A DNA stretch of 64,000 bases, taken from NCBI GenBank assembly GCA_026936335.1, contig JAPMXV010000042.1, positions 558,001 through 622,000 of the forward strand. The letters run 5' to 3'. Below, one piece after another: positions 1 to 64,000 of the stretch. The position numbers and the translations under genes are program-made. Under the pieces are notes generated by a model. It did no database searches, was not told where the DNA came from, and was given only the letters and a program-made list of their open reading frames with translations. The stretch's first letter is position 1; each line of letters starts with the position of its first letter. The DNA comes from Mantamonas sphyraenae STR306 (taxonomy: Eukaryota > Protista > CRuMs).

Positions 1-880
1 TTCCTGTCCTCCACCTCCTCCTTCAGCTTCTTCACCTCCTCTTCCAGCTTCTCCTTCTCTCCCATCGCCTCCTTCACCTTCTCTTCCATCTCCGCCACCA
101 TCTCTCCCTGCCCCTGTTTCCTGGCTTCCACCTCCTCCTTCAGCTTCCTCACCTCTTCTTCCAGCTTCTCCTTCTCTCCCATCGCCTCCTTCACCTTCTC
201 TTCCATCTCCGCCACCATCTCTCCCTGCCCCTGTTTCCTGGCTTCCACCTCCTCCTTCAGCTTCTTCACCTCCTCTTCCAGCTTCTCCTTCTCTCCCATC
301 GCCTCCTTCACCTTCTCTTCCATCTCCGCCACCATCTCTCCCTGCCCCTGTTTCCTGGCTTCCACCTCCTCCTTCAGCTTCTTCACCTCTTCTTCCAGCT
401 TCTCCTTCTCTCCCATCGCCTCCTTCACCTTCTCTTCCATCTCCGCCACCATCTCCCCCTGCCCCTGTTTCCTGGCCTCCACCTCCCCCTTCAGCTTCTT
501 CACCTCCTCTTCCAGCTGCCCTTTCACCCTCATTGCCTCCTTCACCTTCTCCTCCATCTCCGCCACCATCTCTCCCTGCCCCTGTTTCCTGGCTTCCACC
601 TCCTCCTTCAGCTTCTTCACCTCCTCTTCCAGCTGCCCCTTCTCTCCCACCACCTCCTTCACCTTCTCTTCCATCTCCGCCACCAACTCCCCCTGCCCCT
701 GTTTCCTGTCCTCCACCTCCTCCTTCAGCTTCCTCACCTCCTCTTCCAGCTGCCCCTTCTCCCTCATTGCCTCCTTCACCTTCTCTTCCATCTCCGCCAC
801 CATCTCTCCCTGCCCCTGTTTCCTGGCTTCCACCTCCTCCTTCAGCTTCCTCACCTCTTCTTCCAGCCGCTCCTTCTCCT
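1..880 (-). repeat. 117-bp coding tandem repeat, ~7.5 copies visible (unit EARKQGQGEMVAEMEEKVKEAMGEKEKLEEEVKKLKEEV)
   Basis: TTCCTG recurs at 1, 118, 235 and onward, giving a period of 117 with near-identical copies. Confidence 0.95.
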
Positions 881-2492
881 TCCCCTCACGTTCACTCATC
901 ATGACTTGCCCATCTATCGCCATACGCAACTCGGCTTCCAATCGTCGCCTCGTCCCCTGCTCCTCTTCCAGCAGCGTTTCCACCGCAGCCTTTTCCGCTC
1001 GAATCTTTTCCATCTCCCCTTTTAGCTCCCCTTCAGACTCTGCTGCCATCATTTCTCGTGCTTGAAGCTTCGTCTTTGCGTCATCCACCTTCATCTTCAT
1101 CCGTTGCAGCTCCCCAGCCTGCTCCTCCGCCCGAGCTCGCCGTCGGCTCTCCCGTTCTTCCATCTCCCGTGTCACCTTCTCCTGCTCCGCTACTTTCTTC
1201 TGCGTCTCTCTCAACGCTCCCTCTGCATCATGGCGCTTCCTCACCTCCTCTTGCATTTGGCCCAGCAGCGTGGCCAGTTCTTCGTTCAACTGCTTCTCTA
1301 TCTCCTGTGTCGACCCCAGACGGCCTTCTACCTCCTGCAGCCTGTTTTCCATCTCTTTACGAGCCATGTTCGATTCACGTTGCACCCTTGCAACCTCCTC
1401 CTTTGCTGAGTCCACCTCACGCTGCATCTGATTCGCCACTCGTGTTTCTGCCTCGCGTACCAGTGTGTCGTCCAACAGGATCTCCCGCAACCGACCCAGC
1501 TCTGCCTTGTGTGCTGCTTTCAGCTGTTCCAGAGCTCGTTTCAACGACGCCACGTCCTGGTCCACCGACACTTCCCGCCGCACGTGTTTTCTTGCGCTCT
1601 CTCTCTTCTGCATCCTCTCCAGAGCTTCCCTGCATTCGCGCAGTTCCTGTTGCGTCTGATCGAGTCGCACTTGCATCGCTCTCGCCTTTTCCCATCCTGT
1701 TTCTCGCTGCTCTTTGCTGTGTTCTCGTACGTACTGTTTGTACGCCGCAAGCAGAGCGTCCCCGCCCTCCTGCCCCTGTGACCCATCACTGGATCCCTCT
1801 GCCGTCGCTCTGCTCTCCAAGGTCCCTACTCTTTCCTCAAGCTCAGCAATGTATGTGCGCAGGTTATCCACTTCTTCCTTGTGCGCCTGCTGCTTCCACG
1901 CGGCCTGCTCGACACTGCCACCGCTATCCGTTTGCGACGCCACCATCGCCTGCTCCCATTGTCTCTCGTCCAACGTTATGTCTTGCCGGGCACGAGCCAA
2001 CTTTTGCTTTCGACGCCGCTGTCGCACCCCTCGTTTGCTCTGTGCCGCCGCCAGGCTCTGCAGCACCGCGTCGCTCAGCCCCTCGCTCGCATTCGTCTTC
2101 AATTCCACCTGCAGCTGTGGATTTGCATCCAGAGCATACAGCAGCCCTGCTCCCACATTGTCGTCCACCGCATCCTGCCCACTCACCACCAGATGCTGAA
2201 CGCTGTCCTTTTTGCCAAGCACACGCACCAGTCCCCGCAGCGCCGCGCGCACATTCACACCACAAAATACGTGTACACCATGTACATGCACATGGGAGGC
2301 ACTCAAAAACTCGCTCACACTCTCCATCTCGGCGGCGGTGGCAAGAGGCACCTCCTTCGAATCGGCCGCACTTTGCACCCACACAGCTCCTTCGTGCGTA
2401 CAAGATTCGCCACCCAACTGGAGCCACCGCACTTCAAATTCTCTGTTGGTACCGTTGGCCTGGTCTGCAAGCCACGCCGTGTCCACTTGCAT
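1..2492 (-). CDS. Long coiled-coil protein with 39-aa tandem repeats (3' end runs off the window)
   Basis: ATG at 2492 (MQVDTAWLADQ...) is in the same frame as the E/K-rich repeat at position 1. It is absent from the ORF track, presumably because no stop lies in the window. Confidence 0.75.
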   Translation of the reverse strand, partial: MQVDTAWLADQANGTNREFEVRWLQLGGESCTHEGAVWVQSAADSKEVPLATAAEMESVSEFLSASHVHVHGVHVFCGVNVRAALRGLVRVLGKKDSVQHLVVSGQDAVDDNVGAGLLYALDANPQLQVELKTNASEGLSDAVLQSLAAAQSKRGVRQRRRKQKLARARQDITLDERQWEQAMVASQTDSGGSVEQAAWKQQAHKEEVDNLRTYIAELEERVGTLESRATAEGSSDGSQGQEGGDALLAAYKQYVREHSKEQRETGWEKARAMQVRLDQTQQELRECREALERMQKRESARKHVRREVSVDQDVASLKRALEQLKAAHKAELGRLREILLDDTLVREAETRVANQMQREVDSAKEEVARVQRESNMARKEMENRLQEVEGRLGSTQEIEKQLNEELATLLGQMQEEVRKRHDAEGALRETQKKVAEQEKVTREMEERESRRRARAEEQAGELQRMKMKVDDAKTKLQAREMMAAESEGELKGEMEKIRAEKAAVETLLEEEQGTRRRLEAELRMAIDGQVMMSEREGKEKERLEEEVRKLKEEVEARKQGQGEMVAEMEEKVKEAMREKGQLEEEVRKLKEEVEDRKQGQGELVAEMEEKVKEVVGEKGQLEEEVKKLKEEVEARKQGQGEMVAEMEEKVKEAMRVKGQLEEEVKKLKGEVEARKQGQGEMVAEMEEKVKEAMGEKEKLEEEVKKLKEEVEARKQGQGEMVAEMEEKVKEAMGEKEKLEEEVKKLKEEVEARKQGQGEMVAEMEEKVKEAMGEKEKLEEEVRKLKEEVEARKQGQGEMVAEMEEKVKEAMGEKEKLEEEVKKLKEEVEDR

Positions 2493-2580
2493 CTTGGACG
2501 ACACTTGGCAGCGCCAGCGCCGGCAACACAACACTCTCTCCCCACACACAACACTCCACACACATACACACATCATGCTC

Positions 2581-5500
2581 ATGTCACAACGCTTTACAGC
2601 AGCGATTTTCCTTGCTGTAGCTCTGGTTGTGCTTGCACATGTGCCGCTGGCGGCAGGAGGTAGGTGAAAGAGAAATGCGCAGCAAGAGGGCCACGGAACA
2701 TCCAGCTCACAAACACATGCCACACACACAGAGGCCGCCACGGAATGCCGACAAACCTCAGAACTGGAGTTTGCGCGCACGAAGCGCCTCCAGCTGGGTC
2801 TTCTCTACCACGAGAATCTGGCGTTGGGCACGCAGACAAACGAGACGGCACCTCTGAAAAGCCTCAACAGCGCCACATTGTTGCCCACCATGGTGGACGG
2901 TGACCGGTGCTGCAACGCCGCCCTCAACTCGAGCGACTGTGGTGTCAACTTCAACATCACTGGAGACGGTTTGGTGCAGGCTGTCATCGAACTCAACCGC
3001 ACAGCGTTTGTCAACGAGATTGTCACCTCGTGGTATCTGCCTTGCCGCAACGAGCCGCGCCCTTTCTACACCCTCCAGTTCTACAACCAACAGACATCCT
3101 CCTGGCAGGATATTCTCATTCGTGTGCTCAAGGCAAACGTAATTGGTACGTGACCATGTCTTATCCACAGCCCTGCCTGCAGCATTCCTTTGCCCCTTGC
3201 GTCCAGCTTTGCGCCCTCGCGCCGTTTTTGCGCTCCCGCCTTTCCTCCTGCCCTACGCGCACATCCACGCTGCCCACTGCTCTTTCCAACCTTTATGTCC
3301 CGGCCCCACCCTGTCCTCCATCCTCTCCCACATCGTCTGAGCCAGTGCCTTGCGCTGCTGCCCCGCAATGCCCGCGGGTCACGGTGCCTCAGGCTCTGGG
3401 ATTTCCATGCGTCCCCTCTCCGCGACTCCTTTTTTCCGTTCCGCGCCTTGCAACCCTTTGCTCACACGCTTGCCCGCTCCACAAACCCATTCTACTGCAC
3501 ACTTCTACGTCGCTCCACACGAACGCCTCCACAGTCAAGGAAGAGCCCACCCCGTGCTACGTTATTCCAGGAGACAAGGGCGACGTCTCGCTCTGCACCG
3601 ACTTTTTCGATTACCAGCCAGTGCCCGCCACAAAGTTTCGAATCAAGTTCAACAACTCGGAGTCTTTCACAGGTCTCCCGAGTGACTTCACTGATGGTGG
3701 CTGGCTCTACGAAATGGAGGTCCACGGCCGCTACTATGGTGCGTTGCGTAACGCCTGAAACGCGCGTCAAGCCGCCATTTTTTTCCACGCCCAAACCTGC
3801 CGCCGGAACGCCCACCCCCTCCCCGGCGGCACCTTTCCTCCCTTTCTTTGCGCGAAACTCCGTTTTTACCGTTTCACCTGACACAGTACACCTCGCACAC
3901 AGACGACCCGTGGGAGCTGCAAAACGACGGTATTGCCATCAGCAAGTTCCAGTCGCAGCTGAACGTCACCCTGGGCACGATCAACGTGCTCACGGCCAAC
4001 ATCAAGCAGATTCGCCTCAACACGTTGGACACAAAGACAACCACCATGTCTGCCAATCTTATCAACAAGGGCACAGGCACAAGTGCCCAACACCTTCTGG
4101 GAGGCAACACGACAGTGTCTGCCTCGCTGGGCTACGCCAACTTCACCGACCTCGTTGTCCTTTCGCCACCCGCCGGCCAGTACAACCTTACCTTTACGTC
4201 GCCCAACCTGCTCAGCACCTTTGTCCTCTTCACCATCGAGGAGGGTAAGCCCTACCGCATCCTTGTGGAGAGCGGCTCGCTGGTCAGCACTCAGTCCGAC
4301 CGCCCTGCCAACATCCCCACCGTCACCGTGTCCGTTCGCGATCCGGGAGGGAACAAGGTCGCCAACATTACAAACTACAAGGATCTTGGCGGAGGCGCTT
4401 TTGACGCAAACGTGTACGTCTATCTCAAGACAAACACAACTGCCACGTTCGAAGGCGTCCAGGTCGTCAACATGGCCTACCAGGGAGGCACGGCCATCTT
4501 CAACGGCATGCAACTGCGCAGTCCCCCTGTGGGAGACTACATTCTGGAGTACACCACGCCGGGCGTCACCTTCAACGCCACTTCCACCGTGCGCATTCTC
4601 GAGGGCCCGCCAAAGGCCCTCCGCATCACCCAGGGACAGGCCAACGGCCCCACTCGCGTCGACCACGTCGTCCAAGCCGAAACATTGCTCCCAGGTGTAT
4701 CCATGGAAACCCTGGATGCTGGTGACAACAAGACCCCCAGCGGAAATGGCGTCAACATCGCCGTCAGTGTCGACAAGGGCACGTTGTCTGGAACCACGTC
4801 GTACACAGTCGACGCCACCGGTGCCGTGTCCCTCAATGACATGAAGCTCGTGCGCCCCACCATTGGCCTGTACACCCTCACGTACACGCCCACCGGTGGC
4901 AGCGGAGGACCCATCCCCACCGTCACCTCCACCGTCGAAATCGTCGTCGGCTTGCCTACCCACCTGCGCGTGCTGCCCGAGCACACCAACCAGCGCTACC
5001 AGAGCGACTTTGTGGTCAAGTTCAACCCCATTGTCGTGCAGTCGCTCGACGCTGGCTTCAACGTCGTCGGCGTCAACGACACGGTGGACCGCAACGTCAC
5101 CGTCATCCTCGCCAACGCCACAGTGACACTCAACGGTACTCTTCGCGAGCTCATGAGCAGTGGAAACGCCACATTCGGCCAGGTGTCCCTCCTGTCGCCA
5201 CCCACCGCCACCTACGTGCTGCAGTTCAGCGCACCGGACCTGGGATTTGTTGTTCTCAATGTCAACATCGACATCGGTCCAGGCAAGAGCCTGAAGGCCG
5301 ACCCACTCGACCGCACGCGCGCAAGTATCGAAGTGGTGGACTTTTCACCCATTTTTGTGAGTGTTCTAGACGCGGGTGGATCCTTTGTGGGCGCCGAACC
5401 CTTTGCGCGCACAATCACCGCAGCCATCGACGGAGGCGGCCAGCTGAACGGCACCCAGGTGGCCACCACCAGTGCCAGCGGCCTGGCAAAGGCAAACTTT

Positions 5501-8500
5501 ACTGGCATCACCGTCCTTGCGCCGGTCAGCAAGAACTACACCGTCACATTTAGCACGCCGGGCCTCATCAGTGGCTCCATGACCCTTGTCGTGCACCCTG
5601 GTCCTGCACGCCGGCTGCGCCCGCGTGTGGGCCCAACCTACACCTACAAGAGCCAGCTGCAGACGTCCTTCGACCCCATCACCATCGAGGCTCTGGATGC
5701 GTCCGGTACGTTTGTCAGCACCTTCCAGCTGCAGGAAAGTGGGGCGTTGAACGTCACCACACGCTTGGTCAACACCTCGTACGCAGGCATGTTCAGCGTC
5801 ACAAACGGGGGATCAGGCGACCTGGCCAACGGTCAGTACGAGTACGCGACCGGCAGCATCAAGTTTGTGCAACCTCTGGTCGGCAAGTACCTCCTTGAGT
5901 TCTTCAACCCGACCCTGGGTTCGGGCTTCCTCTCGGTATCCATCATCACAGGCGACGCCTACCAGTTGCAAATTCTGGAGCCAGCCTCGTTGACCACCTC
6001 TGTGGAGAGCGCCGCGTTCAGCGAGCTGCAGGGCGTTTACCTGCGCGCTCTGGACCCCGGTACGAACTGGGCCAACAACGATCAGGTCGAGCGTACAGTC
6101 ACCGTGTCCTCCAACAGCGTCACTGTGGGTGGCAACAAGCAGGACATCATGCGCAACGGCTCCCTGACGATGAATGGCACCGCCCTTCTGTTCCCCACCG
6201 TGCGCTCGCACCAGGTCACCTTCAGCTCCACAGGCCTGCTGCCCAAGACCATCACCGTGCAGGTGACGACGGGTCTCGCCTACTTCCTGCGAGCCACCAA
6301 CGAGACGGTCGTTACGCGCCAGAGCCGCTACACCGTCGATTTGCGCGACTACCAGATCCGAGCCTTTGACGCAGGCAACAACGCCACCGTGCGTGACGAG
6401 AACAAGATTGTCAGCACGCGCTTGTACGATGCCCTGGGCCGTGACTTGACCAGCTCCTTGCTGGAGACCAAGACAGCCCAATTTGGCGGCACCGGCGTGG
6501 TCGACTTTTCCACCGGAACCAGCAACCTGGTGCGACTGCTCAGCCCTCCGCAAGGCAGCTACGTGCTGTCTTTCCAGGCGCCGGGTCTCGTGCCGGCCAA
6601 CGTCAGCGTGACCATCGTACCCGGCCCGCCTGTGCGTTTGGGCTCGCCCAACACCACGCATGTGTACCGCAGCGCTGCCCAGGTGCTGATTTCGCCCATT
6701 ACCCTGCAGGTGTCCGACGCCGGCCTCAATCCGATCGGCGGATCCCAGGCGGTGTTTGACACCGTGTCGGTGGCGCTGGTCACACCCAACATCACGCTCA
6801 CCAGCTCGCCCATCGTGACAGTGATCAACGGCGAGCGTGTGTTCTCCAACCTGCGGCTTGCTGCACCCGCTGTGGGCACTCACACGCTCAACTTCAGCTC
6901 GCCCATCCTGCAGGGACTCCTCATCGACGTGGTCATCAACGTTGGCGACCCGTACCGCATCACGCCGCTGCTGAAGAACATGACCATCAAGAGCAACACG
7001 TCTGCGCCACTTCCCTCTGTGCCTGTCGAGATCCAGGATGTGGGCAACAACCCGCTGCGCTTCGACGACAAGGTCGTGCGCTCCGCCAACGTGACGGTGA
7101 ACAACGGGGCACAGTTCACGGACGCATCTACCACTGTCATCACGGTCACAAACGGCGTGGCCACCTTTAACAACCTGGCGCTGAAGGCGCCTGTGCCGCA
7201 GCAGTACACCATGACTGTGTGCGCCGGCAACGTGACATGCGACACATTTGCCGTCGTGGTCACCAAGGGTGATCCTGTTGCACTGAGCGTGCAGTCGGGT
7301 GTGTCCTCCACGTACGCGTCGAGTGTGCAGCTGGTGAACGCCGTCGTGCGCACACTGGATGTCTCTGGCACGGTGACGGACCTGCCCGTTCTGGCAAGTG
7401 GCGACGTGCAGGTGGCAAGCAACAGCACCAACCTGCGCATGCTGTCTTCCGTGGCCACTCTGGCCAACGGTGTCACAACCGTCAGGCTGAACTTTACGCA
7501 TCCGCTGGTGGGCGTGTACGCGCTCACATTCAGCAGCGTGGACAGCAGCATGGCCGCCGACACCGTCACGCTCACCGTGACACCCGGTGTGCCTGCACAA
7601 CTTGCGCTGGTAGGCTGGAACGCCAACAAGGTGTACCCCAGCGACTACTCGGTCGTATTGGATCCGGTCACTGTGCGTGTGCTGGACGAGGGTACCAACT
7701 ACGTGAATGGCGACGTGCAGACCCGCACGCTCACTGTCCTTGAAACCCTGCCGTTCCTGAACAAGACCAGCATGGTGACGCAGACCAGCAGCGGCCAGGG
7801 TGTGTTTGCAGCCATGGAGCTGCGTTCTCCTCCTGCAAACGCCTCGCTGCAGCTGACCATTCAAACGACGGGCTTGCGCTCGGTTGTACAGAGCGTCCAT
7901 GTTGGCATCGGTCCAGCGCGCAAGGTGAAGGTCACACCGGGCATCGTCGAGGTGGCCACCAACGGCAGCGCTCGCCTCCCATCCGTCACTGTGCAGCTTG
8001 CAGACGCAGGCAACAACCTGGTGGGTGCCACCGACGCACCTGCTCAGCGCACAGTAACTGTGAATGCGCCTGGAAACACGCTGGCCGGTGTCACCTCGTG
8101 CATCACCACCAACGGAGTGTGCACGCTCACAGGCACCGTGATGGTGGCCCCTGTGGTGACGTTGCACACCCTCGTGTTCACAGCAACCAACATGGAGCCG
8201 TTCAACGTTGTGGCCAACGTGACGAGCGGTTTCGCACGCGCCCTCAGCGCGAGCATCTCGTTGGTCCTTACGCCGAGCCAGCGCAACACCCTCTTGCCAC
8301 CGGTGACGGTGAGCACGCTGGACGCCGGCGGCAACTTTACGGTGCGCAGCGAGGCCACGGTGGTCGTGCAGGCCACTGTGCTGCCCGCAAGCGGTTCGTA
8401 CAAGTACGTGCCTTTTGCGGCTGACTCTACGCTGACTGCAACGGTGTCGAACGGCGTGGCCGTGTTCCCCAACCTGCGCCTCGTTGCGCCGCCCAAGGGC

Positions 8501-11500
8501 AGCTACCGCATCCAGTTTACGAGTGGGGTGCTGACCAGCAGCGCAGTGGACGCTGGCATTCGCATCGGTCCGCCCGACTCGCTGGTGGTGCATTCGTACA
8601 CAAACGGCCAGCCGTTGAGCGACTACAAGACTCTGTTGAACCCGATTGTGGTTCGCGCCCTGGATGCAGGAGGCGAGTTTGTGGGCGGCGCAGACACCAA
8701 CCTGACGCGCACGGTGAACGTGGAGGTGCTCAACACAACGCTGACCACACCGAACGGCACCTTGGCGCAGACGCTCACCAACGGCACGACGTCGTTCGAC
8801 AACGTGATTCTGCAGTCGCCTGTGAAGGGAGAACTGACACTGCGCGTGTGGAGCGACGCGATCCGCGGGGGCGTTGTCGTGGATACCATCCTGAAGGTGG
8901 AGGTGTTTGTGGGTCCCGTGCGCGGCATCCGCATGCGCCAGGGCGGCTTCCAGTCGCATCCATGCGAGAATCTGATCTACATGAACCGCGTGCAGGTGGA
9001 AACTGTAGACGCGGGCCAGAACTTTGTGAGCACGGACCAGGGATCGCCCATTTTCGCAGCGCTGGACGGCTTCGTTGCGAACACAGGAGCAAACAACAGC
9101 GCCGCGACGCTGAACGGCATCAGCACATTCGACGGCCTGACGTTCTCGTCGACGCTTGCGAGTCCGGTAAACAGTGGCCTGAACACAATCACTTTCAGCG
9201 CGTTTATTGGTGGTACCCGTCTGGAGACTCAGGGCCGCCTGAATGTGACTGCAGGCAGCGCCAGCCGAGTCAAGGTGACAAACGTGGTGGGGCGCAGCAA
9301 CCTCGTGACAGACCCTCTGGGCGGCACGTATGTGTTTGATATCCCGTACCAGGGTGCTGCAGCGACGCCAGGCAACGTGCGACGCGTGGATTTGCCTCGC
9401 ATCGAAGTGAGCGCTTTCGACAACTGCCACTCATTCCAGCCGAACGCTGCGTTTACGGTGACGTTGAACGACGACAGCGGTGTGCTGGTAGGCGGTGGAG
9501 GCATCGCCCAGCCGAACGTAGAGGTGGACGCAGTCGTGGACGGAGCAGCGGAGGTGGCCAAGGCCTCGGTGGAGGCCAATACCCAGTCGCCACCAACGAC
9601 CACGCTGAGCGGTGGCGTGGCCGGGTTCCAGGACGTGTACGTGACGCCGATCAGCGGAAGCTACACGTTCACGGTGAGTGCACCGGGCATGGCGAGCACG
9701 ACGCTGCGCGTGAACGTGCAACCCGGCCCTGCGGTTGCACTGGAGTTTGTGGGTGCGTTTGCAGATCCGACAACGCCGATTGTGCACAACAACGTGGGCA
9801 GGGGCTCGGGTGTGCTGTCGACACAGCCTATTGTGCGCAGCGTGGACGACGTGCGCAACCGCGTCAACACGACCTTCAACGCGCGCGTTGTGTTCACCGT
9901 GGACAAGTCCCTGCGCCCGGCGAGCCTGGATGCATTCTACGCAGGCCAGGACGCGGCGTTGGAAGCGGTACAAACACGTCCGGTGGTGGAGAACGACATT
10001 CTCAACCTGAACGGCCAGGCGCAGTTCCCCGAGTTGAACATGCGCGGAACGCACGGCCTTCGCTACACGGTGGAGGTGGAAGATTACCTTCCCGGTGCGC
10101 GAGCGGCCTACCGCAGCGCCTTCTACTACAACTTTACGATCAGTGCGTGCACGTCGGAGTTGGAGTACGGCGCAAACAGCGTGCCGAACTACGGTCCGCA
10201 GTTTGGCCGCTCGTGCTTCTGTGAAGCTGGCTTCTCGCTTGTGCAACCAGACCCGAACCAACCGACGGTGTTCCGATGCCAAGCGTGTGCGGACTCCACG
10301 TACAAGGATGTGGTGGGTACTCAGAACTGCGTGAACTGTCCGGAGAACATGAACACGCTGGGTGTGCGTGCCGCGACGGATCTGGCGCAGTGTGTGTGTC
10401 GTACGGGCTTCTATGCCAAGCCGCAGGACCCGACCAAGTGCCTGCAGTGTGCCGAGGGTGGTCTGTGTCAGGGTGGCGAGGCCATTGTGCCGAAACCCGG
10501 TTTCTTCTCGTTCAGGACAGGATCGGACAAGTTCTATGCCTGTCCCAACCCGGATGCGTGCATCAACTCTGGCAATGGCACGTGCAGAACGGGCTACGAG
10601 GGCCCGTTGTGCTCGCTGTGTGCGCCTGGATACGGCCGCTTCGGCGTGGACTGCACGGTGTGCGGCGAATCCTCCCTGTCATGGTTCATTGTCGTCGTTG
10701 CCGTGCTGGGCATCTGTTTGATGCTGAGCTTCTTGGTACGCACCGCAGGAGTGGAACGCAGCAAGAACGGCACGGTCATGAAGGTGCTTCTGAACTACCT
10801 GCAGGTGATTGCCTTTGTGGGTGATTTGAGTGTTCAGTGGCCGCCGCTGATTGTGGGTTTGTTCTCGCTGATGCGTGTGTCGCTGTTTTCGCTGAACCTG
10901 CATCCTGTGGACTGCTCAGTGGGTCCAGACTTTTACGACCGCTACCTGGCGTACTTGTTCTTCCCCGTCGTGGCTGTGTTTGGCCCGCTTACGTTCTACT
11001 TCCTGTACTACTGGGGCAGCCGAGCGCTGTCGCGTGTGATGCGTGTGGTGTGGCTGCGTCAAAACCGCTACTCGATGATGGCGGACCAGAACCCGTGGGT
11101 CAAGAGCCCCGAGCACTGGCAAGAGTTTAAGCGACACTGCATCAAGCAGTGTGTGCTTGCGATCCTGATCAGCATTTTCCTTGCGCATCCGATCATCACC
11201 AAGAACTCGTTCCAGATGTTCAACTGTGTGCCCTTCTACGATGGTCAGGAGAGTGAGGCGGGCACATCGGTACAGTGGTTTGTGGCGGAGGATCTTTCGA
11301 TCGACTGCAAAACTCCGCTGCACAGGTTCTGGGAGACAATTGCGCTGCTGATGGTGACTGTGTACTGCGGTGGCCTGCCGCTGCTTGCTGTGGGCATCCT
11401 GTACAAGAACCGCAACGAGTTGCATACGCGCAAGGTTCAGGACCGCTACCGATTCCTGTACGACGGTTACAAGAACCACCGCTTCTACTGGGAGGCTGTG

Positions 11501-12424
11501 ATCATGGTGCGCAAGGTGGCTATTGTGGGTGTGGTTGTGCTGTACCGTGAAAAGGCGCTGTCTCAGCTGTATGCGTCGCTGTGGGTCATTTTCGCCTCGT
11601 TGATTGCGCACTTGTTTGCACGTCCGTACGCGACACATTTGGCTTCCCGCCTGGAAATGTTTTCGCTGATTGTGACGCTGGTGACGCTGATGACAGGTAT
11701 CCTGTACTACAGCGGAGAGATGGACAAGGTGGCCGAGGATGCCATGAGTGTGATGCTGATCGGCATGAACGCCATCATGGGCACGACATTCTTTGTGGTG
11801 CTGGCATCGGGCTACTACAAGGACAAGAAGAAGAAGGCAGAGGGAGCGACCAAGCGACTCAAGATCAACGAGCTGCTGGAGCAGGCGGCGAACCAGGAAG
11901 TGGAGGAGTTGGAGAAGATGGCCGAGGCGTCGGGCATCATGAAGGCGAAGCGCCGCTCGACTGTGGTGGACAACTCGCAGTTGGTGGAACTGAAGGCGCT
12001 TACGCGCGCCAAGACGCAGGATTCGTATGCTCTGAGGAGGAAGATGCACGCAGGCACGCAGGCGAAGAAGCACAGGAAGAACGTGAAGCGTGCGGAGGAA
12101 CATGCTTTGTGGGAGGCTGCAGTGCTGCGTGCACGCCGTATGGGTCTGCCTGAACCGGAGGATCCGGAGGTTGTGCGCAAGAGGGAGGCGGAGGAGCGCA
12201 AGCGCAAGGAAGAAGAGGCCAAGCTGGCGAAGGAGCAGGCGGAGAAGGAGAAGAAACGCCTGGATGAGGAAGATGAAAGTGGAAGCGAATGGGAAACTGA
12301 CGATGAGAGTGAATGGGAGACGGACGACGAGAGCGAATGGGAGACGGACGACGAGAGCGAGGAAGAAGGCGAAGGTGAAGAAGAAGCAGAGGGCGAGGGG
12401 GAGGAGGGCAAGAAGAAGGAGTAA
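2581..12424 (+). CDS. Giant (~3,070 aa) cell-surface protein: signal peptide, discoidin/F5-8C-like domain, ~17 Ig-like beta-sandwich repeats, Cys-rich EGF/ephrin-receptor-like repeats, multi-pass TM domain, charged tail
   Basis: Phase-compatible exons 2581-2659, 2732-3145, 3535-3738, 3903-12424 total 9219 nt. Signal peptide MSQRFTAAIFLAVALVVLAHV. Repeat consensus LDAG.N...NG.A.F..L.L..P..G.Y.L.F. Cys-rich C.C..GFY repeats. TM-region motifs KVLLNYLQV and YRFLYDGYK..FYWEAVIMVRK. Confidence 0.85.
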
Positions 12425-12571
12425 ATGATGGACATTTTTGCCACGAGGGCATGGTTTGGCGATCGCAGAGAAGAGAAGATGCAAGTTGCATGGAGCACAT
12501 GTGGGTGCTCAGAAGGGCCGGGTTTCGGGGTCGGAGCCAGGAATTTTCCGGCGGGATATCGGTCCAGCAGC

Positions 12572-15463
12572 ATGCGTGTGTGGGTGGCCGTGACGCTGTG
12601 CATTTGGATGGTTGTGTGGATGGCTGGCGAGAGCCACGGGTACAGAGACAGCCGTGAGTTGCAAAAGGGGGGAGATAGGAAGGCGAGTCTACGAAGCGGC
12701 ATGTGCGCTGACGCTGGGGACGACGCTTGGACGCCCACGGGGTGATGACGGGGACATGGTGGACAGAAAATTTGGTGATTCCCGACCGTGAAACGTACCC
12801 TCGTGTCACGGGGGAGGTGCTGCAGCTGCATATGCGGTTGGGACGGCATCAGTACGTGCGCGACCTCTCGGTGTTGGGAAACCACGGGACAGTGCGTGGC
12901 ACGCCGCAGCAGAGCAGCGTTGGAAACAACCACGTGGCTGCAATTCGCTTCACGTCGACGAAGGACAGGGTGCTGGTGAACTTCCCGTCCGAAGTCGTGA
13001 ACGCGGGAGAAATGACGGTGACGTTTTGGAGCCGCAACGGGGGAGCGTTTCACCAAGGAAGCAGCCAACCACAAGCTTGGTTTTCCATCATCATGCCTAA
13101 GCAGCAGAAGAAGCTTGCCCTTGTGTTTCCGCGGTCAGGGGACCGGAACCCGGTACTGGCCATGCTGGACTACACGAACGGAGAGGCGACGGCGTTGCTG
13201 CAACCGCACGTGCAGGCGACATGGGCGGATGGCAACTTTCATCACTTTGCATTGACTCTGAGCACAGCATGCCACGAAGCGAAGCTGTACATTGACAGCA
13301 CACTGGTGGCGTCGTGTGGATGGTCACAGAACGGCGAGGTGGCACGCATTGAGCTGGGAGGCACGCCTCTGCGGCAGCAATCGCATGCCGGGGTGCACAA
13401 TGGAAAGCCCACGGATGCATTCATGCCTTTTTCGATGGCAGACGTGCGGGTGTATCCGTTTGCACTGCACAACTCGGAGATGCGCGATATGCTGTGGGGT
13501 GAGTTTGGGAAAGGGGGACGGGGGGAGGGATGTTGGGAGGGAGACCCGAGGTGGGGTGAGACAGGAAGGAGTGCGTGGGAGATTGATGGTTTGTGAGACC
13601 AAACAGCACGAGGGAAGAACGGGTGAAGAGAGGGTGAGGCTACACAAGGAACACTGGCACTGACGTTTTGCGGGACCGGCCCTGTTGAACGCAGACAAAT
13701 CGACGGTGATGCTGTCAGAGACACGCATCGAAATGGTATACAAGCACAACGACGTGGGCAAGACGCAGCCGTTGACTGTGCCTGTGGACCAGGCAGAGTC
13801 GACGTTTGCAATCGACAACCGGCTCTTGGAGGATGGCACGACGCCGATTCCAGACATTGTGTACGACGAAGACAAGCTTGTTCTTGTGTCACAGCTTACG
13901 ACATCGTATCCAGAGGATGGACGGCGACCACAATATGCGTTGAAGATCGAGTATCACTGTTTGAGCTCGGACACGGTGCGGATTGCCATGCGCGGGTCGT
14001 CGTTCCCATACCACGTGGAGTGGTTTAAACGGTGTAAGCCACAGCGCACCTCGTCGTTGATGGATTGGTCCCCTCTGCTGTTGGCGAGTGTGGCCACTGC
14101 GGCGCTGGTACTTGCGCATTGGGTGCGTAGCCTGTGCACACGAAGACGGTTTCAGTGCTCGGTAAAGCTGGTGGCAAGGAGTATGGTGCTGTTCCTGGTT
14201 GTGTTGGTCAGCCTGTCGTTCCTGTCAGCAGTGCCTCCAGGAGAACAGCACAAGCTGGTGGGTCGGCAGAGCCAGCGACGGGCAGGGACGTTGGTGCCAA
14301 CGGTGTCGGACGACACATTGCGTCCGTATAGCGAGGATCTACCTGGCATCAGTGTGGTGATGCCTTGCTATGGACAGGAGCACTTTCTGAAGGAGGCAGT
14401 GATGAGTGTGGTCGGCCAGACTTACTCGCGATGGGAGCTGCTGATTGTGAACGACGGGTCGCCGGACGCATGCTCGTCACTGGGCAAGAGTTTGGCAAAG
14501 CAGCACCCACAGTTGGACATCAAGGTGCTGGACAAGAAGAACGGAGGCTTGTCGGATGCACGCAACTATGGTATTGCGCGTGCAACGCATCCGTGGATTT
14601 GCTGCCTGGACGCAGACGACAAGATCCACTCGACGTATCTGGAACGAGTGGCCGAGACAATTGTGAAGGACCCGCGAGCAGGAATGATCTACAGCGACCA
14701 GGAGTTTTTCGGTGATAGCAACTGGAAGTGGAACATCCTGAAGGCGACAAAGGAGAACATTGTGTACCACGGGATGTTTCCTGTGCAGACGGTGTTTCCC
14801 AAAGAGGCGTGGAGACGTGTGGATGGATTCAACACGATCCTTCCGTGGGGGAACGAGGACTGGAGCTTCTGGATCTCGCTTGTGTACCTGGACTTGAAGC
14901 CTGTGAAACTGCCAGAGTACCTTCTGTACTACCGGTACAAGATCTCGTCGATGCAGCGCACAAAGGAGGAGTACATTGAGGTGAACTCTTTGATGCGAAC
15001 GTTGCACCCGTACAAGTACCCCGTGAGAATGCTTGTGCGAGACCATTCGCTGATTGGGTCGTCGACGCATGTCAACACGGCCAAGAAGATCCTGAAGTAC
15101 CAAAAACGATGGCCGGAGAAGGCGACTACGTACTTTTGGCAGGGTCTGGTGGCTGAGTACCGCAAGGATTGGAAGCGGGCGCTGTACCTGTACACCAAGG
15201 CAGAGCTACGCAACAAGAACAAGGACTGGCAGCCGTTGTGGCGTATTGGAGCAGTGCATTTGCAGATTGGTGACGGTATCCTGGGTCGGCATGCACTGAT
15301 CCAAGTGATGGACAGGTATCCGGGTTTGTCGCGCTCGCTGCACTTCCCTCTGGCGGCGATGCCTGAGCTTCAGCGAGCTGGGTTCAGCAGCTTCTGGTGG
15401 CCCACATCGTCGCTGCGCAAGGGGGTGTGGGGTGAGGAGGAGTTTGGGCATCGTGCAGGTTGA
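12572..15463 (+). CDS. Signal peptide + LamG/concanavalin-like domain + 2 TM + GT2 glycosyltransferase + TPR-like tail (~860 aa)
   Basis: Phase-compatible exons 12572-12653, 12767-13498, 13695-15463. LamG-like DGNFHHFALT...LYIDS...MADVRVYPFAL. GT2 motifs ISVVMPCY, IVNDGSPD, NGGLSDARNYG, LDADD, EDW. Confidence 0.8.
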
Positions 15464-15601
15464 GAAAAATGAAAATTCGAGGACGCAAGAGGACGGCCGT
15501 GGGCGTTTGTTGAGTTGTGCGTGCTTGCAGATCAAGAGCAAAGTTTTGGGTGCAAGAGGTGCAGGGACAAGAGCAAGACGGCGTGAGAAGGGCAGGAGGG
15601 A

Positions 15602-17347
15602 TCAAAAAGGAGCTTCCATGTTGTTTCCGCCTTCCATGGCGTAGGGCCACTCGTCGTCAAAGTACTCGTCCTCCTCTTCGTCCTCTGCGGCCAGACGGTC
15701 ATACTCTACACGGGCAAAGCGATCCCAGTCTGTGAGCTCGGCAGTGTCCTGTTCGTAGCGGATGGCGACGGGGTCGCGGCTCTCGGAATTGATAAACTTG
15801 TTGAGGTTGAAGAGGATGTTAAAAACGGGCCCTGTGAGCGGGCAGCGCTTAAAGTCGGTGAGATAGAAGAAGCCCTCCTTGGCGGGCTTGACCATGTCGT
15901 GGATCTGGCAGAGGATGTCTTCAAAGAGGACGGCCTCGATCATGAGAGAGTCCATGCGCTGCAGTTGCTCCTCGTAGAAATATTGGAGCTCATAGGTGGA
16001 GATGACACCGTCGCCATCGACGTCTGCAACGCGGAACCAGTACTCGATGCTGGTTGGGGTGCGCTTGTTCTCCTCGGAGAGACAGAACCAAACAAAGTCC
16101 TCGTAGGACATGAGGGGAGAGTTTGAGGCAAAGGGGCGAGGGATCTGGGAAAAGATACGGTCGACGGCGCGGTAGGTGAGGGCGTGGTCGCCGTAGCGGA
16201 GGAGGTCGTCGCGATCGATGAGCTGGTCATGGTCTGTGTCGAGCTCCCAGAACTTGCAGTAGAGGACGTAGAAGTGTTCGTAGGAAAAGTACTCTGTGAC
16301 TTGGTTGATGTCCGCCTCCTGGTCTGTGCGGATAAACTGGTCTAGGAGGTCGCTGCGGCGGATCTCTTTGAGGGTGAGGCGGTTGTTTGCGGCGCGGTTG
16401 GCTTTGTAAAAGATGCGAATGACGACGGTCTCTGCATACTTTTCCTGGAACTCTGGAGTGGCTTTGAGGAACTCGAGGGCCGGGTGGAGCTCGAGAAGAG
16501 CAGTGAGAAGCGGGGAAAAGTCTGCGGGTTGGATGTAGTCGTTCTCGGGCTGGCGGACGAGGTTGAAAAAGCGAGTGGTGATGTCGACGGTTGCCATGTG
16601 TGTGTTCCAAAAGGTGAGGAAGCGCTTTTTGGAGACGGTTGTGTCGCCGGGGCTGGCGATGCGGGAGAAGAAGAGCTCTGTAAAGTAGGTGGGGAAGCCG
16701 CAGATCTCGCGGGTGATAATTTCAAAGGCATGCATGGAAACTCCACGCGGGTGGAGGGCAAACAGCTGGTCGATCATCTCTGTATCTGCAGCCTGGTCTG
16801 CGTCGGAGATGGGGGGCGGAGTGGGGAAGAAGAAGCGGGGAATGGCAAGGGAAGCAGAGGATGGTCTCGGGGAGGAGGAGGAGGAGGAGGAGGAAGAGGC
16901 AAACTGAGAGGTTGCGGTTGGAGAGGAGGAGGAGGAGGAGGGAGAGGAAGGGTGGAGCTTCTGGCGGGAGGGTTTTGGGGAGCGTGGAGGGGGAGCTTCG
17001 GTGGAGGTGAGCACGTTTTCGGACCAAAGGCGGGAAAACGGATGGGGAAACGTACAGCTGGGCAGGGAGAGAGCGAGCTTGGAGGCAGGCTGAGAGGGAT
17101 GTTCGAGGACCTCGATGACCTCTGTGTCCATGGAATCAACCACTGGATTAAGGAGGCGGTCGAGCTTGTGTTTGGTGGATGCCTGGGATAGCCAGACGAC
17201 AAAGAGTTCTTCCATCTTGAGCTTGGGGGAGATCTTGTTGAGGGTGGACGGGGAGCGGGAGAGCTTGTGGTGGCGCGGGGATGGAGAAGGAGATGGGGAG
17301 GTGGGGGTGGGTGACGTCTGCACCCTGAGGGAAGTGGTTCGGGTCAT
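15602..17347 (-). CDS. PPP2R3: Protein phosphatase 2A regulatory subunit B'' (EF-hand, PPP2R3 family)
   Basis: Motifs HPALEFLKATPEFQEKYAETVVIRIFY, FSYEHFYVLYCKFWELDTDHD and SIEYWFR..D.DGDG; C-terminal EAPF. May contain a small in-frame intron near 17020-17070. Confidence 0.92.
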   Translation of the reverse strand: MTRTTSLRVQTSPTPTSPSPSPSPRHHKLSRSPSTLNKISPKLKMEELFVVWLSQASTKHKLDRLLNPVVDSMDTEVIEVLEHPSQPASKLALSLPSCTFPHPFSRLWSENVLTSTEAPPPRSPKPSRQKLHPSSPSSSSSSPTATSQFASSSSSSSSSPRPSSASLAIPRFFFPTPPPISDADQAADTEMIDQLFALHPRGVSMHAFEIITREICGFPTYFTELFFSRIASPGDTTVSKKRFLTFWNTHMATVDITTRFFNLVRQPENDYIQPADFSPLLTALLELHPALEFLKATPEFQEKYAETVVIRIFYKANRAANNRLTLKEIRRSDLLDQFIRTDQEADINQVTEYFSYEHFYVLYCKFWELDTDHDQLIDRDDLLRYGDHALTYRAVDRIFSQIPRPFASNSPLMSYEDFVWFCLSEENKRTPTSIEYWFRVADVDGDGVISTYELQYFYEEQLQRMDSLMIEAVLFEDILCQIHDMVKPAKEGFFYLTDFKRCPLTGPVFNILFNLNKFINSESRDPVAIRYEQDTAELTDWDRFARVEYDRLAAEDEEEDEYFDDEWPYAMEGGNNMEAPF

Positions 17348-17726
17348 GATGCAGGCTAGGGATGGGTTTGTGTTGGGAGCGTTGGAGGGGGCTCACAAGC
17401 AACAGGGTGAGTACCGTTGTTCGCCCATCCCACATTGTCCAGTGCTCGCATTCAATTCCGTGCTCCGTGTGCATCGCTGGAATTCCTGCTTGTCCATCTC
17501 TGCTGCGTGGAGCGCAGCGGTTGGCAGGGAAAAACCTGAGAAATGAGCACCTACGAAGGAGAAGGAGCGCTGATTTGGATCCCTGTGCACGTGGTCGTGT
17601 TGTGCATGCACATCGGCATGTACAAACCGTGGGGGTGAGTGTGAAGCGAGTAGGGGAGGTGCGGGAGGCGAGAAAGCACAAGCGCGTGGACTGACGAAGA
17701 GGACGGGTGCGCATGACACACACAGG

Positions 17727-18131
17727 ATGCCGATGCCTTTCAAAGCGGTGCTGCCTGTGGTGCATGTGGTGCTGTTTACGGCAGTGACTGTGGCGTTGGT
17801 TAGTGCGTGGCGGTTCCTTGCTGTGACGACGTTGGTGCATCGTGTGGAAACGGTGGCGTGGCTGCACGGCGTGTCGCTTGCGCTCGGCCTGTTGCACACG
17901 CTTCTGTTTTTCGTGGTGAAGCACTACGGCGTGGCTGTGCTGGTGATGGTTTCGTGTGCAGTGATTACGCTTGCGGAGGGATTTCTGGTTTCCACGCTGG
18001 ACGGCGCGGCGAGCGTGGGGTTGTTTCTGGCTGGGGCGTGGATGTGCTTCGTGGTGTACTCGAACTGGAAGCGATGGGTGACCACACGCAAGAAGAAGGA
18101 GGCTGGGCCGTTGGCAGACCAGGCGAATTGA
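17727..18131 (+). CDS. Small 4-TM membrane protein, unknown function
   Basis: 134-aa ORF with four hydrophobic stretches and a basic tail; fills the space between genes. Confidence 0.5.
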   Translation: MPMPFKAVLPVVHVVLFTAVTVALVSAWRFLAVTTLVHRVETVAWLHGVSLALGLLHTLLFFVVKHYGVAVLVMVSCAVITLAEGFLVSTLDGAASVGLFLAGAWMCFVVYSNWKRWVTTRKKKEAGPLADQAN

Positions 18132-18300
18132 TGGTGGACGTGGACGGAGAAGAGCAGAGAAGCGGGTTTTTGGCACCGAATGAATCGCAAGTGCTGCAAG
18201 TGATTCCCAGCAGATCTGCGAGCAACGCAGAGGCATGATTGTGTCCAGCAAGCTGGCATGCTGGTTTTGGCATCCAGCAAAAAAGGAAAGGAGACCCAAA

Positions 18301-18437
18301 AAGCAAAAAAAATTGAGCTTCCCTGCCGGGAATCGAACCCGGGTCTGGTGAGTGACAATCACCTATTCTCACCACTATACCACAGGGAAGGGACCCGTTC
18401 AGATCGCTCTAAACGGTTACTTGATTGCTCGAAACTA
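18301..18437 (-). repeat. Inverted repeat copy 1 (tRNA-Asp plus 48-nt leader and trailer); partner at 23691-23826
   Basis: Reverse complement matches 23691-23826 except for the length of the T run. Confidence 0.95.
18318..18389 (-). tRNA. trnD: tRNA-Asp(GTC)
   Basis: Cloverleaf TTCCCTG/CAGGGAA, anticodon arm GGTGA-TTGTCAC-TCACC, T-arm CCGGG-TTCGATT-CCCGG, G73, followed by a T8 Pol III terminator. Confidence 0.97.
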
Positions 18438-18812
18438 CAAGCTCAGATTGGCAAATACAAACCTAGTGCACAATGCTGATTTTGGTATTTTGCGACCAGG
18501 TCGTTGGGAGTCTTTCTGTATTTCAGACTGGATCACCGGCGGAGGGAATGGTTGACACCGAAAATATGGCAGTGTGACCATGTTATATGTGCATGTCTTT
18601 TGGTGTGTACGTCTTTTTCAGGCTCGGGAGGCACACGCTTGTTCTTGTAGCCCGCTTGGCGGTCCAAACTCTGTGTTCAGGTCGTCTCAGAGGGTAGGAA
18701 GGTACAGAGTGTGCTTTGCTGCACAGTGCAGGCCATAGGTGACGGGAGCGGGCACTGCATTGGCAGCAAAGCAGCCGGCGGCCGGCGCCTTGCCGAGTGT
18801 GCTGTGCTCAAC

Positions 18813-19040
18813 TCATTGGCTGTGCCTCTGCGGCTCGCCGCCGCGATGATGCTGCTTTTGCAAAGTGATGCACTTGTCCAAACGTTGCTTCTTGAGAGTG
18901 ATGGCTTCGCGGACGCTGGAGATCTTTGTCTGGAGCGTGGCCACGTCTGTGTCGAGGCGCACGAGGTCTGTGTGCTGCCTCCAGGCCATTATGATCATGA
19001 GAGAAACCATAAGGGCGGCTAGAGGGAGCAACAGGCGCAT
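18813..19040 (-). CDS. Possible small type II membrane/coiled-coil protein
   Basis: MRLLLPLAALMVSLMIIMAW hydrophobic anchor followed by a heptad pattern; lies divergent to the GT4 gene. Confidence 0.35.
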   Translation of the reverse strand: MRLLLPLAALMVSLMIIMAWRQHTDLVRLDTDVATLQTKISSVREAITLKKQRLDKCITLQKQHHRGGEPQRHSQ

Positions 19041-19126
19041 GTTGCCCGAGATAGGCAACGGCGAGCAGCTTTGGGCCTGTCTCATGTGGTTGCAGTGCCT
19101 GCGTCGGCGTAGCCAAAACGGAACGG

Positions 19127-20626
19127 ATGCGGCGGCGCCTGGACCTGTTTGTGGTGGCTGCGGTGCTTGTGTGTGTGTGTGCACTTGCAAACAAGGCGGA
19201 AGAGGCATGTTCAAGCGATGGCAACGCAGCAGTGGTGGCCATGGTGGCGCGAGGTGCACCGGAGCAAGAGGTGCGCAAATGTGTTCAGGCAGCCCACAGG
19301 GCCAACAAGGAAAAGTGGCATGTGGGATGGAAGCACGCGCAGCTATCGGCGTCGTACAAGCGGGCAGGGAACACAAGACAGGCTCAGTACCACTCCCGAA
19401 AGGCAGAAGCAGCGCAGGAGCAAGGACACGTACTCGACGCAGCGGTGGCGCCATGGCTGCACACACGTGCACGCACAAGCATGCGCGTGGAGTGGCACGG
19501 TGCGTTCTTCTCCCACCACAGCATGGCTGTGGTGAACAGGGCGTTGTGCACGAGGCTGGCCACCCACGGCGATGTCGAGCTGGTCGTGCGTCGTCATGAA
19601 CGAGGCGAAGCACTCAGCCAGGCTCACCTGCAGAGTGACGCATCATTCGTGCACCTTCTGCATGCCGAGCAACGTGCAGACAGCGGGGATACGGCTGACG
19701 TCATTGTGCGCCATGGCTGGCCGGTGGACTTTTCCCCAGCGCCGCAAGGGACCCGATTGGTGTTTATTCAGCCATGGGAGTGGGGAGCCGTGCCACAACA
19801 ATGGTTGGAGTGGTTTGCCAGCGATGCCGTGGACCAGCTTTGGGTGCCCTCGACCTACACGCGCGAGTGTTACCTGCGAAGCGGTCTGAGCGCATCCAAG
19901 GTGCGCGTGGTGCGCAATGGCGTTGACACAGGGGCCTACACGCCAGAAGGACCGCGTTGGACACGGCTGGACACGCTGACACGCAAGTCGTACCGATTCC
20001 TGTTTGTGGGTGGGACGATCTTCCGCAAGGGAATCGACGCGCTGTTGGCGGCGTACACGGCGTCGTTTACGCGAGAAGACGACGTCACACTGGTTGTTAA
20101 GGATTTCAACTCGCGCTCCTTCTACAAGAGTCACAACGCGAGAGGCAAGATCGAGGCATTGCAGAGCAATTCAAGCGCCCCGGAGATTGTCTATGTGGAC
20201 GATAACCTGGAACCGGACGAGCTGGCGGCGTTGTATCGGTCGTGCGACGTGTTGGTACATCCGTACCGAGGCGAGGGATTTGGGCTGCCGATGTTGGAGG
20301 CGATGGCGAGTGGGCGACCTGTGATCGCGCCCAAACATGGAGCAGCGCTGGACTTCTTGCATGGGGGCAATGCGTGGCTGGTACAAGCAAAAGAGCGACG
20401 TGTTGGGGTGTCTGAAATAAGCGGGATGAAGCTAGTGGAGCGTGCGTGGGTGACGTGGATTGACGAAACAGCGCTGGGACGGGCAATGCAGTATGCAGTG
20501 ACGCATGCTGAGGAGGGCAGGCGGATGGGACAAACAGGCAGGCGAGAGGCTGTGGAACGGTGGCAATGGGACAGTGTGGTTCCAGAGGTGGTGCAGGCAT
20601 TGCGTGATGTGGTCCGAGGGCGGTGA
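19127..20626 (+). CDS. GT4 (GT-B fold) glycosyltransferase with N-terminal signal/TPR-like segment
   Basis: Motifs WVPS, RNGVD, FLFVGGTIFRKGIDALL, YRSCDVLVHPYRGEGFGLPMLEAMASGRPVI; intronless ORF. Confidence 0.9.
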   Translation: MRRRLDLFVVAAVLVCVCALANKAEEACSSDGNAAVVAMVARGAPEQEVRKCVQAAHRANKEKWHVGWKHAQLSASYKRAGNTRQAQYHSRKAEAAQEQGHVLDAAVAPWLHTRARTSMRVEWHGAFFSHHSMAVVNRALCTRLATHGDVELVVRRHERGEALSQAHLQSDASFVHLLHAEQRADSGDTADVIVRHGWPVDFSPAPQGTRLVFIQPWEWGAVPQQWLEWFASDAVDQLWVPSTYTRECYLRSGLSASKVRVVRNGVDTGAYTPEGPRWTRLDTLTRKSYRFLFVGGTIFRKGIDALLAAYTASFTREDDVTLVVKDFNSRSFYKSHNARGKIEALQSNSSAPEIVYVDDNLEPDELAALYRSCDVLVHPYRGEGFGLPMLEAMASGRPVIAPKHGAALDFLHGGNAWLVQAKERRVGVSEISGMKLVERAWVTWIDETALGRAMQYAVTHAEEGRRMGQTGRREAVERWQWDSVVPEVVQALRDVVRGR

Positions 20627-20760
20627 CATGTTCACGGAAATGGACAGTTGCAGACTAAACGTTGATTGTGCATGCTGGCTGCAATTGATCGTGCGTGCTA
20701 CTGTACAGGAATGCATCGTAAGCGCGAGCTGTGCCAGGGAATCTCGCAGCATTGGGGAAG

Positions 20761-21427
20761 ATGGAGGACGACGGATACGACTCGGACGACACAGAGGTGC
20801 CTGTGGACACTTATGACGTGGGGGACATGGACAATGAGGATGACTTTTTCGGAGGCAATGCAGAGGAGCTGGACGGGCTGTGGGAGGAGGAGGACGAAGC
20901 CGAAGACGCTGGGCTGGGACGGACGACCAAGCAGGAGCGACTCAAGGCCCACCAGCAATTGTACAAAGGAATGTCGGGTGGAAGCCAGCAGGAGCGACGA
21001 GTGTGGATGCTGGAGCGGCAACGCCAGGCGCGGCGCGATCTGACCGAGCACGCACGGCGGCTGGCAGACACAAATGTGGGTGCCGAGAGATCGTCATCGT
21101 CGTCGTCGTCGTCATCATCATCCTCATCGTCGTCGTCGTCGCTGGCCTCGCGCACAGCGTCTTCAGGCGACGCGTTGGACGTGGACACAGCCGAGGAGCC
21201 GTCGAAGCGTGCAAAGGAGCGGGCTTTCTGGAAACGACAGCTAATGCGACCAGAGGAGATGGAAGAGCTGCCGGATGATCTGGAGGACGGGTACCTGGCC
21301 ACAGCGTGTCCGTGGGGCAAACGTTGTGTGCTGATTTCCGGGCGCGGGCAAACGGTAGGTGTCGCGTACATGGTCAAGACAAAGGGAGGGAGAGTGTGGC
21401 AGGAGAAGCAGTGTCGTTGACCACCGC

Positions 21428-21459
<32 letters not shown>

Positions 21460-21948
21460 TAGGTTGCTCGGTTGCGCAACGGGTCCGTGTTCATGTCGTT
21501 CCACAGCGCGTTGCCAAACGGAAGCCGAGCGACGGGGCGACAGAACAAGCACTGCATCCTGGACTGTGTGTACGCACCAGAGAGCAAAACGTACTACGTG
21601 CTGGACATCATGTGCTGGAAGGCGTACAACTACTACGACTGTGACACGGAGTTTCGCTTCTTTTGGAAGGAGCAGAAACTGGCAGAGACCAAGGCACACG
21701 AGGTGACACCGCGCAATCCGTTTGCCATTGTTTGTTTGCCGTACTGCGGGGCCAACGAGAGCGATCTGGAACTCATGGCCAAGGAAAAGCTGGACTTTGA
21801 GCCGAATCGCTTTCTGTTCTATGCCAAGGAGGCACACTACAACCTGGGGCGCACGCCGCTGGTCAATTACGTGCTGTTGGAGGACATGGAGCGGTGGTTT
21901 GGTCAAGGCAATGACGGGACACAGGAGGATGACGGTGCAGAAGCGTGA
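20761..21948 (+). CDS. SNUPN: Snurportin-1 (m3G-cap snRNP import adaptor)
   Basis: RR..LE.QRQARRD importin-beta-binding-like segment; QLMRPE, PWGKRC, SALPNG, CILDC, YYVLDIMCW, DCDTEFRFFW. One intron at ~21355-21462. Confidence 0.88.
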
Positions 21949-22130
21949 CGATGAGCTGATGCACGGCGGGACTGCTTCAGAGCAGGCAAATGTCGAAATC
22001 AATGCAGAATTCATTGAGTAGAACCAATTTTCGATGATATGGGTGGCGTGTGGCCTCCGATCACAGATTCATACTGGTGCGGGGGCGGATGCGTCCGAGT
22101 GGCCAGCCAAACTTCAAGAACAAGCACAAC

Positions 22131-23331
22131 ATGGGTACGTGTGCACGCGGATGTACACACGAACGGAACACATCCACTGACCTCTCTCTCTTACACACAC
22201 ACAGGCATCTCGCGTGATAAGGAACACAAGCGCCGCTCTACGGGCGCCAAGCGCAAGGTGAGTTTTTGGGGCGTGAGAGCATTTTGCATTTTTGCAGCGC
22301 ACACTCACACGCCGCTGCCTCGCGATGGCACTTGTGTTGACCACAGCAATGGCGCAAGAAGCGCAAGTACAACATGGGCCGCCCGCCTGCGAACACCCGC
22401 CTGGGTGCCACTGTACGTTTGTGACGAGGGGAGGGAGAGAAGAGGGGCGATTGGCAAGGCGTGCATTTTCATGGCAGCGTCCTCTCGCAGCGCCAGCGGA
22501 CGCACACGCAGCACGCAGCCTTGCAGTACCCAGGTACAGCATAGTGCAGGCGCGTGCTGGTGCATGACCGCGGCAGCGTGCGCACACACAAGGCGTAGCA
22601 CGTTTGCAGGAGGCGCGGACGAGCGGGGAAGGCCGGGTGGTCGCATTTTTTGAGGGCGGCGGACGCGAACGAGGCCGTTTGAGCGGGCTGGGCACTGACA
22701 CACAGTGTGACATGTGCGTCGTTGGACACTATACAGAACGTGCGCACTGTGCGTGTGCGCGGTGGCAACGAGAAGTTCCGTGCTCTGCGTCTGGAGGCTG
22801 GCAACTACGCGTGAGTTTTTTTTGCATGCGCGCTGCGGCAAAGGAAGGGCGTGCGCCGAGGGCTCTGCGATGGGTCGGAGTGCTTGCAGACACACTGACA
22901 CACAAGCGCACACATGCACACATGCAACACACAGCTGGGGATCGGAGAACTGCACGCGCAGGACCCGTATTTTGGACGTTGTGTACAATGCTTCCAACAA
23001 CGAGCTGGTGCGCACCAAGACTTTGGTGAAGAACGCCATCGTGCTGGTTGACTGCACGCCGTTCAAGCAGTGGTACCAGACCCACTACGGCTTCCTGCTC
23101 GGCAAGAAGCCCGAGGGCTACGAGGAGCCCAAGCGCTCCACGTCGGTGCTGCAGAAGGTTGCCAAGCGCAAGGGCGACATGTACCTGGACCCGGCCTTTG
23201 CTGAGCAGTTCAAGAGCGGCCGCATCCTGGCTTGCATCTCGAGCCGCCCCGGCCAGTGCGGTCGCTGCGACGGCTACCTGCTTGAGGGCAAGGAGCTTGA
23301 GTTCTACAAGCGCAAGATTGCCAAGAAGTAA
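22131..23331 (+). CDS. RPS8: 40S ribosomal protein S8 (eS8), 5 exons
   Basis: Spliced sequence [82 protein letters not shown]. Confidence 0.97.
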
Positions 23332-23690
23332 GCGGTGTGGCAGTGAGGAACAGAGTCCCAGAAAGCAATGCAGACCAATGTGGGATGTTCTTTTGTGTTT
23401 GTTGGTGGCTGTAGGGTCACTTAAGTGTTTCGCCTGCATCCACTGCGAGTGTGAATCAAGGGGGGGGAAGATCAGGTGGCGGTCTCCGGTTCCACCTGCA
23501 CCGCTGCCGTCCCCTTCTCAGCCCCAGCGTGCAGAGCAGCGTGGTTCACTCTCATAGCGTCTCGTACGCACCAACCCATGAGTGTGTTTTGGCGACATGC
23601 CGCCGCAGGAGCACACACCGTATCATGGGCGGTCGCAGAAATGTTTGGTCAACAATCGATGGACAGTTGTTATTGACAAACTTCGCTTAA

Positions 23691-23826
23691 TAGTTTCGAG
23701 CAATCAAGTAACCGTTTAGAGCGATCTGAACGGGTCCCTTCCCTGTGGTATAGTGGTGAGAATAGGTGATTGTCACTCACCAGACCCGGGTTCGATTCCC
23801 GGCAGGGAAGCTCAATTTTTTTGCTT
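23691..23826 (+). repeat. Inverted repeat copy 2 (partner 18301-18437)
   Basis: Direct comparison of the two segments. Confidence 0.95.
23739..23810 (+). tRNA. trnD: tRNA-Asp(GTC)
   Basis: Identical to the minus-strand copy; anticodon at 23772-23774; T7 terminator downstream. Confidence 0.97.
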
Positions 23827-23955
23827 CTCCGCACCTTGCATCACACCGTCTCAAGCAACGTGGCCTCGGTGCCTGCCTGACTGCGAACCCCATTTGCTTG
23901 TTCTCCCGTGCACGTGGGACGTTCATTTTGTTGAAAAGTCTCCGCCTCCCTTGCT

Positions 23956-24324
23956 TCACCATCCTCCAAGAAGCGTCACCATGTGCACACACACCACTCC
24001 CATGTTGACACGCACCACTACATTTTGCATGCCCACTGCGAACAGTGTGAGGACCTTGTAGACCACCTGCAGCGGGAACAAGACGCGGCCAATCATCTCC
24101 GCGCGAGCCCCGTCCACAAGTGCCATTGCAGACGCCATGGCAATCGCCGCGTACACGCAAGAAAGGATGCGTCGTGCCACAGTGTCTGGACCCAGAGCCT
24201 TGCCCATCCTGTAGCTGCCTCCGGAAAGCGCAAGCAACACAGGCACCAACACAACCACATTCACCGCGTGTGACACAAGCACCATCGACACTACCATTTG
24301 GCCTGTGTGCAAATGAAACACCAA
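23956..24324 (-). CDS. Small 4-TM membrane protein, bacterial-like hypothetical family
   Basis: NVVVLVPV...GPDTVARRILSCVY.AI...QVVYK...NVVV..N..V..H pattern; intronless. Confidence 0.6.
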   Translation of the reverse strand: MVFHLHTGQMVVSMVLVSHAVNVVVLVPVLLALSGGSYRMGKALGPDTVARRILSCVYAAIAMASAMALVDGARAEMIGRVLFPLQVVYKVLTLFAVGMQNVVVRVNMGVVCVHMVTLLGGW

Positions 24325-24358
24325 AGACGAGACGGGTTGTGCTGCATGTGCATGCGCA

Positions 24359-25307
24359 TTATTTCATTCGCACGGGCTCGTCCTTCCCTGCCAAACGCTG
24401 CTGAAACACCATTGCAGCGGCCATCCCTGCAATCCCACCATGCTCTTCCACATCATGACTCCCCTCCACAACGCCCCATTCCTCCTGCTGCACCACTGCC
24501 TCCAGACGTCCCGCTCGAAGCCCAGCCTCCACAGGAATGGCCCCGCACTCCAGCGCCAATGCCACGAGCACACTCTTTGCTTCGCAAACCATCTTGTGCT
24601 ACACCCACCCACCACCGTCTCCATGTCAGTCTGCCTGTTTCCTGCTTATTGCCTCCCTTGCTCCCACTCTCAGCTCTTCACTTACAAATGCCACCAGTTC
24701 CCACGCGTTCTTTGCCTCCACGATCTCCCTGACCCGTGCCAACGCCCCATCCGGATGCTTCGGCTTTGCAAAGCCCGTCGAAGTCGCCAATTCCAACCCA
24801 AACGAACGCGACACCGCGTCCGCGATCGGATCCCACTCCTCCTTCTGCCGACGCGCAAGTGCGTTCTCCCCGTCCACTCGATAGCACAAGGTGTCCGTCT
24901 CTGCATATTGCACCACCTCCTGCACTGCATTGCTCCGCAGCTCCTCCCCGCGGTCAATTGCCGTCGAAGCCATCACCATCTGCAACGCATGCCCAAACAC
25001 CCCTCGCCTCACCTTGTCAGCCCCATTCTGCCTGCGTCGCACGCACCCGTCTCTCTCCACTCACGTGATGCATTGTAAAAGGCAGAATGTGCTCCATCTG
25101 GTGCTGCCATTCAGCCGCAATCAGCGTCCCAACGACAGTGTCTGGCACAACCAGCCTGTTCCTCCCTGGCGTCCGTACAGGCCGTGCATCCAGACTGATT
25201 CCACACCATTCCTCGTTGCGCCCTTCTCTGTACACTCCGACCTCCTTGTAGAACCGTTTTGCCAGCCCGTTCGATGCCCCTGCTGCTACACGTGCCCGCT
25301 GAAACAT
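24359..25307 (-). CDS. ATP12: Mitochondrial F1-ATPase assembly factor ATP12, 3 exons
   Basis: Motifs KRFYKEV, LDARPVRTP, IAAEWQHQ..HI.P.TM, STAID, ETDTLCYR, Q.EEWG.VEG.HD. Confidence 0.9.
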
Positions 25308-25359
25308 GGCTTCCTCTCGCTGCCTCGCACAGCGCAACCTCCCCCGCACACAACACACA

Positions 25360-26727
25360 ATGTCCCATCGTCCCACACCCTCCCGCCCCATTCGTCTCTT
25401 TCTTCTCCTCTTCCTCCTCCTCCCGTCTGCACGTGCCCTCCCCTTCATCTTTGGCTCCCCAGCCACCGCCGACCGCTTTCGACGCGACCATTGGGACAAA
25501 ACACCCGCCCTCATTCGCCACCACAACTCCTCCCGCCTGGAAACCCTCGCCTCCATCGATCCTCTCCAGCCACACATCTTCCTATCCGCCAACCAGGCCA
25601 ATCTCGACATCCCTCTGCTGCACAACGGCCGCGATGTAACTCTGGCTCGTGCAAACACCGTCCTCGCCCACCCGCCCCTCCTCACACACTCTGCCATCCT
25701 TCGTGCCTACCACCGCCACAACTTCTCCCTCATCCTCCATCGCCACTGCATGCGCGACCCCAACGCAGCCTCCATTGCCGACGCCACCACACGCGCCTTT
25801 GCCCGCTGGACCACTGTCGACGTCCATGCACACCCATCCTCCCTCCCGGGCCCCTTTGGACCCGCCATGTATGACACTGACCTATTTATCCTTCAACTCA
25901 ATCGCTCCCGCGACATTGTTCTCCTTCACTGTCCTGCCCCGCACCTCCTCCCACATCGCTGGCGGCCCATCGCCCCCACCACCCTCCGTCGCTGGGCCCG
26001 CCGTCCCCTCCACAACTCTCGCTTCCGCCTCCATCCAGGCGATGTCCTCTACGTGCCCCGTGGCTGTGTCTTTCACGATGTCGGCGGCGAACCACACGCC
26101 CTTCAGTGGCACCTGCGCCTGCACCACGACCACCTCATCCGTGCCACAGCCCTCCAATGGCTCCTTTCCAATCCATCTCTCCTTCCTCGACCCGAACTCG
26201 ACGCTGGCTTCTCCTGGTCCCTCGCCCCGTCTCGCTCTCGTCACGGTCTTGGTCGAGCTGACTACACCTGGCGTCATCTCCTCCTCTCCTTCCTTGGCTA
26301 CGCTGCAGAACGCCATCCCACGTGGCGCACCGTCTTTCAACCCGACAAGTTGACCCAGCTTGCTCCGCTCCTCCGTCGCCACGCAAAGGCCTGGAACATC
26401 ACCGCCGCCTTTCGCTTCACCGAATACTGGTCCATGCATCCTCCCACCCTCATTTGGATCGATGCCCTCCTCCCTGGTGTCGACCATAACGACCCACATT
26501 CTGCACGCCAATCCTGGTCCCAGCGTTGGTCTGTTCTCCCACCCTCCCAGCAACGCGCTCTCAACACACACTTTCTCTCCCAAGTCAACTGGTTTGCGTC
26601 GCAACTCACTCGTTCCCACGTCATTCGATCCCTACGCGACTACATCGACGACCGCGCTCGCTGGGGCACCACCTCCCGCTCTGCCGATCGCATCGCCAGT
26701 CTCGTCGACCACCGCAACGCCCTCTAA
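25360..26727 (+). CDS. Secreted JmjC/cupin (NO66/MINA/ROXA-like) protein, apparently catalytically degenerate
   Basis: Signal peptide LFLLLFLLLPSARA; F.RDHWDK.P.LI; D.FILQL; LHPGDVLYVPRG..H. Confidence 0.65.
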   Translation: MSHRPTPSRPIRLFLLLFLLLPSARALPFIFGSPATADRFRRDHWDKTPALIRHHNSSRLETLASIDPLQPHIFLSANQANLDIPLLHNGRDVTLARANTVLAHPPLLTHSAILRAYHRHNFSLILHRHCMRDPNAASIADATTRAFARWTTVDVHAHPSSLPGPFGPAMYDTDLFILQLNRSRDIVLLHCPAPHLLPHRWRPIAPTTLRRWARRPLHNSRFRLHPGDVLYVPRGCVFHDVGGEPHALQWHLRLHHDHLIRATALQWLLSNPSLLPRPELDAGFSWSLAPSRSRHGLGRADYTWRHLLLSFLGYAAERHPTWRTVFQPDKLTQLAPLLRRHAKAWNITAAFRFTEYWSMHPPTLIWIDALLPGVDHNDPHSARQSWSQRWSVLPPSQQRALNTHFLSQVNWFASQLTRSHVIRSLRDYIDDRARWGTTSRSADRIASLVDHRNAL

Positions 26728-26760
26728 TTCCGTATGAACCCCCCTGTACATTTTCTTCCT

Positions 26761-28311
26761 TCACCTTCGATGCCGTCTCCTCTCTGCCAGATGCCGCCGT
26801 GCCTCCTCCAGAAAGTGTTGTGTCTCTGAAATCGAAGCCGCAAACTCCGCCCCCGGACTGCTCCGCATGCTGCTGTTGTGGTACGGCGATCCGTACGACG
26901 ACGACACCGACGGCGTCGATGCCAACGACACACTCGTCCTTTCCACTCGTTCCCTTTCCCGTTCCCGTTCCCGTTCCCGTTCCTGACGAGCCTGCGCCTC
27001 CTTCCTCCTGTGCTCCACCTCCATCTCCTCCCGTTGCCGCTCTCGTTCTTGCTCCCGCTTTTCCAATCTCAATCGCTCTGCACGTGCCTCTTCCAACTCC
27101 CTCTCCAAGCGCCGTCGCTCCTCCCGTTCTGCCCTTTCCTCCCGTTCTTCCTCCATTCGCCGACGTTCCTCGCGTGCTTCCCGTGCCTCACGCTCCTCCT
27201 CCATCCGACGCCGCTCCTCCTGCAGTCGCACCACCTCCTCTTCCAGCGCCCTTCTTCGCTGTCGTTCCTCCTCCACCTCTCGGTGGCTGTTCAGCTCACC
27301 CTGCTCCCGTCCCTCGTCTCTCTGCCTCTCCATCGCCATCCTTCGCTCCCTCTCCACCCCAAGTGCCTCCTCTGCAGCCATACGTCGCGATCGCTCCTCC
27401 CGTAACTCCTCCTCCATCTCTCGCATGCGTTGCAGAAGCAACTTGTTGTCTGCCACCACGAGCTCCAGCTGCCGTGCCTCCCCATGGCTCTGTGGTGATG
27501 ATGATCCCTCCAAGAACCGATCCAAAATCATTTCGTTGCTTGCCACACTCTCAGTGTCTGGGCTTGCCTGCCCAATGCTCTTCAGCTCCTCCTCCAGAGC
27601 CCTGATGTGTGCCTTGTCCTGCTCCACCTGAACCTGTAGCTTCAACAGCTCCCCTTGAGGCTCTGTAAACACCCCATTCACCACCTGTGCTGTGTTTCCG
27701 TCCAGCTGCTCAAACACACGTGCCAGCTGCGGCCCTTCTACGTCCTGCAGCAGATTCCGTGCATGGGCAAGATACTCGGCACTCTGCTGCTGCAGCGTCG
27801 TATACTGTCCCACAAATTGCTCAATCTTCCGTGCCACAACATCTGCCTGTCCCACGTGTTCCCGCCTCTTCCAACTCGGCCTTGCTGGCAGCGACCCGGC
27901 CGAAAGCGTCGATTCCCGACGCACTCCTTGCCCCGCGTCGCTTGCCTTTCCCACTGCCTGCGACTGCGACCGTCGCAGCGACTGCTCGCCCACCCGTTGC
28001 ACTGCAGAACCAACCATGTGCCCTTCCCTTCGCCCAGACGTTTCCAGCGTCGTTGTGCTCCGACTCGACGACGCACTCTGCAACAACGGTGGTCCCGCCT
28101 CTTTTGCTCCGTTGTCCGTCTGCACCCGCAGCTCCTTCCCACGCCCACTGCGTTGTTGGCCCTGCACCTGCGGTGACACCATACGATGGATCTGTCGTGC
28201 CGCACGTGCCGAAGATCGCTTGCTCTGCCCCTGCGACGTCTTGGCCTCCCCTGCACCGGCCACTGCCGTGCTTGTCCCTTGCTCTTCCCCGCCGCCCAGC
28301 CATGACCACAT
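26761..28311 (-). CDS. Coiled-coil / ER-rich helical protein
   Basis: Long ORF with a Ser-rich N-terminus and an EERRR-rich C-terminal half. Confidence 0.7.
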   Translation of the reverse strand: MWSWLGGGEEQGTSTAVAGAGEAKTSQGQSKRSSARAARQIHRMVSPQVQGQQRSGRGKELRVQTDNGAKEAGPPLLQSASSSRSTTTLETSGRREGHMVGSAVQRVGEQSLRRSQSQAVGKASDAGQGVRRESTLSAGSLPARPSWKRREHVGQADVVARKIEQFVGQYTTLQQQSAEYLAHARNLLQDVEGPQLARVFEQLDGNTAQVVNGVFTEPQGELLKLQVQVEQDKAHIRALEEELKSIGQASPDTESVASNEMILDRFLEGSSSPQSHGEARQLELVVADNKLLLQRMREMEEELREERSRRMAAEEALGVERERRMAMERQRDEGREQGELNSHREVEEERQRRRALEEEVVRLQEERRRMEEEREAREAREERRRMEEEREERAEREERRRLERELEEARAERLRLEKREQERERQREEMEVEHRRKEAQARQERERERERERERVERTSVSLASTPSVSSSYGSPYHNSSMRSSPGAEFAASISETQHFLEEARRHLAERRRHRR

Positions 28312-28344
28312 TTTCCTTGGCCCTGCGTTGTGTTGGTGCCATCC

Positions 28345-29955
28345 ATGCACAGTGCTTCCGAGCTAAGGCTAGCTGCCAAGCAGGCCATGGAGGATAGTCG
28401 CATCCTCCTTGAACATAGTCGCCTCATGAGCGGCATCCTCGATGGCACCGCGGAGTACGACCAGGACGACAGCGTCGAAAAGGGCCAACCCACCACCACG
28501 GACGATCACAGCGACAACGAATTCAACCACGACACTACCCTCGATCCCATCGAACCCATTGACAAGGACATTCCCAATCGCACCTCATCCTCACTGCATT
28601 TGGAACAACTTCAGAGCTCCACCTCGTCGTCGTCGTCGTCGTCCACCTCCGCCTCCACCACCTCTTCCTCCGCTTGGAGCCCGCATAGCCCCTGGGAGCG
28701 CACCGACCACATGCTCATCTGCAAACTGAGGGAACGCAGCGTGCTTGAACGCCAGTGGCGGAACATGGTGGCCAGGGGTGCCTCCACTCAACGGCTCCGC
28801 GCTCGCCAGAAGGAGCTGCTTGCCCTTTCTGTCGAACTCCTCACCTACATTGGCAAGCGGGAGAATGAGTGGCAAGAGTCAGAGGTGCGCATGCTCAACG
28901 ACACCGAGCTGACCCCTCTGCAGGAGCAGCACGTGCGTCTTGTCGAGCAGATGCAGGACACGCAAACACGCACACAAGCAGACACACGCGTCGTCCATGA
29001 ACTCGAAGCAGAGCTTGCTGACGCACGCGACAAGCTCCAAGTCGTCAACGAGCGCCACGAGGCCCTCATGGGACAGTGGGACCAGGGCGCTCCACTCTGG
29101 AACAGGGAGAACCTCGCCGTGCAGCTCCAGGTCCTCACCCAGCAAGCAGAGAGCTACAACAGCATCCTCGCAGGCATAACGGAGGATCTGGCACTCCACC
29201 AGCACATGGCACGCCAGAGTGGCCTTGTCCTCGACCGTCTGCGTCGCGAGGTTGCTTCCCTCGAGGACGCCATCTCCTGGACCACCACCTCCATTCGCGA
29301 TCGTCAGCACGACCTTGTCCGTCGCTGGCAGGATCGCCAACGCACAATGCTCCAAGACATCACAGACCTCGCACTCGGTGACGAAGCACACCCATCCAAC
29401 AGCACCACCGACTCCACCCCAGACAACCAACCGTCCTCTGCACACCTGATCGCACACTCACAATCCACTCAAAGCAGCTCCCTCGACCAGGACACCATCC
29501 GTGCGGTCGAAACTCTCCTTTCAGGCGTCACTGTGTGGCGCTTGCTCCGTGGCCAGCTTGTCCAGCGCACCGCTCGCCTTTCCCGCGACCTTGGCCGCCT
29601 CAACCTTCTCCGTCCGGGCAAACGCGTCGAAGAAGCCTTTGTTCGCCTCGATCACATCCAGTCCGTCGCCGTCGCAGATGCAAGCAACGAGATCTGGAGG
29701 CACATCCGACGCAAACAGCGCCATCTACGAGATCGCGCCGCCTTTCTCCGTACGACAATTGAGCAGCATCCCGCCGTCGACGGTATTCCTGGCCAAACGC
29801 TCCTCACCAGAGATGTGGTCACGCTTTCCAAAGCCAAAGGCGACGACTGGCATCTCATGATCGCCCAGGACGATCTATGGCTCTTCGACACAGGATTGGC
29901 CACCCTCCTTCCGGATGCCCCATCCTCCAACACAACCAACACAAACTTCTCCTGA
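28345..29955 (+). CDS. Coiled-coil protein with C-terminal PH-like domain
   Basis: Heptad-rich middle; C-terminal LLSGVTVWRL..R...LSRDL..L and W..GL..LL resemble PLC/Mcp5-type PH domains. Confidence 0.65.
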   Translation: MHSASELRLAAKQAMEDSRILLEHSRLMSGILDGTAEYDQDDSVEKGQPTTTDDHSDNEFNHDTTLDPIEPIDKDIPNRTSSSLHLEQLQSSTSSSSSSSTSASTTSSSAWSPHSPWERTDHMLICKLRERSVLERQWRNMVARGASTQRLRARQKELLALSVELLTYIGKRENEWQESEVRMLNDTELTPLQEQHVRLVEQMQDTQTRTQADTRVVHELEAELADARDKLQVVNERHEALMGQWDQGAPLWNRENLAVQLQVLTQQAESYNSILAGITEDLALHQHMARQSGLVLDRLRREVASLEDAISWTTTSIRDRQHDLVRRWQDRQRTMLQDITDLALGDEAHPSNSTTDSTPDNQPSSAHLIAHSQSTQSSSLDQDTIRAVETLLSGVTVWRLLRGQLVQRTARLSRDLGRLNLLRPGKRVEEAFVRLDHIQSVAVADASNEIWRHIRRKQRHLRDRAAFLRTTIEQHPAVDGIPGQTLLTRDVVTLSKAKGDDWHLMIAQDDLWLFDTGLATLLPDAPSSNTTNTNFS

Positions 29956-30005
29956 ACAAAACAATGTATACTCTGTAAAAATGACGGTTCGTTTTGATCC
30001 AATTC

Positions 30006-33000
30006 TCACATGTAGCTCCTGATCTCTTCGCCCAAGAACCCTTCGATTTTGCCGCACACCACATGCGTCTTCTTCTCCACCTCGTCGTGTCCATCCTCCA
30101 TGAGCTCCGCCAGGAAACCAATCGAATCCGGCAGCAGCACCAGAAACTCCTCTCCCAGCAAACGGTACCACTCTTCCACCACACGCAGCGCCGCCAGCCG
30201 CACGCGCCAGTCCTCCGATCGCGTCTCCATAAGCACCTTGTAGTTCAGACCCTTCCACAGTTCGTCGTGGCCCGCAGCCACTGCCAATTGGCCCAGACAC
30301 TCCACAAGCACGTCCACGCGACGCTCGTACTCGCCGCTCTCCACATCGTACGCGGGCTGCACTGCAAGCTGGCTCACCAGCGCCTCCGACAGCGCCTCCA
30401 TACGCTCCTCGTTCACCACGTCGCTCTCCTTGTCGTATCGGAAGCACAGCAGCAGCGAACGCACAATGCTGCCCCAGAGCGACTTTTGCTGCTCCACCTG
30501 CCGCTTGCGCTTCGAGGCGTTCTTGCTGCGCCCGCCATACACAAGTTCTTCTGCCCCGGCAAACATTTTCAGCAACGTCATTTGCTGCTCCACCACCTGG
30601 TGGAAGTATCCCACAAAGATGCTCTTCAGGCGCTCCGCCAGCGCCTCCACCACCTTGTAGAACATCACCAGACGTGCAAAGTTGACATCCTCCATACTGT
30701 GCACCTGCGCCCACTCGCACAGCCGCAGAAACTGCGGGCGGAACAGATTCTCGTTCAACTTCATGCACAATTGCAGGTATGCCTGGATCATGCGCTCTTC
30801 CACCGCATCCACCACGTCGCTTCCCACTCGTTTCTGGAACTCCTTGCGCAGGTCAAATGCACTCAACAGGAACTGCATGATCACTTCGTGGTAGCTCTTG
30901 ACTCCCGCCCTGTCCAGCTGTGCTGCCACCTTGCCCAGCAGATCAAACAGCGTACACAGTGCCACCTGCGCGCCGCTCTTGGCCGCAGGGACATACTGCG
31001 AAAACAGCGCCGGCAACAACGTACGCGGCTCCACCTGGTGCACCACCAGCTCCAGCACACTCTGGACCTTGTTGCGTACCTCGGCCCCGTGCTCCGCAAA
31101 CCTTGCATGCAGCAGCGCGTGGTGGCTCAGCAGCGGTTCCAGATACGGCTGCACAAACGCAGCCAGCCGAGCCATCACCACCTCCAAGCACGCCAACGCA
31201 GCCACCGTCAGCTCGTCGCTCTCCGCTTCGTCGCCCAGCACACGTACCACACCAGCCATCACCTCGGTCAGCCCGCCGATGCAGTATTTCACCTGCAGCT
31301 CTGCAAACAGACTCGCCACACACAGAAACGCCGCCTCCTTGCGAGCCGGCCCCTGCGTGTGACCCAATTGCTCCACCACAACCGGAATCAGCGTCGCAAA
31401 CACAGGCGGCACATCCGCGGCAAACACACGGGTCAACACCTCCAGCGTCACCAACACCTCTACCACTTCCTCCTCCTCGGCCTCGGGCGCACGCACAAGC
31501 TCCACCAAGCGCGGGATGATGCCTACACACTCCTGGATCTCTGCCTCGTCCAACTGTCCCTTGAACTGTTCGATGCGTGCGTTGAACATGCCGATGGCTC
31601 TGTGGCGCAGCACCTGTGCGGGATCGCTGATCACCTTGTGGATGGCACTCACAAAGCCCTGCACAGAGAACAACTGGTTCACCTGCCTCAGCGCTTCGTA
31701 GCTGCGGTTCACAAGCGACCCGCTTCCCAGCGCACTGCCCTGGTTTGCAATCACAAACAGCTGCTGCATGATCAAATGCAGCCACGCTTGCAGCTCGTTC
31801 TCGATGCGTTGCTCCTGCTTCTCTTCTTGCAGGCGCGACAGAAGCGACGTGCTGCTCAGCTGGCCGCTGATGAAATCCAGTGTGATGGCACTCCTGTACA
31901 AGCTGCGTGGTCTTGGTACTGCTGCTGCTGCTGCTTCCGTTGTCGTTGCGTCGCACAGCCTTGGTCAGTGCCCGGCTCATGTCCTCCACCAGCTGCAGCA
32001 TCATCAGCATCATGTCCAGACCAGCGTACTCCTGGCCTAGCTTGTATGCAAACTGAACCGTCGCCCTGTGGATGGCCTGTACCTCGCGGTGGCCGTGCAG
32101 CAGCGCACGGAACACAATGTGCATCTTGGTGCTGGTCAGCACCTCCACGAGCACCTTGAAGATTTGCATACGTCTGTGGGCCGCAATCTGCGGAAACTCC
32201 TCCACAAACACATCCACCAGTGCGGCCATGCGCTCCACGCTCCCAGCCACCAGTGGCGGTGCAATCGAGCGGATGGCTCGTTCCATCGCCTGCATGGAGT
32301 ACTCGTCTGTCGCTTGCAGTGTCGTGCTGCCCAGATATGTCAGCACGCCCAGCACACTGTCCAGAACCGTCTCGCCAAGCACATCTGCGAGCGAGCCCAA
32401 CAGCAGCAGTGCTGCGTTGTGCGTCTGCGGGTTGTCGCTTGTGCGGATGCACTGCACGACTGCCTCCACATCAAACAGCGCCTGGTACCTGCTGTTGTCT
32501 GCCGTTTCCGACTTGGTCCTCTGCTTCTTGCTGCTGCTCTTCGTTTTCTTGCTGCTTCTTCGCTTGCCCACACGCTGTCGCTTGCTTTCCTCGCCAGCTT
32601 CCTCTGCCTCCTTGTCGTCCTCGTCGTCTTCGTCATCCACAAACCCGTCGCCAGCATTGGCTGCAGCTGCCTCGCTGGCGGCCATGCTTGCCGCTGCGTC
32701 CTCTCGCTTCATCAGCATCAGCACGCGCGACAGACTGTTCAGCAGCAGCTGCTTGAGGTATTCCTTACGTTGGTTGTCCATCAGGCCGGCAAGGTTGTTG
32801 AACAGCGGCTCCACAAGCAGACTGGGCTCGTCCACAAGGTCCATGTTCTGCAAGATCTCCAGAGCCACCACGCTGCGCTCCTGTGCCCCGATCAGCACAT
32901 CCAGCATCAGGTTTGCGTGCACACGCACTCGCCTCAGCAGCATGCGTGCCTGTCCCTTGAGCGGCGATGCAGCGCTGGCGTCGCACAGCACCGCAAACAA

Positions 33001-36000
33001 TTCATCCACAACCGACGCTTGGCTGGGCCTCTCCAGCGCTGCGAACCACTCACGAGTGCAGCGGCGCAGCAAGAGCTCGCCCCACACGCCACGAACGCCT
33101 GCCACGACGTCTCTCCACAGTGCAAAGGCGTCCACCGAGCTGTTGGCCGCAAACAGGCTTGCACCCTCTTCGTTCACCAGCCGCTCCAGCATCATGGTCA
33201 CCGCACGCCTGTTCCACGCATGGTCGCCCTCTCCACCCTGTGCTACGCCCGCCAAGTGCTCACGCAGGCTGTCCACACACAAGGCCAGCGTGTGTGCACG
33301 TGTGTTGGTGCCACGCAGTGCAAACCGCAGTAGCGTACGCCTCAGTTCCGCGTCCCGTGTCTCGGCCAGCGCCAATCCCACCAGCATGGCATGCAGCGAC
33401 TCCCATTGGCTCTGGGTGCAGCTCTTGCTCCAGCGACCCACAACCTTGAGCGCAAAGCCGTTGTCCTCCAGCATGGCATGGCTGGACTCGGCCAGCACAG
33501 ACAGCAACTGCGCCAGTGTATCCGCTTCGGTGCCTCCCGTCGCCGTCTGCATGCCCTTGCGCACACGCAACCTCTCAAATGGCAGTGCAGCCGCACTGCC
33601 TTTGGCCTTGCGCTTGCCTCCCTTGCCGCCGGCTGCACCATTCTCTGCGTCCACCAGACTCGAGAGCAGCCGCACGGTGGTCAGGGCGCCGTGTCGTACC
33701 ACCTTTTCATCGTCGACCAGGCAGTGCAGGACGTGCCCCATCACCCACTGCACCTGCTGAGCCGCACCTGCGCCCAGCTCTTTGGCCAGAGCTTCCACCA
33801 TCATGTTGAACAGTGCCAGCGCGCGCACGCGCACGTACAGACTGCCCTTGGCCAGGCATGCCTCGTCCAGCAGGAACTGCAGGCTGCGATCGCCCAGCCG
33901 CTTTCCCAGCAACGTCGCCACGCACTTGTCCAGCGCATGGGCCACGCCTGTGCCCAGCGTGTGCTTCTGCAACGCAAAAACCTGCCTGTACAGCGCCTCG
34001 CCCTCGTCATCCTGCTTGTCCACAGCTCTCCCTTCCCTTAGAATATGTTCCAGTGCGTACACGCACACACCCAACACAGCTGCCATGTCCACCGGCGCCC
34101 CCTTGCGCGTAGCAAACACGTTCAGGTCCATCGCCTGCCAGTCGTCGTCACCAAACTGCACCATGTGACTCAGCGAGGCCGTACTGCTGCTACTGCTGCT
34201 GCTGCTGCTGCTGCCCTTCTTGCTGTTGACCAACAGGGGCAAAACGTTGTGCAGTGCCTGCAGCAGCGTTTGCAACGAGGCGGCCGACCCGTCATGAGCA
34301 AGGGACAGCACACCCAATCCCAGGGCCACCAGCGCGTGTTGGTTGTCCAGCGTCTGTTGCATTTGGCCACAGCATGCACTCAGCACGGCCTGCATGTGTT
34401 CCTGGCCCTCGCGGCCTTCTTTGGCCAGCTTCTTGCTCCACGAGGCCACCACCTGCTCGTGAGATGAGCCCTTCAGGCCCAGTGCCCCCAGGGCCTTCTT
34501 GCGCATGGTCTCACTGTTCACGTTGTTCTGTACAGAGCAAGCGAGCAGCGAAGGCACCACGCTTGCGTCGCCTGCCTCGGCCAGGGTGGCCAGTGCCTCG
34601 ATGCCCACCACAGCCGCATCCTCGTCCGCGAGTGCCCACGTATGCTTGTGTGGCAGACAACGTGCAGCTGCAGTCACCACTGCCCGTCTGCCTGCAAGCT
34701 CGTGCACGTTGGGAAACTGCAGAGCCGCAGCAACCACTCGAAGCTCCTCATCGGCCAGTCTGTTGCGCAGCGAATGCTTCACAAACTCCTGGTCCACACC
34801 TTCGCTGTCCACCACCTTGCTCAGCTGCTCCAAGCCCACCAAACGCATATCCACGTCCGGGTTCTCGATGGCCATAAACAGGGTGGTGTCGCTGTCGGGC
34901 AGCACCTGGTGCCGCGTTCCGCTTCCTCGCTCTCGGCTGCTGCTTCCAAACACGCGGCCCATCAGCTTAACCATCAGCTTGCTCTTGCCCTTTTCCTTCA
35001 TGTGCTTGGCAAGGATGGCATCCACTTCCTGCGGGTAGCGCTGCTCCAGCGTACGCACAAGCATGGCCACTGCGTTGGTTTCCTCTCCGTCCTCCTCGTC
35101 GTCGTTGTTCGCTGCATCGTCGTCGTCGTCTTCGTCGTCATCGTCGTCGTCATCGTTTGCTCGGCGTGTGTCCTTGACAAACTGAGCGATGGCACGTTCT
35201 GTGATTGCGGCCACGTGTCGCTCAATGGGCACGTTCTGTACAAAGCTGCGCACCAGCTTGGCTGTCTGCACGCCGCCGTCTTCCAGCAGACGCTGAACAA
35301 AGAGATCGACAAAGGCACCCAGCTCGTAGCGCTCTCCCAGCCTGGCCAGGGTTTCCACCAGCAGCGGGTGTTCCTTCAGCGCACCGTAAGCGGCAGGCGG
35401 CAGAGTGCCCAGCGCCTGCTTGTGTGTGGCACACACGTGCACCAAGCAGCTCAGCATGGGCCCAAACACTGTGTCGTGTTGGCCATTCTCTGCGGCAGCC
35501 TCCACGAGAGGGGCGACCAGCTTCTTGTTGAGGCTGGTGACCGACACCAGCTGCGTCACAATGAGCAGCGATGCAATCTGGGGTTACGCACGCACACAAA
35601 CGCAGAGCCATGCGTAGACAGGCAGGTGTCCGGTGTCCGGTGTCAGGGTGCTGGGCTTGTGTGTGTCTCTTCCATAGGCGGTGGGCGGTGGGATCGAAAA
35701 AGAAAAACACAGACACATATTCCTTCCCACACGGTTGCACTCTGCTGCCAAACGCTGCAGCATTGGTCAGAAGTGTAATTTTTTTGTGTTGGAAAATTGT
35801 CGAAACTAGTTCTCAACAGTGTGGTGATGGCCACTTGAGAGAGCTGGGTAGAGCAGTTCCAATCGTCATTCCAATGCACAAAAGCGTTTTCACAGAGGCA
35901 ACCGCGGCCATGCACTTCTCTCTCCACATGCACACCCACACACCATACGAAGGGCAATTTGGGGCGCTCACCTGGTACTCTTTCCATCTGCTCTCGAGAC

Positions 36001-36970
36001 CATGTGAAACATAGGGCAGGAGGCGCTTCAGGTTGCTCTCGTTCACTTGCGACCGAACGATTTGCAACACCACCGTTGTGAAGAAGGCCAGCGCTGTAGC
36101 GTTGAACGTGTTTGCCTGCACACAGCGTGCAGGCAGCTCACCCACAAACGCAAGCAGTGCGGGATCGCGTGCAGCACGTTCTGCCAACGTGTCCTTGTGC
36201 ACAGGCTTGCCTTGCTTCTTGTGTGCCTTGAGAAAGGCAAACACGGTGTCGCTGCACACGGGCACGGGAGGGCACGCAGACTGTGTTAGTGTCACTGGAC
36301 CGAGCCAAGTGCGTGTGGGCCCTGTCACCACTCGTCTTGTCGGGGTTCAGACTTACTCGAGCTTCACGAGGCGCAGCATGCGTGCAAAGTGTGTGGTTTG
36401 GTGGTATGGCAGGATGCACATCATCAGCGAGTCAACATTGAACTCGTGGACCCTGCGTGAACCGAGAAGGCAAATTGTGCGGGCAGCAAGGTGCGCATGG
36501 GATGGTGAGCGTGAAAAGCGAAAAATCCGGCGGACGGGCTTTGATGAACATGCGGAAAAAGCGGCGCTGGTACGGGCGAGAGCTTACCTGTACTTGCGGA
36601 CAAGGTACTCAAGCACCTTGTGGGCAGGTTTGGTCAGAAAGTGGGGAGAAAGGAGCATGAGGAGGGTGTGTAGATGCTCATCCAGCACTTTGTTGTCGTC
36701 GGCCGTCTGCATGTGTCGTCCGGGTTGTTCCTTCCAGCTCGCGCTGAGGATGCCCTTGTGCTGTTTGCTGAATCGCGAGTCCATGCTCTGCAATTCCTGC
36801 AAACCATTGACACACAGGCTGTGCAGCGTGTCCAGATCGATCTGCGCCGCCTGCTTGGCATCAAACAGGAACGACGCCTTGCTCAGAGCGGCATCTGCCG
36901 TCACCGCTCCCTTCAACGCCGTGTTCTTGGCCGCCAACTTGGCCAACTGTGCCCCGAGACTCGTGCTCAT
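30006..36970 (-). CDS. UTP10: U3 snoRNP protein UTP10/HEATR1 (multi-exon; apparent frameshift at ~31890)
   Basis: MSTSLGAQL..LA, ASFLFD, LSPHFL.KPAHKVLEYLVR; BP28CT region MKLNENLFRP.F..L..W; LVLLPDSI.FLAELMED. Confidence 0.93.
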
Positions 36971-37063
36971 GGTTCGTGCTCTTGTCTGTGTCGAGACGTG
37001 GGGAACAGGTTGTGTTTGCGGACGCGCCGCAGCCCAGTCGCCACCAGCCCAACCAATTCCGCA

Positions 37064-38333
37064 ATGTAGGTGAAACGTGATGAACCTGATGCATGCTCTT
37101 TGTAGCGCCTGAAGCCGGCCATGAAAGGCGTTCGACTGCCTTGGGTGCACCTGCAGCCCATTCCCTTGTGTCCCGCACTGTGAAGCCCAGCGTGCTCGAA
37201 TTGGTCCCGTGCTCACACCCACCGCAGGAAGTAAGCCCCTACCCACAGCCCACACAGCACAGTGCAGCTTCCGGACCAGACCTCATGCACGGAACCGCGG
37301 GTACACTCCTCCCAGGGCGCATGGCTGTGTGCATGTGTGTCGTGTGATCGAGTAGGCGTCTGCCAACGGCCCCGAGCGGCGCATGCGCCGCTTCGTCGCC
37401 CTCTTTGCAGACGCTGCTTCTTCCGCGCTTGCACACCCTCGCGGCATCGACACACCGCATGCATGTGCACATGACCTGCACCTGTGGAGGGCACATGCGT
37501 TACACCGGGTCTCGGTCTGCGTCCACTTTGCATGGATGCGCACGTGCGCTCCAGCTGCTCATCTTGCCCTGCCTGCCGCTCACACATTTCGCCTCGCAGG
37601 ACCACCGCCTGTATTTTCTCTGGTTTGAAGATCTACCCCGGACACGGCGTCCGCTACATCCGTGGTGACAGCAAGGTGCGTTCCCTTTGAGTGCTCCTTC
37701 ATCTGCCCTCGGTGCACGTCACGTGTGCCTTTGCACCCCGTGCTCGCATGCGCCGACTCCACTCCCGCTTTTTTCTCTCCACGTTTGCCCGCCCCGCTGC
37801 CGCTGACATGGCCATCTCCTCGCCTCGCGCCTGCTCTCTCTGCACGCAGACCTTTGTGTTCATCAACGGCAAGGCCGAATCGCTGTTTCATCAGCGCAAG
37901 AACCCGCGCAAGAGTGAGTTGATTTTGTCCGGCTCAATTGCTCTCGCGTCGCATGCGCCGGCATCGACGCCCGGCCAGCGCCCTGCACCGAATGCGCCCA
38001 TTCCACACACACACACACACGCTCACACAGCGCCCACCCTCTGCACTCGCCCAAACTACAGTCGCGTGGACCACGTACTACCGCATCACCCACAAGAAGG
38101 GAGAGGCCGAGTCCACCACCAAGCGCCGCACGCGCCGTACCCGCAAGTTTGAGCGTGCCATCGTCGGTGACACCCTGGAGCAGATCCGTGCCAAGCAGGA
38201 GCAGACCCCGGCCGTGCGCAAGGCCCAGCGCGACAGCGCCATCCGTGCCCTGAAGGAGAAGAACAAGAAGGCCGGCAAGAAGAAGGGCGGCAACCGCCAG
38301 GCTCGCCGCAAGGCTTCCCAGAAGGCCAACTAA
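37064..38333 (+). CDS. RPL24: 60S ribosomal protein L24 (eL24); exons 37064-37065, 37228-37230, 37600-37675, 37850-37913, 38062-38333
   Basis: Spliced sequence MKTTACIFSGLKIYPGHG..IRGDSK..F.NGK...KNPRKIAWT..YR..HKKG...RAIVG. Confidence 0.93.
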
Positions 38334-38490
38334 GCGCCTTGTCCCTCGCTTTTTGATTGCAAATCAAAACTGTTCACGGTGTCCACCAATCCATCTCCAT
38401 GTGCCACCACTTGTCTTGTTCCGCACAGCAATTGTGGCTCTCCGTCTCGACCAACCCGACGTGTACTTTTCTCCCCCCCCCACCTCCCCA

Positions 38491-41149
38491 ATGAGCAGCT
38501 CCATGTCCTCGCCTCGTCGGAGGAAACCCGACAAGCTGGGTTCCACCACACGTCGGCACTCCTTCCGCACCCGTGACCTTGATAGCAGCTCTCTCGGCGA
38601 CCGGAGCGAAACCTCGCACGCGTCCTTTGCCTCAGGCTCCTCCACTTCCTCCAGGGGCGTCCGCAGGTCTTCCTTTGGTCGCACACGTTCCTTGGGCTCC
38701 ATTTCGTTCGAACAGTACCTGCGGCCAGACGCACGGGCTGCCTCTGCCGGCGCCGTCGACGCTGCCGAGGCCGTGCGTGCCCTCGAACGCGACGTCCAGC
38801 GCATCATCAACGAAGACCTCCAGTGCACCAACGACCTCGTCCGTAGTGCTGCGTGGAGTCCTTATACCCTCCACTTTGTCAACAGCACCCTCGAGCGCCT
38901 CTTTCGTCACTACCACCTCCACAAACACCCTCGCCAAACGCGCCAAGGCCTCACACTTTTCGCCTCGCTCCTGGCTCTGTTTACCCTCCTCTCCTACCTT
39001 GTGCACACCCTCAACCCGTTTGGTACACCCACACATGCTGTGTTTCACCTTCCGGACACCGTCACCGTCGCTGGCGCCCTCGCTGTTCCGGCTCTTGTCT
39101 TTCTGTGCAACGTGGCTGCTCCCGTAGGTTTCGCTCCCCTCCCACGCCCTCCCTGCCCCTTGTCCACACCACTCACACCCGTCCAACCCTTTTCGTCCCT
39201 TGCGCCTGTCCCATCTCCATCGCTTTGCCCGCCTTGCTGTGCCTGCCGCTGCCTGCTTGCTACTCTCCTGCCCGTTGTGCAGAGCTTTGTCCAGCATGTC
39301 CTTGCCTTCCTTGTCCTCGGCTCCGCAGCCCTCCTCTACCGCTGCTGCCACGACACCACCGCCACGGGCATCCTCGTCCTCCTTCTCGCCACGTTGCCCA
39401 CCCTGGCACACGTGTGCTTCCGCCCCTACGCCATCTCCTGCGCCCTCACCCTTGTATATTTCCTCGCTGTCAACCCGCTCGTCAACGAGTTGGCCCTTTT
39501 CAACCTCACCCAACTCTGCTTGGCCACCCTCATCTTTTGCCTCGTCGCCTACCGCAACGAGTACCACTCTCGCCGCACCTTTCTCTTCTCCCTTACCCTC
39601 GAACACGAACACTCCCGCCTGCGAGGCTTGCTGGGCGAAGCTGCCGACGACGACGACGGCCCCACAGTGCATGCACCCATCGAAACCGTGCGCGAAACAC
39701 TCAGTGCCATCATTGAGGAGGACACAAATCTGGCTCAAAGCAGCAAGGACCGTCTCGACGCCGTGTTTTCCATCCTGGCTGACAAGGAGAACATCTACAG
39801 GCCCGACCTCCGCTCCACCCTGTCTCAGGCTCGCCAGAACCTGACCATAGACGCAGACACGCGCAGTTGGCTCATGAGTGAGCTGGGTCCTCGTCCAGAG
39901 ATCAACTCTCCCAGCGCAACCCCACTGGGAACGGACGACCGTCCCGTTTCGCCTCCGTACGTTGCCTTCTCCCTGGCCCATTCTCTTCTGCCCGTCGATT
40001 TTCCTGCCTGCCTGTGCAGCCCTCACTCACTCTGTGCTTTGCTTTCCCACGATCGGTTATCACTCGGCTGCAGTCGTCTGCTGCGCTCCGGATCCAGGCT
40101 TGGGTTGGATTTGTCGTCCCTTCACGGCGACCAATTTCTCCATCTGCTGCCATCGGCGAGGCGCCACGACGTGCTGACACTCCTTGAAGAGGACACATAC
40201 AACAAGGATGTTTTCAAACTGGACAAGCTTACCGAAGGTAGGCCGCTGTACTTTGCAGCACGCTATCTTTTCCACAAGCACGGCTTTGTGGACGAGTTTG
40301 ACGTGCCCGAGACGCAGCTGCACAACTTTGTGTCGCAGATCGAAAAGGGATACCAGGACAATCCGTACCACAACAAAATCCACGCGGCTGACGTACTGCT
40401 GACCACGGACAACCTGCTGGTGCGGGAGTCGGTGGCCGAATGCCTGACTCCGCTGGATCACATGGCTGTCCTCGTGGCTGCCTGTGTGCACGACTACGAG
40501 CATCCAGGGCGCAACAATGGCTTTCTGGTAAAGACACGCGACGAGCTGGCCATGCGCTACAACGACAAGAGCCCGCTTGAGAACCATCACGTGGCTGCCG
40601 CCTGCTCTGTGCTTGCACAGCCCGAACACAGACATCTTTTGCAACCTGACCCGCGAGCAGGCTACGCGTGTGCGCCAACTCATGATTGCGCTGGTGCTGG
40701 CCACAGACATGGCCGAACACCTGGAGTATGTCAACAAGTTCCGCAATCGGACGCAGGGCACGTTCGACCCTGCCAACAACCGCAAGGACCTCCTCCTCCT
40801 CCTCAAGATGTGTATCAAGTGTGCCGACCTGTCCCATACATCCAAGAGCTACGAGCTGCACATCAACTGGGTCGACCGAGTGACCAACGAGTTTTACCTG
40901 CAGGGCGACGCAGAGATCGAGCTTGGCGTGCCTGTATCTCCCATGTGCGACCGTACCAAGCCCGCACCAGCAAAGTCGCAGGTGGGCTTCTTCGAGTTTG
41001 CCATCCTGCCCATGTTTGAGGCGCTGTCGGCGTTTGTGCCGCTGGACGACGCCCTAGAGCAGCTCGACGAAAACTATGCAATGTGGTTGGAGCGCAAAGA
41101 CGCGGAGGAGGGTCAGCAGGAACAGGTTGGAGGTGGAGATGAGCAGTAG
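38491..41149 (+). CDS. Class I cyclic-nucleotide phosphodiesterase with N-terminal multi-TM domain (apparent frameshift at ~40625)
   Basis: Motifs NPYHNKIHAADV, HDYEHPGRNN.FL, YNDKSPLENHH, LATDM, KCADLSH, EFYLQGD.E, SQVGF; about six hydrophobic helices upstream. Confidence 0.92.
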
Positions 41150-41252
41150 ACACATCACATGAAGTACAGAATAGACGCCGCCTGTCTTTTGAATGTCCAC
41201 GGGAGGGTGCTGGCTGGCCCCCATGCACACAACCGAACCCGAAGACGAAACG

Positions 41253-43148
41253 ATGCGGCCGATCTTCTCCAACCACACCGCCTGGTTTTCGGGCAACATC
41301 GAAGACGATGACATTGTAGAGATTTGGGGTGAGTGGATACGGAATGGGAGTAGGCACACGGCCATCAGAGGACGGATGAACTGACCCTGACCCTTGGACA
41401 GAGAGCAACGGCGGCCAGGTTGCGGAGAACAGCGCGGAACCCAACATCGACATGTGCTTCTGCGATGACGAGCAGGACGAAAACTTGGAGGCGTAAGTGA
41501 CTGGGGCGCAGAGGGTAGGGGGAGGGAAGGGAGGGGAGAATGTGCGAGGGAGGCGTGTATGGCAGATGTGGCATCGAGTCAGGGTTGTGGGCAAAAAAGC
41601 GCGCGAAACCCTGACACCTTTGGCGCTGGCGCGAAAAACCGCAGCCTGCTGAGCATGAAGACATACGTATTCCGCACCAAGTGGGTGTACGATAGCGTAC
41701 GGCAGCAGGTGCGCATGAACAAGAACGACTACATGTTCACGCCACGCTACATCACGAAGAAACTGTCGCAGCGCTCTGCGATGAAACCCGCCCGTGTCCC
41801 GTTCCCGCTCAAGTCCAGCGTGGGCAACGCCAGCCCCAGAAAAGCCGCGCGTACACAGCACAGCAGCAGTAGCAGCAGTAGCAGCAGTAGCAGTAGCAGT
41901 AGCAGCAGCTCGGGGACCCAGGAGGAAGAGGAGGAGGAGGAGGAGGTGGTGAAAGAGAAAGAGGCACCAAAGAGTCCCTCGCCCGTCAAGACACGTGCAC
42001 AGCGCAAGCGTAAAGCAACACAGGAAGAGGAGGATGACGATTATGAGGAGGAGGAAGAGGAGGAAGAGGAGGAAGAGGAGGAGGAGGAGGAGGAGGAGGA
42101 GGAGGAGCAGCCTCCAAAGAGGGGTCGTCAGGCAAGGGGTCAGGGCAAAGGGCCGGCTCCAAAGCGACAGCGGGTATCCAAAGCAGATGCTCTGAAAGAG
42201 AAAGAAGACGCCGAGACAAAGGCAGGTGAAGATAGCGAAGATGACCAAGCGCGAGGAAGGAAGCGCTCGAAACCACAGCATGGCAAGGCGTCGAAGCAGA
42301 CGAGGAAGCAGAAGCAAAAGAAAACGCAAGATGATGACGTCTGGGCATTCTTTGGCCTGGATAACTCGAGCGAGGACGAGGAGCACTCGTCGACCAGCAA
42401 GAACAGCAACAACACAAAGGAAAAGCGCAGCAAACGCAGGTCCAAGGCAGATGTGATGCAAACACAGGAGGAGGAGGAGGACGACGAAGAGGACGTGGAA
42501 GAAGAAGTGGTGGATATGGGAGCGAAGCCAGACGATAATGGGGCTGACGAGGAGGAGGAGGAGGAAAAAGCAGCCGAAGCGGTTGAGAAGGCACGCCCAA
42601 GGCGAAGCACCAGGCGAGGCGGCTCTCGTACAAGCAAGGCAAAGGAGGCGAAAGAAAAAGAGGAGAAGGAGAAGAAAGGTGCAAAGATGAATGTCAAGGA
42701 GGCGGAAGAGAAGGAGGAAGAAGAGGAAGAGGAAGAGGAGGAAGAAGAGGAAGAGGACGAGGCTGAGGAGGCTGAGGAGGAGGGGGAAGGCACAGAAGAG
42801 AAGGAGGTGGAGGTGTCGATGGATGAGTTTGCGGCTCTGGTGGCGTCGCAGCAGATTGATGCACTGGAAACACTGCGCAAGCGCCGCACAGAGATGATCA
42901 CCGAGGGCAAGGCGACGAAATTCAACAAGCTCTTTGGGAAGCCGCCGTATCAGCTGGCACATCAGCTGCTGCACTTGCGCGTGCTGGGTGGCTCCACACA
43001 GATGCAGGAGGAGGGCTTCAGGGTGCAGCGAACAGTGGTGGTTGCGGCCAAGCCGAAAACCTCAACCGAGGAAAGCACAAAGGACACGAAGAAGGAAAAG
43101 GCAACGAAACGAAGGACGGGCAGGCGCAGGTTGATGCGAAAGCAATGA
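41253..43148 (+). CDS. N-terminal BRCT-like (TERB2-like) domain plus long acidic/basic disordered region; exons 41253-41328, 41402-41492, 41645-43148
   Basis: Spliced [13 protein letters not shown]....VEIWESNGGQ...MCFCDD...[10 protein letters not shown]; introns are phase-compatible. Confidence 0.7.
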
Positions 43149-43196
43149 AGGGTGTTGGTTGTGCGCGAGAGAGGGAAAACAAAACTCTCGGCAGCG

Positions 43197-44176
43197 ATGG
43201 GTGGGTTGCAACGGGGACAGAGGGTGTGTGTGTGTGCATGCGGACGGGAGGATTGTAGATAGCCAAATGGGTGGGGTCGCGTGGATGTGGAAGAGCAGGA
43301 TCGATGGCAAAGGGAAGCTGACGCGTGAGGCAACGGCGGGACACGACTTTGCACGCGCACGGGGGACACACAACACACCACACACAACAGGGAACCTGTT
43401 CAGCAATATTTTGGGAAACATTGCGTCGCTGTTTGGGCAGAAGGACGTGCGCATCCTTATCCTAGGCCTGGATGGGGCTGGGAAAACCACCATTCTATAT
43501 CGGCTTCAGGTCGGGGAAGTGGTGAGCACCATTCCAAGTGAGTTTGGGAGCCAGATGGAGACGAAAACGGGGGCGGGTGGCAGATTGAAGACGCAAGGGT
43601 GGGCGGGCGAGGATGTAGGAGTTGTGTGTGAAGGACGGGGCGTGGGGACGGGTCGAATTCCCAACGTGGCGCGAGACGGGGGTCGGACTTGCGGAGCGGG
43701 TGGGCGAGGCGAGAGGGCACTGACACCGATTTGGACGCGCACCATCGCGGATGCATGGTGTGGCGGACACATGAACAGCCATCGGGTTCAATCTGGAGAC
43801 GCTGGTGTACAAGAATCTGCGATTCCAGGTGTGGGACTTGGGCGGACAGACAAGCATCCGTCCGTACTGGCGGTGCTACTACAACAACGTGGCCTGTATC
43901 ATGTTTGTAATTGATTCTGCAGACGTGGAGCGTCTGGACATCTGTAAGGAGGAGCTCCAAAACATTCTGGAGGAGGAGGAACTGAAGGAGACGGCGCTGC
44001 TGGTGCTGGCAAACAAGCAGGACCTGCCGGATGCTCTGTCAGAGGCAGAAATCTCTGAGGAGCTGGGTCTGGCTGACATCAAGGACCGACCATGGGCTAT
44101 TTTCAAGAGTTCGGCGGTCAAGGGCGAAGGACTGACTGAGGGACTGGACTGGGTGAGCAACTCGCTCAAAGGCTGA
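43197..44176 (+). CDS. ARL1: ADP-ribosylation factor-like GTPase ARL1, 3 exons
   Basis: MG start; [20 protein letters not shown]; [17 protein letters not shown]; ANKQD. Confidence 0.95.
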
Positions 44177-44265
44177 GCAACAAACGAAATGAACAGCTTG
44201 TTCTGAATGGCCTCGGTTTCATTGGGTGTGTGGTGTGTGTCTGTGTGTACATTGTTGCTGAGTTT

Positions 44266-44678
44266 CTACTTGCCAACGAGGTTTTGGGTCTCGTCTCGCA
44301 GCTGTTGCAGCTGCTTTCGCTGCTCAGGGGTCAAGCCGCCAACCTCTTCCGGCTCGAGTTCGCGGCCGTAGATTCCGTGGGTGGCGCGTTGGCTCAGAGT
44401 GTCACGATAGTCGTTCCAGGCCAGCATGAATGTCTGTGCCTGCTTCGGGGTTGCGTCCTTGTGCCTGCGAAACTCGTCCTTGACGTACTCGTCGCCCATG
44501 TGTTTCAGTCCGGGCGGCAGCATGGTCTTGTGCATGCGCAGGATGGTTCTGTACAGGGAAAGCACCTCTGAACGAGCAGGCGTAGACTGTTTGCAGAGAG
44601 ACAGGGTGTGGGAAAAGGGTCAGCACATGCGTGGGACCTGCGAGTGGTCGGAGAGTTGTGCGCTGGCCAGCTCACCAT
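44266..44678 (-). CDS. SDHAF3: SDH assembly factor 3 (ACN9/LYRM10)
   Basis: ATG|intron|STPARSEVLSLYR.ILR.H..LP......GDEYVKDEFRRHK, F...W..Y, G..L, LTPEQ..QL..L. Confidence 0.88.
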
Positions 44679-44806
44679 CGGAGAAATCGTTGGCGCCCAC
44701 AGAGCCAATCGGACTTGGGTGTTGGGAATCGGAAGCAAAGTCCATCAGATTCCTCTCGTGCAGTAGTGCTGACATCAAAGACATCAAGTGAGTGAGCGAG
44801 CAAAAC

Positions 44807-45942
44807 ATGTCAAGCGAAGCAACAGAGATGGAGCAGGGTGAGCTGCTGGAGCTGGCACGCAAACAGACGGAAAAGGCCATCGAGTCGGGTGTGGTGCTCA
44901 CATTTGAAAAGACAACGAGTGTGGTGGATGACAATGGCATGGAGGTGAGTGTGTGGGCGAGCAAAACTGGGAGAGGAGGGTGTTGGGCAGGCGACGAATT
45001 CCAGACGTTTGGGGCTGACACGTCATGTGCAACACGTCCAGTTTCTGGTGGTGCATGTGCCTGCATTGGCACGCAAGCCGACGCTGAAGCAAAGCAAAAC
45101 CGATCCGGAAGAGGCGCAGGAGGAAAGTGGGCCTGCGGAAGTGCGCAAACGCGTTGATCCGTTCTCTCCACACCACCCGGACGCCTGGGTGTGCGACATC
45201 TCTGAAACACACAAGGTGCTGCTGAACAAGTATGCAGTGAGTGCGCTGCATATGCTGGGTAAGTTTTGCGAGAGGTGGGTGTGTACAGGATGTGGGAGAG
45301 AGCAAGGCGACTGACGTCTCGCGACACTCTCACGCAGTGGTGACGATCCAAGACGCAAGCCAATGGGCTGCGCTGGAGCCATCCGACCTGGCAAGCACCA
45401 TGGCATGTGTGGAAGCAGCCAACGGGCTGGCGTACTTCAACGGTGGACCGCAGAGCGGAGCTAGCCAGCCTCATCGCCACTTGCAGGTGATTCCGCTGCC
45501 CCTGAGCGAGCAGATGGACGAATTGCCCGTGTGGCGACAGGTGGAGGCAGCACAGGAAGAAAAGGCAACCGAGGCAGGGGAATGCTTCACGTTGCCAGCC
45601 TACCGCGGCTTCCATCACCAATGCATGCTTCTGCACCCGCAGAGCGACGGAGAAGCTCTGCATGTGGCATACAGCACACTGCTACAGCAATTGGAGGAGG
45701 ACGTGGGCAAACAGGCGTACCCGGAAGGCCAGCAGACGCACGAGAGCTTGTCGTACAATCTGTTGTTTGACACACGTTTCATGCTGATTGTGGCCCGCTC
45801 TCGTGACGAATGGGAAGGTTTTGGGCTGAACTCGGTTGCATTTGCTGGCACCATGCTGGCCAAGACGGCAGAAGAGCAGCAGCGGATTGTGGAGCTGGGC
45901 CCTTTGCAGATCATGGCTGGAGTGACTGTGCCCACACAGTGA
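44807..45942 (+). CDS. Ap4A phosphorylase / ATP adenylyltransferase (APA1/2-like HIT family)
   Basis: Motifs DPF, LLNKYA, FNGGPQSGASQPHRHLQ, SYNLL, NSVAFAGTML; two introns. Confidence 0.88.
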
Positions 45943-45968
45943 GAGGGAGCGACGACGCCAATGACACG

Positions 45969-46511
45969 TTAGTTCAAATCCTTGGGTGCATTCGTTGTTT
46001 CCAGACTGGACTCTTCACGCTGCTTGCGGGCACGCTGGCGTTCAGCTTCTTCGTCAGCTCGTTTGCGGGCAGCCTCGGCTTCGAGTTCGGCCTGCACATC
46101 GCTGCGCTGTACCACGCCCTGAATAAACTCGCGATTCATATCCTCAGCCATGCCGTCCAAGCCTCGCGATGTATCAAAGTCACCCTGCTGCAGACGCGTG
46201 CGTACGTAGTCGCGGACCTTGTCCTGCGAGGCGTCCTCGTCCAACGCTGCCTCAAGCCTGTTTGCACGGTCCAGCTCCTTGTTCATGGACACCAGCCGCT
46301 GGTGTAGCTGCTCTTCCAACTGTACAACCTCTTCTTGAAGCCTCCTGGTGACCTCCATGGTCAGTGAGCTCACCTTTTTGTTTTCGCGGTCGATGAACGC
46401 GTGTGCCTGCTCCAGCGCCTTGGATTCCCGTGCATTGAACTTGCGAGACGATGCCTCCAGCTGGTTGGCCACAGCCTTGTCCACCACCCACCGGTACAGC
46501 TTTCTGAACAT
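45969..46511 (-). CDS. Small coiled-coil hypothetical protein
   Basis: 180-aa ORF with coding-like composition lying between known genes. Confidence 0.55.
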   Translation of the reverse strand: MFRKLYRWVVDKAVANQLEASSRKFNARESKALEQAHAFIDRENKKVSSLTMEVTRRLQEEVVQLEEQLHQRLVSMNKELDRANRLEAALDEDASQDKVRDYVRTRLQQGDFDTSRGLDGMAEDMNREFIQGVVQRSDVQAELEAEAARKRADEEAERQRARKQREESSLETTNAPKDLN

Positions 46512-46682
46512 GTGTGCGTTGGTTTGGGTACGAGGCGAGCAGAGGAGTTTCTGCTTGCTGCTTGCTCCTTTGAGTCGCGATGTGTTTGTGGATGTTGGAA
46601 CGGGGTTTGGCAGGTTGGTTCAGCTCACGTCTTCATTTCCAACGTTTTGTGTCTGCGTTTGTGACGGCTATCCTCCCCTCAA

Positions 46683-47825
46683 TCACTCCTCGTCGTCATT
46701 GCTGCTGTTCCGCGTGCGTCGAGAACTCCTGCGTGTGCTCCGTGTGTTGCTGCTGCTGCTGCTGCTGTTGCTGCTGCTTCCCCTCGAGCTGCTGCTGCTG
46801 CTGCTGCTGCTACTGGAGCTGCTGGAGCTGGAGGAGGACGAGCTGCTTGTACCTTCCAATTCGACTGCATCAACCGTCTCCAGTTGCTTGCGTGCATGGG
46901 AGACGTCTGCCTGCACCAGGGAAATGTTTTGGTGCAGCTTCTTCCTTTTCACGCGGTTCTCCGTCTGGCGGGTGAACTTCATGCGGTTCTCGTAGAAACG
47001 CCTCTCACGACGCTCCTTGATCTCCTGCACGCGGTCCATGACCTCGATCGTTTTTTGATACAGTTCCCTGTCGTATTTGACGGGGCGGTTGCGACGCCTC
47101 TCAAAGGCAAAGGTCGCATCCACGGTCATTTCCTTGCCGTTTGCTCGTCGGAAGGCCTTTGTCCAGCGGACCTTGCGCGGGTTGCGCTTCATCTTGAAGT
47201 TCTTGGAGCACTTAGACCTGCAGAACCGGAAGATCTGCCACACAAGATGCATTGGGTACGCTCCGTGTCAGCCTCTGTGCCGGCGGGCGCTGCTCAGTGG
47301 GCAAAAATGAAAAGCCCCAAAATCCGTGGGCCCTGCCTTGGCCGCCGTCGTCCGCTATGGCCCGGGCGCTCCGGGCACCCCACCGGGGTGGGAGCGCACA
47401 GGCAGCGGCCAAGGCTTCAAGGACAGCAGTGCGTCGGGATAAGGAGTGCACACTGGTGATTGGGGGCCATGGGCATGCCCGTGCACACGCGAGGCGTGTC
47501 ACGGGGCCCACGGCGATGGCCAAAAGCGCATTCCGGACGACGAGCCTGCTGCCTGGGCCATGAGCATGCACACGTGCTGGTTGACCACTGTCCACCAATG
47601 CTCGTATGCAAGTGACGCCGCGTGGCCCTTCTGTCTGCTCTTGCTCCACCTACCTTGCTGTCATTGCGCACAAACATGGTGCCGTGACCCGGATAAATCG
47701 GTCGCGAACAAAAGTAGCTGTGATTGGCGGGGCGTGGGTGGGAGTGTGTGTTCCCGCTGTGTCAGTCTCTCACTGTGGCAACACAAGTGGGTTTTCGGTC
47801 AGGCGTACCACTTGTGGATGCGCAT
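46683..47825 (-). CDS. RLP24: Ribosome biogenesis protein RLP24 (RSL24D1), 3 exons
   Basis: Spliced [27 protein letters not shown]|[28 protein letters not shown]. Confidence 0.95.
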
Positions 47826-47972
47826 TTTGCTCGATTTCGACTGCCTGCGCCGGCGACGCCAACTTTTGCGACGCAGTGCTGTGAGTTTGAATCGGCCCCG
47901 TGCTACGATTTCATGTCTTTGTCCCTCATGGCTGACCCATCCCTCGTGTCCCTCCCTTCCTCATCCTGTAGA

Positions 47973-49554
47973 ATGGACTACGCTTCAGATAGTAGTTACG
48001 ACTGGGTGTCTGACACGCCGGTGGAAAAGACGTGCGCCGGCTGCATCGTTGAGGACGACGTGTACTACCTCGTGGGCGGCTGCGCTGCGGCCGACGACGA
48101 CGACGACGACACTGAGTTCCAGGTGGACATGTACGGCAACGAAAACGTGCGTGTGTTCAAGGGCAAGAAGCCAGTGAAAAGCAAACGGCGTCGCATTCGA
48201 GGGCCTCTCAAGATTCGAGGCCTCATGCGCTGGCAGGAGCGTTGGTGTGTGCTCAAGCGCTGCGCTCTGGTGTTCTACGAGGACAAAGACTCGACCAAGG
48301 TAGGATGGATGTGTGGTTCAGTGGCGTATGGGTCGCACACGGCAGAGGAACTGCCCTCCTTTCTGGAACCATTCCCGTGCTCACACACCGGCAACAACCC
48401 GTCCCCCACAAACGCACGCGTGCACGTGCGCATGGTGATCTGCGTCTGCGCATGCGTTGATTGTTGACCTCACAGCCCATTTCTGACATCTATCTCGGCC
48501 ACGCCTCCATCTGGGAGAACAAGGAGTGCGGGAAGCGAAACGTCATCGAGGTTTTCCACCCGCGACGCGGAACGGCCCTTCTCCAAGCTTCTTGCCACGA
48601 GGAGATGCAGCTGTGGATGAAAGCGCTCATCAAGTGCCGCGACTCGATGTTTGACGTACGTTCTGCCCATCCCCTGCCGGACTGCATGTGCGCACGGCCT
48701 GTGTGCTGTGCATTTGTGTGACGAGCAAAGCAGTCCCGACGCATCTCCGAAATCAGGAGAAACGGCCACGGCGCGCTTCTCCCAGAAAAAACCCAGAAAA
48801 AACTGACACCGCAAACGGAAAACTGCACGGGCCACTCGCGCACTCACGCACACACGCACACGCGTACAAACGCACCAACAACCACACGCACGGGCGCACA
48901 CACAGGTGGACAGTGACTACACGAGCTCGGACAGCGACGAGACCCCTTCGCTGTGGTCGCGTATTTTTACCCGCAATGTGACCATCAAGAAGGAACTGGA
49001 GCCGGAGAAGCGTGACCAACTGAAAGCCAAACAGCAACTGGGCATGCAGTTCGACTGGAAGGACGAGAGCGGTAGTGAGTCGCAGGGTTTGGAGCTGCAA
49101 GAACTGAACGTCCAAGTCAAGCTCGACCCAGAGGCTGTAGAGACCTCTACGCCGGCTGCGACTGGTGACGACTCTTCTGCAAATGTGCGCAAGGCAGGAA
49201 CGAAGCAGGTGGCCGCAGAGGGCGAGGAGGAGCCGTCAGAGGAGGAGGAGGAGGGAGGCAGACAACACGGAAGGGCAGCCAGCTGTGAGAAAGGGAGGCA
49301 GCCCAATGGTGGAAATCGAGGATTTGTGGCACATGGTGGAGGCATGTGGCCAGTGTGGAGAACAAGAGGTGTGTGCGTCGCATAAGCGTGTGCTGAGTGA
49401 AACCGCGGCCGCCCTGGACTGCACCGAGCAAGGGTGCACCACAGAAGAGACCGTGCAGGTTCTGATGGAGCAGCTGCGCAAGGAAAGGGCCAAGACAAGG
49501 GAGCTGGAGAAGCAATTGAGTGAAGCAAGGTCTGAGTCAAGTGGCTCACCTTGA
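47973..49554 (+). CDS. PH-domain protein with C-terminal coiled coil (apparent frameshift at ~49250)
   Basis: G.L..RGLMRWQERWCVL....LVFYED..., LLQA....EMQLWMKAL; two introns. Confidence 0.7.
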
Positions 49555-49695
49555 CACTGATGGAGATGCACAACAAGCAGCATCAGCAGATCAGCATAGT
49601 GCAATGCTGAAACACTGCCTGGTCGCCCTCTGTTGTAGAGGGCACCATGCATGCCATGTGCGCCGGCACAGCAAACCCAACAAGTCGAGCTCACG

Positions 49696-51059
49696 ATGGA
49701 CTCGATTAACCTGGGCATGGATGAGGAGGACGAGGATGACTTTTTCCTGGTGAATGTGAATGTAAATAACTCGAGCAGCAGCAGCAGCAGCAGCAGTAGC
49801 AGTAGCAGTAGCAGTAGTGCGAGCAGGAGCCGGAGCAGGGCAAGTGGGATGGACGTCCAGGATGCGGACGAGTACACATACGCAGAGGGGGATGAGGATG
49901 AAGAAGAGACAGAAGCCGAGTACGGCGGGCGAGGTCATGGCAGGTCGTCCAGCAAGGGCAGAACAAACCGCAGCAGCCGGACGTCGGGTGGGACCTCAGA
50001 CAAGCGCAGCACACGCAGCAGCCGCACAAACACACAGGAAAAGTGGAAGCAAGGAAGGCGCAGAGGATCCAGCGAAGGAAACACACGACGGGGTAGCAAT
50101 GGCAGTGCTGCCAGCAATGGCAGCCACAGCCGCGGACGCGGTGGACGGGGCCGCAGCAGCAACTCTCCCGAGACACTGGTAAGCTTTAAGGATGGGTGCC
50201 AGCCCCGGTGCATGCAAACACCCCCGCACAGACACACGCACATTGTGGCATGGCTCAGACAGGTTCCTGGGTTCGGCAGGGGTCATGCGGCGGGTGGTGG
50301 CGCCATTTGCCCGCCGGAAATTCGTCCGTCGTCGGAGCCGCAGGTAGGAAACGCTGACACGGACGCGTGGGTGTGTGTGGACGCTGGAACGGCACGGCAC
50401 CGGGGTCAACTGCAGGCAACACAGGTATTTGAGTCATTATTGGACGAGGTGGCGACTGAGGTGTGCTTTGAGATGCACCGGGCCGCAAAGCTGGGCGCCC
50501 TGTGTGAGCGCTGTGTGGGCGACACAGAGGAGCATGCGTTTGCCCATACCAAGTTTATGGAACTGCTACAGATGGCCATGGACGAAGGCAACCAGGGACT
50601 GGACGTGTTTGGCAACACTGTGGACGCAGACAAGTCTGAAACCATCCAGTGTGACAACTGTGAGCGCATGGTCAACTCGTCCCGCTTTGCTCCGCACCTG
50701 GAAAAGTGCATGGGCAAGGGCCGCACCTCCTCACGCGCAGCCAGTCGCAAGTATGTTGGGGTGTTGTTGTTGTTGAAGTTGGTGGTGTGGATGTGTATGT
50801 GTGTGTGTGCGTGTGTATGTGCGTGCTGTCCAGAACAGTCCTCGTCTCATTCCCCTATGGGACCTCCTGTTGCTGTGGCTTGCTTCATTTCATCCCCGTC
50901 GTTCCTTTCCGAAGTTCGTGTGTGTGTGGCGATGTCTGCTGACCTCCCTCATCCGACTACAGAATCGCCTTGTTTTCTCGGGAACGGGAAGAGCGCGCTC
51001 GCGAGCGTGCTCTCTTGGCAGGTCTCACTTACGACGACGACGATGGCATGGATGCCTGA
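49696..51059 (+). CDS. SGF11: SAGA deubiquitination module subunit Sgf11/ATXN7L3, 3 exons
   Basis: LLDEV..EVCFEMHR..K.G, DVFG, zinc finger CDNCER.V..SRFAPHLEKCMGKGR.SSR.A. Confidence 0.85.
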
Positions 51060-51278
51060 ACCCCCTCACCGTCCCCCTCCCCCCCCTTCCGTGAAGTTGG
51101 GGGGCTGCAGTGCAATGCGCGCGACTCGCCGCACACAAAAAACGGCGCCTCGCCAGACAACAAAGCCTCTCTTTCTCGCAGCACAGCCGTTCCTGTGGCC
51201 CAAGTACCCTTGCACCCAAGTCCTCTCTGGCTGTCCACACTGTTCCTCACATTGAGAAACACTTTGCACTCAAAGCCA

Positions 51279-51836
51279 ATGAGAACCGGTTCGATTGCGG
51301 TGCTGCTCCTCCTCGCTCTCGCCGCCTCTGTGCTTGCCTGGGACGCAGCAGAGAGCTCGGATGCAGTCAGCGACTCCGAGGCACTGTCTGCGGTGCTGCA
51401 GCATGAGATTGCCACACGTCTTGTGGCTGTCCAATTGCTGCAGGACGCAAACTCCGCAGACGAAGCCCTCCTGGACGACGACGACGACAGCGACAGCGAC
51501 AGCGACAGCGACAGCGATGACGACGACGTGTTTGACCTGGATTCCTTTGGCTTCCCGGCCTCGTCATCTGCTGGCCCTGCCCGCTTCGGCGGCAGCAGCA
51601 GCATGAGCACTGCACGCGGGTCGTTTGCCAACAACGTCCTCGTGCCCTTGATTCAAAGCGCACGTGCTCGTCCCTTGTCCGGCGCTGCGGTGGCCAAAGC
51701 CATTGTCGATGCCGCCATGGATCGAGACATTGCATCTGTGTTTGGTGGTGCTGTGGCACCAGCCCCTGCCCGCGCTCAACCCAGCATGGCCCACGTGGCC
51801 ACCCTCGGTTCCTGCTGGGCCGAAGGCACATGCTGA
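51279..51836 (+). CDS. Small secreted protein with (DS)n acidic tract
   Basis: Signal peptide MRTGSIAVLLLLALAASVLA; DDDDDSDSDSDSDSDDDD tract. Confidence 0.6.
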   Translation: MRTGSIAVLLLLALAASVLAWDAAESSDAVSDSEALSAVLQHEIATRLVAVQLLQDANSADEALLDDDDDSDSDSDSDSDDDDVFDLDSFGFPASSSAGPARFGGSSSMSTARGSFANNVLVPLIQSARARPLSGAAVAKAIVDAAMDRDIASVFGGAVAPAPARAQPSMAHVATLGSCWAEGTC

Positions 51837-51945
51837 TTCTTCCGCCTTCCTGCCATTACAGCCATGACCATGGACAATGGAAATGATTGTTGCATTGCAC
51901 TGCGTTCATTGCTCCACCCGGCTACTTCTTCTTCCCTTTGACACC

Positions 51946-52207
51946 TCATTCGTCCTTCTTCTTCTTCTTCTTCTTCTTCTTGTCGCTCTTCTTCTTGCTG
52001 CTCTTGCTACTGCTCGAGGCCTCCTCATCGTCGTCGTCGTCATCGTCGTCCTTCTTCTTCTTCTTCTTCTTGTCCTTCTTCTTGCTGCTCTTCTCCTTCT
52101 TGTCCTTCTTCGACTTTTTCTTCTTCGGCGTCTCCACCTCATCGTCGCTGGCATCGTCTTCATCGTCTTCATCGTCCTCCTCGTCATCAGCATCGCGCTT
52201 GCGCTTC

Positions 52208-52240
<33 letters not shown>

Positions 52241-53849
52241 GACGACGATGACGACGCTGCTGCCTTGGAGGCGGCTTTCGTGGCTGCCTCTGTGTCCATG
52301 GCCTTCTCAGGAGCACCCTCCTGTCCGCTGAGGTCCACGTACGAGTTGAGCCAATCCTTGGGTGTCTTTTCGTTGGGCTTGCCGTACTTGTCCAACAGGC
52401 CAGCCTTCTTCATGGCCTTCTTCTTGCTGGCCACCGGTCCCAGGCCCCAACGGCGCGGGTATGTGTCGCGCTCCATGATCACACGCTTGATGCGTGCCAC
52501 CACACTGTGGTCAGTCAGCGCAATGGTCGACGTGGTCATCTCAGCCACGGCCAGCGCAATGGCCTCGCCCTTTGTGGTCAGCAGGACAATCACCTGGCCC
52601 ACCTCGATGCCATCCTCGTAGCGCAGCACACCGGGGCGTGTCAGCTTGCCTCCGTAGCACAGCGAGTTGACCGCCGTGTCCTTCACAATAATGCGCTTGT
52701 AGTTCGTCAGCAGACGCTCCAGCGGCATGATGATGCGTCGCAGGTACGACTCGTCTCCCGTGTTGTCAAACTGCCATTGGGCATCCAGCACGTCGTGCAT
52801 CGTCACAAGATTGTCCTTCTCACCCAGCACACCCGAGCGCACACGGCGCAGCTCCTGCATGTGGCCACCTGTGCCCAGCATAAATCCAATGTGCTGACAC
52901 AGCGTACGGATGTACGTACCTGCTTCGCAGCTCACCTTGAACACTCCCAGCTTGCGTTCCTCGTCAAACTCATACAGAATGCTCTCGTAAATGTGTCGCA
53001 CGCGCAGCTGGCGCTTCACGGCTGAGATCACCGGCGGCCGCTGGAACAGCGCTCCGGTGAACGTCTCCAGGGTCTTTGCAAGCTTGGCCTGCCCGTCCTT
53101 GAGGGCGTCGTGCAGGCGCACAATGGCCACATACTCCTTTCCTGCACTCTGCTGTGCCTTGACCAGTCGCGTGGCGCGGTCAATGCACACAATCAGACAA
53201 CCCGTCACCTTGGGGTCCAGCGTACCACTGTGTCCGGTCTTGCTCACGCGCAGAATTCGTCGGATCCATGCCACAACCTCGTGCGACGATGGGTTGGCAG
53301 GCTTGTCCAAGTTGATCACGCCGTAGCGCACATAGTCTTCCAGCGGACGCGCAAGCGGCGAGCTGCCCGCTGCAATCGGCGTAAAATGCGATGTGATCAC
53401 GTTCAGCTTCTCGTAACCCTGTGCGAATGTCGTGTCATGTGTTTGTGTTGGTCATCTCTTCCTTCTTTGTCCCTGCACACCCTTCTCTGCGCCTCCAACG
53501 GCCTCTTTCTCTTGCGGGCTGGCCGATTTTTGCATGCTCCTCCGCCCGTGCACCCTCGCCACCCCTTTGCCGCTGTGTGCGTGCAGCTACACACACACAA
53601 GCCAACCCAAGGCTTACTGCGCGGATAGAACATGTGCCTCACCGCATGTACCATCTGCACAGCGCCCTGGGCCGTGTGTACGGCGGGCCAACAGCAGAGG
53701 GCACCGCGGGCTGGTCTCCTCGCCCCGTTCCTTTCTCACCCCGTCCGTCTCTGCTTCCATTCTCCACTCACCTTCAGCAGCAGCGGCCAATCTTCGCCAC
53801 CGCGCTTGTCTGCGTCACTTCCGTCGGGGGTCAGCACGTGATCCGTCAT
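51946..53849 (-). CDS. DKC1: H/ACA pseudouridine synthase dyskerin/Cbf5, 2 exons
   Basis: WPLLLK|; [18 protein letters not shown]; [12 protein letters not shown]; EAGTYIRT; PUA domain; KKD tail. Confidence 0.97.
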
Positions 53850-53904
53850 CTCGGCAAGGGGAGGGGTTGCGTTGGCGGCGCTGGTTGCGCCAACCACCAC
53901 GCGC

Positions 53905-54716
53905 ATGCTTCGCCGTGAGCATTCGCCTCCCAACACCACTGCCTTTGGCATCAAATGCCTCTCGGGCCTCTTTGTTGGTTGTCTCCTGCTCAGCTCTGTG
54001 CTCATGAGCATCGGAACAGGCCTCGAGGCTGCCGACAAAGGCACCTCCAAGCCTGTGACTCCCCTGGAGCAGGTCAATCGCGCTGGTGAAGAGCGCAACC
54101 AGGAGACTGAGCCCAAGTTGGGTGCTCAGCCTGCTCAGGCATTGGACGACAGTGACGAGGCCAGGCAGGAGTTGCGTGAAATGGTGAGCAACAACACCCC
54201 TTTTGGATCCCGTCTGCCTTCTGGCTGCTCACCACCCCTTCCTCTCACACACTCGTGCAATCTCTTCTCCATGGCCGTTTTGCACAGAAACGCAACGAGG
54301 ACGAAGAGCCCACAGATGCACGGAGGACACAGGGGCCGCCCGACCGCGAGGAGCTTGGTCGAGCGGCGTGGACGGTGCTCCATTCGCTGGCCACCAATTG
54401 GTATGAGAAGCCCAGCCCGCAGCAACAGGGGAAAGCCATTGAATTCGTGCACCTGTTCGCTCAGCTGTACCCATGCTCCGTCTGTGGCAGTGACTTTGCC
54501 ACCCTGCTCGAGAAGAACCCGCCCAAGGTGCAGACCCGCACCCAGTTCCGCGACTGGATGGCCTCCATGCACAATCTGGTCAATTTTAAGCTCGGCAAGC
54601 GCACCTTTGACACGGCTACCACCGAGGCTCGCTGGAGGAACCACGAGTTTGGAGGCGCGGCCATCGAACGCCAGGCTATCCTCGACAAGAAGAAGAAGAA
54701 GAAGAAGGGTGGCTGA
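53905..54716 (+). CDS. Erv/ALR-family FAD sulfhydryl oxidase with N-terminal TM (Erv2-like), intron 54184-54287
   Basis: PDREELGRAAWTVLH, LYPCSVC..DF, HNLVN.KLGK..FD, RW. Confidence 0.88.
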
Positions 54717-55009
54717 GGAGCAAAGCGGAGTGCTGTTTAAGCCCAGAATCGAATGCTGTGCTGTGGAGCCCCTCTGGGGAGTCCCTGCCATCATCCATCA
54801 TTCTGGCCTCGCACCCGCGTAGTCTCTTCTCTGTTCCTCTCTCGTTGTTGGCGTAGGCCAAACAACGACCATCGGACCATCTGTGTGTCCATTTGCCCCA
54901 TGACGATTCGGCTCTGCGACAAAACCTCTCTCTTCATATCTTTCCTTGTTCCGTAGCGACAAGAAGATAGGCAACCCGAACCGAGGACAACTCGGACCAC
55001 GCAATGAAC

Positions 55010-55034
55010 ATCCATCCATCCATCCATCCATCCA
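55010..55034. repeat. (CATC)n microsatellite between convergent genes
   Basis: catccatccatccatccatccatcc read directly. Confidence 0.85.
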
Positions 55035-55058
55035 TTCGTGTCACGCACACACTCACCA

Positions 55059-58000
55059 TCAAATCACGCTGTGGCACAGAGGGCAGTTGACCATGCGCTG
55101 CACTTCCATGTGCAGGGCTCGGTGCTTGCAGGTGCGACACTGAAAGTAGCTGGAATCGGTGACCGGTCGCCCGCTGGCCACACAGGGCACCAACTCTGTC
55201 TCACAACGGTCGCAGCTGGTGCTCCACTCGTTCAAGTCGTTGCTGCAACGCGCACACGTGGGTCCCCCGCGGTTGCTCGGGTCGCGCGGAACGTACTTGA
55301 CAAACACCTCCATGGCCAGGTCTTCGTACTCCTGTCGCTGCTCAGCCTTCAGCTGCTCCATTGCCTCCAGTTTGATGAAAGCACGGGAGCACTGTTCGTA
55401 GTGCTTGTGGTAGTATGCCGTGAGGGCCACCAGTGAGTACACCACCTTCTCGTCCAGAATGTCGTCGTACTCCTTAAGGCGGATGGCCGTCACCATGGCG
55501 TCTTGTGTTTTGCCATCGTACAGCTGGCGCTGAGCCAACAGCAGAAAGTGGTACGCCTCTGCCGTGCGCCACGGTTGCGCCAGCTTGGGATCGCTGATTT
55601 CGCTGCCGGGTGTCTCGTTGAGCAGGGTGGACAGCTGGGCCTCGGCACTGGACAGGCCTCCCTTGGTTGACGCCGAAGCCACCTTGCTGCGATGCATCTC
55701 CACTTCCAGGGCACCGAGCACAGCCAGCTTCTTGGCCCGAATGTACAGTTGCTTCTGCAAGCCCGCCTCGTTTGCCAGCTCCAGCAGCAGCGACGCTGCT
55801 TCCAGGTGGTGTGATGCCTTGCGATACAGCTCAATGGCCTGCAAGTTGTTGCCCTTTTCCAACAGATGCGACGCATAATTCGACAGCAGGCTTTCGATGC
55901 GCGCAAACTTGTGCTGCTCCGCCAGCGTCACTGCCAGATCCCACTCGTTCAGCATCACACACGAATCCACCGCCTTCTCCACCTTGCCCACACGCAGGAA
56001 GCAATCTACGGCAGCCTCGGTCATGCCCACGCTGATCAGCTTGTCACCAATGTCGTCCAGCACAGGCGAGCCATCCGACACGGCGCCTGCCAGTGCCTGC
56101 AACTCCTCGTACTCCTCCATGACGTAGTAGCACTCTGCCAGCCGGGCTGCGTTGTCCACCACTGTGTAATGCTTCACAGCACGCGCCCACTTTTGTCGGT
56201 CGAAATAGTAGTCGCCGATCTGAGTCATTGCCTTGCGCATCATGTCGTCGTTGCCCTGGCTGCTGCTGCCCCCACTGCTCTCCTGCAGCAGGTGCATCAC
56301 TCGGTGCCAGTTGCCCAGGCGCATCTGCAATTCAATGGCCAGGTCCTTGCGGTCGATCTCTTGATAGATGCTCTCCGCCGTCTCAAACTTCTTAAAGTAG
56401 GCAGCAACCTCTGCCTGCTGCTTCAACGGGTCGTCCAGCAGTCGGATGCGCTTCACAAATTGGATGCCCTGGTAGTCGCCGCAGCGCACAAATGCCTTGT
56501 CGGCAATGGCGAAATCCAGCGCCTCCAGAGCAGCCTCGGCTACCTGGCGCCACAGTAGCGGATGTGGGTTGTCCTCGATAAACTCGGCTGCCTTCTGGAT
56601 GCCCACCGTCTGGATGAGGTCGCGTGTGTCGCGCAGACTCTTGGTTTCAAAGCGCACAATGTGATCCTTGCGTGGGTGCTGTGGCGTGGCCATCACCTCG
56701 TCCAGCAACACCGTCGTCACCTTGAGCTCACGGAAGCGGCCGATGTAGCCCGAGCTGTTGAACGGCTCCTCGGCGTCTTCGCCACGGAACACGTACATGC
56801 GTGTCTTTTCCATAAAGGCAAACAGCTCTGGGTTGTCCTCGGCCCACACCACGTCCCACACGTCCTTTCGCTCCATGTCCAACTGCACGCCCATGCGTCC
56901 GTCCTCGTTCTCCTGTGTCAGATCCACCAGCGAGCAGTTCATGCTAAAGTCGATCACAGCCAGTTTGGTGGTGTCGCAGTTCAACGCCAGCTTTTGCGGG
57001 CGGTGACGCAGACTGAACGAGCCCTCGTTGGCCAGATTCAGGATGCTGTAGCGCTGCACCGTCTTGGACTCACGCCCCACCACAATGGAGCGTTCGCTTG
57101 CAGCCACACAGCAGATGGGATCTTGTGTGCCACGCTGGGAGGAGACATTGGAACCAGAGGAGGATGAGGAGGAGGAGGAGGAGGACGTGGATCCAGACGT
57201 GGCTGACGCCTGCGGCTGCTTGTCGTCGATGTGAAACTGAAATTCGGAAATCGAGGAGAAGCGACTTTGCGCAAGGGTGCCCATCTGTGCCAATTGGCTG
57301 CTCTTCTGGGCCTCTTGGTACTGCCAGCAGAAGACGGAGTCGTTGCTAGCCACGACGACGTGGTTTGGGGTCATGTCGACGTAGAGGGGCTCGATGTCGA
57401 TGTACTTGGAATCAACGGGGGTGCCGATGGCGTTGCAGAGGATGAGGATGAACTGTTCGTCTTTGTCGTCCGTTTTCGTGACCAGGACGCAGTGGTTGCC
57501 CGCTGCACGCACCTCCAGCAGCTTCTTGATGTACTTGACGTACTTTTCGTCGTTCTGGGTGTCCCAGAAGATGACGCAGTACTCGGGCCGGTCGTACTTG
57601 GTAAACGCGTACACAAGGGTGTTGCCAAAGTAGCCCCAGAGGTAGTCGGGACGGATGTTGGCAAAGTAGACGTAGCTGCTGACGGCAAGGGCAATGCGCA
57701 GGCCAGACGTGTCCCAGGTGAGGCCGTTGATTCCCTTGCCCGGCACCTTCAAGGTGCGCAGGTGCTGGCCAAAGGGCGAGTAGAACTTGACCATGTTGAT
57801 CTGGCGTTCGTCGCCAGACTGGAGCTTGGTGACAGATGAACCCGAGACGGCAAGGACGGAGCCGTTGCTGTTCCACTGCATCTGGCCGTTGGTCATGCCG
57901 GTGTGGATGAGCACAGGCTCGTCGTCGTTTTCGCTGCGGTTGATCTGAATGAGGCCGTCGCGGAAGCAGATGGCCAGCTGCGGCGCATGCGGGTCGATGT

Positions 58001-59137
58001 ACCCCTGTGCTCCGTCATACCAGTGGATGGACAGGATTTCGGGGGTCTAAAGAGAGGGAGTGGGGTCACGTGGACGTCGAATAGTCCCCAGCGGGCAGAA
58101 ACGAAACGAAAGGGCAAGGTGAGTGTGGGTGTGAGTGGGAGAGGGAATGTGTGTGTGAGGGGCGACTCAGAAAACGTGTGACTGGGACATACCGAGTCGC
58201 CGGTTGCGCCCTTGTGGGGCATCTGAGTAAGAAAGTGGCCGTCCTTGTCGTAGATGTGGATCTGGCCGTCGAGGGTGCCAAAGAGAATCAGTTTGCCGTT
58301 GGGAGACCAGTGGACCTGGCAGAGGCGAGTGCCGAGCTCCTCGCCCCACTCGCGGTTGCCGTCGACGGAGCCGACAATCACGGCACCGTCTTCGTAGACA
58401 ATGCAGATTTTCTTGCCATCGGAGGTCCACTTCATGTCGCGGACGACGGATTTGTTGCGGTTGTTGATCATCTCCTCATACCAGATGTCCTTGTAGAGGA
58501 GCCAGACGACAATGAGGCCGTACTGGTCGCTTGTGGTCAGCCTGCAGTGGGGCTCGTTCCAGCAGACACACAGGACGGATCCTGTTCAGGAGGAATGGCA
58601 TCAAGGGCAGCACGTGGATGGGTGAGCAAGGATGGAAGGTGGATGGCGGCGGAGGGTGGGGCGGGGCAAGGTTGAGTGCAAAACGGCTGCGCGCCAAATT
58701 CCAAGCGCTTTTCGGTTGGGCTTTACGCAGGGCTTACCTTGGTGTCCATCGAGGGTCTGGTTGAAACCCAGGTTAATCTGTGCAGCAAGGCCACGTTCGC
58801 TTGCGTCACGCGACTCGAGACGCAGTACCTTGAGCATGCCGTCGTCGCCACCGCAGGCGATCCAGCCTTCCTCCTTGTTCCAGCTCAACGAGCGCAGGTG
58901 GACGTTGTTGGGAATTTGGATCTGAACACACGAGGCAGAATGGGTATGTGCGGAAGGAGAACATGAACAGGCGGGTCAGGAGATGTGTTGGACAGGGCAT
59001 GTGCGGGCAAGAAGCTCAGGCAGGGTGCACAGCGCACCGATGTGCGAAAGGCAGGGCGTGAGGCACGGGAGCAAAGGTGTGGCCTGTGGCCAATGTGGAA
59101 GACGCGCTCCTACCTTTTTGCTCAGGTAGACAAACAT
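55059..59137 (-). CDS. WDR35: Intraflagellar transport protein IFT121/WDR35
   Basis: MFVYLSKK|[62 protein letters not shown]; C-terminal zinc fingers ending CPLCH. Confidence 0.96.
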
Positions 59138-59268
59138 GGAGCGCGGCGGGGGGGGGTCTTTGGTTGGCAAAGGCGGTGCGGGAGAGAGAGAAGCAAACGG
59201 GTGGGTGGGACAATGGATGGGTGGATGATGAATGATGAATTCACTGCACTGGCCAAGTTGGGATGTGA

Positions 59269-61183
59269 TCAAGCCTCGACCTCGATCTTGTCTTCCTTCT
59301 TCTCGTCGTCGTCGACAGAGTTGCTCTGTGCTTCGCTGCTGTTGGAGACCTCGGTGGCAGCCTCTGCGGTGGCAGGCCACTTGGCACGGTAGAGACAAGT
59401 GTAGGCAATGTGCCAGTCCCCTCCACCGGCAAGCTTGAGGACGTCGTCGGCGGAGATGGCCGTGACAGTCTCGTCGTCGTACTTCCACCACTTGCCGTCG
59501 CTGTCCTTGGTCCAACCGACGTAGTGACCTCCCTCACTGCTACGTCCCTTGTGGGTGACGACACCAATGAGCTCGTAGTAGCCGGTGACGTTGAAGGATT
59601 CGTCGAGCTCAATCTCCTCGCCGTCGTCGGCAGCGTCGTCGGTTTCCATGGCGTCGCTGTTGGAAGCGGAGGAGGAGGAGGAGGAGGAGGAAGAAGAAGA
59701 AGACGCATCGGCCTCTTCGATCATCTTGGCACGCACACCACGGAGCTTCTTCTTGAGATCGGCGGCACAAAAGTCGTAGACGTCGAGCTCAAGCGGATAC
59801 TTGACGGGTCGGAGGACCTTGACTTTCTTCTCGAGGTCCTGACGCCAGAAGAAGCGGACAAAGTTGACGGTGAGGTAGCGAGGGAGCTCGGCAATGGCCT
59901 GGGTCTTTGTAAAGACGGCGTTGCGGCCGAGGAGGTCTGAGTGCTTCTCGATGTTCTCTGTGAGGACAACGCCCTCGTGGAGGTAGTTGGTATCGGAAGA
60001 AATGCTGACGGAGAGCTTGCGGAAGGTTTCCTCGGTGATCTTGGGCGGTTCTGCGTCGGACTCTGCGTTGGCGAGGGTGACTTGCATCTTGCCTGTAAAG
60101 AGCGAGTCGACGACGCGGTTGCCCTGTTCGTCCTTGACGGACTGAGAGAGCAGAGTGAGCAGCTCGCCCCAGAACTCGTCTGCATCCTGCTGGACGTAGT
60201 AGCCCTCACGTTGCTCTGCGAAGCGGGGGTACATTTGGCGAAAGAGCTGTAGGGGTGCGTGGACGGGCGTAAGCAGGCTGGAAACAGGTGGGAAACAATG
60301 TGCACGTGTGCATATCGTGATAGCCCAGGGTGGGGGCGGGTGGATGAGGGCGTGCACTCACCTGGACAAAGAAGGACGGGGTGATCGCGTCGCCCTTCTG
60401 GTTCATCTGCTGGAATAGCGCCTTGAGCTGGAGGAGGAGGGAGCTGTGGGGGTCGTAGGAGTCCAGGGTGTTGCTGAAGGGAGAGAACGGGAGGAGTGAT
60501 TGGCCAGGGAGTGCAACACGAGATGTAAATGCGGTGTAGTGGGTGTGGCGGGGGGTGTGAGTTTCGTGCGCGCCAATTCGGGAGCCGGGGAGCGAAAACG
60601 CACTTTGCAAGAGCCTCGTTGAGCTCGGGGACAACCTTGAGGCACTGGAGGGAGGCGTTCATGTAGCAGGTGTTGCCGAGGTTTGTGAGGCCTGGGCTGG
60701 TGAGCATCTGGAGGAGGGTGGGGTATGGCAGGAGGGGGTCAGCAACGTGGCGGAATGTGGTTGGCGAATTGGGTCGGAAGGGCGGAAAGGAATGATGCGG
60801 GAAGGGTGAGGAGCAGAGAGGGAACAGCGGTGATTAGGCGTCGGGCGTAAAGGTGGACAAGGGAAGGAGGCAATACGTACATCCTCGAGGATGGCGTCGT
60901 TGCCCTTGACGTCCTCGATGAAGGTGACTTCTTCGGTTTGCTCTGCGAGAACCTCTGCGGTGCCACGGAGAGTGATGAGCATGCCGTCTTTGAGCTTAAA
61001 GTCAGCCCAGTCGCTCTCGTCGTCGACGACCTTGCCCTTGATGATGACCTTTTGGCGGTCGACGGGCACGCTGGTGAGGCTGTTGAGCTGACTCTTGAAC
61101 ACGAGCGGGCTCTCGCTCGTGTGCAGCTGCACGTCGTCAAACTTCTGCTTGCCCCACTTGACCTTGACCGAGTATGTGCTCAT
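59269..61183 (-). CDS. USP14: Proteasome-associated deubiquitinase USP14/Ubp6
   Basis: UBL domain VKVKWGKQKF; GLTNLGNTCYMNA..QCL; QQDADE; HKGRSSEGGHYVGW; L.GGGDWHIAY. Confidence 0.96.
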
Positions 61184-61353
61184 GGGTGTGTGGGATGAGG
61201 GGATATGAAGTGGTATGGGTGGATGCGGGGGCGGAAACTGGGTGCAGGCGGCTTGTTCGCCGCTGGCCAATGTGGTCGCGAGCCCGTATTTACGTCGTGT
61301 CATGCTGAAATCAATATGCACCTGTGAGGCCAGCGAAAACATCGCGAGACTAC

Positions 61354-61432
61354 GTGGTATGATTCTACTTTTGGGTAGTAGAGGTCCCGGGTTCGATTCC
61401 CGGGTCGCCCCACTTCTCGGGCGGCTGGTCTA
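61354..61432 (+). tRNA. trnP: Circularly permuted tRNA-Pro(TGG): nt 15-73 at 61354-61411, 7-nt spacer, nt 1-14 at 61419-61432
   Basis: Rejoined sequence GGGCGGC TG GTCT AGTGGTA TGAT T CTACT TTTGGGT AGTAG AGGTC CCGGG TTCGATT CCCGG GTCGCCC C forms a complete tRNA-Pro cloverleaf. No acceptor 5' strand lies upstream of 61354. Confidence 0.9.
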
Positions 61433-61442
61433 TTTCGCGCGA

Positions 61443-61452
61443 TTTCTTTTTT
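61443..61452 (+). terminator. Pol III oligo-T terminator of the permuted tRNA
   Basis: TTTCTTTTTT lies downstream of the relocated 5' segment, not after nt 73. Confidence 0.7.
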
Positions 61453-61641
61453 GTTTGTCTGTTTGTTGCCACGTGGTGCTGCGGGTGAACCGCACATAGT
61501 TTGCTGCGTGCGTGCGTGCGTGGATGGTTCTGAAAACGCTGCAGCGCTTCTGGGGAAGATGTCTTTTGATTTTTGCGGTTTGCGGGTTTTTTCCTTTTCC
61601 TCTCTGACGCCAAATGTGCCGATGAGCACAACACACAGCGA

Positions 61642-63540
61642 TTACCAGCGCCACATGTTCATCCAGGCTCGGAGGCGCACGTACTCGGGCAGGGTAAAGA
61701 CAGAGCCGACGGCGGCAACGGCCGGGTTCTGGTCGTAGATGTAGCGGCGGCCGGCGGTCTTTACGTCGTCGGCGGAGACGGCATCGACACGGCCAAAGAT
61801 TTCGCCAGGGCTGAGGCGGCGACCGTAGGTGAGCATATGGCGGCCGATCTCCTCGCAGTTTGCGCTGGTGCCATCGAGAGACATGAGCAGGTTTGCCTTG
61901 AGCTGGTTCTTGGCGCGGTTAACCTCGGTCTCGGTGACGTCGAAGCACAGGCGCATCCACTCCATCTGGGTCTCAAAGACAGCCTCCTCCAGAGTGGCCG
62001 GGTCGGCGACAATCTTGAAGCCAAAGAGACCGGTGTCGTTGTACGAGGTGTTGAAGCTCATGAGGGAGTGAGCAAGGTCGCCCTCGGCCAGGGTGGCGCA
62101 GATGTTGGAGGACACGTTCTTGCCTCCGCCCGAGTTGCGGTCCCAGCAGCCCACCAGGCTCTGCATGACCATGAGGGTGAAGAAATCCGGGTGGGTCCAA
62201 CCCACGCCCTGCACAGCGACGGCTACGTGGGCCTGCGGGATGCTCGAGTCGTGCACCCGAATCTCGGAGCCCGTAAACTCTGTCGGGGCCTGGTCAGCCA
62301 CTGCGTTGTCTCGCGACAGGCCGCCGAAGCTCTGGTTTGCCAGGTCGACGAGCTCGTCGTGGTCAACGGGGCCGCATGCAGCCAGCACCATGCGCGGGGC
62401 CGTGTAGTACGTGTCGATGTACGTCTTGAGGTCGTCCTGGGTGATGGAGCGGATGTTGCTCTCGGGACCCAGAATGGTACGTCCCAGCGCCTGGCCCTGG
62501 AAAGCGGTGGCGTGCAGCTGGTCCATCAGCACCTCGTCCACATGCGACTCGACGCTCTTGAGCTCGCGCAGGATCACACCACGCTCACGCTCGATTGCAG
62601 ACTGCTCCAACTGCGAGTTCTGCAGGATGTCGGACAGAATGTCCACGGCCTGTGCCACGTCCTTCTTGAACACCTTTGCGTGGTACACTGTGCGGTTCCA
62701 CAACAGGCAACAGGGTGCACACATGGGACCAGAGGGTGTGTGTCCACAAGGCGGCAGTGCATGTGTGTGCATGTGTGTGTGTGTGTGTGTGCCCAGGCAG
62801 AGCTGGTGTCAGTTTTCCAGCCTTCAAAGCTTTTCCTCTTGGCGGCCGCCAAAACGCGCCGCGGCCCTCGCTTCCTCCGCGCGCATGCAGAGCACAGAAA
62901 AAGGGAGACAGAAGAACACGGCATGTTGCGTGTTGCACACTGGCCAATCTGCTTGTGTCCTGCATGGGTGGCGAGGGCGTAACCAAAGCCCTAGCCCGCG
63001 TGCTGCGCGGTGCGGCAGGAAAAGCCAGCGAAAGCCCTCCCGGCGCTTCGACCAGCGCTCAATCGGGCGTGCGCTACAGCGGCTGACACTCACCCGTCTG
63101 CTCTCGGCTCGTGTATGCGTTCAGGTGACCGCCCATGTTTTCGATTTCAATCTCCAGACCAGACTGCGAGCGCTTATTCGTTCCCTGTGGCGTGGCGAGG
63201 CGCATGGTCCGAAAAGTGGTCAGTGGAATGCAGCTCCCAGCGGCGGAGAGCCCGTGCGCCGCAAGTGACTCACCTTGAACGCCATGTGCTCCAGAAAGTG
63301 AGCCGTGCCATTGTTCTTCTCGTTCTCGTAGCGCGAGCCTGTGTTGACCCACACGCCCACGGTGGCCGTCTCGCCATAGAACTCCTGCGACGCGACTCGC
63401 ATTCCGTTGTCGAGTGCGCTCACCTGCGTGGGAGGCACATTCAGAATGGACGCCGGGTAGCGCGTCTGCGCATGAGCCACGGCGCTGCTGGAGAACTGAC
63501 GGACACCCTGCTTGCCCTGTTGCACGGTACGGCTGAACAT
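61642..63540 (-). CDS. PMPCB: Mitochondrial processing peptidase beta subunit
   Basis: Transit peptide; GSRYE...[14 protein letters not shown]|[42 protein letters not shown]. Confidence 0.95.
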
Positions 63541-63775
63541 CGTGTTTTGAAGATGGGGTGGTTCGCCCGGCGTTCTCTTTTCCCATTCCGCCAACCACCA
63601 CCACGACACAGTTCACCCTCTGCACCATCCCCTTCCCCCCACCCACGGGCTTCCTTGCCCATTCGTTCTTCTCGATGGTGCGAACGATCAGGGTTTGCCG
63701 ACCCCACCCGTGGCGTGTCTTTGCCTTCCGCCGAGGCACACACCGACTGCAGCAACGAATCCCCCCCCACTGCAC

Positions 63776-63928
63776 ATGTCAACCAGGCGCAAGAAGAAGG
63801 CCGAGTTCAATCTGTCGACCGCCTGTGAGGACGGAGGTATCCCCAAGTACGACAGTCTGCAGGACCCGTATCTTGCCAGGCACTTTGGCTCAAAGGGGGT
63901 CCAGCAGAATCTGTACTCCAACGGTTTC
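63776..63928 (+). CDS. First exon of a gene with an ERICH3/FSIP2-like N-terminal motif (continues beyond the window)
   Basis: [13 protein letters not shown]....VQQNL...GF followed by a GTACGT donor. Confidence 0.5.
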
Positions 63929-64000
63929 GTACGTCGCCCGCATGCCATCCACCTGCGTCCCCCGCCCCATTGACCACCTCCACACTGCACTCGATGCCCC

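Follow-up and report, generated by a model that had tools for sequence, protein, structure and literature searches.

We begin by considering the permuted tRNA genes that have been described so far. Up to August 2026, reviews list such genes for no group other than red algae, green algae, archaea and one algal nucleomorph, and they do not decide between an ancient and a convergent origin. A published model derives them from a tandem duplication of which the outer parts are lost (PMC3978253), and a 2014 table of 34 permuted genes, none of them for proline, gives the junctions as 20/21, 37/38, 50/51, 59/60 and, doubtfully, 15/16. The genes of green algae and of the Bigelowiella nucleomorph (Maruyama 2010) are nearly all split at 37/38, and all belong to algae or algal remnants. 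A permuted trnP-UGG is known from Auxenochlorella (PMC12633428); it is apparently also split at 37/38, the legend equating its parts with the exons of a gene that has an intron. In the archaeon Thermofilum pendens, the permuted genes for tRNA-iMet and tRNA-Tyr (Chan 2011) are the sole sources of their anticodons, and their relaxed bulge-helix-bulge (BHB) sites are recognised by a broad endonuclease.

The locus that we compare with these systems lies in a window of 64,000 nucleotides (the whole stretch of DNA that was analysed, to which all positions given without a contig handle refer). The window comes from Mantamonas sphyraenae, a bacterivorous flagellate kept in xenic culture that belongs to the CRuMs, the lineage branching basally to Amorphea as its sister, for which a near telomere-to-telomere FALCON assembly exists (PMC10492846). 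An earlier note on this DNA, made from the letters alone, had correctly taken the host to be a flagellated protist. We read the locus as a functional permuted nuclear tRNA-Pro(UGG) gene, to which we assign a probability of about 0.87; its maturation would proceed via a circular intermediate, by analogy with the known genes.

The layout is that of the algal and nucleomorph genes, and with Auxenochlorella both the layout and the tRNA itself are shared. With Cyanidioschyzon merolae, the likeness includes a 3' part placed before the 5' part, a short acceptor-loop spacer (7 nt here, within a range of 7-74), BHB-like junctions outside the anticodon loop, a T-tract terminator, and a genome that also contains non-canonical introns, one of them at 14/15 of a tRNA-Arg. 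The two differ in their junctions (20/21, 37/38, 50/51 and 59/60 in C. merolae versus 14/15, 18/19 and about 21/22 in Mantamonas) and in proline, which is absent from the permuted genes of C. merolae. They also differ in machinery, because C. merolae is without identifiable Sen15, TFC1 and TFC3 and has upstream TATA boxes, while in Mantamonas both Sen15 and TFC1 are found and a TATA system is not; a C. merolae-type expression system (TATA boxes with loss of TFC1/TFC3, and no Sen15) is not what we find. Thermofilum resembles Mantamonas in the relaxed sites and in that no second source of the anticodon is found, but it is archaeal, with a 59/60 junction, an (alpha-beta)2 enzyme and a TATA/BRE promoter. 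The expectation of the earlier note that 14/15 is a new permutation junction is borne out by the published table, where this position occurs solely as an intron site. The UGG gene falls outside the published junction types I-V (20/21, 37/38, 50/51, 59/60, 15/16), and the doubtful 15/16 junction of O. tauri tRNA-Ser(CGA) is the nearest position to its own. Relative to the literature searched, in which subscription journals are thinly covered and neither permuted tRNAs nor D-arm introns of tRNAs are mentioned for Mantamonas or CRuMs in the title or abstract of any paper found, the lineage, these junctions and their pairing with a four-subunit endonuclease are new; the class of gene and its pathway are already known. 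Such a gene in CRuMs, neighbours of animals, fungi and amoebae, speaks directly to the question of an ancient versus a convergent origin of permuted tRNAs.

The tRNA-Pro(UGG) locus

All parts of the gene lie on the forward strand, with the 3' part upstream of the 5' part and an intervening sequence between them, and the letters and coordinates given by the earlier note for the two pieces, the spacer and the terminator are correct. The 3' piece (61354-61411), identified from the sequence and by ARAGORN on the rearranged sequence, comprises tRNA positions 15-73 (G15 to C73). It contains the anticodon TGG (61372-61374), the T arm (61387-61403) with an intact Pol III B box (61390-61400, from sequence and pattern match), the 3' strand of the acceptor stem (61404-61410) and the discriminator C (61411). 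A 7-nt intervening sequence (61412-61418) closes the acceptor stem and, following the model of PMC3978253, would be the substrate for RNase P and for tRNase Z. The relocated 5' piece of 14 nt (61419-61432) supplies positions 1-14, with a predicted cut after A14 (61432). The trailer (61433-61443), made up of a bulge and one strand of an outer helix, comes next, and an oligo-T terminator (T6, 61447-61452) sits 3' of the 5' piece, as in the co-linear tRNA genes of this genome.

When 61419-61432 is joined to 61354-61411, ARAGORN returns a complete 72-nt tRNA-Pro(tgg) that keeps the conserved positions. It has an acceptor stem of 7 bp (6 Watson-Crick pairs and 1 GU, as the note had counted), the usual proline D arm, and anticodon and T stems of 5 bp each. 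Left in place, the gene receives no ARAGORN call, the only tRNAs called in the 64-kb window being two tRNA-Asp, and Rfam on the window reports just a T-arm fragment at the locus and misses the gene. The 14-mer at 61419-61432 is unique on both strands of the window under even a loose acceptor/D-arm test; by the strict test, its chance occurrence is about 4e-8 per site and about 3e-6 within 80 nt. A split (trans-spliced) tRNA was considered and rejected, with the parts 7 nt apart and a single terminator. A tRNA pseudogene was rejected as well, with the stems intact and no co-linear proline gene found. As a side observation, the two tRNA-Asp genes (18317-18389 and 23739-23811) form a pair beside which the GC skew flips, near 24 kb; on many contigs of M. 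sphyraenae, tRNA genes are often paired 4-13 kb apart, many of them inverted.

The gene lies between two protein genes on the opposite strand. The upstream, divergent one (59272-61183) encodes a ubiquitin-like domain and a UCH protease (USP14/Ubp6-like; Pfam PF00240, PF00443); two of its exon frames were checked, and its introns are visible in RNA contigs. The downstream, convergent one is represented by the last exon (61642-62772) of an M16 peptidase (MPP-beta-like; PF00675, PF05193). An A-box-like 12-mer with CCAAT (61264-61275, forward strand) lies 90 nt upstream of the tRNA gene and about 80 nt from the start of the divergent gene. CCAAT is present before some co-linear tRNA genes too, but the 12-mer is more likely the CCAAT box of the divergent gene than a tRNA element. 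The idea that it is a relocated A box finds no support, as no counterpart precedes the CGG or AGG genes described below.

Proline tRNAs in the genome

The earlier note had proposed a search for a conventional tRNA-Pro(TGG) gene and for other permuted tRNAs. Among the matches listed genome-wide, there is no intact co-linear proline gene, and three more permuted genes are found, all for proline. The four tRNA-Pro genes found are thus all permuted, and they read with UGG, CGG (two copies) and AGG anticodons. The CGG copies, found by DNA search, are inverted relative to each other (C70:110454 and C70:118295) and near-identical, a likeness that reaches about 100 nt upstream and continues downstream for at least 1.3 kb. 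The AGG gene (C70:284280; L084:1501-1625) was found by a proline anticodon-arm pattern. Every one of these genes rebuilds to 72 nt. Their spacers are 7, 13 and 49 nt, that of AGG being the 49-nt one and structured, and a terminator follows the 5' piece in the CGG and AGG genes as it does in the UGG gene.

The junctions are three different ones, all in the D arm: 14/15 in UGG, 18/19 in CGG and within 21-25 in AGG. The conserved D-loop is restored only by 14/15 for UGG and only by 18/19 for CGG. In AGG, a 3-nt redundancy allows the junction to be placed anywhere from 21/22 to 24/25, with 21/22 the best fit to the helix rule. Despite their different split points, the UGG and CGG genes give mature tRNAs that differ in nothing but the anticodon arm, and three D-loop bases that are upstream in one of the two genes are downstream in the other; each gene therefore confirms the D-loop of the other. 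The AGG redundancy and the UGG/CGG junction shift fit a permuted ancestor whose overlapping ends may have been trimmed differently.

The wider census agrees with this picture. Among the matches listed, co-linear genes are present for all amino acids except proline, and the 5' piece of the AGG gene is the one place in the genome where a proline D arm runs uninterrupted. Genes for tRNA-Leu(TAG) and tRNA-Arg(CCG), also sought as hidden genes, are not found among the matches listed, so the census is strong, yet it or the assembly may be incomplete. (In a sample of 3571 codons, CTA is rare, with 6 occurrences; CGG is not, with 39.) CCA makes up 22 of the 112 proline codons in ten open frames, so a tRNA that reads it with UGG is needed. 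Generic T-loop/spacer/A-box/terminator patterns recover just the proline genes, the remaining matches being at control level, and about 45 unexplained T-loop matches that were read individually yield no further permuted tRNA; on contigs past C46, the T-loop matches are covered by narrower patterns only. Standard annotation would overlook every proline tRNA in genomes like this one.

Some unusual co-linear sequences were also seen. Besides the ordinary initiator, there are two tandem odd tRNA-Met(CAU) genes (C30:470057; L053:151-224 and 372-445) with A1-U72 and a GAUC T-loop. A tRNA-Ile(AAT) copy consisting of the 3' part only (C34:419036) lies between an inverted pair of intact Ile genes, and a mutated tRNA-Phe copy (C34:619074) lies between an inverted pair of intact Phe genes.

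Processing site and machinery

We turn our attention to the pairing between leader and trailer. The leader carries GACT (61348-61351), which can pair with GGTC inside the 5' piece (61427-61430), and the upstream cut is predicted 2 nt beyond GACT, between 61353 and 61354. This 4-bp central helix, proposed in the earlier note, is 4/4 paired at the cut register with pair probabilities of 0.88-0.90. The outer stem that it proposed, CGCGA/TCGCG, is not favoured (probability 0.06); the leader strand 61341-61346 pairs instead with 61438-61443 as the outer (h') helix, with a probability of 0.94. The BHB geometry holds for the central helix at the cut register but not in the strict hBHBh' form, for there is no h helix and the trailer bulge is 4-6 nt. 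With a predicted central helix that runs to 6 bp, into the bulges, and without an h helix, the site is better called BHB-like (relaxed, HBh'-like) than strict. As a relaxed site, it has the 4/4 central helix, the 6-bp outer helix and a pairing that is specific to the gene.

This specificity is seen when leaders and trailers are exchanged among the three kinds of proline gene. The UGG leader-trailer duplex is at -10.8 kcal/mol and falls to -3.4 and -4.4 kcal/mol with the trailers of the other genes; overall, own duplexes are at -10.4 to -10.8 and swapped ones at -0.8 to -4.4 kcal/mol. Shuffling gives P values of 0.027, 0.025 and 0.004 for the three genes, and flank pairing of equal strength occurs by chance in 4 of 53 co-linear genes. 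At the CGG and AGG sites, the central helix is 3/4 paired, and a helix shifted by 1 nt pairs better.

D-arm cutting is not confined to the proline genes. The tRNA-Arg(UCU) gene (C1:187250-187370, minus strand), which ARAGORN misses, has a 13-nt intron at 37/38 and a 29-nt intron at 14/15 that is BHB-bounded, its central helix pairing 4/4 and its outer helix being 5 bp long. Both elongator tRNA-Met genes (C54:420319 and C54:426057), miscalled by ARAGORN as Arg(tcg), have a 29-nt D-arm intron at 22/23. Splicing in the D arm is therefore something that the cell has to do anyway. Multiplied across the five D-arm sites, the probabilities of central-helix pairing at the cut register come to about 4e-5, a rough figure, with the registers fixed by the tRNA consensus.

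The earlier note had also asked for an inspection of the SEN genes. Searched exon by exon, with the exons left unjoined, the genome holds homologues of Sen2, Sen34 and Sen54, plus Sen15 (E 4e-12). In the frames of both the Sen2-like and the Sen34-like catalytic subunits, the Tyr/His/Lys triad residues are visible, which we take to correspond to the human residues. RtcB is found at two loci, the RNase P RNA gene is present, and there are two tRNase Z-type matches. (The Sen15 gene, C54:409183-409550, is about 1.5 kb from an intron-bearing tRNA-Ser(CGA) gene.)

For transcription, the suggestion of a non-standard Pol III initiation is not supported. The leader stands in for tRNA positions 1-14, so that the B box keeps its usual distance from the likely start, and from this spacing we consider that the UGG gene is probably anchored by its intact B box. 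Tau95/TFC1 is matched (E 4e-14); TFC3 was not detected in the genome search, a weak PF04182 match to it being Rpc34. No TATA system is seen as an upstream promoter motif (TATA-like sequences precede 3 of 52 co-linear tRNA genes), and the upstream regions have a mild AT-rich zone only, in which the permuted genes are no different in AT content.

The layout, the rebuildable cloverleaf, the gene-specific pairing and the processing genes are all observed from sequence. According to the model, which follows Cyanidioschyzon merolae, Pol III would make a single transcript of leader, 3' piece, spacer, 5' piece, trailer and U tract. The acceptor stem would fold as a hairpin, and the leader would pair with the 5' piece and the trailer to form the relaxed BHB-like site. 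The Sen2/Sen34 endonuclease would then cut each strand 2 nt 3' of the central helix (i.e., after A14 and before G15), RtcB would ligate the ends into a circle, and RNase P and tRNase Z would excise the 7-nt loop, with CCA added afterwards.

The difficulty with this scheme is the enzyme. Four-subunit endonucleases are described as acting on 37/38 introns only, by a ruler mechanism, and other positions are linked to (alpha-beta)2 enzymes; the same 2023 review asks which architectures permit other intron positions (PMC10485636). Mantamonas resembles human and yeast in having homologues of all four TSEN subunits, but it needs cuts at no fewer than five D-arm sites, where the human and yeast enzyme is described as 37/38-only. 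With all proline genes found permuted, an ordinary-looking splicing enzyme probably cuts at sites regarded as out of reach for its animal and yeast counterpart. The frog enzyme can cut model BHB RNAs in vitro, so such an ability is not unprecedented; we know of no natural D-arm substrate for a four-subunit endonuclease. We give slightly better than even odds to the reading that the Mantamonas enzyme cuts a relaxed BHB in the D arm without the 37/38 ruler and that all proline decoding depends on it. As part of this reading, the 14/15 and 18/19 junctions in otherwise identical D arms suggest that the permutation point can slide. Were it true, permuted tRNAs would be a general, overlooked eukaryotic feature and not an algal oddity. 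For this question of specificity, Mantamonas supplies four Sen subunits that can be cloned and no fewer than five natural substrates with D-arm sites.

Competing explanations and relatives elsewhere

The permuted-gene reading has held against the two checks made of it, i.e., the search for a co-linear proline gene and that for a misassembly. The short-read contigs split at a 31-mer common to the UGG and CGG copies, and no single one covers the whole UGG gene, which leaves room for pieces swapped by an assembly artefact. We regard such a swap as barely credible, because in each of two DNA runs an Illumina contig (61382-62756) goes from the T arm through the spacer and the 5' piece to the terminator, which is the permuted order; in one of these runs a second contig (59716-61410) takes in the leader together with the 3' piece; the gene has no joint listed against it; and four loci on two contigs have the same layout. 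The DNA runs may come from the source study and therefore check the assembly, not the biology. In the only transcript-like run, spliced mRNA of the neighbours is present and no contig lies over the UGG gene, as expected of an mRNA library. The permuted genes could, on the other hand, be dead relics of a tandem duplication, the working co-linear genes being missing from the assembly. Duplication with loss of the outer parts gives the same layout (PMC3978253), and the partial Ile copy, the mutated Phe copy and the two expected anticodons that were not found all lend this some colour. We nevertheless consider this very unlikely: all three proline anticodons would have to be absent together from a near telomere-to-telomere assembly, and the perfect stems, the terminators after the 5' pieces and the leaders that match their own trailers only speak for working genes.

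Another possibility is that the UGG gene is functional but matures by a different route, with different cuts or a different nuclease, by joining in trans, or as a two-piece tRNA in which the nick stays in the D-loop. The BHB-like sites are relaxed and unlike each other among the three genes, the 1-nt-shifted helix is the better one in CGG and AGG, the AGG junction is ambiguous over its redundancy, and the four-subunit enzyme is said to require a folded tRNA body. We consider this route unlikely, since a single junction restores the conserved D-loop in UGG and in CGG, cutting and ligation at the 14/15 intron of Arg(UCU) must follow the same geometry, and the two pieces share a single transcription unit and its one terminator.

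Returning to the circular pathway and the permuted layout itself, we searched for the proline arrangement in metagenomes. The scan picks up 57 loci, most of which are co-linear tRNAs in tandem or SINE-like copies, with no D-loop-type permuted tRNA-Pro among them; no viral contig scanned has the layout. Five contigs, which fall into three kinds, carry a permuted tRNA-Pro; every one of these genes is split at 37/38 and rebuilds cleanly. In one kind (L155:1123-1174 and L183:7712-7763), a 37/38-permuted tRNA-Pro(AGG) directly follows an intron-bearing co-linear tRNA-Pro(CGG). This contig, with 67% GC and a neighbour protein whose best named matches are pelagophytes, is probably a pelagophyte example; for stramenopiles, we found no account of permuted tRNAs. 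The others (L137:11858-11915, L185:11412-11469 and L180:1270-1327) are eukaryotic metagenome contigs with 37/38-permuted tRNA-Pro (UGG, CGG) and 4/4 central helices; L137 looks algal.
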